Assembly (NCBI GenBank): GCA_977017575.1 | Contig: CDRNVI010000052.1 | Span: 248,001 to 312,000 of the forward strand | Direction: 5' to 3' | DNA length: 64,000 nucleotides | Source: Paramoeba atlantica | Lineage: Eukaryota; Protista; Discosea | The notes under the pieces: generated by a model | What the model saw: only the letters and a program-made list of their open reading frames with translations | The model's database searches: none | Told to the model about the DNA's origin: nothing | Position numbers and translations under genes: made by a program | Part shown: piece by piece, positions 1-64,000 of the stretch | Position numbering within the stretch: the stretch's first letter is position 1 | How the letters are laid out: each line of letters starts with the position of its first letter

Positions 1-3000
1 GTGATCTTAATACAAAAAGTGATCTTAATACAAAAAGTGATCTTAATACAAAAAGTGATCTTAATACAAAAAGTGATCTTAATACAAAAAGTGATCTTAA
101 TACAAAAAGTGATCTTAATACAAAAAGTGATCTTAATACAAAAAGTGATCTTAATACAAAAAGTGATCTTAATACAAAAAGTGATCTTAATACAAAAAGT
201 GATCTTAATACAAAAAGTGATCTTAATACAAAAAGTGATCTTAATACAAAAAGTGATCTTAATACCAAAAGTGATCTTAATGCAAAAAGTGTTCTTAATA
301 CAAAAAGTGATCTTAATATAAAAAGTGATCTTAATACAAAAAGTGATCTTAATACAAAAAGTGATCTTAATACAAAAAGTGGTCTTAATACAAAAAGTGA
401 TCTTAATACAAAAAGTGATCATAATACAAAAAGTGATCTTAATACAAAAAGTGTTCTTAATACTAAAAGTGATCTTAATACAAAAAGTGATCTTAATACA
501 AAAAGTGATCTTAATACAAAAAGTGATCTTAAGACAAAAAGTGATCTTAATACAAAAAGTGATCTTAATACAAAAAGTGATCTTAATACAAAAAGTGATC
601 ATAATACAAAAAGTGATCTTAATACAAAAAGTGATCTTAATACAAAAAGTGATCTCAATACAAAAAGTGATCTTAATACAAAAAGTGATCTTAATACAAA
701 AAGTGATCTTAATACAAAAAGTGATCTTAATACAAAAAGTGATCTTAATACAAAAAGTGATCTTAATACAAAAAGTGATCTTAATACCAAAAGTGATCTT
801 AATACAAAAAGTGATCTTAATACAAAAAGTGATCTTAATACAAAAAGTGATCTTAATACAAAAAGTGATCTTAATACAAAAAGTGATCTTAATACAAAAA
901 GTGGTCTTAATACAAAAAGTGATCTTAATACAAAAAGTGATCTTAATACAAAAAGTGATCTTAATACAAAAAGTGATCTTAATACAAAAAGTGGTCTTAA
1001 TACAAAAAGTGATCTTAATACAAAAAGTGATCTTAATACAAAAAGTCATCTTAATACAAAAAGTGATCTTAATACAAAAAGTGATCTTAATACAAAAAGT
1101 GATCTTAATACAAAAAGTGATCTTAATACAAAAAGTGATCTTAATACAAAAAGTGATCTTAATACAAAAAGTGATCTTAATACAAAAAGTGATCTTAATA
1201 CAAAAAGTGATCTTAATACAAAAAGTGATCTTAATACAAAAAGTGATCTTAATACAAAAAGTGATCTTAATACAAAAAGTGGTCTTAATACAAAAAGTGG
1301 TCTTAATACAAAAAGTGATCTTAATACAAAAAGTGATCTTAATACAAAAAGTGATCTTAATACAAAAAGTGATCTTAATACAAAAAGTGATCTTAATACA
1401 AAAAGTGATCTTAATACAAAAAGTGATCTTAATACAAAAAGTGATCTTAATACAAAAAGTGATCTTAATACAAAAAGTGATCTTAATACAAAAAGTGATC
1501 TTAATACCAAAAGTGATCTTAATACAAAAAGTGATCTTAATACCAAAAGTGATCTTAATACAAAAAGTGATCTTAATACAAAAAGTGATCTTAATACAAA
1601 AAGTGATCTTAATACAAAAAGTGATCTTAATACAAAAAGTGATCTTAATACCAAAAGTGATCTTAATGCAAAAAGTGTTCTTAATACAAAAAGTGATCTT
1701 AATATAAAAAGTGATCTTAATACAAAAAGTGATCTTAATACAAAAAGTGATCTTAATACAAAAAGTGGTCTTAATACAAAAAGTGATCTTAATACAAAAA
1801 GTGATCTTAATACAAAAAGTGATCTTAATACAAAAAGTGATCTTAATACAAAAAGTGATCTTAATACCAAAAGTGATCTTAATACAAAAAGTGATCTTAA
1901 TACCAAAAGTGATCTTAATACAAAAAGTGATCTTAATACAAAAAGTGATCTTAATACAAAAAGTGATCTTAATACAAAAAGTGATCCTAATACAAAAAGT
2001 GATCTTAATACAAAAAGTGATCTTAATACAAAAAGTGATCTTAATACAAAAAGTGATCTTAATACAAAAAGTGATCTTAATACAAAAAGTGATCTTAATA
2101 CAAAAAGTGATCTTAATACAAAAAGTGATCTTAATACAAAAAGTGATCTTAATACAAAAAGTGATCTTAATACAAAAAGTGATCTTAATACAAAAAGTGA
2201 TCTTAATACAAAAAGTGATCTTAATACAAAAAGTGATCTTAGTACAAAAAGTGATCTTAATACAAAAAGTGATCTTAATACAAAAAGTGATCTTAATACA
2301 AAAAGTGATCTTAATACAAAAAGTGATCTTAATACAAAAAGTTATCTTAATACCAAAAGTGATCTTAATACAAAAAGTGATCTTAATACAAAAAGTGATC
2401 TTAAGACAAAAAGTGATCTTAATACAAAAAGTGATCTTAATACAAAAAGTGATCTTAATACAAAAAGTGATCATAATACAAAAAGTGATCTTAATACAAA
2501 AAGTGTTCTTAATACTAAAAGTGATCTTAATACAAAAAGTGATCTTAATACAAAAAGTGATCTTAATACAAAAAGTGATCTTAATACAAAAAGTGATCTT
2601 AATACAAAAAGTGATCTTAATACAAAAAGTGATCTTAATACAAAAAGTGATCTTAATACAAAAAGTGATCTTAATGCAAAAAGTGTTCTTAATACAAAAA
2701 GTGATCTTAATACAAAAAGTGATCTTAATACAAAAAGTGATCTTAATACAAAAAGTGATCTTAATACAAAAAGTGATCTTAATACAAAAAGTGATCTTAA
2801 TACAAAAAGTGGTCTTAATACAAAAAAGTGATCTTAATACAAAAAGTGATCTTAATACAAAAAGTGATCTTAATACAAAAAGTGATCTTAATACAAAAAG
2901 TGATCTTAATACAAAAAGTGATCTTAATACAAAAAGTGATCTTAATACAAAAAGTGATCTTAATACAAAAAGTGATCTTAATACAAAAAGTGATCTTAAT

Positions 3001-6000
3001 ACAAAAAGTGATCTTAATACAAAAAGTGATCTTAATACAAAAAGTGATCTTAATACCAAAAGTGATCTTAATACAAAAAGTGATCTTAATACCAAAAGTG
3101 ATCTTAATACAAAAAGTGATCTTAATACAAAAAGTGATCTTAATACAAAAAGTGATCTTAATACAAAAAGTGATCCTAATACAAAAAGTGATCTTAATAC
3201 AAAAAGTGATCTTAATACAAAAAGTGATCTTAATACAAAAAGTGATCTTAATACAAAAAGTGATCTTAATACAAAAAGTGATCTTAATACAAAAAGTGAT
3301 CTTAATACAAAAAGTGATCTTAATACAAAAAGTGATCTTAATACAAAAAGTGATCTTAATACAAAAAGTGATCTTAATACAAAAAGTGATCTTAATACAA
3401 AAAGTGATCTTAGTACAAAAAGTGATCTTAATACAAAAAGTGATCTTAATACAAAAAGTGATCTTAATACAAAAAGTGATCTTAATACCAAAAGTGATCT
3501 TAATGCAAAAAGTGATCTTAATACAAAAAGTGATCTTAATACAAAAAGTGATCTTAATACAAAAAGTGATCTTAATACAAAAAGTGATCTTAATACAAAA
3601 AGTGATCTTAATACAAAAAGTGATCTTAATACAAAAAGTGATCTTAATACAAAAAGTGATCTTAATACCAAAAGTGATCTTAATGCAAAAAGTGTTCTTA
3701 ATACAAAAAGTGATCTTAATATAAAAAGTGATCTTAATACAAAAAGTGATCTTAATACAAAAAGTGATCTTAATACAAAAAGTGGTCTTAATACAAAAAG
3801 TGATCTTAATACAAAAAGTGATCATAATACAAAAAGTGATCTTAATACAAAAAGTGTTCTTAATACTAAAAGTGATCTTAATACAAAAAGTGATCTTAAT
3901 ACAAAAAGTGATCTTAATACAAAAAGTGATCTTAAGACAAAAAGTGATCTTAATACAAAAAGTGATCTTAATACAAAAAGTGATCTTAATACAAAAAGTG
4001 ATCATAATACAAAAAGTGATCTTAATACAAAAAGTGTTCTTAATACTAAAAGTGATCTTAATACAAAAAGTGATCTTAATACAAAAAGTGATCTTAATAC
4101 AAAAAGTGATCTTAATACAAAAAGTGATCTTAATACAAAAAGTGATCTTAATACAAAAAGTGATCTTAATACAAAAAGTGATCTTAATACAAAAAGTGAT
4201 CTTAATGCAAAAAGTGTTCTTAATACAAAAAGTGATCTTAATACAAAAAGTGATCTTAATACAAAAAGTGATCTTAATACAAAAAGTGATCTTAATACAA
4301 AAAGTGATCTTAATACAAAAAGTGATCTTAATACAAAAAGTGGTCTTAATACAAAAAAGTGATCTTAATACAAAAAGTGATCTTAATACAAAAAGTGATC
4401 TTAATACAAAAAGTGATCTTAATACAAAAAGTGATCTTAATACAAAAAGTGATCTTAATACAAAAAGTGATCTTAATACAAAAAGTGATCTTAATACAAA
4501 AAGTGATCTTAATACCAAAAGTGATCTTAATGCAAAAAGTGTTCTTAATACAAAAAGTGATCTTAATATAAAAAGTGATCTTAATACAAAAAGTGATCTT
4601 AATACAAAAAGTGATCTTAATACAAAAAGTTATCTTAATACCAAAAGTGATCTTAATACAAAAAGTGATCTTAATACAAAAAGTGATCTTAAGACAAAAA
4701 GTGATCTTAATACAAAAAGTGATCTTAATACAAAAAGTGATCTTAATACAAAAAGTGATCATAATACAAAAAGTGATCTTAATACAAAAAGTGTTCTTAA
4801 TACTAAAAGTGATCTTAATACAAAAAGTGATCTTAATACAAAAAGTGATCTTAATACAAAAAGTGATCTTAATACAAAAAGTGATCTTAATACAAAAAGT
4901 GATCTTAATACAAAAAGTGATCTTAATACAAAAAGTGATCTTAATACAAAAAGTGATCTTAATGCAAAAAGTGTTCTTAATACAAAAAGTGATCTTAATA
5001 CAAAAAGTGATCTTAATACAAAAAGTGATCTTAATACAAAAAGTGATCTTAATACAAAAAGTGATCTTAATACAAAAAGTGATCTTAATACAAAAAGTGG
5101 TCTTAATACAAAAAAGTGATCTTAATACAAAAAGTGATCTTAATACAAAAAGTGATCTTAATACAAAAAGTGATCTTAATACAAAAAGTGATCTTAATAC
5201 AAAAAGTGATCTTAATACAAAAAGTGATCTTAATACAAAAAGTGATCTTAATACAAAAAGTGATCTTAATACAAAAAGTGATCTTAATACAAAAAGTGAT
5301 CTTAATACAAAAAGTGATCTTAATACAAAAAGTGATCTTAATACCAAAAGTGATCTTAATACAAAAAGTGATCTTAATACCAAAAGTGATCTTAATACAA
5401 AAAGTGATCTTAATACAAAAAGTGATCTTAATACAAAAAGTGATCTTAATACAAAAAGTGATCCTAATACAAAAAGTGATCTTAATACAAAAAGTGATCT
5501 TAATACAAAAAGTGATCTTAATACAAAAAGTGATCTTAATACAAAAAGTGATCTTAATACAAAAAGTGATCTTAATACAAAAAGTGATCTTAATACAAAA
5601 AGTGATCTTAATACAAAAAGTGATCTTAATACAAAAAGTGATCTTAATACAAAAAGTGATCTTAATACAAAAAGTGATCTTAATACAAAAAGTGATCTTA
5701 GTACAAAAAGTGATCTTAATACAAAAAGTGATCTTAATACAAAAAGTGATCTTAATACAAAAAGTGATCTTAATACCAAAAGTGATCTTAATGCAAAAAG
5801 TGATCTTAATACAAAAAGTGATCTTAATACAAAAAGTGATCTTAATACAAAAAGTGATCTTAATACAAAAAGTGATCTTAATACAAAAAGTGATCTTAAT
5901 ACAAAAAGTGATCTTAATACAAAAAGTGATCTTAATACAAAAAGTGATCTTAATACAAAAAGTGATCTTAATACCAAAAGTGATCTTAATGCAAAAAGTG

Positions 6001-9000
6001 TTCTTAATACAAAAAGTGATCTTAATATAAAAAGTGATCTTAATACAAAAAGTGATCTTAATACAAAAAGTGATCTTAATACAAAAAGTGGTCTTAATAC
6101 AAAAAGTGATCTTAATACAAAAAGTGATCATAATACAAAAAGTGATCTTAATACAAAAAGTGTTCTTAATACTAAAAGTGATCTTAATACAAAAAGTGAT
6201 CTTAATACAAAAAGTGATCTTAATACAAAAAGTGATCTTAAGACAAAAAGTGATCTTAATACAAAAAGTGATCTTAATACAAAAAGTGATCTTAATACAA
6301 AAAGTGATCATAATACAAAAAGTGATCTTAATACAAAAAGTGTTCTTAATACTAAAAGTGATCTTAATACAAAAAGTGATCTTAATACAAAAAGTGATCT
6401 TAATACAAAAAGTGATCTTAATACAAAAAGTGATCTTAATACAAAAAGTGATCTTAATACAAAAAGTGATCTTAATACAAAAAGTGATCTTAATACAAAA
6501 AGTGATCTTAATGCAAAAAGTGTTCTTAATACAAAAAGTGATCTTAATACAAAAAGTGATCTTAATACAAAAAGTGATCTTAATACAAAAAGTGATCTTA
6601 ATACAAAAAGTGATCTTAATACAAAAAGTGATCTTAATACAAAAAGTGGTCTTAATACAAAAAAGTGATCTTAATACAAAAAGTGATCTTAATACAAAAA
6701 GTGATCTTAATACAAAAAGTGATCTTAATACAAAAAGTGATCTTAATACAAAAAGTGATCTTAATACAAAAAGTGATCTTAATACAAAAAGTGATCTTAA
6801 TACAAAAAGTGATCTTAATACCAAAAGTGATCTTAATGCAAAAAGTGTTCTTAATACAAAAAGTGATCTTAATATAAAAAGTGATCTTAATACAAAAAGT
6901 GATCTTAATACAAAAAGTGATCTTAATACAAAAAGTGGTCTTAATACAAAAAGTGATCTTAATACAAAAAGTGATCTTAATACAAAAAGTGATCTTAATA
7001 CAAAAAGTGATCTTAATACAAAAAGTGATCTTAATACAAAAAGTGATCTTAATACAAAAAGTGACCTTAATACAAAAGGTGATCTTAATACAAAAAGTGA
7101 TATTAATACAAAAAGTGATCTTAATACCAAAAGTGATCTTAATACAAAAAGTGATCTTAATACCAAAAGTGATCTTAATGCAAAAAGTGATCTTAATACA
7201 AAAAGTGATCTTAATACAAAAAGTGATCTTAATACAAAAAGTGATCTTAATACAAAAAGTGATCTTAATACAAAAAGTGATCTTAATACAAAAAGTGATC
7301 TTAATACAAAAAGTGATCTTAATACAAAAAGTGATCTTAATACAAAAAGTGATCTTAATGCAAAAAGTGTTCTTAATACAAAAAGTGATCTTAATACAAA
7401 AAGTGATCTTAATACAAAAAGTGATCTTAATACAAAAAGTGATCTTAATACAAAAAGTGGTCTTAATACAAAAAGTGATCTTAATACAAAAAGTGATCTT
7501 AATACAAAAAGTGATCTTAATACAAAAAGTGATCTTAATACAAAAAGTGATCTTAATACAAAAAGTGATCTTAATACAAAAAGTGATCTTAATACAAAAA
7601 GTGATCTTAATACAAAAAGTGATCTTAATACAAAAAGTGATCTTAATACAAAAAGTGATCTTAATACAAAAAGTGATCTTAATACAAAAAGTGATCTTAA
7701 TACAAAAAGTGATCTTAATACAAAAAGTGATCTTAGTACAAAAAGTGATCTTAATACAAAAAGTGATCTTAATACAAAAAGTGATCTTAATACAAAAAGT
7801 GATCTTAATACCAAAAGTGATCTTAATGCAAAAAGTGATCTTAATACAAAAAGTGATCTTAATACAAAAAGTGATCTTAATACAAAAAGTGATCTTAATA
7901 CAAAAAGTGATCTTAATACAAAAAGTGATCTTAATACAAAAAGTGATCTTAATACAAAAAGTGATCTTAATACAAAAAGTGATCTTAATACAAAAAGTGA
8001 TCTTAATACCAAAAGTGATCTTAATGCAAAAAGTGTTCTTAATACAAAAAGTGATCTTAATATAAAAAGTGATCTTAATACAAAAAGTGATCTTAATACA
8101 AAAAGTGATCTTAATACAAAAAGTGGTCTTAATACAAAAAGTGATCTTAATACAAAAAGTGATCTTAATACAAAAAGTGATCTTAATACAAAAAGTGATC
8201 TTAATACAAAAAGTGATCTTAATACAAAAAGTGATCTTAATACAAAAAGTGACCTTAATACAAAAGGTGATCTTAATACAAAAAGTGATATTAATACAAA
8301 AAGTGATCTTAATACCAAAAGTGATCTTAATACAAAAAGTGATCTTAATACCAAAAGTGATCTTAATGCAAAAAGTGATCTTAATACAAAAAGTGATCTT
8401 AATACAAAAAGTGATCTTAATACAAAAAGTGATCTTAATACAAAAAGTGATCTTAATACAAAAAGTGATCTTAATACAAAAAGTGATCTTAATACAAAAA
8501 GTGATCTTAATACAAAAAGTGATCTTAATACAAAAAGTGATCTTAATGCAAAAAGTGTTCTTAATACAAAAAGTGATCTTAATACAAAAAGTGATCTTAA
8601 TACAAAAAGTGATCTTAATACAAAAAGTGATCTTAATACAAAAAGTGGTCTTAATACAAAAAGTGATCTTAATACAAAAAGTGATCTTAATACAAAAAGT
8701 GATCTTAATACAAAAAGTGATCTTAATACAAAAAGTGATCTTAATACAAAAAGTGATCTTAATACAAAAAGTGATCTTAATACAAAAAGTGATCTTAATA
8801 CAAAAAGTGATCTTAATACAAAAAGTGATCTTAATACAAAAAGTGATCTTAATACAAAAAGTGATCTTAGTACAAAAAGTGATCTTAATACAAAAAGTGA
8901 TCTTAATACAAAAAGTGATCTTAATACAAAAAGTGATCTTAATACCAAAAGTGATCTTAATGCAAAAAGTGATCTTAATACAAAAAGTGATCTTAATACA

Positions 9001-12000
9001 AAAAGTGATCTTAATACAAAAAGTGATCTTAATACAAAAAGTGATCTTAATACAAAAAGTGATCTTAATACAAAAAGTGATCTTAATACAAAAAGTGATC
9101 TTAATACAAAAAGTGATCTTAATACAAAAAGTGATCTTAATACCAAAAGTGATCTTAATGCAAAAAGTGTTCTTAATACAAAAAGTGATCTTAATATAAA
9201 AAGTGATCTTAATACAAAAAGTGATCTTAATACAAAAAGTGATCTTAATACAAAAAGTGGTCTTAATACAAAAAGTGATCTTAATACAAAAAGTGATCAT
9301 AATACAAAAAGTGATCTTAATACAAAAAGTGTTCTTAATACTAAAAGTGATCTTAATACAAAAAGTGATCTTAATACAAAAAGTGATCTTAATACAAAAA
9401 GTGATCTTAAGACAAAAAGTGATCTTAATACAAAAAGTGATCTTAATACAAAAAGTGATCTTAATACAAAAAGTGATCTTAATACCAAAAGTGATCTTAA
9501 TGCAAAAAGTGATCTTAATACAAAAAGTGATCTTAATACAAAAAGTGATCTTAATACAAAAAGTGATCTTAATACAAAAAGTGATCTTAATACAAAAAGT
9601 GATCTTAATACAAAAAGTGATCTTAATACAAAAAGTGATCTTAATACAAAAAGTGTTCTTAATACAAAAAGTGATCTTAATACAAAAAGTGATCTTAATA
9701 CAAAAAGTGATCTTAATACAAAAAGTGATCTTAATACAAAAAGTGATCTTAATACAAAAAGTGATCTTAATACAAAAAGTGATCTTAATACAAAAAGTGA
9801 TCTTAATACAAAAAGTGATCTTAATACAAAAAGTGATCTTAATACAAAAAGTGATCTTAATACAAAAAGTGATCTTAGTACAAAAAGTGATCTTAATACA
9901 AAAAGTGATCTTAATACAAAAAGTGATCTTAATACAAAAAGTGATCTTAATACCAAAAGTTATCTTAATGCAAAAAGTGATCTTAATACAAAAAGTGATC
10001 TTAATACAAAAAGTGATCTTAATACAAAAAGTGATCTTAATACAAAAAGTGATCTTAATACAAAAAGTGATCTTAATACAAAAAGTGATCTTAATACAAA
10101 AAGTGATCTTAATACAAAAAGTGATCTTAATACAAAAAGTGATCTTAATACCAAAAGTGATCTTAATGCAAAAAGTGTTCTTAATACAAAAAGTGATCTT
10201 AATATAAAAAGTGATCTTAATACAAAAAGTGATCTTAATACAAAAAGTGATCTTAATACAAAAAGTGGTCTTAATACAAAAAGTGATCTTAATACAAAAA
10301 GTGATCATAATACAAAAAGTGATCTTAATACAAAAAGTGTTCTTAATACTAAAAGTGATCTTAATACAAAAAGTGATCTTAATACAAAAAGTGATCTTAA
10401 TACAAAAAGTGATCTTAAGACAAAAAGTGATCTTAATACAAAAAGTGATCTTAATACAAAAAGTGATCTTAATACAAAAAGTGATCATAATACAAAAAGT
10501 GATCTTAATACAAAAAGTGTTCTTAATACTAAAAGTGATCTTAATACAAAAAGTGATCTTAATACAAAAAGTGATCTTAATACAAAAAGTGATCTTAATA
10601 CAAAAAGTGATCTTAATACAAAAAGTGATCTTAATACAAAAAGTGATCTTAATACAAAAAGTGATCTTAATACAAAAAGTGATCTTAATGCAAAAAGTGT
10701 TCTTAATACAAAAAGTGATCTTAATACAAAAAGTGATCTTAATACAAAAAGTGATCTTAATACAAAAAGTGATCTTAATACAAAAAGTGATCTTAATACA
10801 AAAAGTGGTCTTAATACAAAAAAGTGATCTTAATACAAAAAGTGATCTTAATACAAAAAGTGATCTTAATATAAAAAGTGATCTTAATACAAAAAGTGAT
10901 CTTAATACAAAAAGTGATCTTAATACAAAAAGTGGTCTTAATACAAAAAGTGATCTTAATACAAAAAGTGATCATAATACAAAAAGTGATCTTAATACAA
11001 AAAGTGTTCTTAATACTAAAAGTGATCTTAATACAAAAAGTGATCTTAATACAAAAAGTGATCTTAATACAAAAAGTGATCTTAAGACAAAAAGTGATCT
11101 TAAGACAAAAAGTGATCTTAATACAAAAAGTGATCTTAATACAAAAAGTGATCTTAATACCAAAAGTGATCTTAATGCAAAAAGTGATCTTAATACAAAA
11201 AGTGATCTTAATACAAAAAGTGATCTTAATACAAAAAGTGATCTTAATACAAAAAGTGATCTTAATACAAAAAGTGATCTTAATACAAAAAGTGATCTTA
11301 ATACAAAAAGTGATCTTAATACAAAAAGTGTTCTTAATACAAAAAGTGATCTTAATACAAAAAGTGATCTTAATACAAAAAGTGATCTTAATACAAAAAG
11401 TGATCTTAATACAAAAAGTGATCTTAATACAAAAAGTGATCTTAATACAAAAAGTGATCTTAATACAAAAAGTGATCTTAATACAAAAAGTGATCTTAAT
11501 ACAAAAAGTGATCTTAATACAAAAAGTGATCTTAATACAAAAAGTGATCTTAGTACAAAAAGTGATCTTAATACAAAAAGTGATCTTAATACAAAAAGTG
11601 ATCTTAATACAAAAAGTGATCTTAATACCAAAAGTGATCTTAATGCAAAAAGTGATCTTAATACAAAAAGTGATCTTAATACAAAAAGTGATCTTAATAC
11701 AAAAAGTGATCTTAATACAAAAAGTGATCTTAATACAAAAAGTGATCTTAATACAAAAAGTGATCTTAATACAAAAAGTGATCTTAATACAAAAAGTGAT
11801 CTTAATACAAAAAGTGATCTTAATACCAAAAGTGATCTTAATGCAAAAAGTGTTCTTAATACAAAAAGTGATCTTAATATAAAAAGTGATCTTAATACAA
11901 AAAGTGATCTTAATACAAAAAGTGATCTTAATACAAAAAGTGGTCTTAATACAAAAAGTGATCTTAATACAAAAAGTGATCATAATACAAAAAGTGATCT

Positions 12001-15000
12001 TAATACAAAAAGTGTTCTTAATACTAAAAGTGATCTTAATACAAAAAGTGATCTTAATACAAAAAGTGATCTTAATACAAAAAGTGATCTTAAGACAAAA
12101 AGTGATCTTAATACAAAAAGTGATCTTAATACAAAAAGTGATCTTAATACAAAAAGTGATCATAATACAAAAAGTGATCTTAATACAAAAAGTGTTCTTA
12201 ATACTAAAAGTGATCTTAATACAAAAAGTGATCTTAATACAAAAAGTGATCTTAATACAAAAAGTGATCTTAATACAAAAAGTGATCTTAATACAAAAAG
12301 TGATCTTAATACAAAAAGTGATCTTAATACAAAAAGTGATCTTAATACAAAAAGTGATCTTAATGCAAAAAGTGTTCTTAATACAAAAAGTGATCTTAAT
12401 ACAAAAAGTGATCTTAATACAAAAAGTGATCTTAATACAAAAAGTGATCTTAATACAAAAAGTGATCTTAATACAAAAAGTGATCTTAATACAAAAAGTG
12501 GTCTTAATACAAAAAAGTGATCTTAATACAAAAAGTGATCTTAATACAAAAAGTGATCTTAATACAAAAAGTGATCTTAATACAAAAAGTGATCTTAATA
12601 CAAAAAGTGATCTTAATACAAAAAGTGATCTTAATACAAAAAGTGATCTTAATACCAAAAGTGATCTTAATGCAAAAAGTGTTCTTAATACAAAAAGTGA
12701 TCTTAATATAAAAAGTGATCTTAATACAAAAAGTGATCTTAATACAAAAAGTGATCTTAATACAAAAAGTGGTCTTAATACAAAAAGTGATCTTAATACA
12801 AAAAGTGATCTTAATACAAAAAGTGATCTTAATACAAAAAGTGATCTTAATACAAAAAGTGATCTTAATACAAAAAGTGATCTTAATACAAAAAGTGACC
12901 TTAATACAAAAGGTGATCTTAATACAAAAAGTGATATTAATACAAAAAGTGATCTTAATACCAAAAGTGATCTTAATACAAAAAGTGATCTTAATACCAA
13001 AAGTGATCTTAATGCAAAAAGTGATCTTAATACAAAAAGTGATCTTAATACAAAAAGTGATCTTAATACAAAAAGTGATCTTAATACAAAAAGTGATCTT
13101 AATACAAAAAGTGATCTTAATACAAAAAGTGATCTTAATACAAAAAGTGATCTTAATACAAAAAGTGATCTTAATACAAAAAGTGATCTTAATGCAAAAA
13201 GTGTTCTTAATACAAAAAGTGATCTTAATACAAAAAGTGATCTTAATACAAAAAGTGATCTTAATACAAAAAGTGATCTTAATACAAAAAGTGGTCTTAA
13301 TACAAAAAGTGATCTTAATACAAAAAGTGATCTTAATACAAAAAGTGATCTTAATACAAAAAGTGATCTTAATACAAAAAGTGATCTTAATACAAAAAGT
13401 GATCTTAATACAAAAAGTGATCTTAATACAAAAAGTGATCTTAATACAAAAAGTGATCTTAATACAAAAAGTGATCTTAATACAAAAAGTGATCTTAATA
13501 CAAAAAGTGATCTTAATACAAAAAGTGATCTTAATACAAAAAGTGATCTTAGTACAAAAAGTGATCTTAATACAAAAAGTGATCTTAATACAAAAAGTGA
13601 TCTTAATACAAAAAGTGATCTTAATACCAAAAGTGATCTTAATGCAAAAAGTGATCTTAATACAAAAAGTGATCTTAATACAAAAAGTGATCTTAATACA
13701 AAAAGTGATCTTAATACAAAAAGTGATCTTAATACAAAAAGTGATCTTAATACAAAAAGTGATCTTAATACAAAAAGTGATCTTAATACAAAAAGTGATC
13801 TTAATACAAAAAGTGATCTTAATACCAAAAGTGATCTTAATGCAAAAAGTGTTCTTAATACAAAAAGTGATCTTAATATAAAAAGTGATCTTAATACAAA
13901 AAGTGATCTTAATACAAAAAGTGATCTTAATACAAAAAGTGGTCTTAATACAAAAAGTGATCTTAATACAAAAAGTGATCTTAATACAAAAAGTGATCTT
14001 AATACAAAAAGTGATCTTAATACAAAAAGTGATCTTAATACAAAAAGTGATCTTAATACAAAAAGTGACCTTAATACAAAAGGTGATCTTAATACAAAAA
14101 GTGATATTAATACAAAAAGTGATCTTAATACCAAAAGTGATCTTAATACAAAAAGTGATCTTAATACCAAAAGTGATCTTAATGCAAAAAGTGATCTTAA
14201 TACAAAAAGTGATCTTAATACAAAAAGTGATCTTAATACAAAAAGTGATCTTAATACAAAAAGTGATCTTAATACAAAAAGTGATCTTAATACAAAAAGT
14301 GATCTTAATACAAAAAGTGATCTTAATACAAAAAGTGATCTTAATACAAAAAGTGATCTTAATGCAAAAAGTGTTCTTAATACAAAAAGTGATCTTAATA
14401 CAAAAAGTGATCTTAATACAAAAAGTGATCTTAATACAAAAAGTGATCTTAATACAAAAAGTGGTCTTAATACAAAAAGTGATCTTAATACAAAAAGTGA
14501 TCTTAATACAAAAAGTGATCTTAATACAAAAAGTGATCTTAATACAAAAAGTGATCTTAATACAAAAAGTGATCTTAATACAAAAAGTGATCTTAATACA
14601 AAAAGTGATCTTAATACCAAAAGTGATCTTAATACAAAAAGTGATCTTAATACAAAAAGTGATCTTAATACAAAAAGTGATCTGAATACAAAAAGTGATC
14701 TTAATACAAAAAGTGATCTTAATACAAAAAGTGATCTTAATACAAAAAGTGATCTTAATGCAAAAAGTGATCTTAATACAAAAAGTGATCTTAATACAAA
14801 AAGTGATCTTAATACAAAAAGTGATCTTAATACAAAAAGTGATCTTAATACAAAAAGTGATGTTAATACAAAAAGTGATCTTAATACAAAAAGTGATCTT
14901 AATACAAAAAGTGATCTTAATACAGAAAGTGATCTTAATACAAAAATTGATCTTAATACAAAAAGTGATCTTAATACCAAAAGTGATCTTAATACAAAAA

Positions 15001-18000
15001 GTGATATTAATACAAAAAGTGATCTTAATACAAAAAGTGATCTTAATACAAAAAGTGATCTTAATACAAAAAGTGATCTTAATACAAAAAGTGATCTTAA
15101 TACAAAAAGTGATCTTAATACCAAAAGTGATCTTAATACAAAAAGTGATCTTAATACAAAAAGTGATCTTAATACAAAAAGTGATCTGAATACAAAAAGT
15201 GATCTTAATACAAAAAGTGATCTTAATACAAAAAGTGATCTTAATACAAAAAGTGATCTTAATGCAAAAAGTGATCTTAATACAAAAAGTGATCTTAATA
15301 CAAAAAGTGATCTTAATACAAAAAGTGATCTTAATACAAAAAGTGATCTTAATACAAAAAGTGATCTTAATACAAAAAGTGATCTTAATACAAAAAGTGA
15401 TCTTAATACAAAAAGTGATCTTAATACAAAAAGTGATCTTAATACAAAAAGTGATCTTAATACAAAAAGTGATCTTAATACAAAAAGTGATCTCAATACA
15501 AAAAGTGATCTTAATGCAAAAAGTGATCTTAATACAAAAAGTGATCTTAATACAAAAAGTGATCTTAATACAAAAAGTGATCTTAATACAAAAAGTGATC
15601 TTAATACCAAAAGTGATCTTAATGCAAAAAGTGTTCTTAATACAAAAAGTGATCTTAATACAAAAAGTGATCCTAATACAAAAAGTGATCTTAATACAAA
15701 AAGTGATCTTAATACAAAAAGTGGTCTTAATACAAAAAGTGATCTTAATACAAAAAGTGATCTTAATACAAAAAGTGATCTTAATACAAAAAGTGATCTT
15801 AATACAAAAAGTGATCTGAATACAAAAAGTGATCTTAATACAAAAAGTGATCTTAATACCAAAAGTGATCTTAATACAAAAAGTGATATTAATACAAAAA
15901 GTGATCTTAATACAAAAAGTGATCTGAATACAAAAAGTGATCTTAATACAAAAAGTGATCTTAATACAAAAAGTGATCTTAATACAAAAAGTGATCTTAA
16001 TGCAAAAAGTGATCTTAATACAAAAAGTGATCTTAATACAAAAAGTGATCTTAATACAAAAAGTGATCTTAATACAAAAAGTGATCTTAATACAAAAAGT
16101 GATCTTAATACAAAAAGTGATCTTAATACAAAAAGTGATCTTAATACAAAAAGTGATCTTAATACAAAAAGTGATCTTAATACAAAAAGTGATCTCAATA
16201 CAAAAAGTGATCTTAATGCAAAAAGTGATCTTAATACCAACAGTGATCTTAATGCAAAAAGTGTTCTTAATACAAAAAGTGATCTTAATACAAAAAGTGA
16301 TCCTAATACAAAAAGTGATCTTAATACAAAAAGTGATCTTAATACAAAAAGTGGTCTTAATACAAAAAGTGATCTTAATACAAAAAGTGATCTTAATACA
16401 AAAAGTGATCTTAATACAAATAGTGATCTTAATACCAAAAGTGATCTTAATACAAAAAGTGATCTTAATACAAAAAGTGATCTTAATACAAAAAGTGATC
16501 TTAATACAAAAAGTGATCTGAATACAAAAAGTGATCTTAATACAAAAAGTGATCTTAATACAAAAAGTGATCTTAATGCAAAAAGTGATCTTAATACAAA
16601 AAGTGATCTTAATACAAAAAGTGATCTTAATACAAAAAGTGATCTTAATACAAAAAGTGATCTTAATACAAAAAGTTATCTTAATACCAAAAGTGATCTT
16701 AATACAAAAAGTGATCTTAATACAAAAAGTGATCTTAAGACAAAAAGTGATCTTAATACAAAAAGTGATCTTAATACAAAAAGTGATCTTAATACAAAAA
16801 GTGATCATAATACAAAAAGTGATCTTAATACAAAAAGTGTTCTTAATACTAAAAGTGATCTTAATACAAAAAGTGATCTTAATACAAAAAGTGATCTTAA
16901 TGCAAAAAGTGATCTTAATACCAACAGTGATCTTAATGCAAAAAGTGTTCTTAATACAAAAAGTGATCTTAATACAAAAAGTGATCCTAATACAAAAAGT
17001 GATCTTAATACAAAAAGTGATCTTAATACAAAAAGTGTTCTTAATACAAAAAGTGATCTTAATACAAAAAGTGATCCTAATACAAAAAGTGATCTTAATA
17101 CAAAAAGTGATCTTAATACAAAAAGTGGTCTTAATACAAAAAGTGATCTTAATACAAAAAGTGATCTTAATACAAAAAGTGATCTTAATACAAAAAGTGA
17201 TCTTAATACAAAAAGTGATCTGAATACAAAAAGTGATCTTAATACAAAAAGTGATCTTAATACCAAAAGTGATCTTAATACAAAAAGTGATCTTAATACA
17301 AAAAGTGATCTTAATACAAAAAGTGATCTGAATACAAAAAGTGATCTTAATACAAAAAGTGATCTTAATACAAAAAGTGATCTTAATACAAAAAGTGATC
17401 TTAATGCAAAAAGTGATCTTAATACAAAAAGTGATCTTAATACAAAAAGTGATCTTAATACAAAAAGTGATCTTAATACAAAAAGTGATCTTAATACAAA
17501 AAGTGATCTTAATACAAAAAGTGATCTTAATACAAAAAGTGATCTTAATACAAAAAGTGATCTTAATACAAAAAGTGATCTTAATACAAAAAGTGATCTT
17601 AATACAAAAAGTGGTCTTAATACAAAAAGTGATCTTAATACAAAAAGTGATCTTAATACAAAAAGTGATCTTAATACAAATAGTGATCTTAATACCAAAA
17701 GTGATCTTAATACAAAAAGTGATCTTAATACAAAAAGTGATCTTAATACAAAAAGTGATCTTAATACAAAAAGTGATCTGAATACAAAAAGTGATCTTAA
17801 TACAAAAAGTGATCTTAATACAAAAAGTGATCTTAATGCAAAAAGTGATCTTAATACAAAAAGTGATCTTAATACAAAAAGTGATCTTAATACAAAAAGT
17901 GATCTTAATACAAAAAGTGATCTTAATACAAAAAGTGATCTGAATACAAAAAGTGATCTTAATACAAAAAGTGATCTTAATACCAAAAGTGATCTTAATA

Positions 18001-21000
18001 CAAAAAGTGATCTTAATACAAAAAGTGATCTTAATACAAAAAGTGATCTGAATACAAAAAGTGATCTTAATACAAAAAGTGATCTTAATACAAAAAGTGA
18101 TCTTAATACAAAAAGTGATCTTAATGCAAAAAGTGATCTTAATACAAAAAGTGATCTTAATACAAAAAGTGATCTTAATACAAAAAGTGATCTTAATACA
18201 AAAAGTGATCTTAATACAAAAAGTGATCTTAATACAAAAAGTGATCTTAATACAAAAAGTGATCTTAATACAAAAAGTGATCTTAATACAAAAAGTGATC
18301 TTAATACAAAAAGTGATCTCAATACAAAAAGTGATCTTAATGCAAAAAGTGATCTTAATACCAACAGTGATCTTAATGCAAAAAGTGTTCTTAATACAAA
18401 AAGTGATCTTAATACAAAAAGTGATCCTAATACAAAAAGTGATCTTAATACAAAAAGTGATCTTAATACAAAAAGTGGTCTTAATACAAAAAGTGATCTT
18501 AATACAAAAAGTGATCTTAATACAAAAAGTGATCTTAATACAAATAGTGATCTTAATACCAAAAGTGATCTTAATACAAAAAGTGATCTTAATACAAAAA
18601 GTGATCTTAATACAAAAAGTGATCTTAATACAAAAAGTGATCTGAATACAAAAAGTGATCTTAATACAAAAAGTGATCTTAATACAAAAAGTGATCTTAA
18701 TGCAAAAAGTGATCTTAATACAAAAAGTGATCTTAATACAAAAAGTGATCTTAATACAAAAAGTGATCTTAATACAAAAAGTGATCTTAATACAAAAAGT
18801 TATCTTAATACCAAAAGTGATCTTAATACAAAAAGTGATCTTAATACAAAAAGTGATCTTAAGACAAAAAGTGATCTTAATACAAAAAGTGATCTTAATA
18901 CAAAAAGTGATCTTAATACAAAAAGTGATCATAATACAAAAAGTGATCTTAATACAAAAAGTGTTCTTAATACTAAAAGTGATCTTAATACAAAAAGTGA
19001 TCTTAATACAAAAAGTGATCTTAATACAAAAAGTGATCTTAATACAAAAAGTGATCTTAATACAAAAAGTGATCTTAATACAAAAAGTGATCTTAATACA
19101 AAAAGTGATCTTAATACAAAAAGTGATCTTAATACAAAAAGTGATCTTAATACAAAAAGTGATCTTAATACAAAAAGTGATCTGAATACAAAAAGTGATC
19201 TTAATACAAAAAGTGATCTTAATACAAAAAGTGATCTTAATGCAAAAAGTGATCTTAATACAAAAAGTGATCTTAATACAAAAAGTGATCTTAATACAAA
19301 AAGTGATCTTAATACAAAAAGTGATCTTAATACAAAAAGTTATCTTAATACCAAAAGTGATCTTAATACAAAAAGTGATCTTAATACAAAAAGTGATCTT
19401 AAGACAAAAAGTGATCTTAATACAAAAAGTGATCTTAATACAAAAAGTGATCTTAATACAAAAAGTGATCATAATACAAAAAGTGATCTTAATACAAAAA
19501 GTGTTCTTAATACTAAAAGTGATCTTAATACAAAAAGTGATCTTAATACAAAAAGTGATCTTAATACAAAAAGTGATCTTAATACAAAAAGTGATCTTAA
19601 TACAAAAAGTGATCTTAATACAAAAAGTGATCTTAATACAAAAAGTGATCTTAATACAAAAAGTGATCTTAATACAAAAAGTGATCTTAATACAAAAAGT
19701 GATCTTAATACAAAAAGTGATCTGAATACAAAAAGTGATCTTAATACAAAAAGTGATCTTAATACAAAAAGTGATCTTAATACAAAAAGTGATCTTAAGA
19801 CAAAAAGTGATCTTAATACAAAAAGTGATCTTAATACAAAAAGTGATCATAATACAAAAAGTGATCTTAATACAAAAAGTGTTCTTAATACTAAAAGTGA
19901 TCTTAATACAAAAAGTGATCTTAATACAAAAAGTGATCTTAATACAAAAAGTGATCTTAATACAAAAAGTGATCTTAATACAAAAAGTGATCTTAATACA
20001 AAAAGTGATCCTAATACAAAAAGTGATCTTAATACAAAAAGTGATCTTAATACAAAAAGTGATCTTAATACAAAAAGTGTTCTTAATACTAAAAGTGATC
20101 TTAATACAAAAAGTGATCTTAATACAAAAAGTGATCTTAATACAAAAAGTGATCTTAATACAAAAAGTGATCTTAATACAAAAAGTGATCTTAATACAAA
20201 AAGTGATCCTAATACAAAAAGTGATCTTAATACAAAAAGTGATCTTAATACAAAAAGTGATCTTAATACAAAAAGTGATCTTAATACAAAAAGTGATCTT
20301 AATACAAAAAGTGATCTTAATAAAAAAAGTGATCTTAATACAAAAAGTGATCTTAATACAAAAAGTGATCTTAATACAAAAAGTGATCTTAATAAAAAAA
20401 GTGATCTTAATACAAAAAGTTATCTTAATACCAAAAGTGATCTTAATACAAAAAGTGATCTTAATACAAAAAGTGATCTTAAGACAAAAAGGGATCTTAA
20501 TACAAAAAGTGATCTTAATACAAAAAGTGATCATAATACAAAAAGTGATCTTAATACAAAAAGTGTTCTTAATACAAAAAGTGATCTTAATACAAAAAGT
20601 GATCTTAATACAAAAAGTGATCTTAATACAAAAAGTGATCTTAATACAAAAAGTGATCCTAATACAAAAAGTGATCTTAATACAAAAAGTGATCTTAATA
20701 CAAAAAGTGATCTTAATACAAAAAGTGATCTTAATACAAAAAGTGATCTTAATACAAAAAGTGATCTTAATACAAAAAGTGATCTTAATACAAAAAGTGA
20801 TCTTAATACAAAAAGTGATCTTAATACAAAAAGTGATCTTAATACAAAAAGTGATCTTAATACAAAAAGTGTTCTTAATACCAAAAGTGATCTTAATGCA
20901 AAAAGTGTTCTTAATACAAAAAGTGATCTTAATACAAAAAGTGATCCTAATACAAAAAGTGATCTTAATACAAAAAGTGATCTTAATACAAAAAGTGGTC

Positions 21001-24000
21001 TTAATACAAAAAGTGATCTTAATACAAAAAGTGATCTTAATACAAAAAGTGATCTTAATACAAATAGTGATCTTAATACCAAAAGTGATCTTAATACAAA
21101 AAGTGATCTTAATACAAAAAGTGATCTTAATACAAAAAGTGATCTTAATACAAAAAGTGATCTGAATACAAAAAGTGATCTTAATACAAAAAGTGATCTT
21201 AATACAAAAAGTGATCTTAATGCAAAAAGTGATCTTAATACAAAAAGTGATCTTAATACAAAAAGTGATCTTAATACAAAAAGTGATCTTAATACAAAAA
21301 GTGATCTTAATACAAAAAGTGATCTTAATACCAAAAGTGATCTTAATACAAAAAGTGATCTTAATACAAAAAGTGATCTTAAGACAAAAAGTGATCTTAA
21401 TACAAAAAGTGATCTTAATACAAAAAGTGATCTTAATACAAAAAGTGATCATAATACAAAAAGTGATCTTAATACAAAAAGTGTTCTTAATACTAAAAGT
21501 GATCTTAATACAAAAAGCGATCTTAATACAAAAAGTGATCTTAATACAAAAAGTGATCTTAATACAAAAAGTGATCTTAATACAAAAAGTGATCTTAATA
21601 CAAAAAGTGATCTTAATACAAAAAGTGATCTTAATACAAAAAGTGATCTTAATACAAAAAGTGATCTTAATACAAAAAGTGATCTTAATACAAAAAGTGA
21701 TCTTAATACAAAAAGTGATCTTAATACAAAAAGTGTTCTTAATACTAAAAGTGATCTTAATACAAAAAGTGATCTTAATACAAAAAGTGATCTTAATACA
21801 AAAAGTGATCTTAATACAAAAAGTGATCTTAATACAAAAAGTGATCTTAATACAAAAAGTGATCCTAATACAAAAAGTGATCTTAATACAAAAAGTGATC
21901 TTAATACAAAAAGTGATCTTAATACAAAAAGTGATCTTAATACAAAAAGTGATCTTAATACAAAAAGTGATCTTAATAAAAAAAGTGATCTTAATACAAA
22001 AAGTGATCTTAATACAAAAAGTGATCTTAATACAAAAAGTGATCTTAATAAAAAAAGTGATCTTAATACAAAAAGTTATCTTAATACCAAAAGTGATCTT
22101 AATACAAAAAGTGATCTTAATACAAAAAGTGATCTTAAGACAAAAAGTGATCTTAATACAAAAAGTGATCTTAATACAAAAAGTGATCATAATACAAAAA
22201 GTGATCTTAATACAAAAAGTGTTCTTAATACAAAAAGTGATCTTAATACAAAAAGTGATCTTAATACAAAAAGTGATCTTAATACAAAAAGTGATCTTAA
22301 TACAAAAAGTGATCCTAATACAAAAAGTGATCTTAATACAAAAAGTGATCTTAATACAAAAAGTGATCTTAATACAAAAAGTGATCTTAATACAAAAAGT
22401 GATCTTAATACAAAAAGTGATCTTAATACAAAAAGTGATCTTAATACAAAAAGTGATCTTAATACAAAAAGTGATCTTAATACAAAAAGTGATCTTAATA
22501 CAAAAAGTGATCTTAATACAAAAAGTGATCTTAATACAAAAAGTGATCTTAATACAAAAAGTGATCTTAATACAAAAAGTGATCTTAATACAAAAAGTGA
22601 TCTTAATACAAAAAGTGTTCTTAATACTAAAAGTGATCTTAATACAAAAAGTGATCTTAATACAAAAAGTGATCTTAATACAAAAAGTGATCTTAATACA
22701 AAAAGTGATCTTAATACAAAAAGTGATCTTAATACAAAAAGTGATCCTAATACAAAAAGTGATCTTAATACAAAAAGTGATCTTAATACAAAAAGTGATC
22801 TTAATACAAAAAGTGATCTTAATACAAAAAGTGATCTTAATACAAAAAGTGATCTTAATAAAAAAAGTGATCTTAATACAAAAAGTGATCTTAATACAAA
22901 AAGTGATCTTAATACAAAAAGTGATCTTAATACAAAAAGTGATCTTAATACAAAAAGTGATCTTAATACAAAAAGTGATCTTAATACAAAAAGTGATCTT
23001 AATACAAAAAGTGATCTTAATACAAAAAGTGATCTTAATACAAAAAGTGATCTGAATACAAAAAGTGATCTTAATACAAAAAGTGATCTTAATACAAAAA
23101 GTGATCTTAATACAAAAAGTGATCTTAAGACAAAAAGTGATCTTAATACAAAAAGTGATCTTAATACAAAAAGTGATCATAATACAAAAAGTGATCTTAA
23201 TACAAAAAGTGTTCTTAATACTAAAAGTGATCTTAATACAAAAAGTGATCTTAATACAAAAAGTGATCTTAATACAAAAAGTGATCTTAATACAAAAAGT
23301 GATCTTAATACAAAAAGTGATCTTAATACAAAAAGTGATCCTAATACAAAAAGTGATCTTAATACAAAAAGTGATCTTAATACAAAAAGTGATCTTAATA
23401 CAAAAAGTGTTCTTAATACTAAAAGTGATCTTAATACAAAAAGTGATCTTAATACAAAAAGTGATCTTAATACAAAAAGTGATCTTAATACAAAAAGTGA
23501 TCTTAATACAAAAAGTGATCTTAATACAAAAAGTGATCCTAATACAAAAAGTGATCTTAATACAAAAAGTGATCTTAATACAAAAAGTGATCTTAATACA
23601 AAAAGTGATCTTAATACAAAAAGTGATCTTAATACAAAAAGTGATCTTAATAAAAAAAGTGATCTTAATACAAAAAGTGATCTTAATACAAAAAGTGATC
23701 TTAATACAAAAAGTGATCTTAATAAAAAAAGTGATCTTAATACAAAAAGTTATCTTAATACCAAAAGTGATCTTAATACAAAAAGTGATCTTAATACAAA
23801 AAGTGATCTTAAGACAAAAAGGGATCTTAATACAAAAAGTGATCTTAATACAAAAAGTGATCATAATACAAAAAGTGATCTTAATACAAAAAGTGTTCTT
23901 AATACAAAAAGTGATCTTAATACAAAAAGTGATCTTAATACAAAAAGTGATCTTAATACAAAAAGTGATCTTAATACAAAAAGTGATCCTAATACAAAAA

Positions 24001-27000
24001 GTGATCTTAATACAAAAAGTGATCTTAATACAAAAAGTGATCTTAATACAAAAAGTGATCTTAATACAAAAAGTGATCTTAATACAAAAAGTGATCTTAA
24101 TACAAAAAGTGATCTTAATACAAAAAGTGATCTTAATACAAAAAGTGATCTTAATACAAAAAGTGATCTTAATACAAAAAGTGATCTTAATACAAAAAGT
24201 GTTCTTAATACCAAAAGTGATCTTAATGCAAAAAGTGTTCTTAATACAAAAAGTGATCTTAATACAAAAAGTGATCCTAATACAAAAAGTGATCTTAATA
24301 CAAAAAGTGATCTTAATACAAAAAGTGGTCTTAATACAAAAAGTGATCTTAATACAAAAAGTGATCTTAATACAAAAAGTGATCTTAATACAAATAGTGA
24401 TCTTAATACCAAAAGTGATCTTAATACAAAAAGTGATCTTAATACAAAAAGTGATCTTAATACAAAAAGTGATCTTAATACAAAAAGTGATCTGAATACA
24501 AAAAGTGATCTTAATACAAAAAGTGATCTTAATACAAAAAGTGATCTTAATGCAAAAAGTGATCTTAATACAAAAAGTGATCTTAATACAAAAAGTGATC
24601 TTAATACAAAAAGTGATCTTAATACAAAAAGTGATCTTAATACAAAAAGTGATCTTAATACCAAAAGTGATCTTAATACAAAAAGTGATCTTAATACAAA
24701 AAGTGATCTTAAGACAAAAAGTGATCTTAATACAAAAAGTGATCTTAATACAAAAAGTGATCTTAATACAAAAAGTGATCATAATACAAAAAGTGATCTT
24801 AATACAAAAAGTGTTCTTAATACTAAAAGTGATCTTAATACAAAAAGCGATCTTAATACAAAAAGTGATCTTAATACAAAAAGTGATCTTAATACAAAAA
24901 GTGATCTTAATACAAAAAGTGATCTTAATACAAAAAGTGATCTTAATACAAAAAGTGATCTTAATACAAAAAGTGATCTTAATACAAAAAGTGATCTTAA
25001 TACAAAAAGTGATCTTAATACAAAAAGTGATCTTAATACAAAAAGTGATCTTAATACAAAAAGTGTTCTTAATACTAAAAGTGATCTTAATACAAAAAGT
25101 GATCTTAATACAAAAAGTGATCTTAATACAAAAAGTGATCTTAATACAAAAAGTGATCTTAATACAAAAAGTGATCTTAATACAAAAAGTGATCCTAATA
25201 CAAAAAGTGATCTTAATACAAAAAGTGATCTTAATACAAAAAGTGATCTTAATACAAAAAGTGATCTTAATACAAAAAGTGATCTTAATACAAAAAGTGA
25301 TCTTAATAAAAAAAGTGATCTTAATACAAAAAGTGATCTTAATACAAAAAGTGATCTTAATACAAAAAGTGATCTTAATAAAAAAAGTGATCTTAATACA
25401 AAAAGTTATCTTAATACCAAAAGTGATCTTAATACAAAAAGTGATCTTAATACAAAAAGTGATCTTAAGACAAAAAGTGATCTTAATACAAAAAGTGATC
25501 TTAATACAAAAAGTGATCATAATACAAAAAGTGATCTTAATACAAAAAGTGTTCTTAATACAAAAAGTGATCTTAATACAAAAAGTGATCTTAATACAAA
25601 AAGTGATCTTAATACAAAAAGTGATCTTAATACAAAAAGTGATCCTAATACAAAAAGTGATCTTAATACAAAAAGTGATCTTAATACAAAAAGTGATCTT
25701 AATACAAAAAGTGATCTTAATACAAAAAGTGATCTTAATACAAAAAGTGATCTTAATACAAAAAGTGATCTTAATACAAAAAGTGATCTTAATACAAAAA
25801 GTGATCTTAATACAAAAAGTGATCTTAATACAAAAAGTGATCTTAATACCAAAAGTGATCTTAATGCAAAAAGTGTTCTTAATACAAAAAGTGATCTTAA
25901 TACAAAAAGTGATCCTAATACAAAAAGTGATCTTAATACAAAAAGTGATCTTAATACAAAAAGTGGTCTTAATACAAAAAGTGATCTTAATACAAAAAGT
26001 GATCTTAATACAAAAAGTGATCTTAATACAAATAGTGATCTTAATACCAAAAGTGATCTTAATACAAAAAGTGATCTTAATACAAAAAGTGATCTTAATA
26101 CAAAAAGTGATCTGAATACAAAAAGTGATCTTAATACAAAAAGTGATCTTAATACAAAAAGTGATCTTAATGCAAAAAGTGATCTTAATACAAAAAGTGA
26201 TCTTAATACAAAAAGTGATCTTAATACAAAAAGTGATCTTAATACAAAAAGTGATCTTAATACAAAAAGTTATCTTAATACCAAAAGTGATCTTAATACA
26301 AAAAGTGATCTTAATACAAAAAGTGATCTTAAGACAAAAAGTGATCTTAATACAAAAAGTGATCTTAATACAAAAAGTGATCTTAATACAAAAAGTGATC
26401 ATAATACAAAAAGTGATCTTAATACAAAAAGTGTTCTTAATACTAAAAGTGATCTTAATACAAAAAGCGATCTTAATACAAAAAGTGATCTTAATACAAA
26501 AAGTGATCTTAATACAAAAAGTGATCTTAATACAAAAAGTGATCTTAATACAAAAAGTGATCTTAATACAAAAAGTGATCTTAATACAAAAAGTGATCTT
26601 AATACAAAAAGTGATCTTAATACAAAAAGTGATCTTAATACAAAAAGTGATCTTAATACAAAAAGTGATCTGAATACAAAAAGTGATCTTAATACAAAAA
26701 GTGATCTTAATACAAAAAGTGATCTTAATGCAAAAAGTGATCTTAATACAAAAAGTGATCTTAATACAAAAAGTGATCTTAATACAAAAAGTGATCTTAA
26801 TACAAAAAGTGATCTTAATACAAAAAGTTATCTTAATACCAAAAGTGATCTTAAGACAAAAAGTGATCTTAATACAAAAAGTGATCTTAAGACAAAAAGT
26901 GATCTTAATACAAAAAGTGATCTTAATACAAAAAGTGATCATAATACAAAAAGTGATCTTAATACAAAAAGTGTTCTTAATACTAAAAGTGATCTTAATA

Positions 27001-30000
27001 CAAAAAGTGATCTTAATACAAAAAGTGATCTTAATACAAAAAGTGATCTTAATACAAAAAGTGATCTTAATACAAAAAGTGATCTTAATACAAAAAGTGA
27101 TCTTAATACAAAAAGTGATCTTAATACAAAAAGTGATCTTAATACAAAAAGTGATCTGAATACAAAAAGTGATCTTAATACAAAAAGTGATCTTAATACA
27201 AAAAGTGATCTTAATGCAAAAAGTGATCTTAATACAAAAAGTGATCTTAATACAAAAAGTGATCTTAATACAAAAAGTGATCTTAATACAAAAAGTGATC
27301 TTAATACAAAAAGTTATCTTAATACCAAAAGTGATCTTAATACAAAAAGTGATCTTAATACAAAAAGTGATCTTAAGACAAAAAGTGATCTTAATACAAA
27401 AAGTGATCTTAATACAAAAAGTGATCATAATACAAAAAGTGATCTTAATACAAAAAGTGTTCTTAATACTAAAAGTGATCTTAATACAAAAAGTGATCTT
27501 AATACAAAAAGTGATCTTAATACAAAAAGTGATCTTAATACAAAAAGTGATCTTAATACAAAAAGTGATCTTAATACAAAAAGTGATCCTAATACAAAAA
27601 GTGATCTTAATACAAAAAGTGATCTTAATACAAAAAGTGATCTTAATACAAAAAGTGTTCTTAATACTAAAAGTGATCTTAATACAAAAAGTGATCTTAA
27701 TACAAAAAGTGATCTTAATACAAAAAGTGATCTTAATACAAAAAGTGATCTTAATACAAAAAGTGATCTTAATACAAAAAGTGATCCTAATACAAAAATT
27801 GATCTTAATACAAAAAGTGATCTTAATACAAAAAGTGATCTTAATACAAAAAGTGATCTTAATACAAAAAGTGATCTTAAGACAAAAAGTGATCTTAATA
27901 CAAAAAGTGATCTTAATACAAAAAGTGATCATAATACAAAAAGTGATCTTAATACAAAAAGTGTTCTTAATACAAAAAGTAATCTTAATACAAAAAGTGA
28001 TCTTAATACAAAAAGTGATCTTAATACAAAAAGTGATCTTAATACAAAAAGTGATCCTAATACAAAAAGTGATCTTAATACAAAAAGTGATCTTAATACA
28101 AAAAGTGATCTTAATACAAAAAGTGATCTTAATACAAAAAGTGATCTTAATACAAAAAGTGATCTTAATACAAAAAGTGATCTTAATACAAAAAGTGATC
28201 TTAATACAAAAAGTGATCTTAATACAAAAAGTGATCTTAATACAAAAAGTGATCTTAATACAAAAAGTGATCTTAATACAAAAAGTGATCTTAATACAAA
28301 AAGTGATCTTAATACAAAAAGTTATCTTAATACCAAAAGTGATCTTAATACAAAAAGTGATCTTAATACAAAAAGTGATCTTAAGACAAAAAGTGATCTT
28401 AATACAAAAAGTGATCTTAATACAAAAAGTGATCTTAATACAAAAAGTGATCATAATACAAAAAGTGATCTTAATACAAAAAGTGTTCTTAATACTAAAA
28501 GTGATCTTAATACAAAAAGTGATCTTAATACAAAAAGTGATCTTAATACAAAAAGTGATCTTAATACAAAAAGTGATCTTAATACAAAAAGTGATCTTAA
28601 TACAAAAAGTGATCTTAATACAAAAAGTGATCTTAATACAAAAAGTGATCTTAATACAAAAAGTGATCTTAATACAAAAAGTGATCTTAATACAAAAAGT
28701 GATCTTAATACAAAAAGTGATCTGAATACAAAAAGTGATCTTAATACAAAAAGTGATCTTAATACAAAAAGTGATCTTAATGCAAAAAGTGATCTTAATA
28801 CAAAAAGTGATCTTAATACAAAAAGTGATCTTAATACAAAAAGTTATCTTAATACCAAAAGTGATCTTAAGACAAAAAGTGATCTTAATACAAAAAGTGA
28901 TCTTAAGACAAAAAGTGATCTTAATACAAAAAGTGATCTTAATACAAAAAGTGATCATAATACAAAAAGTGATCTTAATACAAAAAGTGTTCTTAATACT
29001 AAAAGTGATCTTAATACAAAAAGTGATCTTAATACAAAAAGTGATCTTAATACAAAAAGTGATCTTAATACAAAAAGTGATCTTAATACAAAAAGTGATC
29101 TTAATACAAAAAGTGATCCTAATACAAAAAGTGATCTTAATACAAAAAGTGATCTTAATACAAAAAGTGATCTTAATACAAAAAGTGATCTTAATACAAA
29201 AAGTGATCTTAATACAAAAAGTGATCTTAATACAAAAAGTGATCTTAATAAAAAAAGTGATCTTAATACAAAAAGTGATCTTAATACAAAAAGTGATCTT
29301 AATACAAAAAGTGATCTTAATACAAAAAGTGATCTTAATACCAAAAGTGATCTTAATGCAAAAAGTGTTCTTAATACAAAAAGTGATCTTAATACAAAAA
29401 GTGATCCTAATACAAAAAGTGATCTTAATACAAAAAGTGATCTTAATACAAAAAGTGGTCTTAATACAAAAAGTGATCTTAATACAAAAAGTGATCTTAA
29501 TACAAAAAGTGATCTTAATACAAAAAGTGATCTTAATACAAAAAGTGATCTTAATACAAAAAGTGATCTTAATACAAAAAGTGATCTTAATACAAAAAGT
29601 GATCTTAATACAAAAAGTGATCTTAATACAAAAGGTGATCTTAATACAAAAAGTGATCTTAATGCAAAAAGTGATCTTAATACAAAAAGTGATTTTAATA
29701 CCAAAAGTGATCTTAATGCAAAAAGTGATCTTAATACAAAAAGTGATCTTAATACAAAAAGTGATCTTAATACAAAAAGTGATCTTAATACAAAAAGTGA
29801 TCTTAATACAAAAAGTGATCTTAATACAAAAAGTGATCTTAATACAAAAAGTGATCTTAATACAAAAAGTGATCTTAATACAAAAAGTGATCTTAATACA
29901 AAAAGTGATCTTAATGCAAAAAGTGATCTTAATACAAAAAGTGATCTTAATACAAAAAGTGATCTTAATACAAAAAGTGATCTTAATACAAAAAGTGATC

Positions 30001-33000
30001 TTAATACAAAAAGTGATCTTAATACAAAAAGTGATCTTAATACAAAAAGTGATCTTAATACAAAAAGTGATCTTAGTACCAAAAGTGATCTTAATCGAAA
30101 AAGTGATCTGAATACAAAAAGTGATCTTAATACAAAAAGGTGATCTTAATACAAAAAGTGATCTTAATACAAAAAGTGATCTTAATACAAAAACTGGTCT
30201 TAATACAAAAAGTGATCTTAATACAAAAAGTGATCTTAATACAAAAAGTGATCTTAATACAAAAGGTGATCTTAATACAAAAAGTGATCTTAATACAAAA
30301 AGTGAGCTTAATACAAAAGGTGATCTTAATACAAAAAGTGATCTTAATACAAAAAGTGATCTTAATACAAAACGTGATCTTAATACAAAAGTGATCTTAA
30401 TACAAAAAGTGATCTTAATACAAAAAGTGATCCTAATACAAAAAGTGATCTGAACACAAAAAGTGATCTTAATACAAAAAGTGATCTTAATACAAAAAGT
30501 GATCTTAACAAAAAAACTGGTCTTAATACAAAAAGTGATCTTAATACAAAAAGTGATCTTAATACAAAAAGTGATCTTAATACAAAAGGTGATCTTAATA
30601 CAAAAAGTGATCTTAATACAAAAAGTGAGCTTAATACAAAAGGTGATCTTAATACAAAAAGTGATCTTAATACAAAAAGTGATCTTAATACAAAATGTGA
30701 TCTTAATACAAAAGTGATCTTAATACAAAAAGTGATCTTAATACAAAAGTGATCTTAATACAAAAAGTGATCTTAATACAAAAAGTGATCTTAATACAAA
30801 AAGTGATCCTAATACAAAAAGTGATCTGAACACAAAAAGTGATCTTAATACAAAAAGTGATCTTAATACAAAAAGTGATCTTAATACAAAAAGTGATCTT
30901 AATACAAAAAGTGATCTTAATACAAAAAGTGTTCTTATTCCAAAAGGTGATCTTAATACAAAAAGTGATCTTAATACAAAAAGTGATCTTAATACAAAAA
31001 GTGATCTTAATACAAAAAGTGATCTTAATACAAAAAGTGATCTTAATACAAAAAGTGATCTTAATACAAAAAGTGATCTTATTCCAAAAGGTGATCTTAA
31101 TACAAAAAGTGATCTTAATACAAAAAGTGATCTTAATACAAAAAGTGATCTTAATACAAAAAGTGATCTTAATACAAAAAGTGATCTTAATACAAAAAGT
31201 GATCTTAATACAAAAAGTGATCTTAATACAAAAAGTGATCTTAATACAAAACGTGATCTTAATACAAAAAGTGATCTTAATACAAAAAGTGATCTTAATA
31301 CAAAAAGTGATCTTAATACAAAAGGTGATCTTAATACAAAAAGTGATCTTAATACAAAAAGTGATCTTAATACAAAAAGTGATCTTAATACAAAAAGTGA
31401 TCTTAATACAAAAAGTGATCTTAATACAAAAGGTGATCTTAATACAAAAGGTGATCTTAATACAAAAAGTGATCTTAATACAAAAAGTGATCTTAATACA
31501 AAAAGTGATCTTAATACAAAAAGTGATCTTAATACAAAAAGTGATCTTAATACAAAAAGTGATCTCAATACAAAAAGTGTTCTTAATACAAAAAGTGATC
31601 TTAATACAAAAAGTGATCTTAATACAAAAAGTGATCTTAATACAAAAAGTGATCTTAATACAAAAAGTGATCTTAATACAAAAAGTGATCTTAATACAAA
31701 AAGTGATCTTAATACAAAAAGGGTCTTAATACAAAACGTGATCTTAATACAAAAAGTGATCTTAATACAAAAAGTGATCTTAATACAAAAAGTGATCTTA
31801 ATACCAAAAGGGATCTTAATACAAAAAGTGATCTTAATACAAAAAGTGATCTTAATACAAAAAGTGATCTTAATACAAAAAGTGATCTTAATACAAAAAG
31901 TGATCTTAATACAAAAGGTGATCTTAATACAAAAGGTGATCTTAATACAAAAAGTGATCTTAATACAAAAAGTGATCTTAATACAAAAAGTGATCTTAAT
32001 ACAAAAAGTGATCTTAATACAAAAAGTGATCTTAATACAAAAAGTGATCTTAATACAAAAAGTGATCTTAATACAAAAAGTGTTCTTAATACAAAAAGTG
32101 ATCTTAATACAAAAAGTGATCTTAATACAAAAAGTGATCTTAATACAAAAAGTGATCTTAATACAAAAAGTGGTCTTAATACAAAAAGTGATCTTAATAC
32201 AAAAAGTGATCTTAATACAAAAAGTGATCTTAATACAAAAAGTGGTCTTAATACAAAACGTGATCCTAATACAAAAAGTGTTCTTAATGCAAAAAGTGAT
32301 CTTAATACAAAAAGTGATCTTAATACAAAAAGTGTTCTTAATACAAAAAGTGATCTTAATACAAAAAGTGATCTTAATACAAAAAGTGATCTTAATACAA
32401 AAAGTGATCTTAATACAAAAAGTGATCTTGTTCCAAAAGGTGATCTTAATACAAAAAGTGATCTTAATACAAAAAGTGATCTTAATACAAAAAGTGATCT
32501 TAATACAAAAGGTGATCTTAATACAAAAAGTGATCTTAATACAAAAAGTGATCTTAATACAAAAAGTGATCTTAATACAAAAAGTGATCTTAATACAAAA
32601 AGTTATCTTAATACCAAAAGTGATCTTAAGACAAAAAGTGATCTTAATACAAAAAGTGATCTTAAGACAAAAAGTGATCTTAATACAAAAAGTGATCTTA
32701 ATACAAAAAGTGATCATAATACAAAAAGTGATCTTAATACAAAAAGTGTTCTTAATACTAAAAGTGATCTTAATACAAAAAGTGATCTTAATACAAAAAG
32801 TGATCTTAATACAAAAAGTGATCTTAATACAAAAAGTGATCTTAATACAAAAAGTGATCTTAATACAAAAAGTGATCCTAATACAAAAAGTGATCTTAAT
32901 ACAAAAAGTGATCTTAATACAAAAAGTGATCTTAATACAAAAAGTGATCTTAATACAAAAAGTGATCTTAATACAAAAAGTGATCTTAATACAAAAAGTG

Positions 33001-36000
33001 ATCTTAATAAAAAAAGTGATCTTAATACAAAAAGTGATCTTAATACAAAAAGTGATCTTAATACAAAAAGTGATCTTAATACAAAAAGTGATCTTAATAC
33101 CAAAAGTGATCTTAATGCAAAAAGTGTTCTTAATACAAAAAGTGATCTTAATACAAAAAGTGATCCTAATACAAAAAGTGATCTTAATACAAAAAGTGAT
33201 CTTAATACAAAAAGTGGTCTTAATACAAAAAGTGATCTTAATACAAAAAGTGATCTTAATACAAAAAGTGATCTTAATACAAAAAGTGATCTTAATACAA
33301 AAAGTGATCTTAATACAAAAAGTGATCTTAATACAAAAAGTGATCTTAATACAAAAAGTGATCTTAATACAAAAAGTGATCTTAATACAAAAGGTGATCT
33401 TAATACAAAAAGTGATCTTAATGCAAAAAGTGATCTTAATACAAAAAGTGATTTTAATACCAAAAGTGATCTTAATGCAAAAAGTGATCTTAATACAAAA
33501 AGTGATCTTAATACAAAAAGTGATCTTAATACAAAAAGTGATCTTAATACAAAAAGTGATCTTAATACAAAAAGTGATCTTAATACAAAAAGTGATCTTA
33601 ATACAAAAAGTGATCTTAATACAAAAAGTGATCTTAATACAAAAAGTGATCTTAATGCAAAAAGTGATCTTAATACAAAAAGTGATCTTAATACAAAAAG
33701 TGATCTTAATACAAAAAGTGATCTTAATACAAAAAGTGATCTTAATACAAAAAGTGATCTTAATACAAAAAGTGATCTTAATACAAAAAGTGATCTTAAT
33801 ACAAAAAGTGATCTTAGTACCAAAAGTGATCTTAATCGAAAAAGTGATCTGAATACAAAAAGTGATCTTAATACAAAAAGGTGATCTTAATACAAAAAGT
33901 GATCTTAATACAAAAAGTGATCTTAATACAAAAACTGGTCTTAATACAAAAAGTGATCTTAATACAAAAAGTGATCTTAATACAAAAAGTGATCTTAATA
34001 CAAAAGGTGATCTTAATACAAAAAGTGATCTTAATACAAAAAGTGAGCTTAATACAAAAGGTGATCTTAATACAAAAAGTGATCTTAATACAAAAAGTGA
34101 TCTTAATACAAAACGTGATCTTAATACAAAAGTGATCTTAATACAAAAAGTGATCTTAATACAAAAAGTGATCCTAATACAAAAAGTGATCTGAACACAA
34201 AAAGTGATCTTAATACAAAAAGTGATCTTAATACAAAAAGTGATCTTAACAAAAAAACTGGTCTTAATACAAAAAGTGATCTTAATACAAAAAGTGATCT
34301 TAATACAAAAAGTGATCTTAATACAAAAGGTGATCTTAATACAAAAAGTGATCTTAATACAAAAAGTGAGCTTAATACAAAAGGTGATCTTAATACAAAA
34401 AGTGATCTTAATACAAAAAGTGATCTTAATACAAAATGTGATCTTAATACAAAAGTGATCTTAATACAAAAAGTGATCTTAATACAAAAGTGATCTTAAT
34501 ACAAAAAGTGATCTTAATACAAAAAGTGATCTTAATACAAAAAGTGATCCTAATACAAAAAGTGATCTGAACACAAAAAGTGATCTTAATACAAAAAGTG
34601 ATCTTAATACAAAAAGTGATCTTAATACAAAAAGTGATCTTAATACAAAAAGTGATCTTAATACAAAAAGTGTTCTTATTCCAAAAGGTGATCTTAATAC
34701 AAAAAGTGATCTTAATACAAAAAGTGATCTTAATACAAAAAGTGATCTTAATACAAAAAGTGATCTTAATACAAAAAGTGATCTTAATACAAAAAGTGAT
34801 CTTAATACAAAAAGTGATCTTATTCCAAAAGGTGATCTTAATACAAAAAGTGATCTTAATACAAAAAGTGATCTTAATACAAAAAGTGATCTTAATACAA
34901 AAAGTGATCTTAATACAAAAAGTGATCTTAATACAAAAAGTGATCTTAATACAAAAAGTGATCTTAATACAAAAAGTGATCTTAATACAAAACGTGATCT
35001 TAATACAAAAAGTGATCTTAATACAAAAAGTGATCTTAATACAAAAAGTGATCTTAATACAAAAGGTGATCTTAATACAAAAAGTGATCTTAATACAAAA
35101 AGTGATCTTAATACAAAAAGTGATCTTAATACAAAAAGTGATCTTAATACAAAAAGTGATCTTAATACAAAAGGTGATCTTAATACAAAAGGTGATCTTA
35201 ATACAAAAAGTGATCTTAATACAAAAAGTGATCTTAATACAAAAAGTGATCTTAATACAAAAAGTGATCTTAATACAAAAAGTGATCTTAATACAAAAAG
35301 TGATCTCAATACAAAAAGTGTTCTTAATACAAAAAGTGATCTTAATACAAAAAGTGATCTTAATACAAAAAGTGATCTTAATACAAAAAGTGATCTTAAT
35401 ACAAAAAGTGATCTTAATACAAAAAGTGATCTTAATACAAAAAGTGATCTTAATACAAAAAGGGTCTTAATACAAAACGTGATCTTAATACAAAAAGTGA
35501 TCTTAATACAAAAAGTGATCTTAATACAAAAAGTGATCTTAATACCAAAAGGGATCTTAATACAAAAAGTGATCTTAATACAAAAAGTGATCTTAATACA
35601 AAAAGTGATCTTAATACAAAAAGTGATCTTAATACAAAAAGTGATCTTAATACAAAAGGTGATCTTAATACAAAAGGTGATCTTAATACAAAAAGTGATC
35701 TTAATACAAAAAGTGATCTTAATACAAAAAGTGATCTTAATACAAAAAGTGATCTTAATACAAAAAGTGATCTTAATACAAAAAGTGATCTTAATACAAA
35801 AAGTGATCTTAATACAAAAAGTGATCTTAATACAAAAAGTGATCTTAATACAAAAAGTGTTCTTAATACAAAAAGTGATCTTAATACAAAAAGTGATCTT
35901 AATACAAAAAGTGATCTTAATACAAAAAGTGATCTTAATACAAAAAGTGGTCTTAATACAAAAAGTGATCTTAATACAAAAAGTGATCTTAATACAAAAA

Positions 36001-38342
36001 GTGATCTTAATACAAAAAGTGGTCTTAATACAAAACGTGATCCTAATACAAAAAGTGTTCTTAATGCAAAAAGTGATCTTAATACAAAAAGTGATCTTAA
36101 TACAAAAAGTGTTCTTAATACAAAAAGTGATCTTAATACAAAAAGTGATCTTAATACAAAAAGTGATCTTAATACAAAAAGTGATCTTAATACAAAAAGT
36201 GATCTTGTTCCAAAAGGTGATCTTAATACAAAAAGTGATCTTAATACAAAAAGTGATCTTAATACAAAAAGTGATCTTAATACAAAAGGTGATCTTAATA
36301 CAAAAAGTGATCTTAATACAAAAAGTGATCTTAATACGAAAAGTGATCTTAATACAAAAAGTGATCTTAATACAAAAAGTGATCTTAATACAAAACGTGA
36401 TCTTATTACAAAAGGTGATCTTAATGCAAAAAGTGATCTTAATACAAAAAGTGATCTTAATACAAAAAGTGATCTTAATACAAAAAGTGATCTTAATACA
36501 AAAAGTGATCTTAATACAAAAAGTGATCTTAATACAAAAAGTCATCTTAATACAAAAAGTGATCTTAATACAAAAAGTGATCTTAATACAAAAAGTGATC
36601 TTAATACAAAAAGTGATCTTAATACAAAAAGTGATCTTAATACAAAAAGTGATCTTAATACAAAAAGTGATCTTAATACAAAACGTGATCTTAATACAAA
36701 AAGTGATCTTAATACAAAAAGTGATCTTAATACAAAAAGTGATCTTAATACAAAAGGTGATCTTAATACAAAAGGTGATCTTAATACAAAAAGTGATCTT
36801 AATACAAAAAGTGATCTTAATACAAAAAGTGATCTTAATAGAAAAGTGATCTTAATACAAAAAGTGATCTTAATACAAAAGTGATCTTAATACAAAAAGT
36901 GATCTGAATACAAAAAGTGATCTTAATACAAAACGTGATCTTAATACAAAAAGTGATCTTAATACAAAAAGTGATCTTAATACAAAAAGTGATCTTAATA
37001 CAAAAAGTGATCTTAATACAAAAAGTGATCTTAATACAAAAAGTGATCTTAATACAAAATGTGATCTTAATACAAAAAGTGATCTTAATACAAAAAGTGA
37101 TCTTAATACAAAAAGTGATCTTAATACAAAACGTGATCTTAATACAAAAAGTGATCTTAATACAAAAGGTGATCTTAATACAAAAAGTGATCTTAATACA
37201 AAAGGTGATCTTAATACAAAAGGTGATCTTAATACAAAAAGTGATCTTAATACAAAAAGTGATCTTAATACAAAAAGTGGTCTTAATACAAAAAGTGATC
37301 TTAATACAAAAAGTGATCTTAATACAAAAAGTGTTCTTAATACAAAAAGTGATCTTAATACAAAAAGTGATCTTAATACAAAAAGTGATCTTAATACAAA
37401 ATGTGATCTTAATACAAAAAGTGATCTTAATACAAAAAGTGATCTTAATACAAAAAGTGATCTTAATACAAAAAGTGATCTTAATACAAAAAGTGATCTT
37501 AATACAAAAAGTGATCTTAATACAAAAAGTGATCTTAATACAAAAAGTGATCTTAATACAAAAAGTGATCTTAATACAAAAAGTGATCTTAATACAAAAA
37601 GTGATCTTAATACAAAACGTGATCTTAATACAAAAAGTGATCTTAATACAAAAAGTGATCTTAATACAAAAAGTGATCTTAATACAAAAGGTGATCTTAA
37701 TACAAAAAGTGATCTTAATACAAAAAGTGATCTTAATACAAAACGTGATCTTAATACAAAAGGTGATCTTAATACAAAAAGTGATCTTAATACAAAAAGT
37801 GATCTTAATACAAAAAGTGATCTTAATACAAAAAGTGATCTTAATACAAAAAGTGATCTTAATGCAAAAAGTGATCTTAATACAAAAAGTGATCTTAATA
37901 CAAAAAGTGATCTTAATACAAAAAGTGATCTTAATACAAAAAGTGATCGTAATACAAAAAGTGATCTTAATACAAAAAGTGATCTTAATACAAAAAGTGG
38001 TCTTAATACAAAAAGTGATCTTAATACAAAAAGTGATCTTAATACAAAAAGTGATCTTAATACAAAAAGTGATCTTAATACAAAAAGTGATCTTAATACA
38101 AAACGTGATCTTAATACAAAAAGTGATCTTAATACAAAAAGTGATCTTAATACAAAAAGTGATCTTAATACAAAAGGTGATCTTAATACAAAAAGTGATC
38201 TTAATACAAAAAGTGATCTTAATACAAAAAGTGATCTTAATACCAAAAGTGATCTTAATGCAAAAAGTGATCTTAATACAAAAAGTGATCTTAATACAAA
38301 AAGTGATCTTAATACAAAAAGTGATCTTAATACAAAAAGTGA
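1..38342. repeat. 18-bp tandem satellite array (GTGATCTTAATACAAAAA)n, about 2100 monomers, open at the left window edge
   Basis: Continuous 18-bp periodicity with single-base variant monomers and rare 17/19-bp monomers; ends at ...TACAAAAAGTG|AAAATCC near 38342. Confidence 0.99.
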
Positions 38343-38373
38343 AAATCCAAAATCCGAATCATTCCGGATCGCT
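38343..38373 (-). mobile_element. SINE-A 3' tail fragment abutting the satellite
   Basis: Reverse complement GAGCGATCCGGAATGATTCGGATTTTGGATTTT matches the 3' end and tail of full SINE-A copies. Confidence 0.8.
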
Positions 38374-38715
38374 CAATGTTTCAAATAATTTGCAGAATTT
38401 TGACCCTTCTTTTCCTTAAAAATCTTTCCTATAGCCATCTGGTGTTTTATGAAGCTTTTTATGCAGCAAATCAGCTTAGAATTTCGAGATCTGTTGAATG
38501 CCGAAGGAATGAGATCACAAGCTCTCACGACACAAATTTTATACTCCAGGTTATGCAAGACCTGGGTGCTATAATCCGAAATGCTCTGATCATGTTCTTA
38601 AACCCTTGGTAGGATGCACCTTGACAGGTTTTGTTTGTTTTTTTGGTAACGAACTTTATCGCAGGGCATCTTCAGATGCCGTGATTCAGGACTGGCATTC
38701 TTTCCTTCCTTTCTG

Positions 38716-39098
38716 AAAACATCCAATCCAAATCATTCCGGATTGCTCCGGATGGTCACTGGCAAGCCAGACCCTTCACAGACAGATTTGGAAGTTCCGA
38801 GGCCGACGTCCTCTACCAGTTTCCGCTTGCCCAAGGCGGCACCAACGTGATGTTGCCAACACGCTGCGTCGACGAACTGTACGTCAACACGGCTTACCCA
38901 AGAGGTGTAAGCCGGGTAAGGGAGCTGGTTCCCTGAGGGGAGGGTCCGGGACGGTCCTCCGAGTACTGGACCTATTCGGTTATCAGCCAGCCTCTTAGAG
39001 TGAGGCCGCCGGGAATATTGCGATGAGCGGGTTTGAACTCGCCGTCTGAGCACCATGTGCTTCAAACTTTGAATTCTTGCCACTCCGCCACCTCCGCC
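38716..39098 (-). mobile_element. SINE-A, full length (about 385 bp, tRNA-derived head)
   Basis: Head has A-box TGGCGGAGTGG and B-box GTTCAAACC; near-identical to 46119-46500, 47490-47876 and 61007-61400; T(n)GGA tail. Confidence 0.85.
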
Positions 39099-39103
39099 CT
39101 AAA

Positions 39104-39217
39104 GAGTACAACGCTCAGGGTTCCCGAGCGATCGCTCACCTCAGTACTAACTGAGCCTGGCGGTGCTTAACCTCACAAAGAACAGGATGTGGTGTTTTCA
39201 CCGTAGTATGGCCGTAC
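39104..39217 (-). rRNA. 5S rRNA copy, probably a pseudogene (first 1-2 nt missing, apparent 3-nt internal deletion)
   Basis: Reverse complement GTACGGCCATACTACGGTGAAAACACCACATCC...GTTAAGCACCGCCAGGCTCAGTTAGTACTGAGG...GGGAACCCTGAGCGTTGTACTC followed by TTT; recognisable 5S hallmarks, resembling kinetoplastid/euglenozoan 5S as I recall it. Confidence 0.9.
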
Positions 39218-39659
39218 AACCTGCAGGTTGGTGGTTAGATTCCCGCTATCGACAAAACTCGCAACCTGGCGGCCTCACTCAAGGGGAAGCGATCAGGAGT
39301 TCCTCCAAGGCCCATACTCAACCCCGCTCCCCTGGAGGACCGATCTGGAACCGCCGAGCTGAACCAGGCTCCGGCGCAACCGCTAAATTGCGATCTGCCT
39401 ACGCAAAGGAGGCTTGAGACACAGCCTAAACGATTCGAGGCGGTTGGACGCCCGTCCTGGTAGCTACGGTTGCGTAGCCGTTCTCGGGCTGCAAGGCGTC
39501 GAGTGCCGTCTTGGAAGGGGGTAGCAAGACAATGAAGGTCAGTGACCTGAAACTCTACCCTAACGGTTGGCGCTGCAGAGCCCTCCGTGTCTTCTTCTTT
39601 TTCTTCTTCTTCATCTTCTTCTTTTTCTTCTTCTTCATCTTCTTCTTCTTCTTCTTCTG
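39215..39659 (+). mobile_element. SINE-B, 5'-truncated within the tRNA head, (TTC)n tail
   Basis: Matches 55102-55645 (-); degenerate B-box GTTAGATTCCC; ends in a TTC microsatellite tail. Confidence 0.85.
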
Positions 39660-39799
39660 CAAGGAATACATAGATGCATTCCTTGGCAATGTTGTGCCAC
39701 ATGTTTGGTCATAGCCTCTTTTTCAAGAGGTGTTTCGGAACACCTGGTATGTGTTTTCCGTTTCAAGGACGTTTTCTGTCCAAAGAAAAGCTGTCCAAA

Positions 39800-39920
39800 A
39801 AAAGCTTCTGCGGGTTTTGTTCGAAAAAAAATTCGTGCGGTATCCCCCCCCCCACTAGAGCCCCCCCATGGACGCCCCCCATGGACCCACCATTTTTTTC
39901 ATTTTTTTTTTTTTTGGCCC
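39800..39920. repeat. C-rich CCCCCCC(A)TGGA module, homologous to 58310-58450 (inverted) and similar to 56605-56690
   Basis: Shared TTCTGCGG..TTCGAAAA, C-run/TGGA repeats and a following T-run. Confidence 0.55.
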
Positions 39921-40155
39921 TTTTTGATCTTTTGCACAAAGTTGAGCTTCGGGATTCGGAAGGTCACTTTCGAGAAGAATAACTTTACAAGAATCACCAA
40001 TTGTAATAAGTTGATCGTCATTCGTTCGCTTTTTGTACCTTTTCATGCACTCTTCTTGAGCTTCCGTACTGACTGAAAAATCTTAAAAAGGAAGACGATC
40101 AATGTAGGAAGACTCATAGAAGTATTTTAGTGTGTCTTCTGGATTGCGCTCAGAT

Positions 40156-40210
40156 GAAGAGAAGAAGAAGAAGACACTGAGGGCTCTGCAGCGCCAACCG
40201 TTAGGGTAGA
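40156..40210 (-). mobile_element. SINE-B 3' fragment
   Basis: (GAA)n followed by GACACTGAGGGCTCTGCAGCGCCAACCGTTAGGGTAGA, matching the SINE-B 3' end. Confidence 0.85.
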
Positions 40211-40627
40211 TCCATACTGATTTTAGTGGATGATCTATCCTTGTGAAGGCGTCTTTGGTACGCTTTTCTGGTGGATACAAAGTGAAGGGTATATCCACCA
40301 ATTCGCCATTTTCCAGTGATTTTCGTTGATGCGCTCGGGAACTGGATGCAAGCCTTCCCGATACATATGAAAATATCTAGGGGATAGTCCTTGGTAAAGA
40401 TCAAGTGCCCAGTTAGGAAGCTTGGCATGAATCGTGCTTTCCAATGCTCTGGTTAACTCTTCCCGTTGTTGCGTGATATGTGTAACCCTAGAAACTGAGT
40501 GAGGGCTCAGTTCCGTCCACAGAAGACAATGATAGTGCAGTGCGCCTCCTTTTTGACATTCTACTACACCGAAAAAGGCACGAGGAGCGCCGAAGATACC
40601 AATACGAACTTCCTGTTCCTTCTGTAA

Positions 40628-40817
40628 GACTAGTCGACAGCAGCGTGTTGTCAGGACTAGTCGACAGCAGCTTCTAGTCGACGCATCGTGTTGGTAACAG
40701 CACGTGGTGCCGCCTTGGACAAGCGGAAACTGGTAGAGGACGTCGGCCTCGGAACTTCCAAATCTGTCTGTGAAGGGTCTGGCTTGCGAGCGACCATCCG
40801 GAGCAACCCGGAATGAT
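40628..40817 (+). mobile_element. SINE-A 3' half with a stuttered 5' junction
   Basis: 40676-40817 matches the SINE-A 3' half; preceded by two GACTAGTCGACAGCAGC copies. Confidence 0.85.
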
Positions 40818-41886
40818 TATCATCCTCAGTAATAATGCGAAGCCCGAGAATATTGTCATTCATGTTTGGACTTATGGTAATCCAAAACGATGGCAATCCC
40901 AATCTTCTTTAAAGTGCCCATATAAGAGCTTGCGAAGCTTTTCGTTTCCCAGGGGAGAAAGGAAGAGACTGGCTTCACACTTAAACGTAAGGTAAAAAAG
41001 CGTCTTCGAGTATTTTGGATTCCCTTCCGTTTGGATTACGTGCTGCATTTTCCACAAGATCTTGAAAATCAGCCCGGGAACAAAAGTGCATCAGACTTTG
41101 CTGCATATCGCGGTGCATAAGCTTGTGCAGTCGCACTTGATACCGCGGGGCGGAGGAGTACGTAAAACGTAAAAAAGGAATGCAGGACAAAAGAAGGGTT
41201 CATTTCGTAGTCTTGGAAAGTGTTTCCCTTGAAACAAAATTTTTGCATGAGATCAGGAAAACTTCCCAACAAGATCTCTCTCATATCTGCATTGAGAAGA
41301 CCCGGGCGCATGGTCATGAGCGGTGCACGTGAAAGATAAGTCTTTGCACTAGTGGCTAGCGAGGGACTATGGTCACCCACAAACGTGTGAGTTACTCTTC
41401 CTCGAGGGTCGCTATGGAGTGTGCTCTATAGCGCCACGTACAACCATGCTGCGCGTCGCATCTTCCCTACCTTCATACAAGGCGCGATCCCAAATTGACT
41501 CCGCAATTCTTTCGCATTGCACATCAGTGGCAACGTTGATCTTTCCTCGCTCCTTGAGACTTCGTTGTGCTCGGCAAGCCAATTGACCCAGGTGTTAATA
41601 GTCGTGGCGTTGACTGAAAAATATCGGCTCAATTGTGCGGCGCACAATCTTTGAGAGCGTTTGGTTCTCTTACCGTTCGATACCCATACAATCTGAACAT
41701 ACGTACTTGCTCTCTCAAGATCCGGAACGCGGTCGAGACTCAGAAGCTCAACCGTGTCGCGTGCAGCTGCTGTGTCGTGACCCATAAATTTTGCATCACC
41801 TCCTAACGAAGCAGCGTAAGCCCCACCAAACTTGTTTACTTCGACATACGTACAATGTACTAATATCTTGCAAAGCAAGATTCTTT

Positions 41887-43227
41887 CTATAATCCAGGCT
41901 AAAGTGGACGAGGGAGATACTAAAGGCACCTTTGGAAAACCACCACAAAACTGGAACGGTATCACCCGTTAAATACCCTTTTGCCACATCAGAATGCTCT
42001 ACAAACCGGGAGATACCGTTCCAGTTTCGAGGTCGTTTCCCAAAGGTGCCATTAGTATCTCCCTCGTCCACTTTAGCCTGGATTACATAGCCATCCGAAC
42101 ATGTTCCCTATGGCGCTTTACTGTTTCCCACGCGAGGGAGTCGTCGTCGCCGCCGGAAAAAGAAAATATAAAGGGGAGTCTAAAGCAACAGTATCTCCCG
42201 TTAAAGATTCTTTTGTCCCATTAGAAACCTTTACAAATCGGGAGATACCGTTCCAGTTTCGAGGTGGTTTTCCAAAGGTGCCTTTAGTATCTCCCTCGTC
42301 CACTTTAGCCTGGATTACATAGCCATCCGAACATGCTCCCTATGGCGCTTTACAGCTTCCCATGCGAGGAAGTCGTCGTCGCCGCGGCAAAAAGACAGAA
42401 GGCACCGCCTTCTGCCTTTTTGCCTTGCGCCTCCTCCTTCCTCTACGGCCTTGCGTGTCACACACTTCCAGGTAAATTTTGGATTTTGTAGGTGTATTAT
42501 CGGAACAGGGTGGAGAAATATCGAATGAAGCCAAAGCGTATACACGTATATAAGGCCCGAAACTCTCAAAAAACGGTCTAGGAGTTGATTTGGGAAAAAT
42601 ATATTTTTTGACTTTCACCCATAATTTTTCAGTTTTTTTTTTCAAAATTTCAAAAATTGCTATGATCACGCTGGTGGGGAGGGGGGCAGGGGTACCCATC
42701 GGAATTGTTGACTCGGAATTTTTAGTGATCTCGTCACTCAATTCGATTCATACGTCTTCCTTTTTTCCTTGCGCCTCCTCCTTCCTCATCGGCCTTGCGT
42801 GTCACACACTTCCGGGCAAATTTTGGATTATGTAGGTGTATTATCGGCACCGGGTGGAGAAATATCGAATGAAATCAAAGGGTATGCAGGTATAGAAGGC
42901 TCCAAACTCTCAAAAAACGCTCTAGGAGTTGATTTGGGAAAAATATATTTTTTCACTTTCACCCATAAATTCTTATTTTTTTTGCAAAATTTCAAAAATA
43001 GATATGATCACCCTGGTGGGGATGGGTGGGGTGGCAAGGGGTACCCATCGGAGTTGTTGAAAAACTAGTCATCTTGTCATTAAATACGATTCATACGTCT
43101 TTGTAAACTTTTTTTTCGAAAACTCACCTGAAACGATATCGGGCACGAAATCGGGCCACAAATCGGGCACGAAATCGGGCACGGCGAATTAACCTATGGT
43201 AGCGAGGGGGTTTTATCTCCCTCAATA
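41887..43227 (-). mobile_element. Non-autonomous Helitron2/Helentron-like element, copy 1 (terminal module partly duplicated)
   Basis: Homologous end to end with 56875-57998; 5' TATTGAGGGAGAT with a small hairpin, subterminal ATCTCCCTC, long 3' hairpin (41890-42085), 3' TATAG; internal direct repeat of about 345 bp; non-coding. Confidence 0.6.
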
Positions 43228-43637
43228 AACTAATAATAAACTCGAGGTAGGCTGTCAACTGGAGGCTGCGAAGGGATTGGTTCCGGTAGCCTCTCGTTTT
43301 TACATTCAGAGCGTTCACACCGACCGCAGAGAACCTGTATACGATCAGCTATTTCAGATACAAGGAGAAGGGTAACACACCCATTACAATGCGCGAGACG
43401 CTGGAAATTGTCAACGGCTTTTTTGAAGTTTTCCATGCACTTCTCCTTAGATTCTTCACTGACTGAATGGTTTCAAAGTATTGAAGCCCCTGAGGTGCGT
43501 GAGTGGAAACACTCATTCATCTCGCCACTGGAAGGTGGCCAGCTCACTCGACCAAGAAAAGCCTGCCGGTTGGACACCGGGTGGTGGTCGAGGCGGCTGT
43601 GGCAAAGATTTCTCCATAAAATAAAAAATAAAATAAA

Positions 43638-43676
43638 AATCTTTAACGATAAAGATACAGTTTCTGTACCTTGTTG
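43638..43676 (+). other. Spliced-leader-like 39-mer AATCTTTAACGATAAAGATACAGTTTCTGTACCTTGTTG
   Basis: Contains TAACG, the kinetoplastid SL core ACAGTTTCTGTAC and terminal TTG; identical 38-mer at 53781-53818 (-); not followed by a GT donor. Confidence 0.75.
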
Positions 43677-43692
43677 AATTATTTTCCTTATC

Positions 43693-44340
43693 TCATACCT
43701 TTCCATATGATACCATATATGGTGTTTCCTCTTCAGCCCTCACCTGTGTAAATGCAAAAACTGGCAACGTCCGTTTTTGTAACGATTTGAACTTTTTGTC
43801 TGTGTTCAGTGGGGTCATGTTTCGTCTTTTGGAGCAGGATTTTTCTTCCAAACCACGGAAAAAAAAGGAGGCGTTTCCGTCAGACTGTTGAGAAGCTTTT
43901 TTCGCAAGCCAGTCCGATGTGTCATTATGTGGGTTCCCTTCATGCCCCCTAACCTTGATGATGAACACGCGTCGGTCAGCTTCTAATTGAAAGCAGACAC
44001 GATGTATCTTTGATAAGAGGTCCGAATTTTCAAATTGGTGAAACCCGAATAGAGAAAACCTGTTCCGAATCACATGGAAAAATTCCCATACATACGCAGA
44101 GCCTGTGTGAATGATAATATCCTTCTCATGCTTCATTGCCATCTGCAGAGCCTCATAGACAGCATAAAGTTCCGCAGCTGTTATTGTGAGTGATATTTCT
44201 GACGGAGGTTTTAGTCCTACAAGTGTCTTTTCTACCCGATTGCCCAATAACACAATACCGCAACCTGATGAAATTCCTGTTTTCGTTGTTCTTAATGCGC
44301 CGTCTGTGTATAAATGCAAGGAAGTGAAAAGGCACCGCAC
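43693..44340 (-). pseudogene. RNase HI domain of the LINE
   Basis: YTDGA...AAELYAV...IHTGS (third acidic residue lost)...ENSDLL...GHEGNPHNDTSDWLAK. Confidence 0.85.
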
Positions 44341-45129
44341 CTTCTTCTACGAATTGTAATGACGAGTAGACTTTTTGCTTCATTGAATCCTGTTTGGTTT
44401 TTTCCCATCTTGGAGATTCTATAGGAAGATAATTCGGACGTGGCTCAAGGCGCGCCTTTAAACGATCAACATTAGAGCGCCAGCGTGTTCTGTCTTTAGA
44501 AATTTGAATAACATCGGGAACAGACAAGCCTAGATCATCGGAACAAGATTCAGACAGACAGGTTTGCGTCTTTCGTTTACGTTCTCGCCAGAGAATCGCC
44601 ACACTGAAAGGAGAATCGTGTCGAAGAAGATGGCCTATAAGCTGCGCTCTCTGCATTTTCGCCACCGTGCTAAGCTTTGAATCATTTTGGTACAGAGCTT
44701 CTGTTCGAATACCCCTTTTCCCATCCCAAGTACGGCCTACACCACACACCATTCTGCGCATTTTGTTTACCTCAATATCTAATTCCCGGAGCCTATTGGT
44801 TGATATATCCCATGTTCCTAAATTATATTGCACTACTGGCATCACAAGTGTACGGAATACTGTCATACGGCTCGAGATTGGCAAAGGTGATTTCCAGATC
44901 GGCCTAAGTTTATGCATCAATGCCCACCCAAGTCTCATTCGTTCATTGGGTGCAACATTTCGATCTTCGCTTTCTTGCTTGTTTCCTAGGTAGCGGTATT
45001 TGTAAACTCTGGGGATATGCCCTATACTCGGTATTATGAGTTCGCCCCCGCTATCAGAAACCTTTCCAACAGTCATCCAAGCAGTTTTATTGACCCCCAA
45101 GTTAATACTGAGGTTTGCGTTCCGAGCAG

Positions 45130-45149
45130 TTTTTGGATTTGGATTTTTG
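45130..45149 (+). mobile_element. Tail-only insertion TTTTTGGATTTGGATTTTTG
   Basis: Flanked by the 11-bp duplication GTTCCGAGCAG (45119-45129 and 45150-45160) inside the LINE RT region. Confidence 0.85.
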
Positions 45150-46082
45150 GTTCCGAGCAGCTCGGTAAAGACTCTCTAACATGTCAGCGAGTTCTACTTT
45201 AGATGAGGCAAATAAGACTATATCATCGGCGTAGTCGATATCCGAGATACGCAAATGTTTCTCACCACGGCTTTTCGATCCTGTAGAATATGTTATTAAA
45301 CCAGACCCTTTAGCATCGAGCGCTTCTGCCAATATCCGATCGAGTACCATGATAAACAGATAGGGTGCGAGAAAGTCTCCTTGCAGAGTACCATTGCTAA
45401 TTGAAAAAGATTCCGTGTTTCCGTACGGTGTCCTTACGAATGATTTTAGACCGTCATACATACTCATAATCACTTTCGAAACGTTTTCCGGTATATGGAA
45501 AGAATGAAGTGCTTCGCGTATGGCAGAAAAAGAAACTGATGGGAAAGCTTGTTTAAAATCCACAAATGACCGCAACTCCTTCACCCCTCAAGGCCTTGGC
45601 GGTGATTTCCACGAAAGTAGCTTGAGCACCAGCAGTCGACCTATGTGGACGAAAACCGAACTGATTCGGCCTAAGCATGTTTTCTACCGCTGGTTGGATT
45701 CGTTCGAGTACCATCCGATTCATTATCTTTACCACGTGATTAACAATGCACACCGGCCGCCAGTTAGATAGAATACCCAAATTTCCCTTTTTTGGAAGCG
45801 GAACTTGAAGTATCGTTTTCCACTTATCTGAAACAGCCCCCGTTTCTCGGACATCATTTATTATTTGAAGTAACGTCCCCATCAATCCGTCATGCGAGTT
45901 CAAAGATCGTAAAGCTTCGACTGGGATGTCGTCGGAAACAGCCGCCTTTCCGCCCTTTACCTTCTGCAGAGCTTTGCGCAGCTCATGGAGGTTGAACTCT
46001 TTATCATTTATCACAATCATGCTCTTTGTCGATAGGGGAAAATTCAAATTTTCTACCTTTGTCAGCTCTTGCTTTCCAATTG

Positions 46083-46503
46083 GGGGAGGTGGCGGAGTGG
46101 CACCCCCCATTGTCCAATGGGGGAGGTGGCGGAGTGGCAAGAACTCAAAGTTTGAAGCACATGGTGCTTAGACGGCGAGTTCAAACCCGCTCATCGCAAT
46201 ATTCCCGGCGGCCTCACTCTAAAAGGCTGGGCTGATAACCGACTAGGCCCAGTACTCGGAGGACCGTTCCGGACCCTCCCCTCAGGGAACCAGCTCCCTT
46301 ACCCGGCTTACACCTCTTGGGTAAGCCGTGTTGGCGTACAGTTCGTCGACGCAGCGTGTTGGTAACCGCACGTTTGTGCCGCCTTGGACAAGCGGAAACT
46401 GGTAGAGGACGTCGGCCTCGGAACTTCCAAATCTGTCTGTGAAGGGTCTGGCTTGCCAGTGACCATCCGGAGCAATCCGGAATGATTTGGATTTTTGGAT
46501 TTG
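46083..46503 (+). mobile_element. SINE-A full length with a duplicated, fold-back 5' junction
   Basis: TSD TCCAATTG at 46075-46082 and 46504-46511; extra head copy plus CCCCCATTG-TC-CAATGGGGG hairpin. Confidence 0.88.
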
Positions 46504-47489
46504 TCCAATTGCCTGAAAATGATTCTTTACAGTAGAAAGGCTATCCTGAGCAGTATCCCCAAACAAAGAAAATTCCTTACGATTGTCTCCTACAATGTTA
46601 CGTATGGTGCGATATGCGCTCTTTGGGCGTTTGCATAAATCTTCTTCTAGGACTTTACATTCCTCCGTTATGCTTTTATAGATCTGTTCTGCATGTGCTT
46701 TCGCAAAATTATCAAATTTGCGCTGATTCCTAGACACCCTTAATATAGTTTTCATGACAAAACTCCAGGGATCAGACGTATCATTCGCAGCTCTATTTAT
46801 ATTGTTATCAGTAACGCGTAGAGGTAGTTTTCCGGAAGCTTCCTTCACAGCCGTAGATAATTTATCCCACAGTAATGGCCCAATCTCATCATCTCTCGAT
46901 CTCTTGTTTCCCCCATCCATTGCCACCTCCACATTTTTGATGAAGGCATCTTTCATGCCCTCATTTCGAAGAGATCCCCAAAACGGTTTTCGGTTTCCCG
47001 CATTACTTTTGGCTTTCCATCGTATTTTTAGATCCGCAATCACAACACAATGTCGCGTGGTGCCAGTAGCACCTTCTGAGAACGAATGGGAGAACAAAAG
47101 CGATTGTTTGTAATAATATGATCCATCTGCTTCGTGAGTCCAAGTGGATGCTTCGAAGTAGGGGGAAACCGATACGTCCATTTTCTCTCCGCACTGCAAC
47201 ATTCATGTGCGGATTTCGCTCCAATTCATAGTAGAAACTTCTTAAATTCTCGTGTTCGTTTAGAAGAACGCTTTTTCCCCATAGATGTTTGCAGGGGAGA
47301 GTTCATATCCCCACAGATGATTTTCAGCGAGCTTTCGGAGTCATGCCATGCGTCAAAGAGTTCTTCATCAAACTCAGATTGCGTAGTTTTCTTTGCTCCT
47401 GCTGTAGGGGAATAAACGTTGAATACGCTTGCATTAATATCTCGAACTTTCATTGTACCCCGCATTATTCGATCATTGATTTTGTCAAC

Positions 47490-47876
47490 GGGGAGGTGGC
47501 GGAGTGGCAAGAACTCAAAGTTTGTAGCACATGGTGCTCAGACGGCGAGTTCAAACCCGCTCATCGCAATATTCCCGGCGGCCTCACTCTAAGAGGCTGG
47601 GCTGATAACCGACTAGGCCCAGTACTCGGAGGACCGTCCCGGACCCTCCCCTCAGGGAACCAGCTCCCTTACCCGGCTTACACCTCTTGGGTAAGCCGTG
47701 TTGACGTACAGTTTGTCGACGCAGCATGTTGGTAACAGCACGTTGTTGCCGCCTTGGACAAGCGGAAACTGGTAGAGGACGTCGGCCTCGGAACTTCCAA
47801 ATCTTTCTGTGAAGGATCTGGCTTGCCAGTGACCATCCGGAGCAATCCGGAATGATTTGGATTTTTTTTGGATTTG
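47490..47876 (+). mobile_element. SINE-A full length
   Basis: TSD GATTTTGTCAAC at 47478-47489 and 47877-47888; splits the APE domain (MNVDK/VDKINDR). Confidence 0.92.
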
Positions 47877-48626
47877 GATTTTGTCAACATTCATTGGTAA
47901 AAGACTTAAAATCGCCATCCCGTTATACCCCTTAACGGCACTCATAAAATATAGATGAATATTCATGTCACCCAGATAGAGCCGACAGTGGATAACGGCT
48001 CTTCGCTTTCAAACGACAAACGCGTTTCCTGCAGGGTCATTATGGTAACACCGTAACTCCGCATGAATGCCACGGCCTGGTGTAGACGATAACTGCGACG
48101 TAGAGCAAATGCGTCCGCGGACTTGCATTTCAATGTGTCCACATTTAGGGTGCTTACCACAAACCCCACTCTCATAGCTTGAATCTTGGGTCTCTGCTCT
48201 CGGGCGCCACGCCGAAAACAGGTTTTGAGCTTCCGATTGCGTCCGTGCAATGATTTTGGGAGTATTCCAACCCTGCCGCCCAGCACATGGACACGTTCAT
48301 CTCTCGGTGGAAACGGGAGGAGCCGTCCATTCATCAAGTCGTACTTAACAAGCCAATTAGACCCGCCAAGCGAAGAATGAACAACCCCTTCCCAAAGTGC
48401 AATGCGTTCGCGGTAGGCCATGCGCCAAACAACAGCCACACGTTTTCCAACTCCAAAAACCATCGACATCTGCAAAAGGGCCTGCTGCCGGAGTTTTATT
48501 ACACCACCCCTCTGCTTTGGTTGCAAAAAGAGGTTGCCCCGACCACACCTGGCCGTTAGGAGTTTGTCACGAACTTCCAACAAACCATCGAACGGTCCGG
48601 AGGCCTCCGCCATTTTGTATCAACGT

Positions 48627-48662
48627 ATTAATACAAAAAGTGATCTTAATACAAAAAGTGAT
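48627..48662. repeat. Orphan two monomers of the 18-bp satellite
   Basis: ATTAATACAAAAAGTGATCTTAATACAAAAAGTGAT, between the LINE 5' end and a CRE RT fragment. Confidence 0.9.
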
Positions 48663-48773
48663 GAACAACCTAGGGAGTGATAACCTCGCGTTCTGTAAGA
48701 TGGACCCGCGAAACGCATTTAACAACGTAAATAAAAGACTTTCCAGAGTTATCGCCATGGGTAGAATGGTGCT

Positions 48774-49033
48774 CCAAATCCAATCCAAATCATTCCGGAT
48801 TGCTCCGGATGTTCACTGGCAAGCCAGACCCTTCACAGACAGATTTGGAAGTTCCGAGGCCGACGTCCTCTACCAGTTTCCGCTTTTCCAAGGCGGCACC
48901 AACGTGCTGTTGCCAACACGCTGCGTCGGTGGAAGTATAGGAATATTGCATAAGTATACGAATATTGCATAAGTATAGGAAAATTGTATAAGATACCTTC
49001 TTATATATAATCCTTCTTAAGGAAGAAGGAGGT
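48774..49033 (-). mobile_element. SINE-A 3' half plus AT-rich filler containing three 19-bp repeats
   Basis: TSD TAGAATGGTGCT at 48762-48773 and 49034-49045. Confidence 0.88.
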
Positions 49034-50005
49034 TAGAATGGTGCTACTCACACCCGAGCGTTCTCACCTACGGAAATCACTTCATATCATCTGCGGAAGG
49101 TGTGCAACAGGGCTACCCCCTAGGTCCACTCTTATTCTCCCTAGTCCTCTCGAACGCCACCGAACAAATAGCATCACGGGCTAACCTAGACTCGCAGCTC
49201 TTTAGTATTTGTATGACGGGATCCTTATGGGGTAGGCGGGTGAAGTCAGAAAGGCATTGGACGTGTTTTCTGAGTTCGGCCCTAAATGCGGTTTGTTCTA
49301 AAATCCAAAAAAGCCCATGTCACTGAACAATTCCCTGAAATCCCAGCGGAGAAAATCCATGTTGACGGAAACTTTGATATCCTCGGAAGTCCGATTGGAT
49401 CTGCAGAGCATTGCGCGGAATTCCTTCTCTTAAACGCAATAGAACCAGCATTTTATTATTTTTTGTGTGATTATTTTTTTTTTTGTTTTTTTTTAAGGGG
49501 GGAGAAGTATGAATCGCGGCATTGCCTCTATATTTTGACCCAGTAGACGAACCAAGTAGGTCCATTGGGGGGGTATACGAGTTGAAAACAAGCAATCAAA
49601 TTAGCAATTCTTTTTGTTTCCACAGATGTACCTTTTGTTTTTTCTCAGCCCAAAACTAGCAATTTAATCTCCCCTAAGTATATACTACAAACAAGAAACA
49701 GTAAAAACTAAAACAAGCAATACAGACCCAATCCATTCGCGCGTTCCGGACCGGGTCTTTCGACCACTCCACGGCCTGACTTGTGAACCCTTCCCTTGCT
49801 ATATGGGAGGGCGCAGGCGCGGGCCTGTGTCGACAGCGACACGGTCGCGAAACAGGATGCTGGCCGACGGGGAGGAGATTCACTACCCGTGTACTACCTC
49901 ACTTGGGGTACCTAGCCCTCGCGGGCTAGGCGTGAGCATAGACTCTGTCGACCCGACCAGCACCCGTGGCCTATGTCACCACCATAGGATCCGTTGGGTC
50001 CGACA

Positions 50006-53000
50006 CTATCCTTCCGTGATGGGCTCGTTCGGGTCGGGCACAGCCATGCGTGTAACCATCATACGAGCCTGTGCTCGCATGAGGGTCACATTCAATTCGG
50101 CATACAATTTATTTGTAGCCTGCTCTTCCGTAAGGGTCCCATTTGAGGCCTGTGCCCGCCTCTTTCCGACTCCCTTTAGAACGGACGTTGCGCTCACGCT
50201 CCAGGAGCCATAGCTCTCTACCACCATGGCTGTGAATTCATGGCCTGCTTCCTCAGCCTCCAACCGTTGGTGCACCTTTTTTTCCGCGGCGTAGTGCTCG
50301 GCGAATGATCCTGCAGCTACCCAGCTAGCGTTACGAACTTTGTCCGTGTATTTAGTTTGCTGAGCGTGGGTAACTGCAAAATCAAGGACCATGCCTTTAG
50401 CCTTGGAATACGTGGGGAGAAACACATCGCCTGGCCTGGTGAGCCCCCCTCCGGGACCTCGATTGCCAAGACTGTGCTCTCGTTGGGGTGCCAAAGAGGC
50501 ATGCCCGCAGAAGGAGGAAAAATGTTCAACCAGGGAATTGTGCCGGTTTATTATACCTTGTCCATGTTTGCACACGAGTGCGTGATCCCCTTCAGGACCC
50601 AGAGGGAGTTTGCATTCATCCGAGGGACATGGACGAGTTTCTCCGTATACATCCACCCCCAACCACCATCGACACAAGGTTCGAAACTCCGCGGGTTTGA
50701 ATGCATAGCCCAGGTCCTTCGATGGGGTGACGAATTCCCAGCTGCTAGCCCCTTTCCTTGATTGTGATACCCATCTGGTTCGCGTTCGCGTATCAGCGGA
50801 ACAGTATGCTATATTAAACTCCCTTTCCCCTATAGCGCGGATGATATCTTTCTGACGTGGGATGATACTTTCGTCCCATTCTGGCGGGTCAATATCTATG
50901 TCAAGGTCAGCGCTCAACGGCGGGTCAGCATCTAAAAAAGGTCCGGTGTCTGATGGCTCGCGGGCTGTATCGACCTGTGTGGAAGAGTGAATGGGTGGCT
51001 TTGGGGGAAAAGAGGGATGTGATCGGTCGCGCTGTTGGGTGGTGGGGCAAAGGAAACGACCCGTTTCGGGATCTACGAGAGTGCCTCCGGCTTTTGCGTT
51101 CACGTCGTTGACGGCTGGTGAAAAGCCTTCCGCGTCCAGTGGATTCCATCCGTTCTTGCTTGCTGCGAACACCACAGATGCTACGTAAGCTGAAGACGAG
51201 TACATTTCCGATGAACGCAGACCGAAACCTCCGTGTCTCTTCAGGCGTTGGATCTGAGCGCGGGAAGGGGCGTTCAGTGGGCAAAGTATTTCTTCTGCTG
51301 TGCTCAACAGTGAATTGTCTAGATGTTCGCAAACGCGTTGTATGCATTGTGGGGGTGTTGTACGTAGGGCGTAGACCAGTTGACAAAAGCCAGCACATTG
51401 TCGTATCAGTGCCATGGCGACCTGCGGGTCCTCAATTAAACTGGAAGCAACTAAAGTTTCTTCTGCTGGTTCGATCGCATTGGTCATGAGGTATTCGGCG
51501 CAGTGTTTGTTGGATCCGATAGGGCTTCCTAGGATGTCGAAATTTCCTTCTGTGTTTTGCTTGTCTTTTGGTATATCTGGGAAAAGAGATGTTTGGTGTG
51601 CAGATGAGGGTAGTGTGATGATCTCGCATTTCTTGCTATTGAGGTGTAGTCCCTGACCTGGTCCGAGGTGATCAAGTATGTCGAGGGCTTTTCTTACTTC
51701 TTCTGCTTTCCCTATAAAAACTCCATCGTCTAAGTACCACAGGTTTAGAAGAAGTTCCGTGTACGACTGAATTTGTTTGGTAACCTCCAACATGACTAAG
51801 GAAAAGAGAAGAGGACCGAGGGGATCGCCCTGTTGTACCCCTTCCGAGGACGGTACGAAACGGTGCCCGTAAGTTAAGCTACTGGTTTCGACGTAGCACC
51901 ATTCTACCTATCTGGACAATTCCGGGAAGTGCTCTCTGGTGAGACTGATGAATGCGTCACGGCTAACGTTGTTAAATGCGTTGGACAAATCAACTTTGCA
52001 TAAAACTATATCGGAATTTGTTGTGTCAGTGTCCATTGCAAGCCTACAAAGGTGAATGATACGTTCTGCCCCTGCTCGGGTGGCCACTCCATATTGTTGT
52101 GCTTCAAAGTATTTCCCCGCTTTCATTCGGACACTACTGCATGCGGCCTTGCTCACTAACCGACGAATAGTCTCCCCCGCTGCGATAGGGCGAACGTCGT
52201 TTTCCCCCTTCTTGAGCGCACATAGTCGCGCACCTGCGAAATATGCTTGTACTTCGATGGGTGCTTTGCCAGAAAGAAGATGATTAGCTAGGTTTGTGAG
52301 TTCCTGAAGCGGGTGAACATTCTTGTCTTCGTAGGAAAGAAGCGCGGATTGTAAGTGTTCCGGGCGGAGACCCATCGTACCTGCTGAAGATCCTCGACGA
52401 AAACTGTTTATGGCTACTTTAATATCGGATTCTTCGAGGTTCAAATGTTTGACATGTGGTGGAGGGTCGGCGAGGGCTTCCGTAGTAGTTTGACGTGCCG
52501 GATGCTTCTCCAACAGCTTCGCATATGTTTCTTCGTTTTCATCTGCCATCGGCGCTGCGGTTAAGGCAGCCATACCTCTAGAGAATTCACCTTGTCTGAC
52601 TAGAAGTTCTGCGCGGATGACGGCTTTCTGGGCCTCATGTTGTTCCGAAATGGGGTCAGGGTTTCGTTGTCGTCTATTAGCGGCTGCCTCTTTCCACAAC
52701 TGAGTGTATTCCTTTGCCATCCATCGCTCCATGCACTTTCGAACGTGGGATGAGTATGCCATGTAGCCTTTACGCCCTCCGCGTCGAGGGGCCGGTAACA
52801 CACACTTTGGGAGCATGGCAAGGAGTGTCCATGTCGCTACTGAGTTTTCTTGTACTGCTGCCTTCAAAGCGCTAGTTAAGATCTCCGCCCACAGCTGACG
52901 GCATCGGTGGGGCACGTCTTTACATGTGCTCTTCGCGAGTGTGCAGACACTTGCCAAAGTAGGTAATTCGGCGGTTTCTGTTACGATGGAGTGCTGCGAA

Positions 53001-53494
53001 AAAATATCTACTGACATTTGTGCTGCTTGACTTGATTGACCGATGCAGGTCTTCGGGTGCGTAGTTTTACGGTTGAGCGTGTAGTGTTTGCCGCACGTTT
53101 CACAAAGGAACTTGCCTTCCGCTGCCCACCATGCAGCCGGGACGCCGGTACTGTGGTGGTACGCTACGTGGTTATAATATGCTTGCCAAGACCCTCCATG
53201 TGCAATCGTGCGCCAAGCGCATCCTTCAGCAGGACAGATGCGGTGTTTGGGAGCGCTCTGCGGAAGTGGCGGGGGCTTGTCGCTTCCGTTTCGTGGGGCA
53301 TATCTGTTGCCAAAGTCTTCGCGCCTACCGTCCGATTGTGCTTCGGAACAACCAGTTTCGCTAGTCATGGGTTTTGTGCCGGAGGAATGCTTTGGAGGTG
53401 ATTGGATCTGGTGGGCTGGCTGAGAGCGTGTCGGCGTTTGTTCGCCGAGGGTGCCGTCCTTAATAGTCTGTTGGTGTTGCCTTCGTGTTTCCAA
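50006..53494 (-). pseudogene. CRE-like polyprotein: zinc fingers - RT - CCHC - restriction-like endonuclease, one in-frame TAG
   Basis: ORFs 51908-53494 and 50006-51793 are in the same frame, joined by TAG then VEWCY..QQGDPLGPLLFSL; WYLDDG; CPSDECxxxxxxxGDHALVC; RHN; RPGDVFLP..LDFAVTH..KK. N-terminal CPAEGC..HVAYHH and CETC motifs. Confidence 0.92.
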
Positions 53495-53750
53495 GGGTCG
53501 CCTAGGTGATCGGTTATCCGTCTTTGAAACTCCTTTGATCCCATCCGCATTGCGCTGTTGACGTGATATTGCATCCTTCAGTGCAGCGTTGATTGCTGGC
53601 CCTGATTTCAGAGTAGAAATACTAGCTGCAAGGTTGGCTGTCGTACCCTTTCGTTGTACTGCGCAGTGTTGTATTTCCTCATTCTCGGCTAGGTGGTGTC
53701 CCGTGTCCGGTGTTTCGCGGTCGTCTGATTTTTTTTCAGCGAGGCGTAGC

Positions 53751-53776
53751 CTAAAGGGGAAAGGAAAAAAGAAAAT
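53751..53776 (-). promoter_or_regulatory. Polypyrimidine tract plus AG (candidate trans-splice acceptor)
   Basis: Reverse complement TATTTTCTTTTTTCCTTTCCCCTTTAG upstream of the CRE ORF. Confidence 0.45.
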
Positions 53777-53780
53777 AATT

Positions 53781-53818
53781 CAACAAGGTACAGAAACTGT
53801 ATCTTTATCGTTAAAGAT
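53781..53818 (-). other. Spliced-leader-like 38-mer at the 5' end of CRE element A
   Basis: ATCTTTAACGATAAAGATACAGTTTCTGTACCTTGTTG, preceded by GG and the TSD. Confidence 0.75.
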
Positions 53819-55097
53819 CCTTATTTTTTGTGTGATTATTTTTTATTTTTTATTTTTTAGAACCAGCACGTGAGACCCTTTCCGCTGTTGGAATAACCCC
53901 TCAAGTCGCTATGGCCTTAATTCGCCAGTGCACGGTCTTTTGCCAAATGGTCTATGCCCTTCGAACTACGTCTCCGCAAGCCCTACCCCATCTGTGCAGT
54001 CTTCTAGACGATAGCGCCCTCACTGCTGTAGAGCTCGCACTCTTTCCTTTGGACCCGCAAGCACGTGACCAAATTCAAAGTCGGAAACGCCAGGGGGGCT
54101 TTGGTCTCAGATCTGCCTCTCTCCAAGCAACATCGGCTTATGTTGCTTCTGTAGCACACGCTGCCGAGGAGGACAACTGGGACCCTACAGACGCCGAAGG
54201 TTTCGCCGCCTCGGCGCAGGACTTCAACAACAAAATAGGAGTGACCCTTGTGTACCCCAGCACAGGTCGCATACCCAAACAAAACCCGCGACCGGACTCC
54301 GGCTCACAACGCATCTCACCCCCGAACAGGAGACGTCGAAGAAAATGCTACGCAGCATGGCGGTAGACGGCTCCACGGAACCGGAACTGGTGATTCCCAA
54401 GCAACAGCAATTGAGTCAGGCAATTGCCGAACGTTATCACGCTGGTGGTTGGGAGTGGATATTTGCCCAGAGGATAGTCCTTGTCCGGCAAAAGGATGCA
54501 CGCTACCCCTTCAGAGAAACGGAGAACACGCGCTTTGTTGTAAAAACGGTCATGGCCTGATCACCAGACGTAACGCCATTTGCGATCAATTTTCTTCTTT
54601 CTGCAGCAAGGCAGACATTGCGCCCCAGAGGGAAAAAAGCTTGGGAAACCGAGGCCCAGGCGGTGCCCTCACCAGACCCCCGCGACCTCTTTATTCCCAA
54701 CGACGCTCTCGGAAATGGTATGGTGTTGGACTTTGCAGTCACCCATGCCCAGCAAATAAAGTATCTGGACTCCGTCCGTATTGCTAGCTTGGTGGCTGCA
54801 GGATCCTTCGCTGACCATTTTTCCGAATCTAAGAAGAAACAACGCCAGGAAGCGGAGGAGGCCCGGTTACTTTTCACTTCCATGATCGTTGAGTCCTTTG
54901 GCTCGTGGAGCAGTAGCGCCATGTCGGTCCTGTGGAAGGTCGGAGCGCAGCGCGCAAATCGCCGAAAGGTCTGCTCACTGAAACAAAAGCTCGGAATGAC
55001 TTGCTCAACGAGCTCAATATCACACTCATGCGATCCCAGGCGAGGATGATGGTCTCTCGAATGACTGTAATCGATCCCAACACGCCCTCAGAAGGGC

Positions 55098-55101
<4 letters not shown>

Positions 55102-55130
<29 letters not shown>

Positions 55131-55645
55131 ACACGGAGGGCTCTGCAGCGCCAACCGTTAGGGTAGAGTCTCATGTCACCGACCTTCATTGTCTTGCCAC
55201 CCCCTTCCCAGACGGCACTCGACGCCTTGCGGCCCGAGCGCGGCTACCCAACCGTAGCTACCAGGACGGGCGCCCACCTCGTCGGCCTCGGAACTTCCAA
55301 ATCTGTCTGTGAAGGGTCTCGCTTGCCAGTGACCATCCGGAGCAATCCGGAATGATTTGGATTTTTTTTGGATTTTTGGCGCCCACCCCTTTGCATCGTG
55401 TAGGCTGTGTCTCAAGCCTTCTTTGCGTAAGCAGCTCGCAATTTAGCGGCTGCGCTGGAGCCTGGTTCAGCTCTGCGGTTCCGGGTCGGTCCTCCAGGGG
55501 AGCGGGGTTGGGTGTGGGCCTTGAAGGCACTCCTGATCGCTTTCCCTTTGTAGTGAGGCCGCCAGATTGCGAGTTTTGTCGATAGCGGGAATCGAACCAA
55601 CAACCTGCAGGTTGTAAGGCTCACCGTCTACCAACAACCACCGCT
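55102..55645 (-). mobile_element. SINE-B near full length, with a nested SINE-A 3' fragment at 55279-55377
   Basis: tRNA-like head with GGTTCGATTCCC, (TTC)n tail; nested piece has TSD GGCGCCCACC at 55269-55278 and 55378-55387. Confidence 0.88.
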
Positions 55646-55689
55646 TTTTGACGAAGCAGCTACATATATGCAAATGCGGAGCCACTTTA

Positions 55690-56868
55690 TCATTAGTTCG
55701 GCCGCTTTCTTACCACCTATTTTTCTGTTTCCCGCCATCACCCACGGATCATAGCAGTTCGTTGCATAGTTAAGTCGCAAGCGGGCTACATATGGTACGT
55801 CTACTGCTTGAACAAATTGAGTCATACCTTGAGGCGCAACTGCGAGAGCGCTAAATGTCGATAAGGCGTGCTTGGAGATGGTCGTTGTGTGCCCGTTGGC
55901 TCTTCCCAGGATAGTTAGGCAGGTGTCCGTTTCAGGGGGTAAGGCAGTTACTTGACTCCGAATGAAAGGAATTATGCGGCTAGCCATGAGTTTTCCTGTG
56001 ATTACACCGCTTGCATTCTCAATAATTTGCCACCCAAACGGATTGGATAGTGTCCACGTCGAAGCAAAACTACGCATCGAAGAAAGAGAGGCTCAAAACA
56101 TGAAGCTCGCTTAATTACCACAAGGATGGCAATATATGAAGCACATCTTTTGGTCCATGCAGGGTCCTCCGTAACAATAATGTCTCTGCACCCTCGAGCT
56201 GAAAGAGCAAAGAAGGACGTGGAATTCATGGAGCCGCTGAAAGGAAACGGGATCATGTCAAGGTTGATTATGATTGAAACAATTCTTGAAAGACGAATAT
56301 TGTACAGGAATTCGTGGAAAGATTGCAGAGACTTAGAAATATCTTCAGAGGTACGCGTAGTCGTGCGTTGGGTGGAACGAAGAACTATTCCGTATCTTTT
56401 TTTCCATCGATAAAACCATATGCGAGGTACTGGGGAACCTTTGCGACACGAGGCCTTCCGCTTTGCTGAGGCAACGGAAACCCGCATGTTGCGTGAACGC
56501 AATTCAACAAGCCATATAATTCTCCGAGATTGTTAGTCTCAGAGCTCTGCTTCCGCATGCGTTTTCTTTTCCCATCTCCACGAACACTGGTTTCGACCAA
56601 CGCTTTCCCCCCCCCCTCCCCCCCCCTCCCCCCCCCTGGACCCCCCCCTAGACCCTCAATTTTTTTTATTTTTTTTCAGGGGTCTGAAAATATATTACTG
56701 TCCCCCCCCCCCGTTTAAGAGCGAAAAGTGCGCTTAAACGGGGGGGTCTGAATCACTACATAAAAAAAAAATTGGCGCCGCTTCGCGGCGCCGGGCTCTT
56801 TCCTTCAACTCTATGTGCGCTTAAACGTGGGGGTCTGACCGGGTGCGCTTCAAGTGGGGGGGGCAGTA
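55690..56868 (-). mobile_element. pogo/Tc5-like DNA transposon remnant (CENP-B-type HTH plus partial DDE_1)
   Basis: WFYRWKKRYGIVLRSTQR, IINLDMIPFPF, LAVAPQGMTQFVQAVDV (compare the pogo PPxxTxxxQPLD motif); repeated AAGCGCAC motifs near the putative left end at about 56868. Confidence 0.65.
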
Positions 56869-56874
56869 TATCTA

Positions 56875-57998
56875 TATTGAGGGAGATGCTACTCCCTCGC
56901 TACCGTAGGTTAATTCGACGTGCCCGATTTCATGCCCGATTTCGAGCCCGATTTGTGGCCCGATATCGTGCCCGATATCGTTTCAGGTGAGTTTTCGAAA
57001 AAAATGTATACAAAGACGTATGAATCGAATTTAGTGACAAGATTACTAGTTTTTCAACAATTCCGATGGGTACCCCCTGCCCCCCCCACGTCCCCACCAG
57101 GGTGATCATAGCAATTTTTGAAATTTTGCAAAAAAAAACTAAAAATTTGTGGGTGAAAGTGAAAAAACATATTTTTCCAAAATCAACTCCTAGATCGTTT
57201 TTTGAGAGTTTGGAGCCTTCTATACCTGTATACCCTTTGATTTCATTCGATATTTCTCCACCCTGTTCCGATAATACACCTACATAGTACACAATTTACC
57301 CGGAAGTGTGTGACACGCAAGGCCGATGAGGAAGGAGGAGGCGCAAGGAAAAAAGGAAGACGTATGAATCGAATTGAGTGACGAGATCACTAGTTTTCCA
57401 ACAATTCCGACGGGTATCCCCTGCTCCCCCCCCTCCCCACCAGGGTAATCATAGCAATTTTTGAAATTTTTGAAAAACAAAACTGAAAAATTATGGGTGA
57501 AAGTAAAAAAATATATTTATCCGAAATCAACTCCTAGACCGTTTTTTGAGAGTTCGGGACCTGATGTACCTGATATACGCTTTGGTTTCATTCGATAGTT
57601 CTCCACCCTGTTCCGGTAATACACCTATAAAGGCCAAAATTTACCTGGAAGCGTGTGACACGCAAGGCCGTAGAGGAAGGAGGAGGCGCAAGACAAAAAG
57701 GCAGAAGGCGGAGCTTTTTGTCTTTTTGCCGCGGCGACGACGACTCCCTCGCGTGGGAAGCTGTAAGGGGTCCCAGGTAGCATGTTTCGATGGCTATGTA
57801 ACCCAGGCTAAAGTGGACGAGGGAGATACTAAAGGCACCTTTGGAAGACGCCCACAAAACTGGAACGGTATCTCCCGTTAAAGACCCTTTTGTCACATCA
57901 GAATGCTCTACAAACCGGGAGATACCGTTCCAGTTTTGTGGCGGTCTTCCAAAGGTGCCTTTAGTATCTCCCTCGTCCACTTTAGCCTGGGTTTATAG
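56875..57998 (+). mobile_element. Non-autonomous Helitron2/Helentron-like element, copy 2
   Basis: 5' hairpin GAGGGAG-ATGCTA-CTCCCTC; 78-bp inverted arms at 57800-57877 and 57916-57993; ends in TATAG. Confidence 0.6.
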
Positions 57999-58017
57999 TA
58001 TTTGAAAAAAAACTATT

Positions 58018-58075
58018 GTACTATATAGTATAGTATTAGTATAGTATAGTAGTAGTATAGTATTATAACACTATA
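58018..58075. repeat. TAG/TAGTA low-complexity tract
   Basis: tatagtatagtattagtatagtatagtagtagtatag. Confidence 0.7.
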
Positions 58076-58316
58076 AAAATCTATAACAAGAAAAATTGAT
58101 CAAAAACGTTTTGACGCTCTCTTTTAGCACGAATGGCATCAGGTACATAGTCAATTTATTGCGGTGGTTGTAAAACTACCGCTCTACACTCGATTATTGA
58201 AAAAAAAGTGAACAAAAACAGTGAAAATATAAAGAGGAACACAGTAATATAATAGAAGAAAAAAATATAAAAGGGGGCTCCGGTGGTCCAAAACTGAAAA
58301 TTTTTTTTGAAAAAAA

Positions 58317-58392
58317 TGGGGGGTCCATGGGGGGGGTCCATGGGGGGGGTCCAGGGGGGGGGTCCAGGGGGGGGGTCCAGGGGGGGGGGGCA
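58317..58392. repeat. (GGGGGGGTCCA[T]) 11-12 bp tandem repeat, G-quadruplex-capable
   Basis: Six G-runs of 6-10 nt, mostly separated by TCCA(T). Confidence 0.85.
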
Positions 58393-58493
58393 TGGTCGAT
58401 CAAATTTTTTCGAAAAAATTAGTTTTCGAAAAAAAACCGCAGAAAGGGTAGCCGGGGTCTTGGCGCGCATTTTCCACCCCCCTACCCTGGGGT

Positions 58494-59524
58494 GACCCCC
58501 CCGCGTATCCGCAGGACGGGTCCGCCAAGTTCGGATTTTTTCGGAAAAATTTTTTCGAAAAAAAATTCAACTTGGCGAAAAAAATGACAAAAAAAATATT
58601 TTTCCAAAATCGTTTCCCCTATTGTATTTTGATAGTTTGGGACCTACACTAGCTTTCTCCGCAGTTGTTTTCGCAAGGTATCACTTCTTCGAACTGTGGT
58701 GCGCCCCTCAAAATGACCCACTTTTGACTAAAAAAGGTGAAAAAGTATTTTTCGGACCTAAAGGGGCATTTTTGTGTCGAAAGAATGGTATGGTTGGAGT
58801 CGTATTCTCTACCCAATACGTTCGGTAGGCTTTCATTCATGCCTGCGAGTGATTTCCCACGCGCAAATGTCGGATTTAGTGCTCTGAGAGCAAAAATATG
58901 CGAAAATGACCCCATTTGTACCCGAAATTCGGCTATTTTTGGCTATAATCTTTCCGTTTTCCAGGCTAAATTTTCTTTTTTAGGCTCTTCGTTAAACGCG
59001 GCGGTAGTTTTCAACGCGAAGTGCGCAGCATGAGTGACTTCTAAGTTGAAAGCAACCACCGCGTTTAACGAAGAGCCTAAAAAAGAAAATGACAGGCTTA
59101 ATCAAGTTTCTTATGTTTCGCGGAAGAAAACGTAGTTTTCAGTTTTGTGCTTTTGCATGTTCCGCCAAAGGAGAAAAAAGAAGCTACAAGGACTATCTTT
59201 TGAGGGAAAAAATCATCCAAACCCGCTAAAAATCCTTCAAAAAAATTATAGAATGACCCCCCCGCGTATCCGCAGGACGGGTCCGCCAAGTTCGGATTGT
59301 TTCGGAAAAAAAATTTTCAAAAAAAATTCAACTTGGCGAAAAAAATGACAAAAACAATATTTTTCCAAAATCGTTTCCCCTATTGTATTTTGATAGTTTG
59401 GGACCTACACTAGCTTTCTACGCAGTTGTTTTCGCAAGGTATCACTTCTTCGAACCGTGGTGCGCCACTCAAAATGACCCAGTTTTGACTAAAAAAGGTG
59501 AAAAAGTATTTTTCGGACCTAAAG
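58494..59524. repeat. Direct repeat of about 270 bp (58494-58764 and 59255-59524) enclosing a long hairpin (58970-59090)
   Basis: GACCCCCCCGCGTATCCGCAGG...TTCGGACCTAAAGG present twice; 32-bp perfect inverted arms in between. Confidence 0.8.
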
Positions 59525-60078
59525 GTCGGTCCTCCAGGGGAGCGGGGTTGGGTGTGGGCCTTGAAGGCACTCCTGATCGCTTTCCCTTTGTAGTGAGGCC
59601 GCCAGATTGCGAGTTTTGTCGATAGCGGGAATCGAACCAACAACCTGCAGGTTGTAAGGCTCACCGTCTACCAACAACCACCGCTTTTTGACGAAGCAGC
59701 TACATATATGCAAATGCGGAGCCACTTTATCATTAGTTCGGCCGCTTTCTTACCACCTATTTTTCTGTTTCCCGCCATCACCCACGGATCATAGCAGTTC
59801 GTTGCATAGTTAAGTCGCAAGCGGGCTGTATATGATACGTCTACTGCTTGAACAAATTGAGTCATACCTTGAGGCGCAACTGCGAGAGCGCTAAATGTCG
59901 ATAAGGCGTGCTTGGAGATGGTCGTTGTGTGCCCGTTGGCTCTTCCCAGGATAGTTAGGCAGGTGTCCGTTTCAGGGGGTAAGGCAGTTACTTGGCTCCG
60001 AATGAAAGGAATTGTGCGGCTAGCCATGAGTTTTCCTGTGATTACACCGCTTGCATTCTCAATAATTTGCCACCCAAA
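59525..60078 (-). repeat. Duplicate of 55485-56038 (SINE-B 5' part plus pogo fragment)
   Basis: Near-identical sequence at a constant 4040-bp offset. Confidence 0.9.
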
Positions 60079-60091
60079 GGGATTTTTTTGG

Positions 60092-60155
60092 GAATCGAAC
60101 CAACAACCTGCAGGTTGTAAGGCCCGCCGTCTACCACCTACGCCCGCACCGACCC
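60092..60155 (-). mobile_element. SINE-B tRNA-like head fragment
   Basis: Reverse complement GGGTCGGTGCGGGCGTAGGTGGTAGACGGCGGGCCTTACAACCTGCAGGTTGTTGGTTCGATTCCC. Confidence 0.75.
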
Positions 60156-60164
60156 GAAATTTGT

Positions 60165-60357
60165 CTTCCAAATCTGTCTGTGAAGGGTCTGGCTTGCCAG
60201 TGACCATCCGGAGCAATCCGGAATGATTTCGATTTTTTTTTTTGGATTTTTGGAAAAGGAAGCACATGTGAAATCCGTTGTGGATTCGACGAGAAAGAAG
60301 TATACAATAGCGTAGGGACGGTGACTAAGAGAACTGTACGTCGAGGTTTTTTTGGAT
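60165..60357 (+). mobile_element. SINE-A 3' fragment with 93 bp of flank from the 61007-61495 locus, followed by a second T7GGAT tail-like run
   Basis: 60254-60346 is nearly identical to 61403-61495. Confidence 0.8.
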
Positions 60358-61006
60358 TGGGTATCTCAATCTGGAAAAGGGGCAGGTGACTCGCTGTTTG
60401 TCACGCCCTCCAGGGAAAAGGTGCACGCCTTTACTAAAACGGAGTTCCGCACCCTGTGCACCTGGTTGATAGGACAAAAAGTATATCCAGAAACACACCC
60501 CTGTCCCGTCTCAGGCTGCACGCTTCCGATGGGACCACGAGGAGACCACGCATTGGTCTGTAAACACGACTACGGGATCTCGGCAAGGCATAATGCCTTG
60601 ACCCTCCAGTTCTTTGATGTTTGCCAAAAGCCCAATTTGTCTCCGAAAAGGGAGCACAGCTTCGGCAACAGAGGTCCAGGGAGGGCACTCACAAGACCAG
60701 GGGATGTGTTCCTTCCGAGCTACACGCTCGGTAAAGGCCTTGTCTTTGATTTTGCGGTGACCCACGTCCAGCAACAGAAATATACGGACCTGGTCCGTTC
60801 TGCTGGCATGGTAGCTGCAGGGGCCTTCGCAGAGAAATATGCGACGAACTACAAGCGTGGACAAAGGCAAGAGGCTTTAGAGGCCGGACATGATTTCACC
60901 GCCATGGTAGTGGAATCGTACGGATCATGGAGTCCGACGTCCCTCCATATACTGAAGAAGATAGCGGGAAAAAGAGCCGCAGCATGTAAGGGTGATATGT
61001 CCGTGC
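60355..61006 (+). pseudogene. CRE-like element C, CCHC plus RLE fragment
   Basis: WVSQSGKG, CPVSGC..GDHALVC, ARHN, RPGDVFLP..FDFAVTH, VVESYGSW. Confidence 0.85.
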
Positions 61007-61400
61007 GGCGGAGGTGGCGGAGTGGCAAGAATTCAAAGTTTGAAGCACATGGTGCTCAGACGGCGAGTTCAAACCCGCTCATCGCAATATTCCCGGCGGC
61101 CTCACTCTAAGAGGCTGGGCTGATAACCGACTAGGCCCAGTACTCGGAGGACCGTCCCGGACCCTCCCCTCAGGGAACCAGCTCCCTTACCCGGATTACA
61201 CCTCTTGGGTAAGCCGTGTTGACGTACAGTTCGTCGACGCAGCGTGTTGGCAACATCACGTTGGTGCCGCCTTGGAAAAGCGGAAACTGGTAGAGGACGT
61301 CGGCCTCGGAATTTCCAAATCTGTCTGTGAAGGGTCTGGATTGCCAGTGACCATCCGGAGCAATCCGGAATGATTCGGATTTTTTTTTTTTTGGATTTTT
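61007..61400 (+). mobile_element. SINE-A full length
   Basis: Shares the GGCGGAGG start and GAATTCAAAG variant with the 38716-39098 copy. Confidence 0.88.
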
Positions 61401-61548
61401 GGAAAAGGAAGCACATGTGAAATCCGTTGGGGATTCGACGAGAAACAAGTATACAATAGCGTAGGGACGGTGACTAAGAGAACTGTACGTCGAGGAGCGG
61501 TAAAGCTCAGAATATCATACAAACCAAAAGATGCTAGTGAAGGTCCTA

Positions 61549-61940
61549 CCCCCTTCCCAGACGGCATTCGACGCCTTGCAGCCCGAGAACGGCTACGCAA
61601 CCGTAGCTACCAGGACGGGCGTCCAACCCCGTTGCATCGTGTAGGCTGTGTTTCAAGCCTCCTTTGCGTAAGAAGCTCGCAATTTAGCGGCTGCGCTGGA
61701 GCCTGGTTCAGCTCGACGGTTCCGGGTCAGTCCTCCAGGGGAGCGGGGTTGGGTGTGGGCCTTGAAGGCACTCCTGATCGCTTTCGCTATAACAATTTTT
61801 ATTAAGATAACAATTTTTATTAAGATAACAATTTTTAATAAGATAACAATTTTTATTAAGATAACAATTTTAGTGAGGCCGCCAGGTTGCGAGTCTTGTC
61901 GATAGCGGGAATCGAACCCACAACCTGCAGGTTGTAAGGT
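61549..61940 (-). mobile_element. SINE-B copy carrying an internal 18-bp tandem array (61789-61871)
   Basis: SINE-B body with CCTTTGT replaced by (ATAACAATTTTTATTAAG) x 4.6. Confidence 0.88.
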
Positions 61941-62025
61941 GGCGGGCATATTTTCCTTTGATCTACTTTGCGAGACGAACCTTCGTCGCTAGTTGGTATT
62001 TTCTTCCGTCTGCTACTCCGCGATA

Positions 62026-62255
62026 CGGACCCTCCCCTCAGGGAACCAGCTCCCTTACCCGGCTTACACCTCTTGGGTAAGCCGTGTTGACGTACAGTTC
62101 GTCGACGCAGCGTGTTGGCAACAGCACGTTGGTGCCGCCTTGGAAAAGCGGAAACTAGTAGAGGACGTCGGCCTCGGAACTTCCAAATCTGTCTGTGAAG
62201 GGTCTGGCTTGCCAGTGACCATCCGGAGCAATCCGGAATGATTTGGATTTTAGAA
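62026..62255 (+). mobile_element. SINE-A 3' portion
   Basis: Matches SINE-A from CGGACCCTCCCCTCAGGG to the tail. Confidence 0.85.
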
Positions 62256-62262
62256 GATTTTA

Positions 62263-62375
62263 GAAGATACGGCGCTAAAACATCACCCTGGAGAATTCCA
62301 GTTGCGATCGGAAAAGGATCCGTGTTCCCATGCGGCGTCCGAACAATTCCCATCAACCCAGTATATATAGACATA
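62263..62375 (-). pseudogene. RT fragment of a related RTE-like LINE
   Basis: VRTPHGNTDPFPIATGILQGDVLAPYL, paralogous to VRTPYGNTESFSISNGTLQGDFLAPYL at about 45350-45450. Confidence 0.8.
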
Positions 62376-62399
62376 ATTGTTCGAGTCAGAAGGGGCCCG

Positions 62400-63440
62400 A
62401 CGTGAAAAGAATTTAGTGCAGCTCTAATGGCTTGAAAGGAAACTGATGGGAAACCATCTTAACTATATGGAAACCAACTTATCGCTCGCGATTCTCAAGA
62501 GATGCACATTACCGCGCCACGGCTACCATCTGCGAGTCCACAAACCTGGAGCCTCTATTCTCCTAGCACAGACCTTTGATGAAGAAATACACAAGATTCT
62601 AAAGAAATGGTGTGGTGCTGACAGTGAAGCCCTCAAACTCGCCGCCCTTCCATGTAAAATGGGAGGCCTTGGAATTACCTCAACGGTTCTAAAACAACGT
62701 TACTTTCTCGAAGCCTCACGCAAATCTATTGAAGAGCGAAATCAGCCCTCTAATGCTCCAGTAGATAGCGCAGCCAAGAAACAAGTAAGTAGTCCTGGAT
62801 CGAAAGCTCAGGGTACGTACCCAGCTGTCAAAGAATATGAAGAGTGAACATGAAAAGGTAGCAATGGATTTGAACGAGAATCCCAGATTTCAAGATATCA
62901 CGAAACGCACAAAAGAAGCGAGCACACATTTAGACTCGACGAACAATCACGTGCAATATCACATGCCCGGGATGTGGAATTGTAGAGTCGGCATGCAAAA
63001 TCATTCCTCACGTAGCCGGTTGCTCACGATGCGCTGTAATGAACTGTACACGCAAACACTCTCATTTGGTGCGATATCTTTCCGATCTGTGTTCCAAAGC
63101 CAGTCTCCCTTGTGCAATCGAGCCACGAATTCACACGTCATTCTTCTGCACTAAGTGCAAATGTTCAATTCCCCAGAAGCAGCAGAACAACACCCATGCC
63201 GAGCTCGTAGAATCAGATCCGGACCAGACCTTGCGATCTTGTGGCCCGACGTTGGTGAAATTTTATACGATTTAACCGTAGTTCATACGCGTTGCAGTAG
63301 CTACCGAAAGAAAAGTAGCAATGCCTTGCTCCAGAGTGCCCAAGACAGAAAGAATAATAAATACGTGAAGGAGAAAGGCTTAGATCCCGAAAGTTTCCGT
63401 TGCATTGCGATTACTGATTGTGGGGTCTTACACGAGTAGA
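62400..63440 (+). pseudogene. 3' part of a second, more divergent RLE-type retrotransposon
   Basis: ALPCKMGGLGI, a Cys/His segment, and PDLAILWPDVGEILYDLTVVH (PD..D); frameshifted. Confidence 0.6.
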
Positions 63441-63639
63441 CTAAACAGCCAAGAGGGCAGGTCTAGATTATACGCCAACACGGGAAGCCTTTCAGCTTGA
63501 GTTAGAGAAATATTCTGCATACGCAGTAGTTTCTCAATTGCGGCAATATATTCAAGCTGAAAAATGGGTTGGAGGTCTACGGCTATGATTAGCTTTTGCT
63601 TCAAGTCAAAGCTTCAAAAATAGTACATTATGTAGTTGA

Positions 63640-64000
63640 TATTATGCACGCCAGATACTGCACGCCAGATATTATGCACGCCTTGAATTGCACGCCAGAT
63701 CTTGTTCGTTTTTCCTGCTGTTTTTTCCTGCTGTCTTATGAAATGGATTCTATCACCACCTGGTAACAAATATAACAAGGTACTAAACAACTAGGGTGAG
63801 TGATGTGTCTGTTTTTTTTTATAAGACGTCTGTTTCTTCTTCCTTTCTCTGAAGATCCTTTGAACTGCCTGCTAGTGTTTTGAGGGTGGCACCATCCGGC
63901 ACCAAATATAACAAGGTACTAAATAACTAGGATGAGTGCCATGCGGGCTTGTTTTCTTTTCTTTTCTTTTCCTTATTGTAAAAAAGAAAGTTGTTTGGAA
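63640..64000. repeat. Short repeats: TGCACGCC x4 and the start of a roughly 135-bp tandem unit
   Basis: CAAATATAACAAGGTACTAAA..CTAGG.TGAGTG at about 63765 and 63903. Confidence 0.6.

Follow-up and report, generated by a model that had tools for sequence, protein, structure and literature searches.

A retrotransposon copy of about 4.4 kb was read directly in the sequence at positions 49456-53844, on the minus strand of the window, i.e. the whole 64-kb stretch of DNA analysed in the present study. The host is a kinetoplastid-type protist, and the copy belongs to a young family of R2-like LINEs, herein referred to as F1. From the 5' to the 3' end of the element, the following features were recognized.

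53821-53844, minus strand: 5' copy of the target-site duplication (TSD), 24 nt, exact and A-rich (repeat comparison)
53819-53820, minus strand: extra GG ahead of the SL head (sequence reading)
53781-53818, minus strand: 38-nt copy of the host spliced leader (SL) exon, 37/38 against the SL genes
53753-53780, minus strand: F1 leader, AATTATTTTC and then a pyrimidine tract, 100% identical in other F1 copies
53751-53753, minus strand: deletion junction with an apparent TTTAG (alignment to sister copies)
53041-53240, minus strand: two Cys/His zinc-finger-like motifs (translation read by eye; no Pfam match)
51551-52213, minus strand: reverse transcriptase (RT) core (Pfam RVT_1, split by a nonsense codon; alignment of the family profile with the R2 RT)
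51908-51910, minus strand: in-frame TAG, which is TGG in six other copies
50340-50630, minus strand: CCHC motif and restriction-like endonuclease (RLE) with RHN, E, RPGD and D-F-A-V-T (alignment of 28 homologues and R2)
49495-50005, minus strand: 3' UTR, long form (comparison with other copies)
about 49480-49494, minus strand: A-rich tail, A9-C-A10, running into the TSD (sequence reading)
49456-49479, minus strand: 3' copy of the TSD (24-nt exact direct repeat)

The anatomy described in the earlier note, namely a TSD, GG, an SL-like 38-mer, a pyrimidine leader, a frame for RT and endonuclease, a 3' UTR and a tail rich in A, was confirmed. The two copies of the direct repeat are identical over the first 24 of the 38 nt compared, and the TSD is 19-24 bp in length, as four or five A's at the start of the 3' copy may instead be part of the tail. 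The sole mismatch between the 38-mer and the genomic SL exon is a T for A at position 2. Downstream of AATTATTTTC, the leader contains only pyrimidines, and the next A and G are found at 53752 and 53751, respectively. A single reading frame extends from approximately 53751 to a TAG at 50006-50008 and is interrupted by the in-frame TAG listed above. Alternative poly(A) sites are used in the family, with other copies stopping approximately 100-150 nt before the 3' UTR end of this copy, and the last ~490 nt of the 3' UTR are common to many other repeats. A 13-nt SL core occurs twice in the window, in this element and at 43657 (0.07 occurrences expected by chance), and no SL gene is present within these 64 kb. 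The A-rich 3' end, the 24-bp TSD and the existence of 5' truncated sister copies are signs of target-primed reverse transcription, by which the element was inserted into an A-rich non-SL site. The RNA template opened with the host SL sequence, directly ahead of the family leader, and the proposal that this copy was made from such an RNA and integrated outside the SL genes is borne out.

The copy is 99.2-99.4% identical to its F1 sisters and is dead, with the start codon lost and a nonsense codon present through a TGG-to-TAG change at 51908-51910. At 53751-53753, 234 nt found in other copies (L032:1267-1500, including the ATG) are absent, and a single A (53752) stands in their place. This deletion is private to 49456-53844 among the copies compared, and the loss occurred either during copying or afterwards. 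The apparent TTTAG acceptor at 53751 was created by the deletion; hence, the polypyrimidine-AG sequence previously taken for the element's own splice acceptor is really a scar. In intact copies, a pyrimidine tract and an AG lie one base ahead of the ATG, and these constitute a candidate acceptor only.

The F1 protein and the SL genes of the host

The intact F1 protein comprises 1321 aa, with zinc-finger-like motifs, an RT, a CCHC motif and an RLE. Pfam RVT_1 was matched on both pieces of the open reading frame, and a phmmer search against PDB returned R2 proteins as the only matches. The F1 family profile matched R2 structures with an E value of 1e-28 over two stretches, the second of which aligns the CCHC/RLE region to the C-terminal CCHC/RHN/E/KPD/D region of R2. 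Seven residues, C1120, H1130, C1134, H1144, E1165, D1182 and D1197, are conserved without exception in 28 homologues. The two N-terminal Cys/His motifs are visible in the translation, without a Pfam zinc-finger match. These alignments indicate that the protein is R2-like, with a LINE-type RT and, towards the C-terminus, a CCHC motif ahead of a PD-(D/E)XK endonuclease. The best named homologues are sponge proteins (29-42% identity), and no trypanosomatid protein was found among the named matches in the best 120 homologues, most of which are unnamed. For the copies that start at element base 242, an alternative 5' module was considered; the candidate was rejected, as they represent a single 5' truncated insertion that was later duplicated on contig C17.

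The sequence of the host SL exon was established using 35 promoter-bearing genes, which are arranged in tandem arrays, and the question of whether the host SL is related to the 38-mer was settled by the 37/38 match to these genomic genes. No interruption was seen up to exon base 27 in any of the 35 genes, and 34 of them continue into the intron, although collapsed arrays could hide further cases. No CRE-type insertion at the classical SL-exon site was thus present in the 35 promoter-bearing genes, and the search for element insertions in SL genes yielded one fusion, located after base 38. At this locus (C41:280834), a complete SL promoter and an exon with an AACT start pass from exon base 38 straight into the leader of F4, a sister family of F1, and the F4 copy is interrupted 1.3 kb in by another element. 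The SL array on contig C74 shows a spacing of 7.3 kb versus 2.6 kb and may hold insertions between genes. In search of related species in which the heads could be compared with the host SL, a metagenome scan for the SL core plus leader gave no match, and a scan for the 3' half of the SL returned one contig, which contains an SL gene with an identical exon and without the element; no SL was seen in two 40%-identical homologues from other samples. The leader start was also considered as an Sm-like site, and this candidate was dropped, as no clear counterpart was seen in the SL RNA gene.

SL heads and the SL/leader junction across families

Other full-length F1 copies share the same SL head. The head is not peculiar to F1: heads consisting of the SL plus AATTATTTYC are found on roughly ten related families of LINEs, and 631 candidate sites were counted in the genome. 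The first 10-13 leader nt are common to these families despite only 54-62% identity between their proteins, suggesting that the head and the leader start are under constraint. No report of SL-headed LINEs was found in the literature searched.

Positions 3-38 are unchanged in a biased sample of 38 heads, and bases 1 and 2 vary by copy (AT, GA, TA, CA, GT, TT, CT and others). Among other copies, the head is preceded by a variable number of extra bases (0-2); these bases, including the GG at 53819-53820, either lack a template or derive from copying of the cap. At position 2, most heads have T, compared with A in 35/35 SL genes, and clear A-type heads also exist (L017, L058 and several more). Leader truncations that abut the SL exactly were observed in L039/L047 and L060. 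In addition, an unrelated Gag-encoding element contains an internal SL copy with T at position 2; this SL copy was seen in one copy of the element only and is absent from two sister copies. Given the SL copy of the Gag element, T at position 2 may indicate that authentic SL RNA was copied.

A trans-splicing origin had been suggested for the SL/leader junction. In 45.7 Mb of genome, no leader copy with an AG acceptor in front was found: the search for the leader preceded by A, C or G and then G gave 5 matches, all in unrelated AT-rich contigs, and the leader preceded by a non-G base gave 37 matches versus 40 in the control. The leader thus hardly ever follows a base other than G. Head-less masters were consequently rejected, with the non-G-preceded leader not above control and the AG-preceded leader absent. 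Because the SL is attached to each leader copy of this genome and an AG precedes none of them, the junction is a heritable part of the element, and ordinary fresh trans-splicing cannot make it in a genome without an AG-fronted leader. The suggested origin was therefore not borne out.

Possible routes to the SL-started RNA and comparison with known systems

LINEs that inherit the SL as their first 38 bases raise the question of how a capped, SL-started RNA is made without an acceptor. Herein, we tentatively prefer an own-initiation module, in which the head would act both as an SL mimic and as an internal initiator, similar to the Pr77 module of L1Tc/ingi. The head and the conserved leader start would together form this 5' module, and a capped transcript would start at, or next to, head base 1, so that the element RNA would resemble a trans-spliced mRNA without being one. 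The RT would copy the two cap-proximal bases badly, and we propose that the variation in the first bases and the additional G's might result from this miscopying. The conserved 10-13 nt leader start, the stability of positions 3-38 and the variability of positions 1-2 are among the points in favour of own initiation. However, the known kinetoplastid SL promoters lie upstream of the exon, and the SL-headed copies have no upstream SL-promoter sequence. Moreover, strict inheritance would not predict the mixture of T and A at head position 2, the leader truncations exactly abutting the SL fit re-joining better than inheritance, and T at position 2 also occurs in the SL copy of the unrelated Gag element.

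In a different account, which we regard as somewhat less likely, the junction is inherited and the 5' end is renewed in each round by template switching. A read-through RNA with the old head would be copied, and the RT would switch by homology to one of the abundant SL-bearing RNAs of the cell, or jump to a free SL exon, and run to the modified cap, fixing a new 5' end. R2-type enzymes are known for template jumping, and bases 1-2 look stochastic, T as well as A being found at position 2; the constancy of positions 3-38 in the biased sample of 38 heads, the T2-type SL copy inside the Gag element but missing in its two sister copies, and the exact meeting of truncated leaders and SL in L039/L047 and L060 are all consistent with switching. 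The 234-nt skip with a one-base filler in 49456-53844 also resembles a template switch. Nevertheless, the conservation of AATTATTTYC after the SL is left unexplained, and copies with upstream flank would be predicted where no switch happened, of which none is established. The cap-4 chemistry of T. brucei would also predict difficulty at leader positions 1 and 4, and not at position 2. A further account, which appears improbable, places a few masters directly behind an SL promoter and exon, transcribed as SL-started capped RNA, with the dispersed copies, including 49456-53844, as their progeny. The SL promoter and exon continuous with the F4 leader at C41:280834 could correspond to such a master, and this arrangement parallels that of SLACS, whose transcription reportedly begins at the start of the SL gene (Patrick et al. 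2008). However, this locus is the sole one of its kind among the 35 promoter-bearing SL genes, belongs to F4 and not to F1, is itself interrupted, and could equally be the product of recombination between a head and an SL gene; one master would, moreover, be needed for each of the ten or so families. Ordinary trans-splicing in each round, from head-less masters in which a pyrimidine tract and an AG precede AATTATTT, would make the SL-headed copies dead ends, as dinoflagellate retrogenes are. Every kinetoplastid mRNA receives the SL, but the families are young, some being 99-100% identical, and an AG-fronted leader is nonetheless absent from the 45.7 Mb, such that this account is close to refuted. 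Taken together, the results argue, on balance, for a guild of R2-like LINEs with a heritable SL 5' module and an acceptor-free junction, the cap-proximal end of which would be re-created in each round by the element's own start or by an RT switch.

The mRNAs of kinetoplastids arise through polycistronic transcription and trans-splicing, and, to our knowledge, two types of Pol II promoter are known in these organisms, the SL gene promoter and Pr77. If true, either route of renewal would represent an undescribed way to obtain a translatable, precisely ended RNA where Pol II promoters are scarce. The answer would bear on what the SL needs for initiation, cap modification and translation, on the completion of 5' ends by R2-like enzymes, and on the rise or loss of the SL-gene-specific lifestyle of CRE/SLACS, for which the C41 fusion might represent an intermediate stage. 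In addition, the copy-to-copy differences at head bases 1-2 may naturally report on RNA modification near the cap.

Among the known systems, CRE elements occupy one fixed position inside the SL exon and are confined to SL arrays. The copy at 49456-53844 is not inserted at this position: unlike the CRE clade, it targets an A-rich tract or tail and carries the whole 38-nt exon at its own 5' end, and the SL genes of this host are uninterrupted within exon bases 1-27. The view in the earlier note of a CRE that left its SL niche is therefore unproven, considering both the sponge proteins as best named relatives and the SL genes free at the classical site. The LINEs of the CRE clade (CRE1, CRE2, SLACS and CZAR) contain zinc fingers, an RT and a restriction-like endonuclease in one long ORF, with a poly(A) tail and a TSD (PMC12278014), and these traits, together with a link to the SL and an SL-started RNA, are shared by the F1 copy, in which the zinc fingers are putative.

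The F1 element resembles R2 in the fold and order of the RT, CCHC and RLE and in the untemplated bases at 5' junctions. R2 is site-specific for rDNA, co-transcribed and excised by an HDV-like ribozyme, and host (28S) bases from upstream are present at the 5' end of some R2 RNAs. In F1, by contrast, the host-derived 5' sequence is inherited at non-target sites, and an Rfam search over the initial 800 nt of an intact copy (L032:1100-1900) detected no HDV-like or other ribozyme family, which is a weak negative.

In dinoflagellate retrogenes, the retroposed copies begin with a DNA-encoded SL (PMC5585692, PMC6050394), and F1 likewise shows a DNA-encoded SL heading a retroposed, tailed copy. The dinoflagellate SL derives from the normal trans-splicing of cellular mRNAs at AG sites, leaving truncated tandem relics joined at the AG acceptor of the parent, whereas herein the carriers are LINE families, the junction has no AG parent, with no AG-fronted leader genome-wide, and the module is propagated. 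Pr77 of the trypanosomatid LINEs acts as an internal promoter for Pol II and is bound by TBP and SNAP50, which are factors of the SL gene promoter (PMC8190864, PMC1874656), and Pr77-led transcripts are unspliced and poorly translated (PMC3383444). Unlike the SL head, Pr77 is not an SL and belongs to APE-type LINEs. A Pr77-like module is expected to start transcription at its first base and to include an HDV-like ribozyme. Nevertheless, both are short 5' modules common to several retroposon families, which for Pr77 (L1Tc/ingi/NARTc/RIME/SIDER) include autonomous and non-autonomous members, and, by likeness to Pr77, the SL head might have promoter activity.

Structure of the element and of its sister copies

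Direct reading of the window (contig C52, 248001-312000) bore out the layout proposed in the earlier note, namely a tailed retrotransposon that begins with a copy of the host spliced leader (SL), termed the head, and lies between 24-nt repeats. All features are on the minus strand.

Features of the window element (49456-53844)
53844-53821, minus: A-rich 24-nt repeat, 5' copy
between 53821 and 53818, minus: GG between the repeat and the head
53818-53781, minus: 38-nt SL copy (head)
53780-53753, minus: 28-nt leader, starting AATTATTTTC, the remainder pyrimidine only
51910-51908, minus: in-frame TAG
50008-50006, minus: terminal TAG of the single long frame
between 50006 and 49479, minus: 3' UTR of ~510 nt, then an A9-C-A10 tail
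49479-49456, minus: identical 24-mer, 3' copy

A genome search with the element revealed near-full-length copies of its family, F1, on contigs C44, C92, C9, C48, C17 and C1 (98.8-99.4% identity). The sister copies without 5' truncation all begin with the same head and leader, which removes one ground on which the earlier note would have dropped its reading, namely full-length copies lacking the head. Intact sisters encode a protein of 1321 aa, and several different poly(A) sites are used as ends among F1 copies. Alignment showed that 234 nt of the sisters (locus L032, 1267-1500) are missing from the window element, with one A in their place. The loss takes in the final 14 nt of the 5' UTR together with the ATG and the first ~72 codons. 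The 'TTTAG|G' formerly taken for the element's own splice acceptor, near 53751, is the scar of this deletion. In addition, six sisters read TGG where the window element has the in-frame TAG, on both sides of which the Pfam domain RVT_1 was found. The window copy is therefore dead twice over, through the deletion including the ATG and through the nonsense codon.

Outside the 24-bp duplication, direct reading revealed an 11-nt direct repeat (53868-53858 / 49450-49440, minus) enclosing the A-rich target, which suggests that this target is what remains of the tail of an earlier insertion that was truncated almost completely. Window 47980-50653, which includes the 3' junction of the element, recurs at 99.85% identity at the end of contig C8 (293466-296139). 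This second copy reflects either a haplotig or a recent segmental duplication and is hence no independent insertion. Upstream of the transposon-rich part, very long frames of up to 6085 codons are open on both strands of window 1-38400, which indicates a putative giant tandem repeat array.

Host SL genes and heads across the genome

SL genes were counted only where a 38-nt exon starting AACTTTAACG lay behind the shared, invariant promoter region and ahead of an intron starting GTATGAGAAGC. This gave 35 genes: contigs C97 and C107 carry them as tandem arrays of ~2.56 kb, and C74, C11, C3 and C24 have smaller groups. The head of the window element matches this exon at 37/38 bases, the sole mismatch being T for A at position 2, and its identification as the host SL therefore stands. 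T at position 2 was absent from every SL followed by GTA. The genes on C74 (104149-121512) are spaced 7.3 kb apart, compared with ~2.6 kb elsewhere, and something of ~4.7 kb may lie between them. An environmental metagenome contig (Ga0316204_10168667) carries an SL gene with a different upstream region; because its exon and intron start are identical, a close relative of the host organism probably occurs in nature.

The 3' half of the SL followed by GT occurs 449 times genome-wide, and the SL genes account for only 35 of these occurrences. In one readable type (loci L014/L015, ~466-1020, sense), SL bases 11-38 plus GTACATTTTGC and what follows make up an insertion of ~550 nt within the sequence coding for the endonuclease of a CRE-like element, which has an internal deletion and an (AGTTGA)n tail. 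In the other types, GT but not GTA comes after a complete head.

A search with the 71-nt head region gave 631 candidate sites in the 45.7-Mb assembly. Of 57 distinct contexts at the loci that were read, 32 have AATTATTT immediately after the SL; beyond this leader start, about ten different downstream sequences each reach, within 25-45 nt, the ATG for one of a set of related proteins of ZnF-RT-RLE type (zinc finger, reverse transcriptase and restriction-like endonuclease). Approximately half of the heads immediately follow a long poly(A) run, in many cases belonging to the tail of a different element, which points to A-rich tracts and tails as preferred targets. A second head, with the leader AATTATTTTCC, follows an A-rich run at window 43638-43700 (plus); only ~60 nt are shared with other loci before opposite-strand sequence of another element begins, and the 150 nt upstream are similar to sequence flanking the head at locus L028. 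Elsewhere (L032:1150-1200 and L018, and for example C1:55095 and C5:57298), a complete head is immediately preceded by an incomplete SL stretch covering bases 1-13, 1-16 or up to base 22. Such stretches may have arisen by insertion of one element into an older head, or by template switching.

Origin of the head and its variable 5' end

In 38 full heads, a sample chosen by similarity, positions 3-38 were identical to the SL gene throughout, whereas position 2 was T in 30 and A in 8, position 1 was other than A in 7, and 0-2 extra bases, often G, preceded the head. Among the A-type heads, two are clearly not located after poly(A); a third belongs to the C41 copy, which lies behind an SL promoter. 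In the first 100 places of the genome-wide listing, AT dominated as the first two bases, and GA, TA, CA, GT, TT, CT, TC and AC were also observed. In two heads, leader truncations adjoin the SL exactly. Owing to the variable positions 1-2 and the extra bases, the 5' end looks as if every event rebuilds it imprecisely, which is what copying up to a cap should produce. An internal SL also occurs 29 nt upstream of the gag ATG in a single copy of an unrelated terminal-repeat element (L022, minus), whose Gag-like protein has a CCHC knuckle. This SL too has T at position 2, and two other copies of the Gag element from another public assembly (L074:2740-3000, L075:740-1000) lack it. Thus, T at position 2 may be a mark of copying authentic SL RNA rather than a LINE-specific mutation.

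If the SL were spliced on anew in each round, master copies with a pyrimidine tract and AG before AATTATTT would be expected. The leader start followed any base but G at chance level in the genome (37 occurrences versus 40 in a reversed control), and the five occurrences after A/C/G then G were all in AT-rich contigs dissimilar to the elements; candidate AG-preceded masters were therefore rejected. Since no such masters were found in the genome, the SL/leader junction is inherited as DNA, and canonical trans-splicing is a very improbable source of the head. Contigs C140, C153, C169 and C201 (L067-L070) show no similarity to the elements and have a G+C content of 26-34%, and the assembly may include a second organism.

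The element was made by target-primed reverse transcription of an RNA whose first bases were SL; its SL/leader junction is inherited, and its 5' end is prone to error. Herein, we tentatively prefer the proposal that the head and the conserved leader start would together form the element's own start module. A close rival, possible though rather doubtful, is that a read-through RNA is copied and that the enzyme switches within the head onto a cellular SL-bearing RNA, which sets the end. Masters resident in SL genes are an improbable source. The one example is on contig C41, where, at 280834, an entire SL promoter and its exon, which has the genuine AACT start, are joined at exon base 38 straight to the leader of the sister family F4 in a CRE-like element (C41:280720-282230; L064:8720-10000, L065:1-230). 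It is the only such fusion, no SL intron lies within 11 kb downstream, and after 1.3 kb the F4 copy is broken by a further SL-headed element, itself 5' truncated, whose head begins at SL base 19. Either the SL promoter may drive transcription of this fusion as a master, or recombination between a head and an SL gene may have produced it.

Element class and comparison with known systems

Compared with solved structures, the window protein matched R2 only, and a profile from 28 homologues aligned with R2 proteins (E 1e-28) over both the RT and, as a separate stretch, the C-terminal CCHC/RHN/E/PD/D endonuclease region; on these grounds, the element is an R2-like, RLE-type LINE. The best 120 protein matches, mostly unnamed, included no protein named as trypanosomatid, and the closest named relatives were sponge hypothetical proteins (29-42% identity). 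No report of SL-headed LINEs was found in the literature searched, which describes dinoflagellate SL-tagged retrogenes, the SL-gene-specific CRE clade and Pr77. The earlier note had assigned the element to the CRE clade, whose defining habit is to insert into the SL exon at one set position (PMC12278014). In contrast, the SL genes here are uninterrupted through exon base 27 in 35/35 cases and on into the intron in 34/35, and the window element does not share this habit. The proposed role of the head and leader start as a start module draws on the analogy of Pr77, which binds the SL-promoter factors (PMC8190864).
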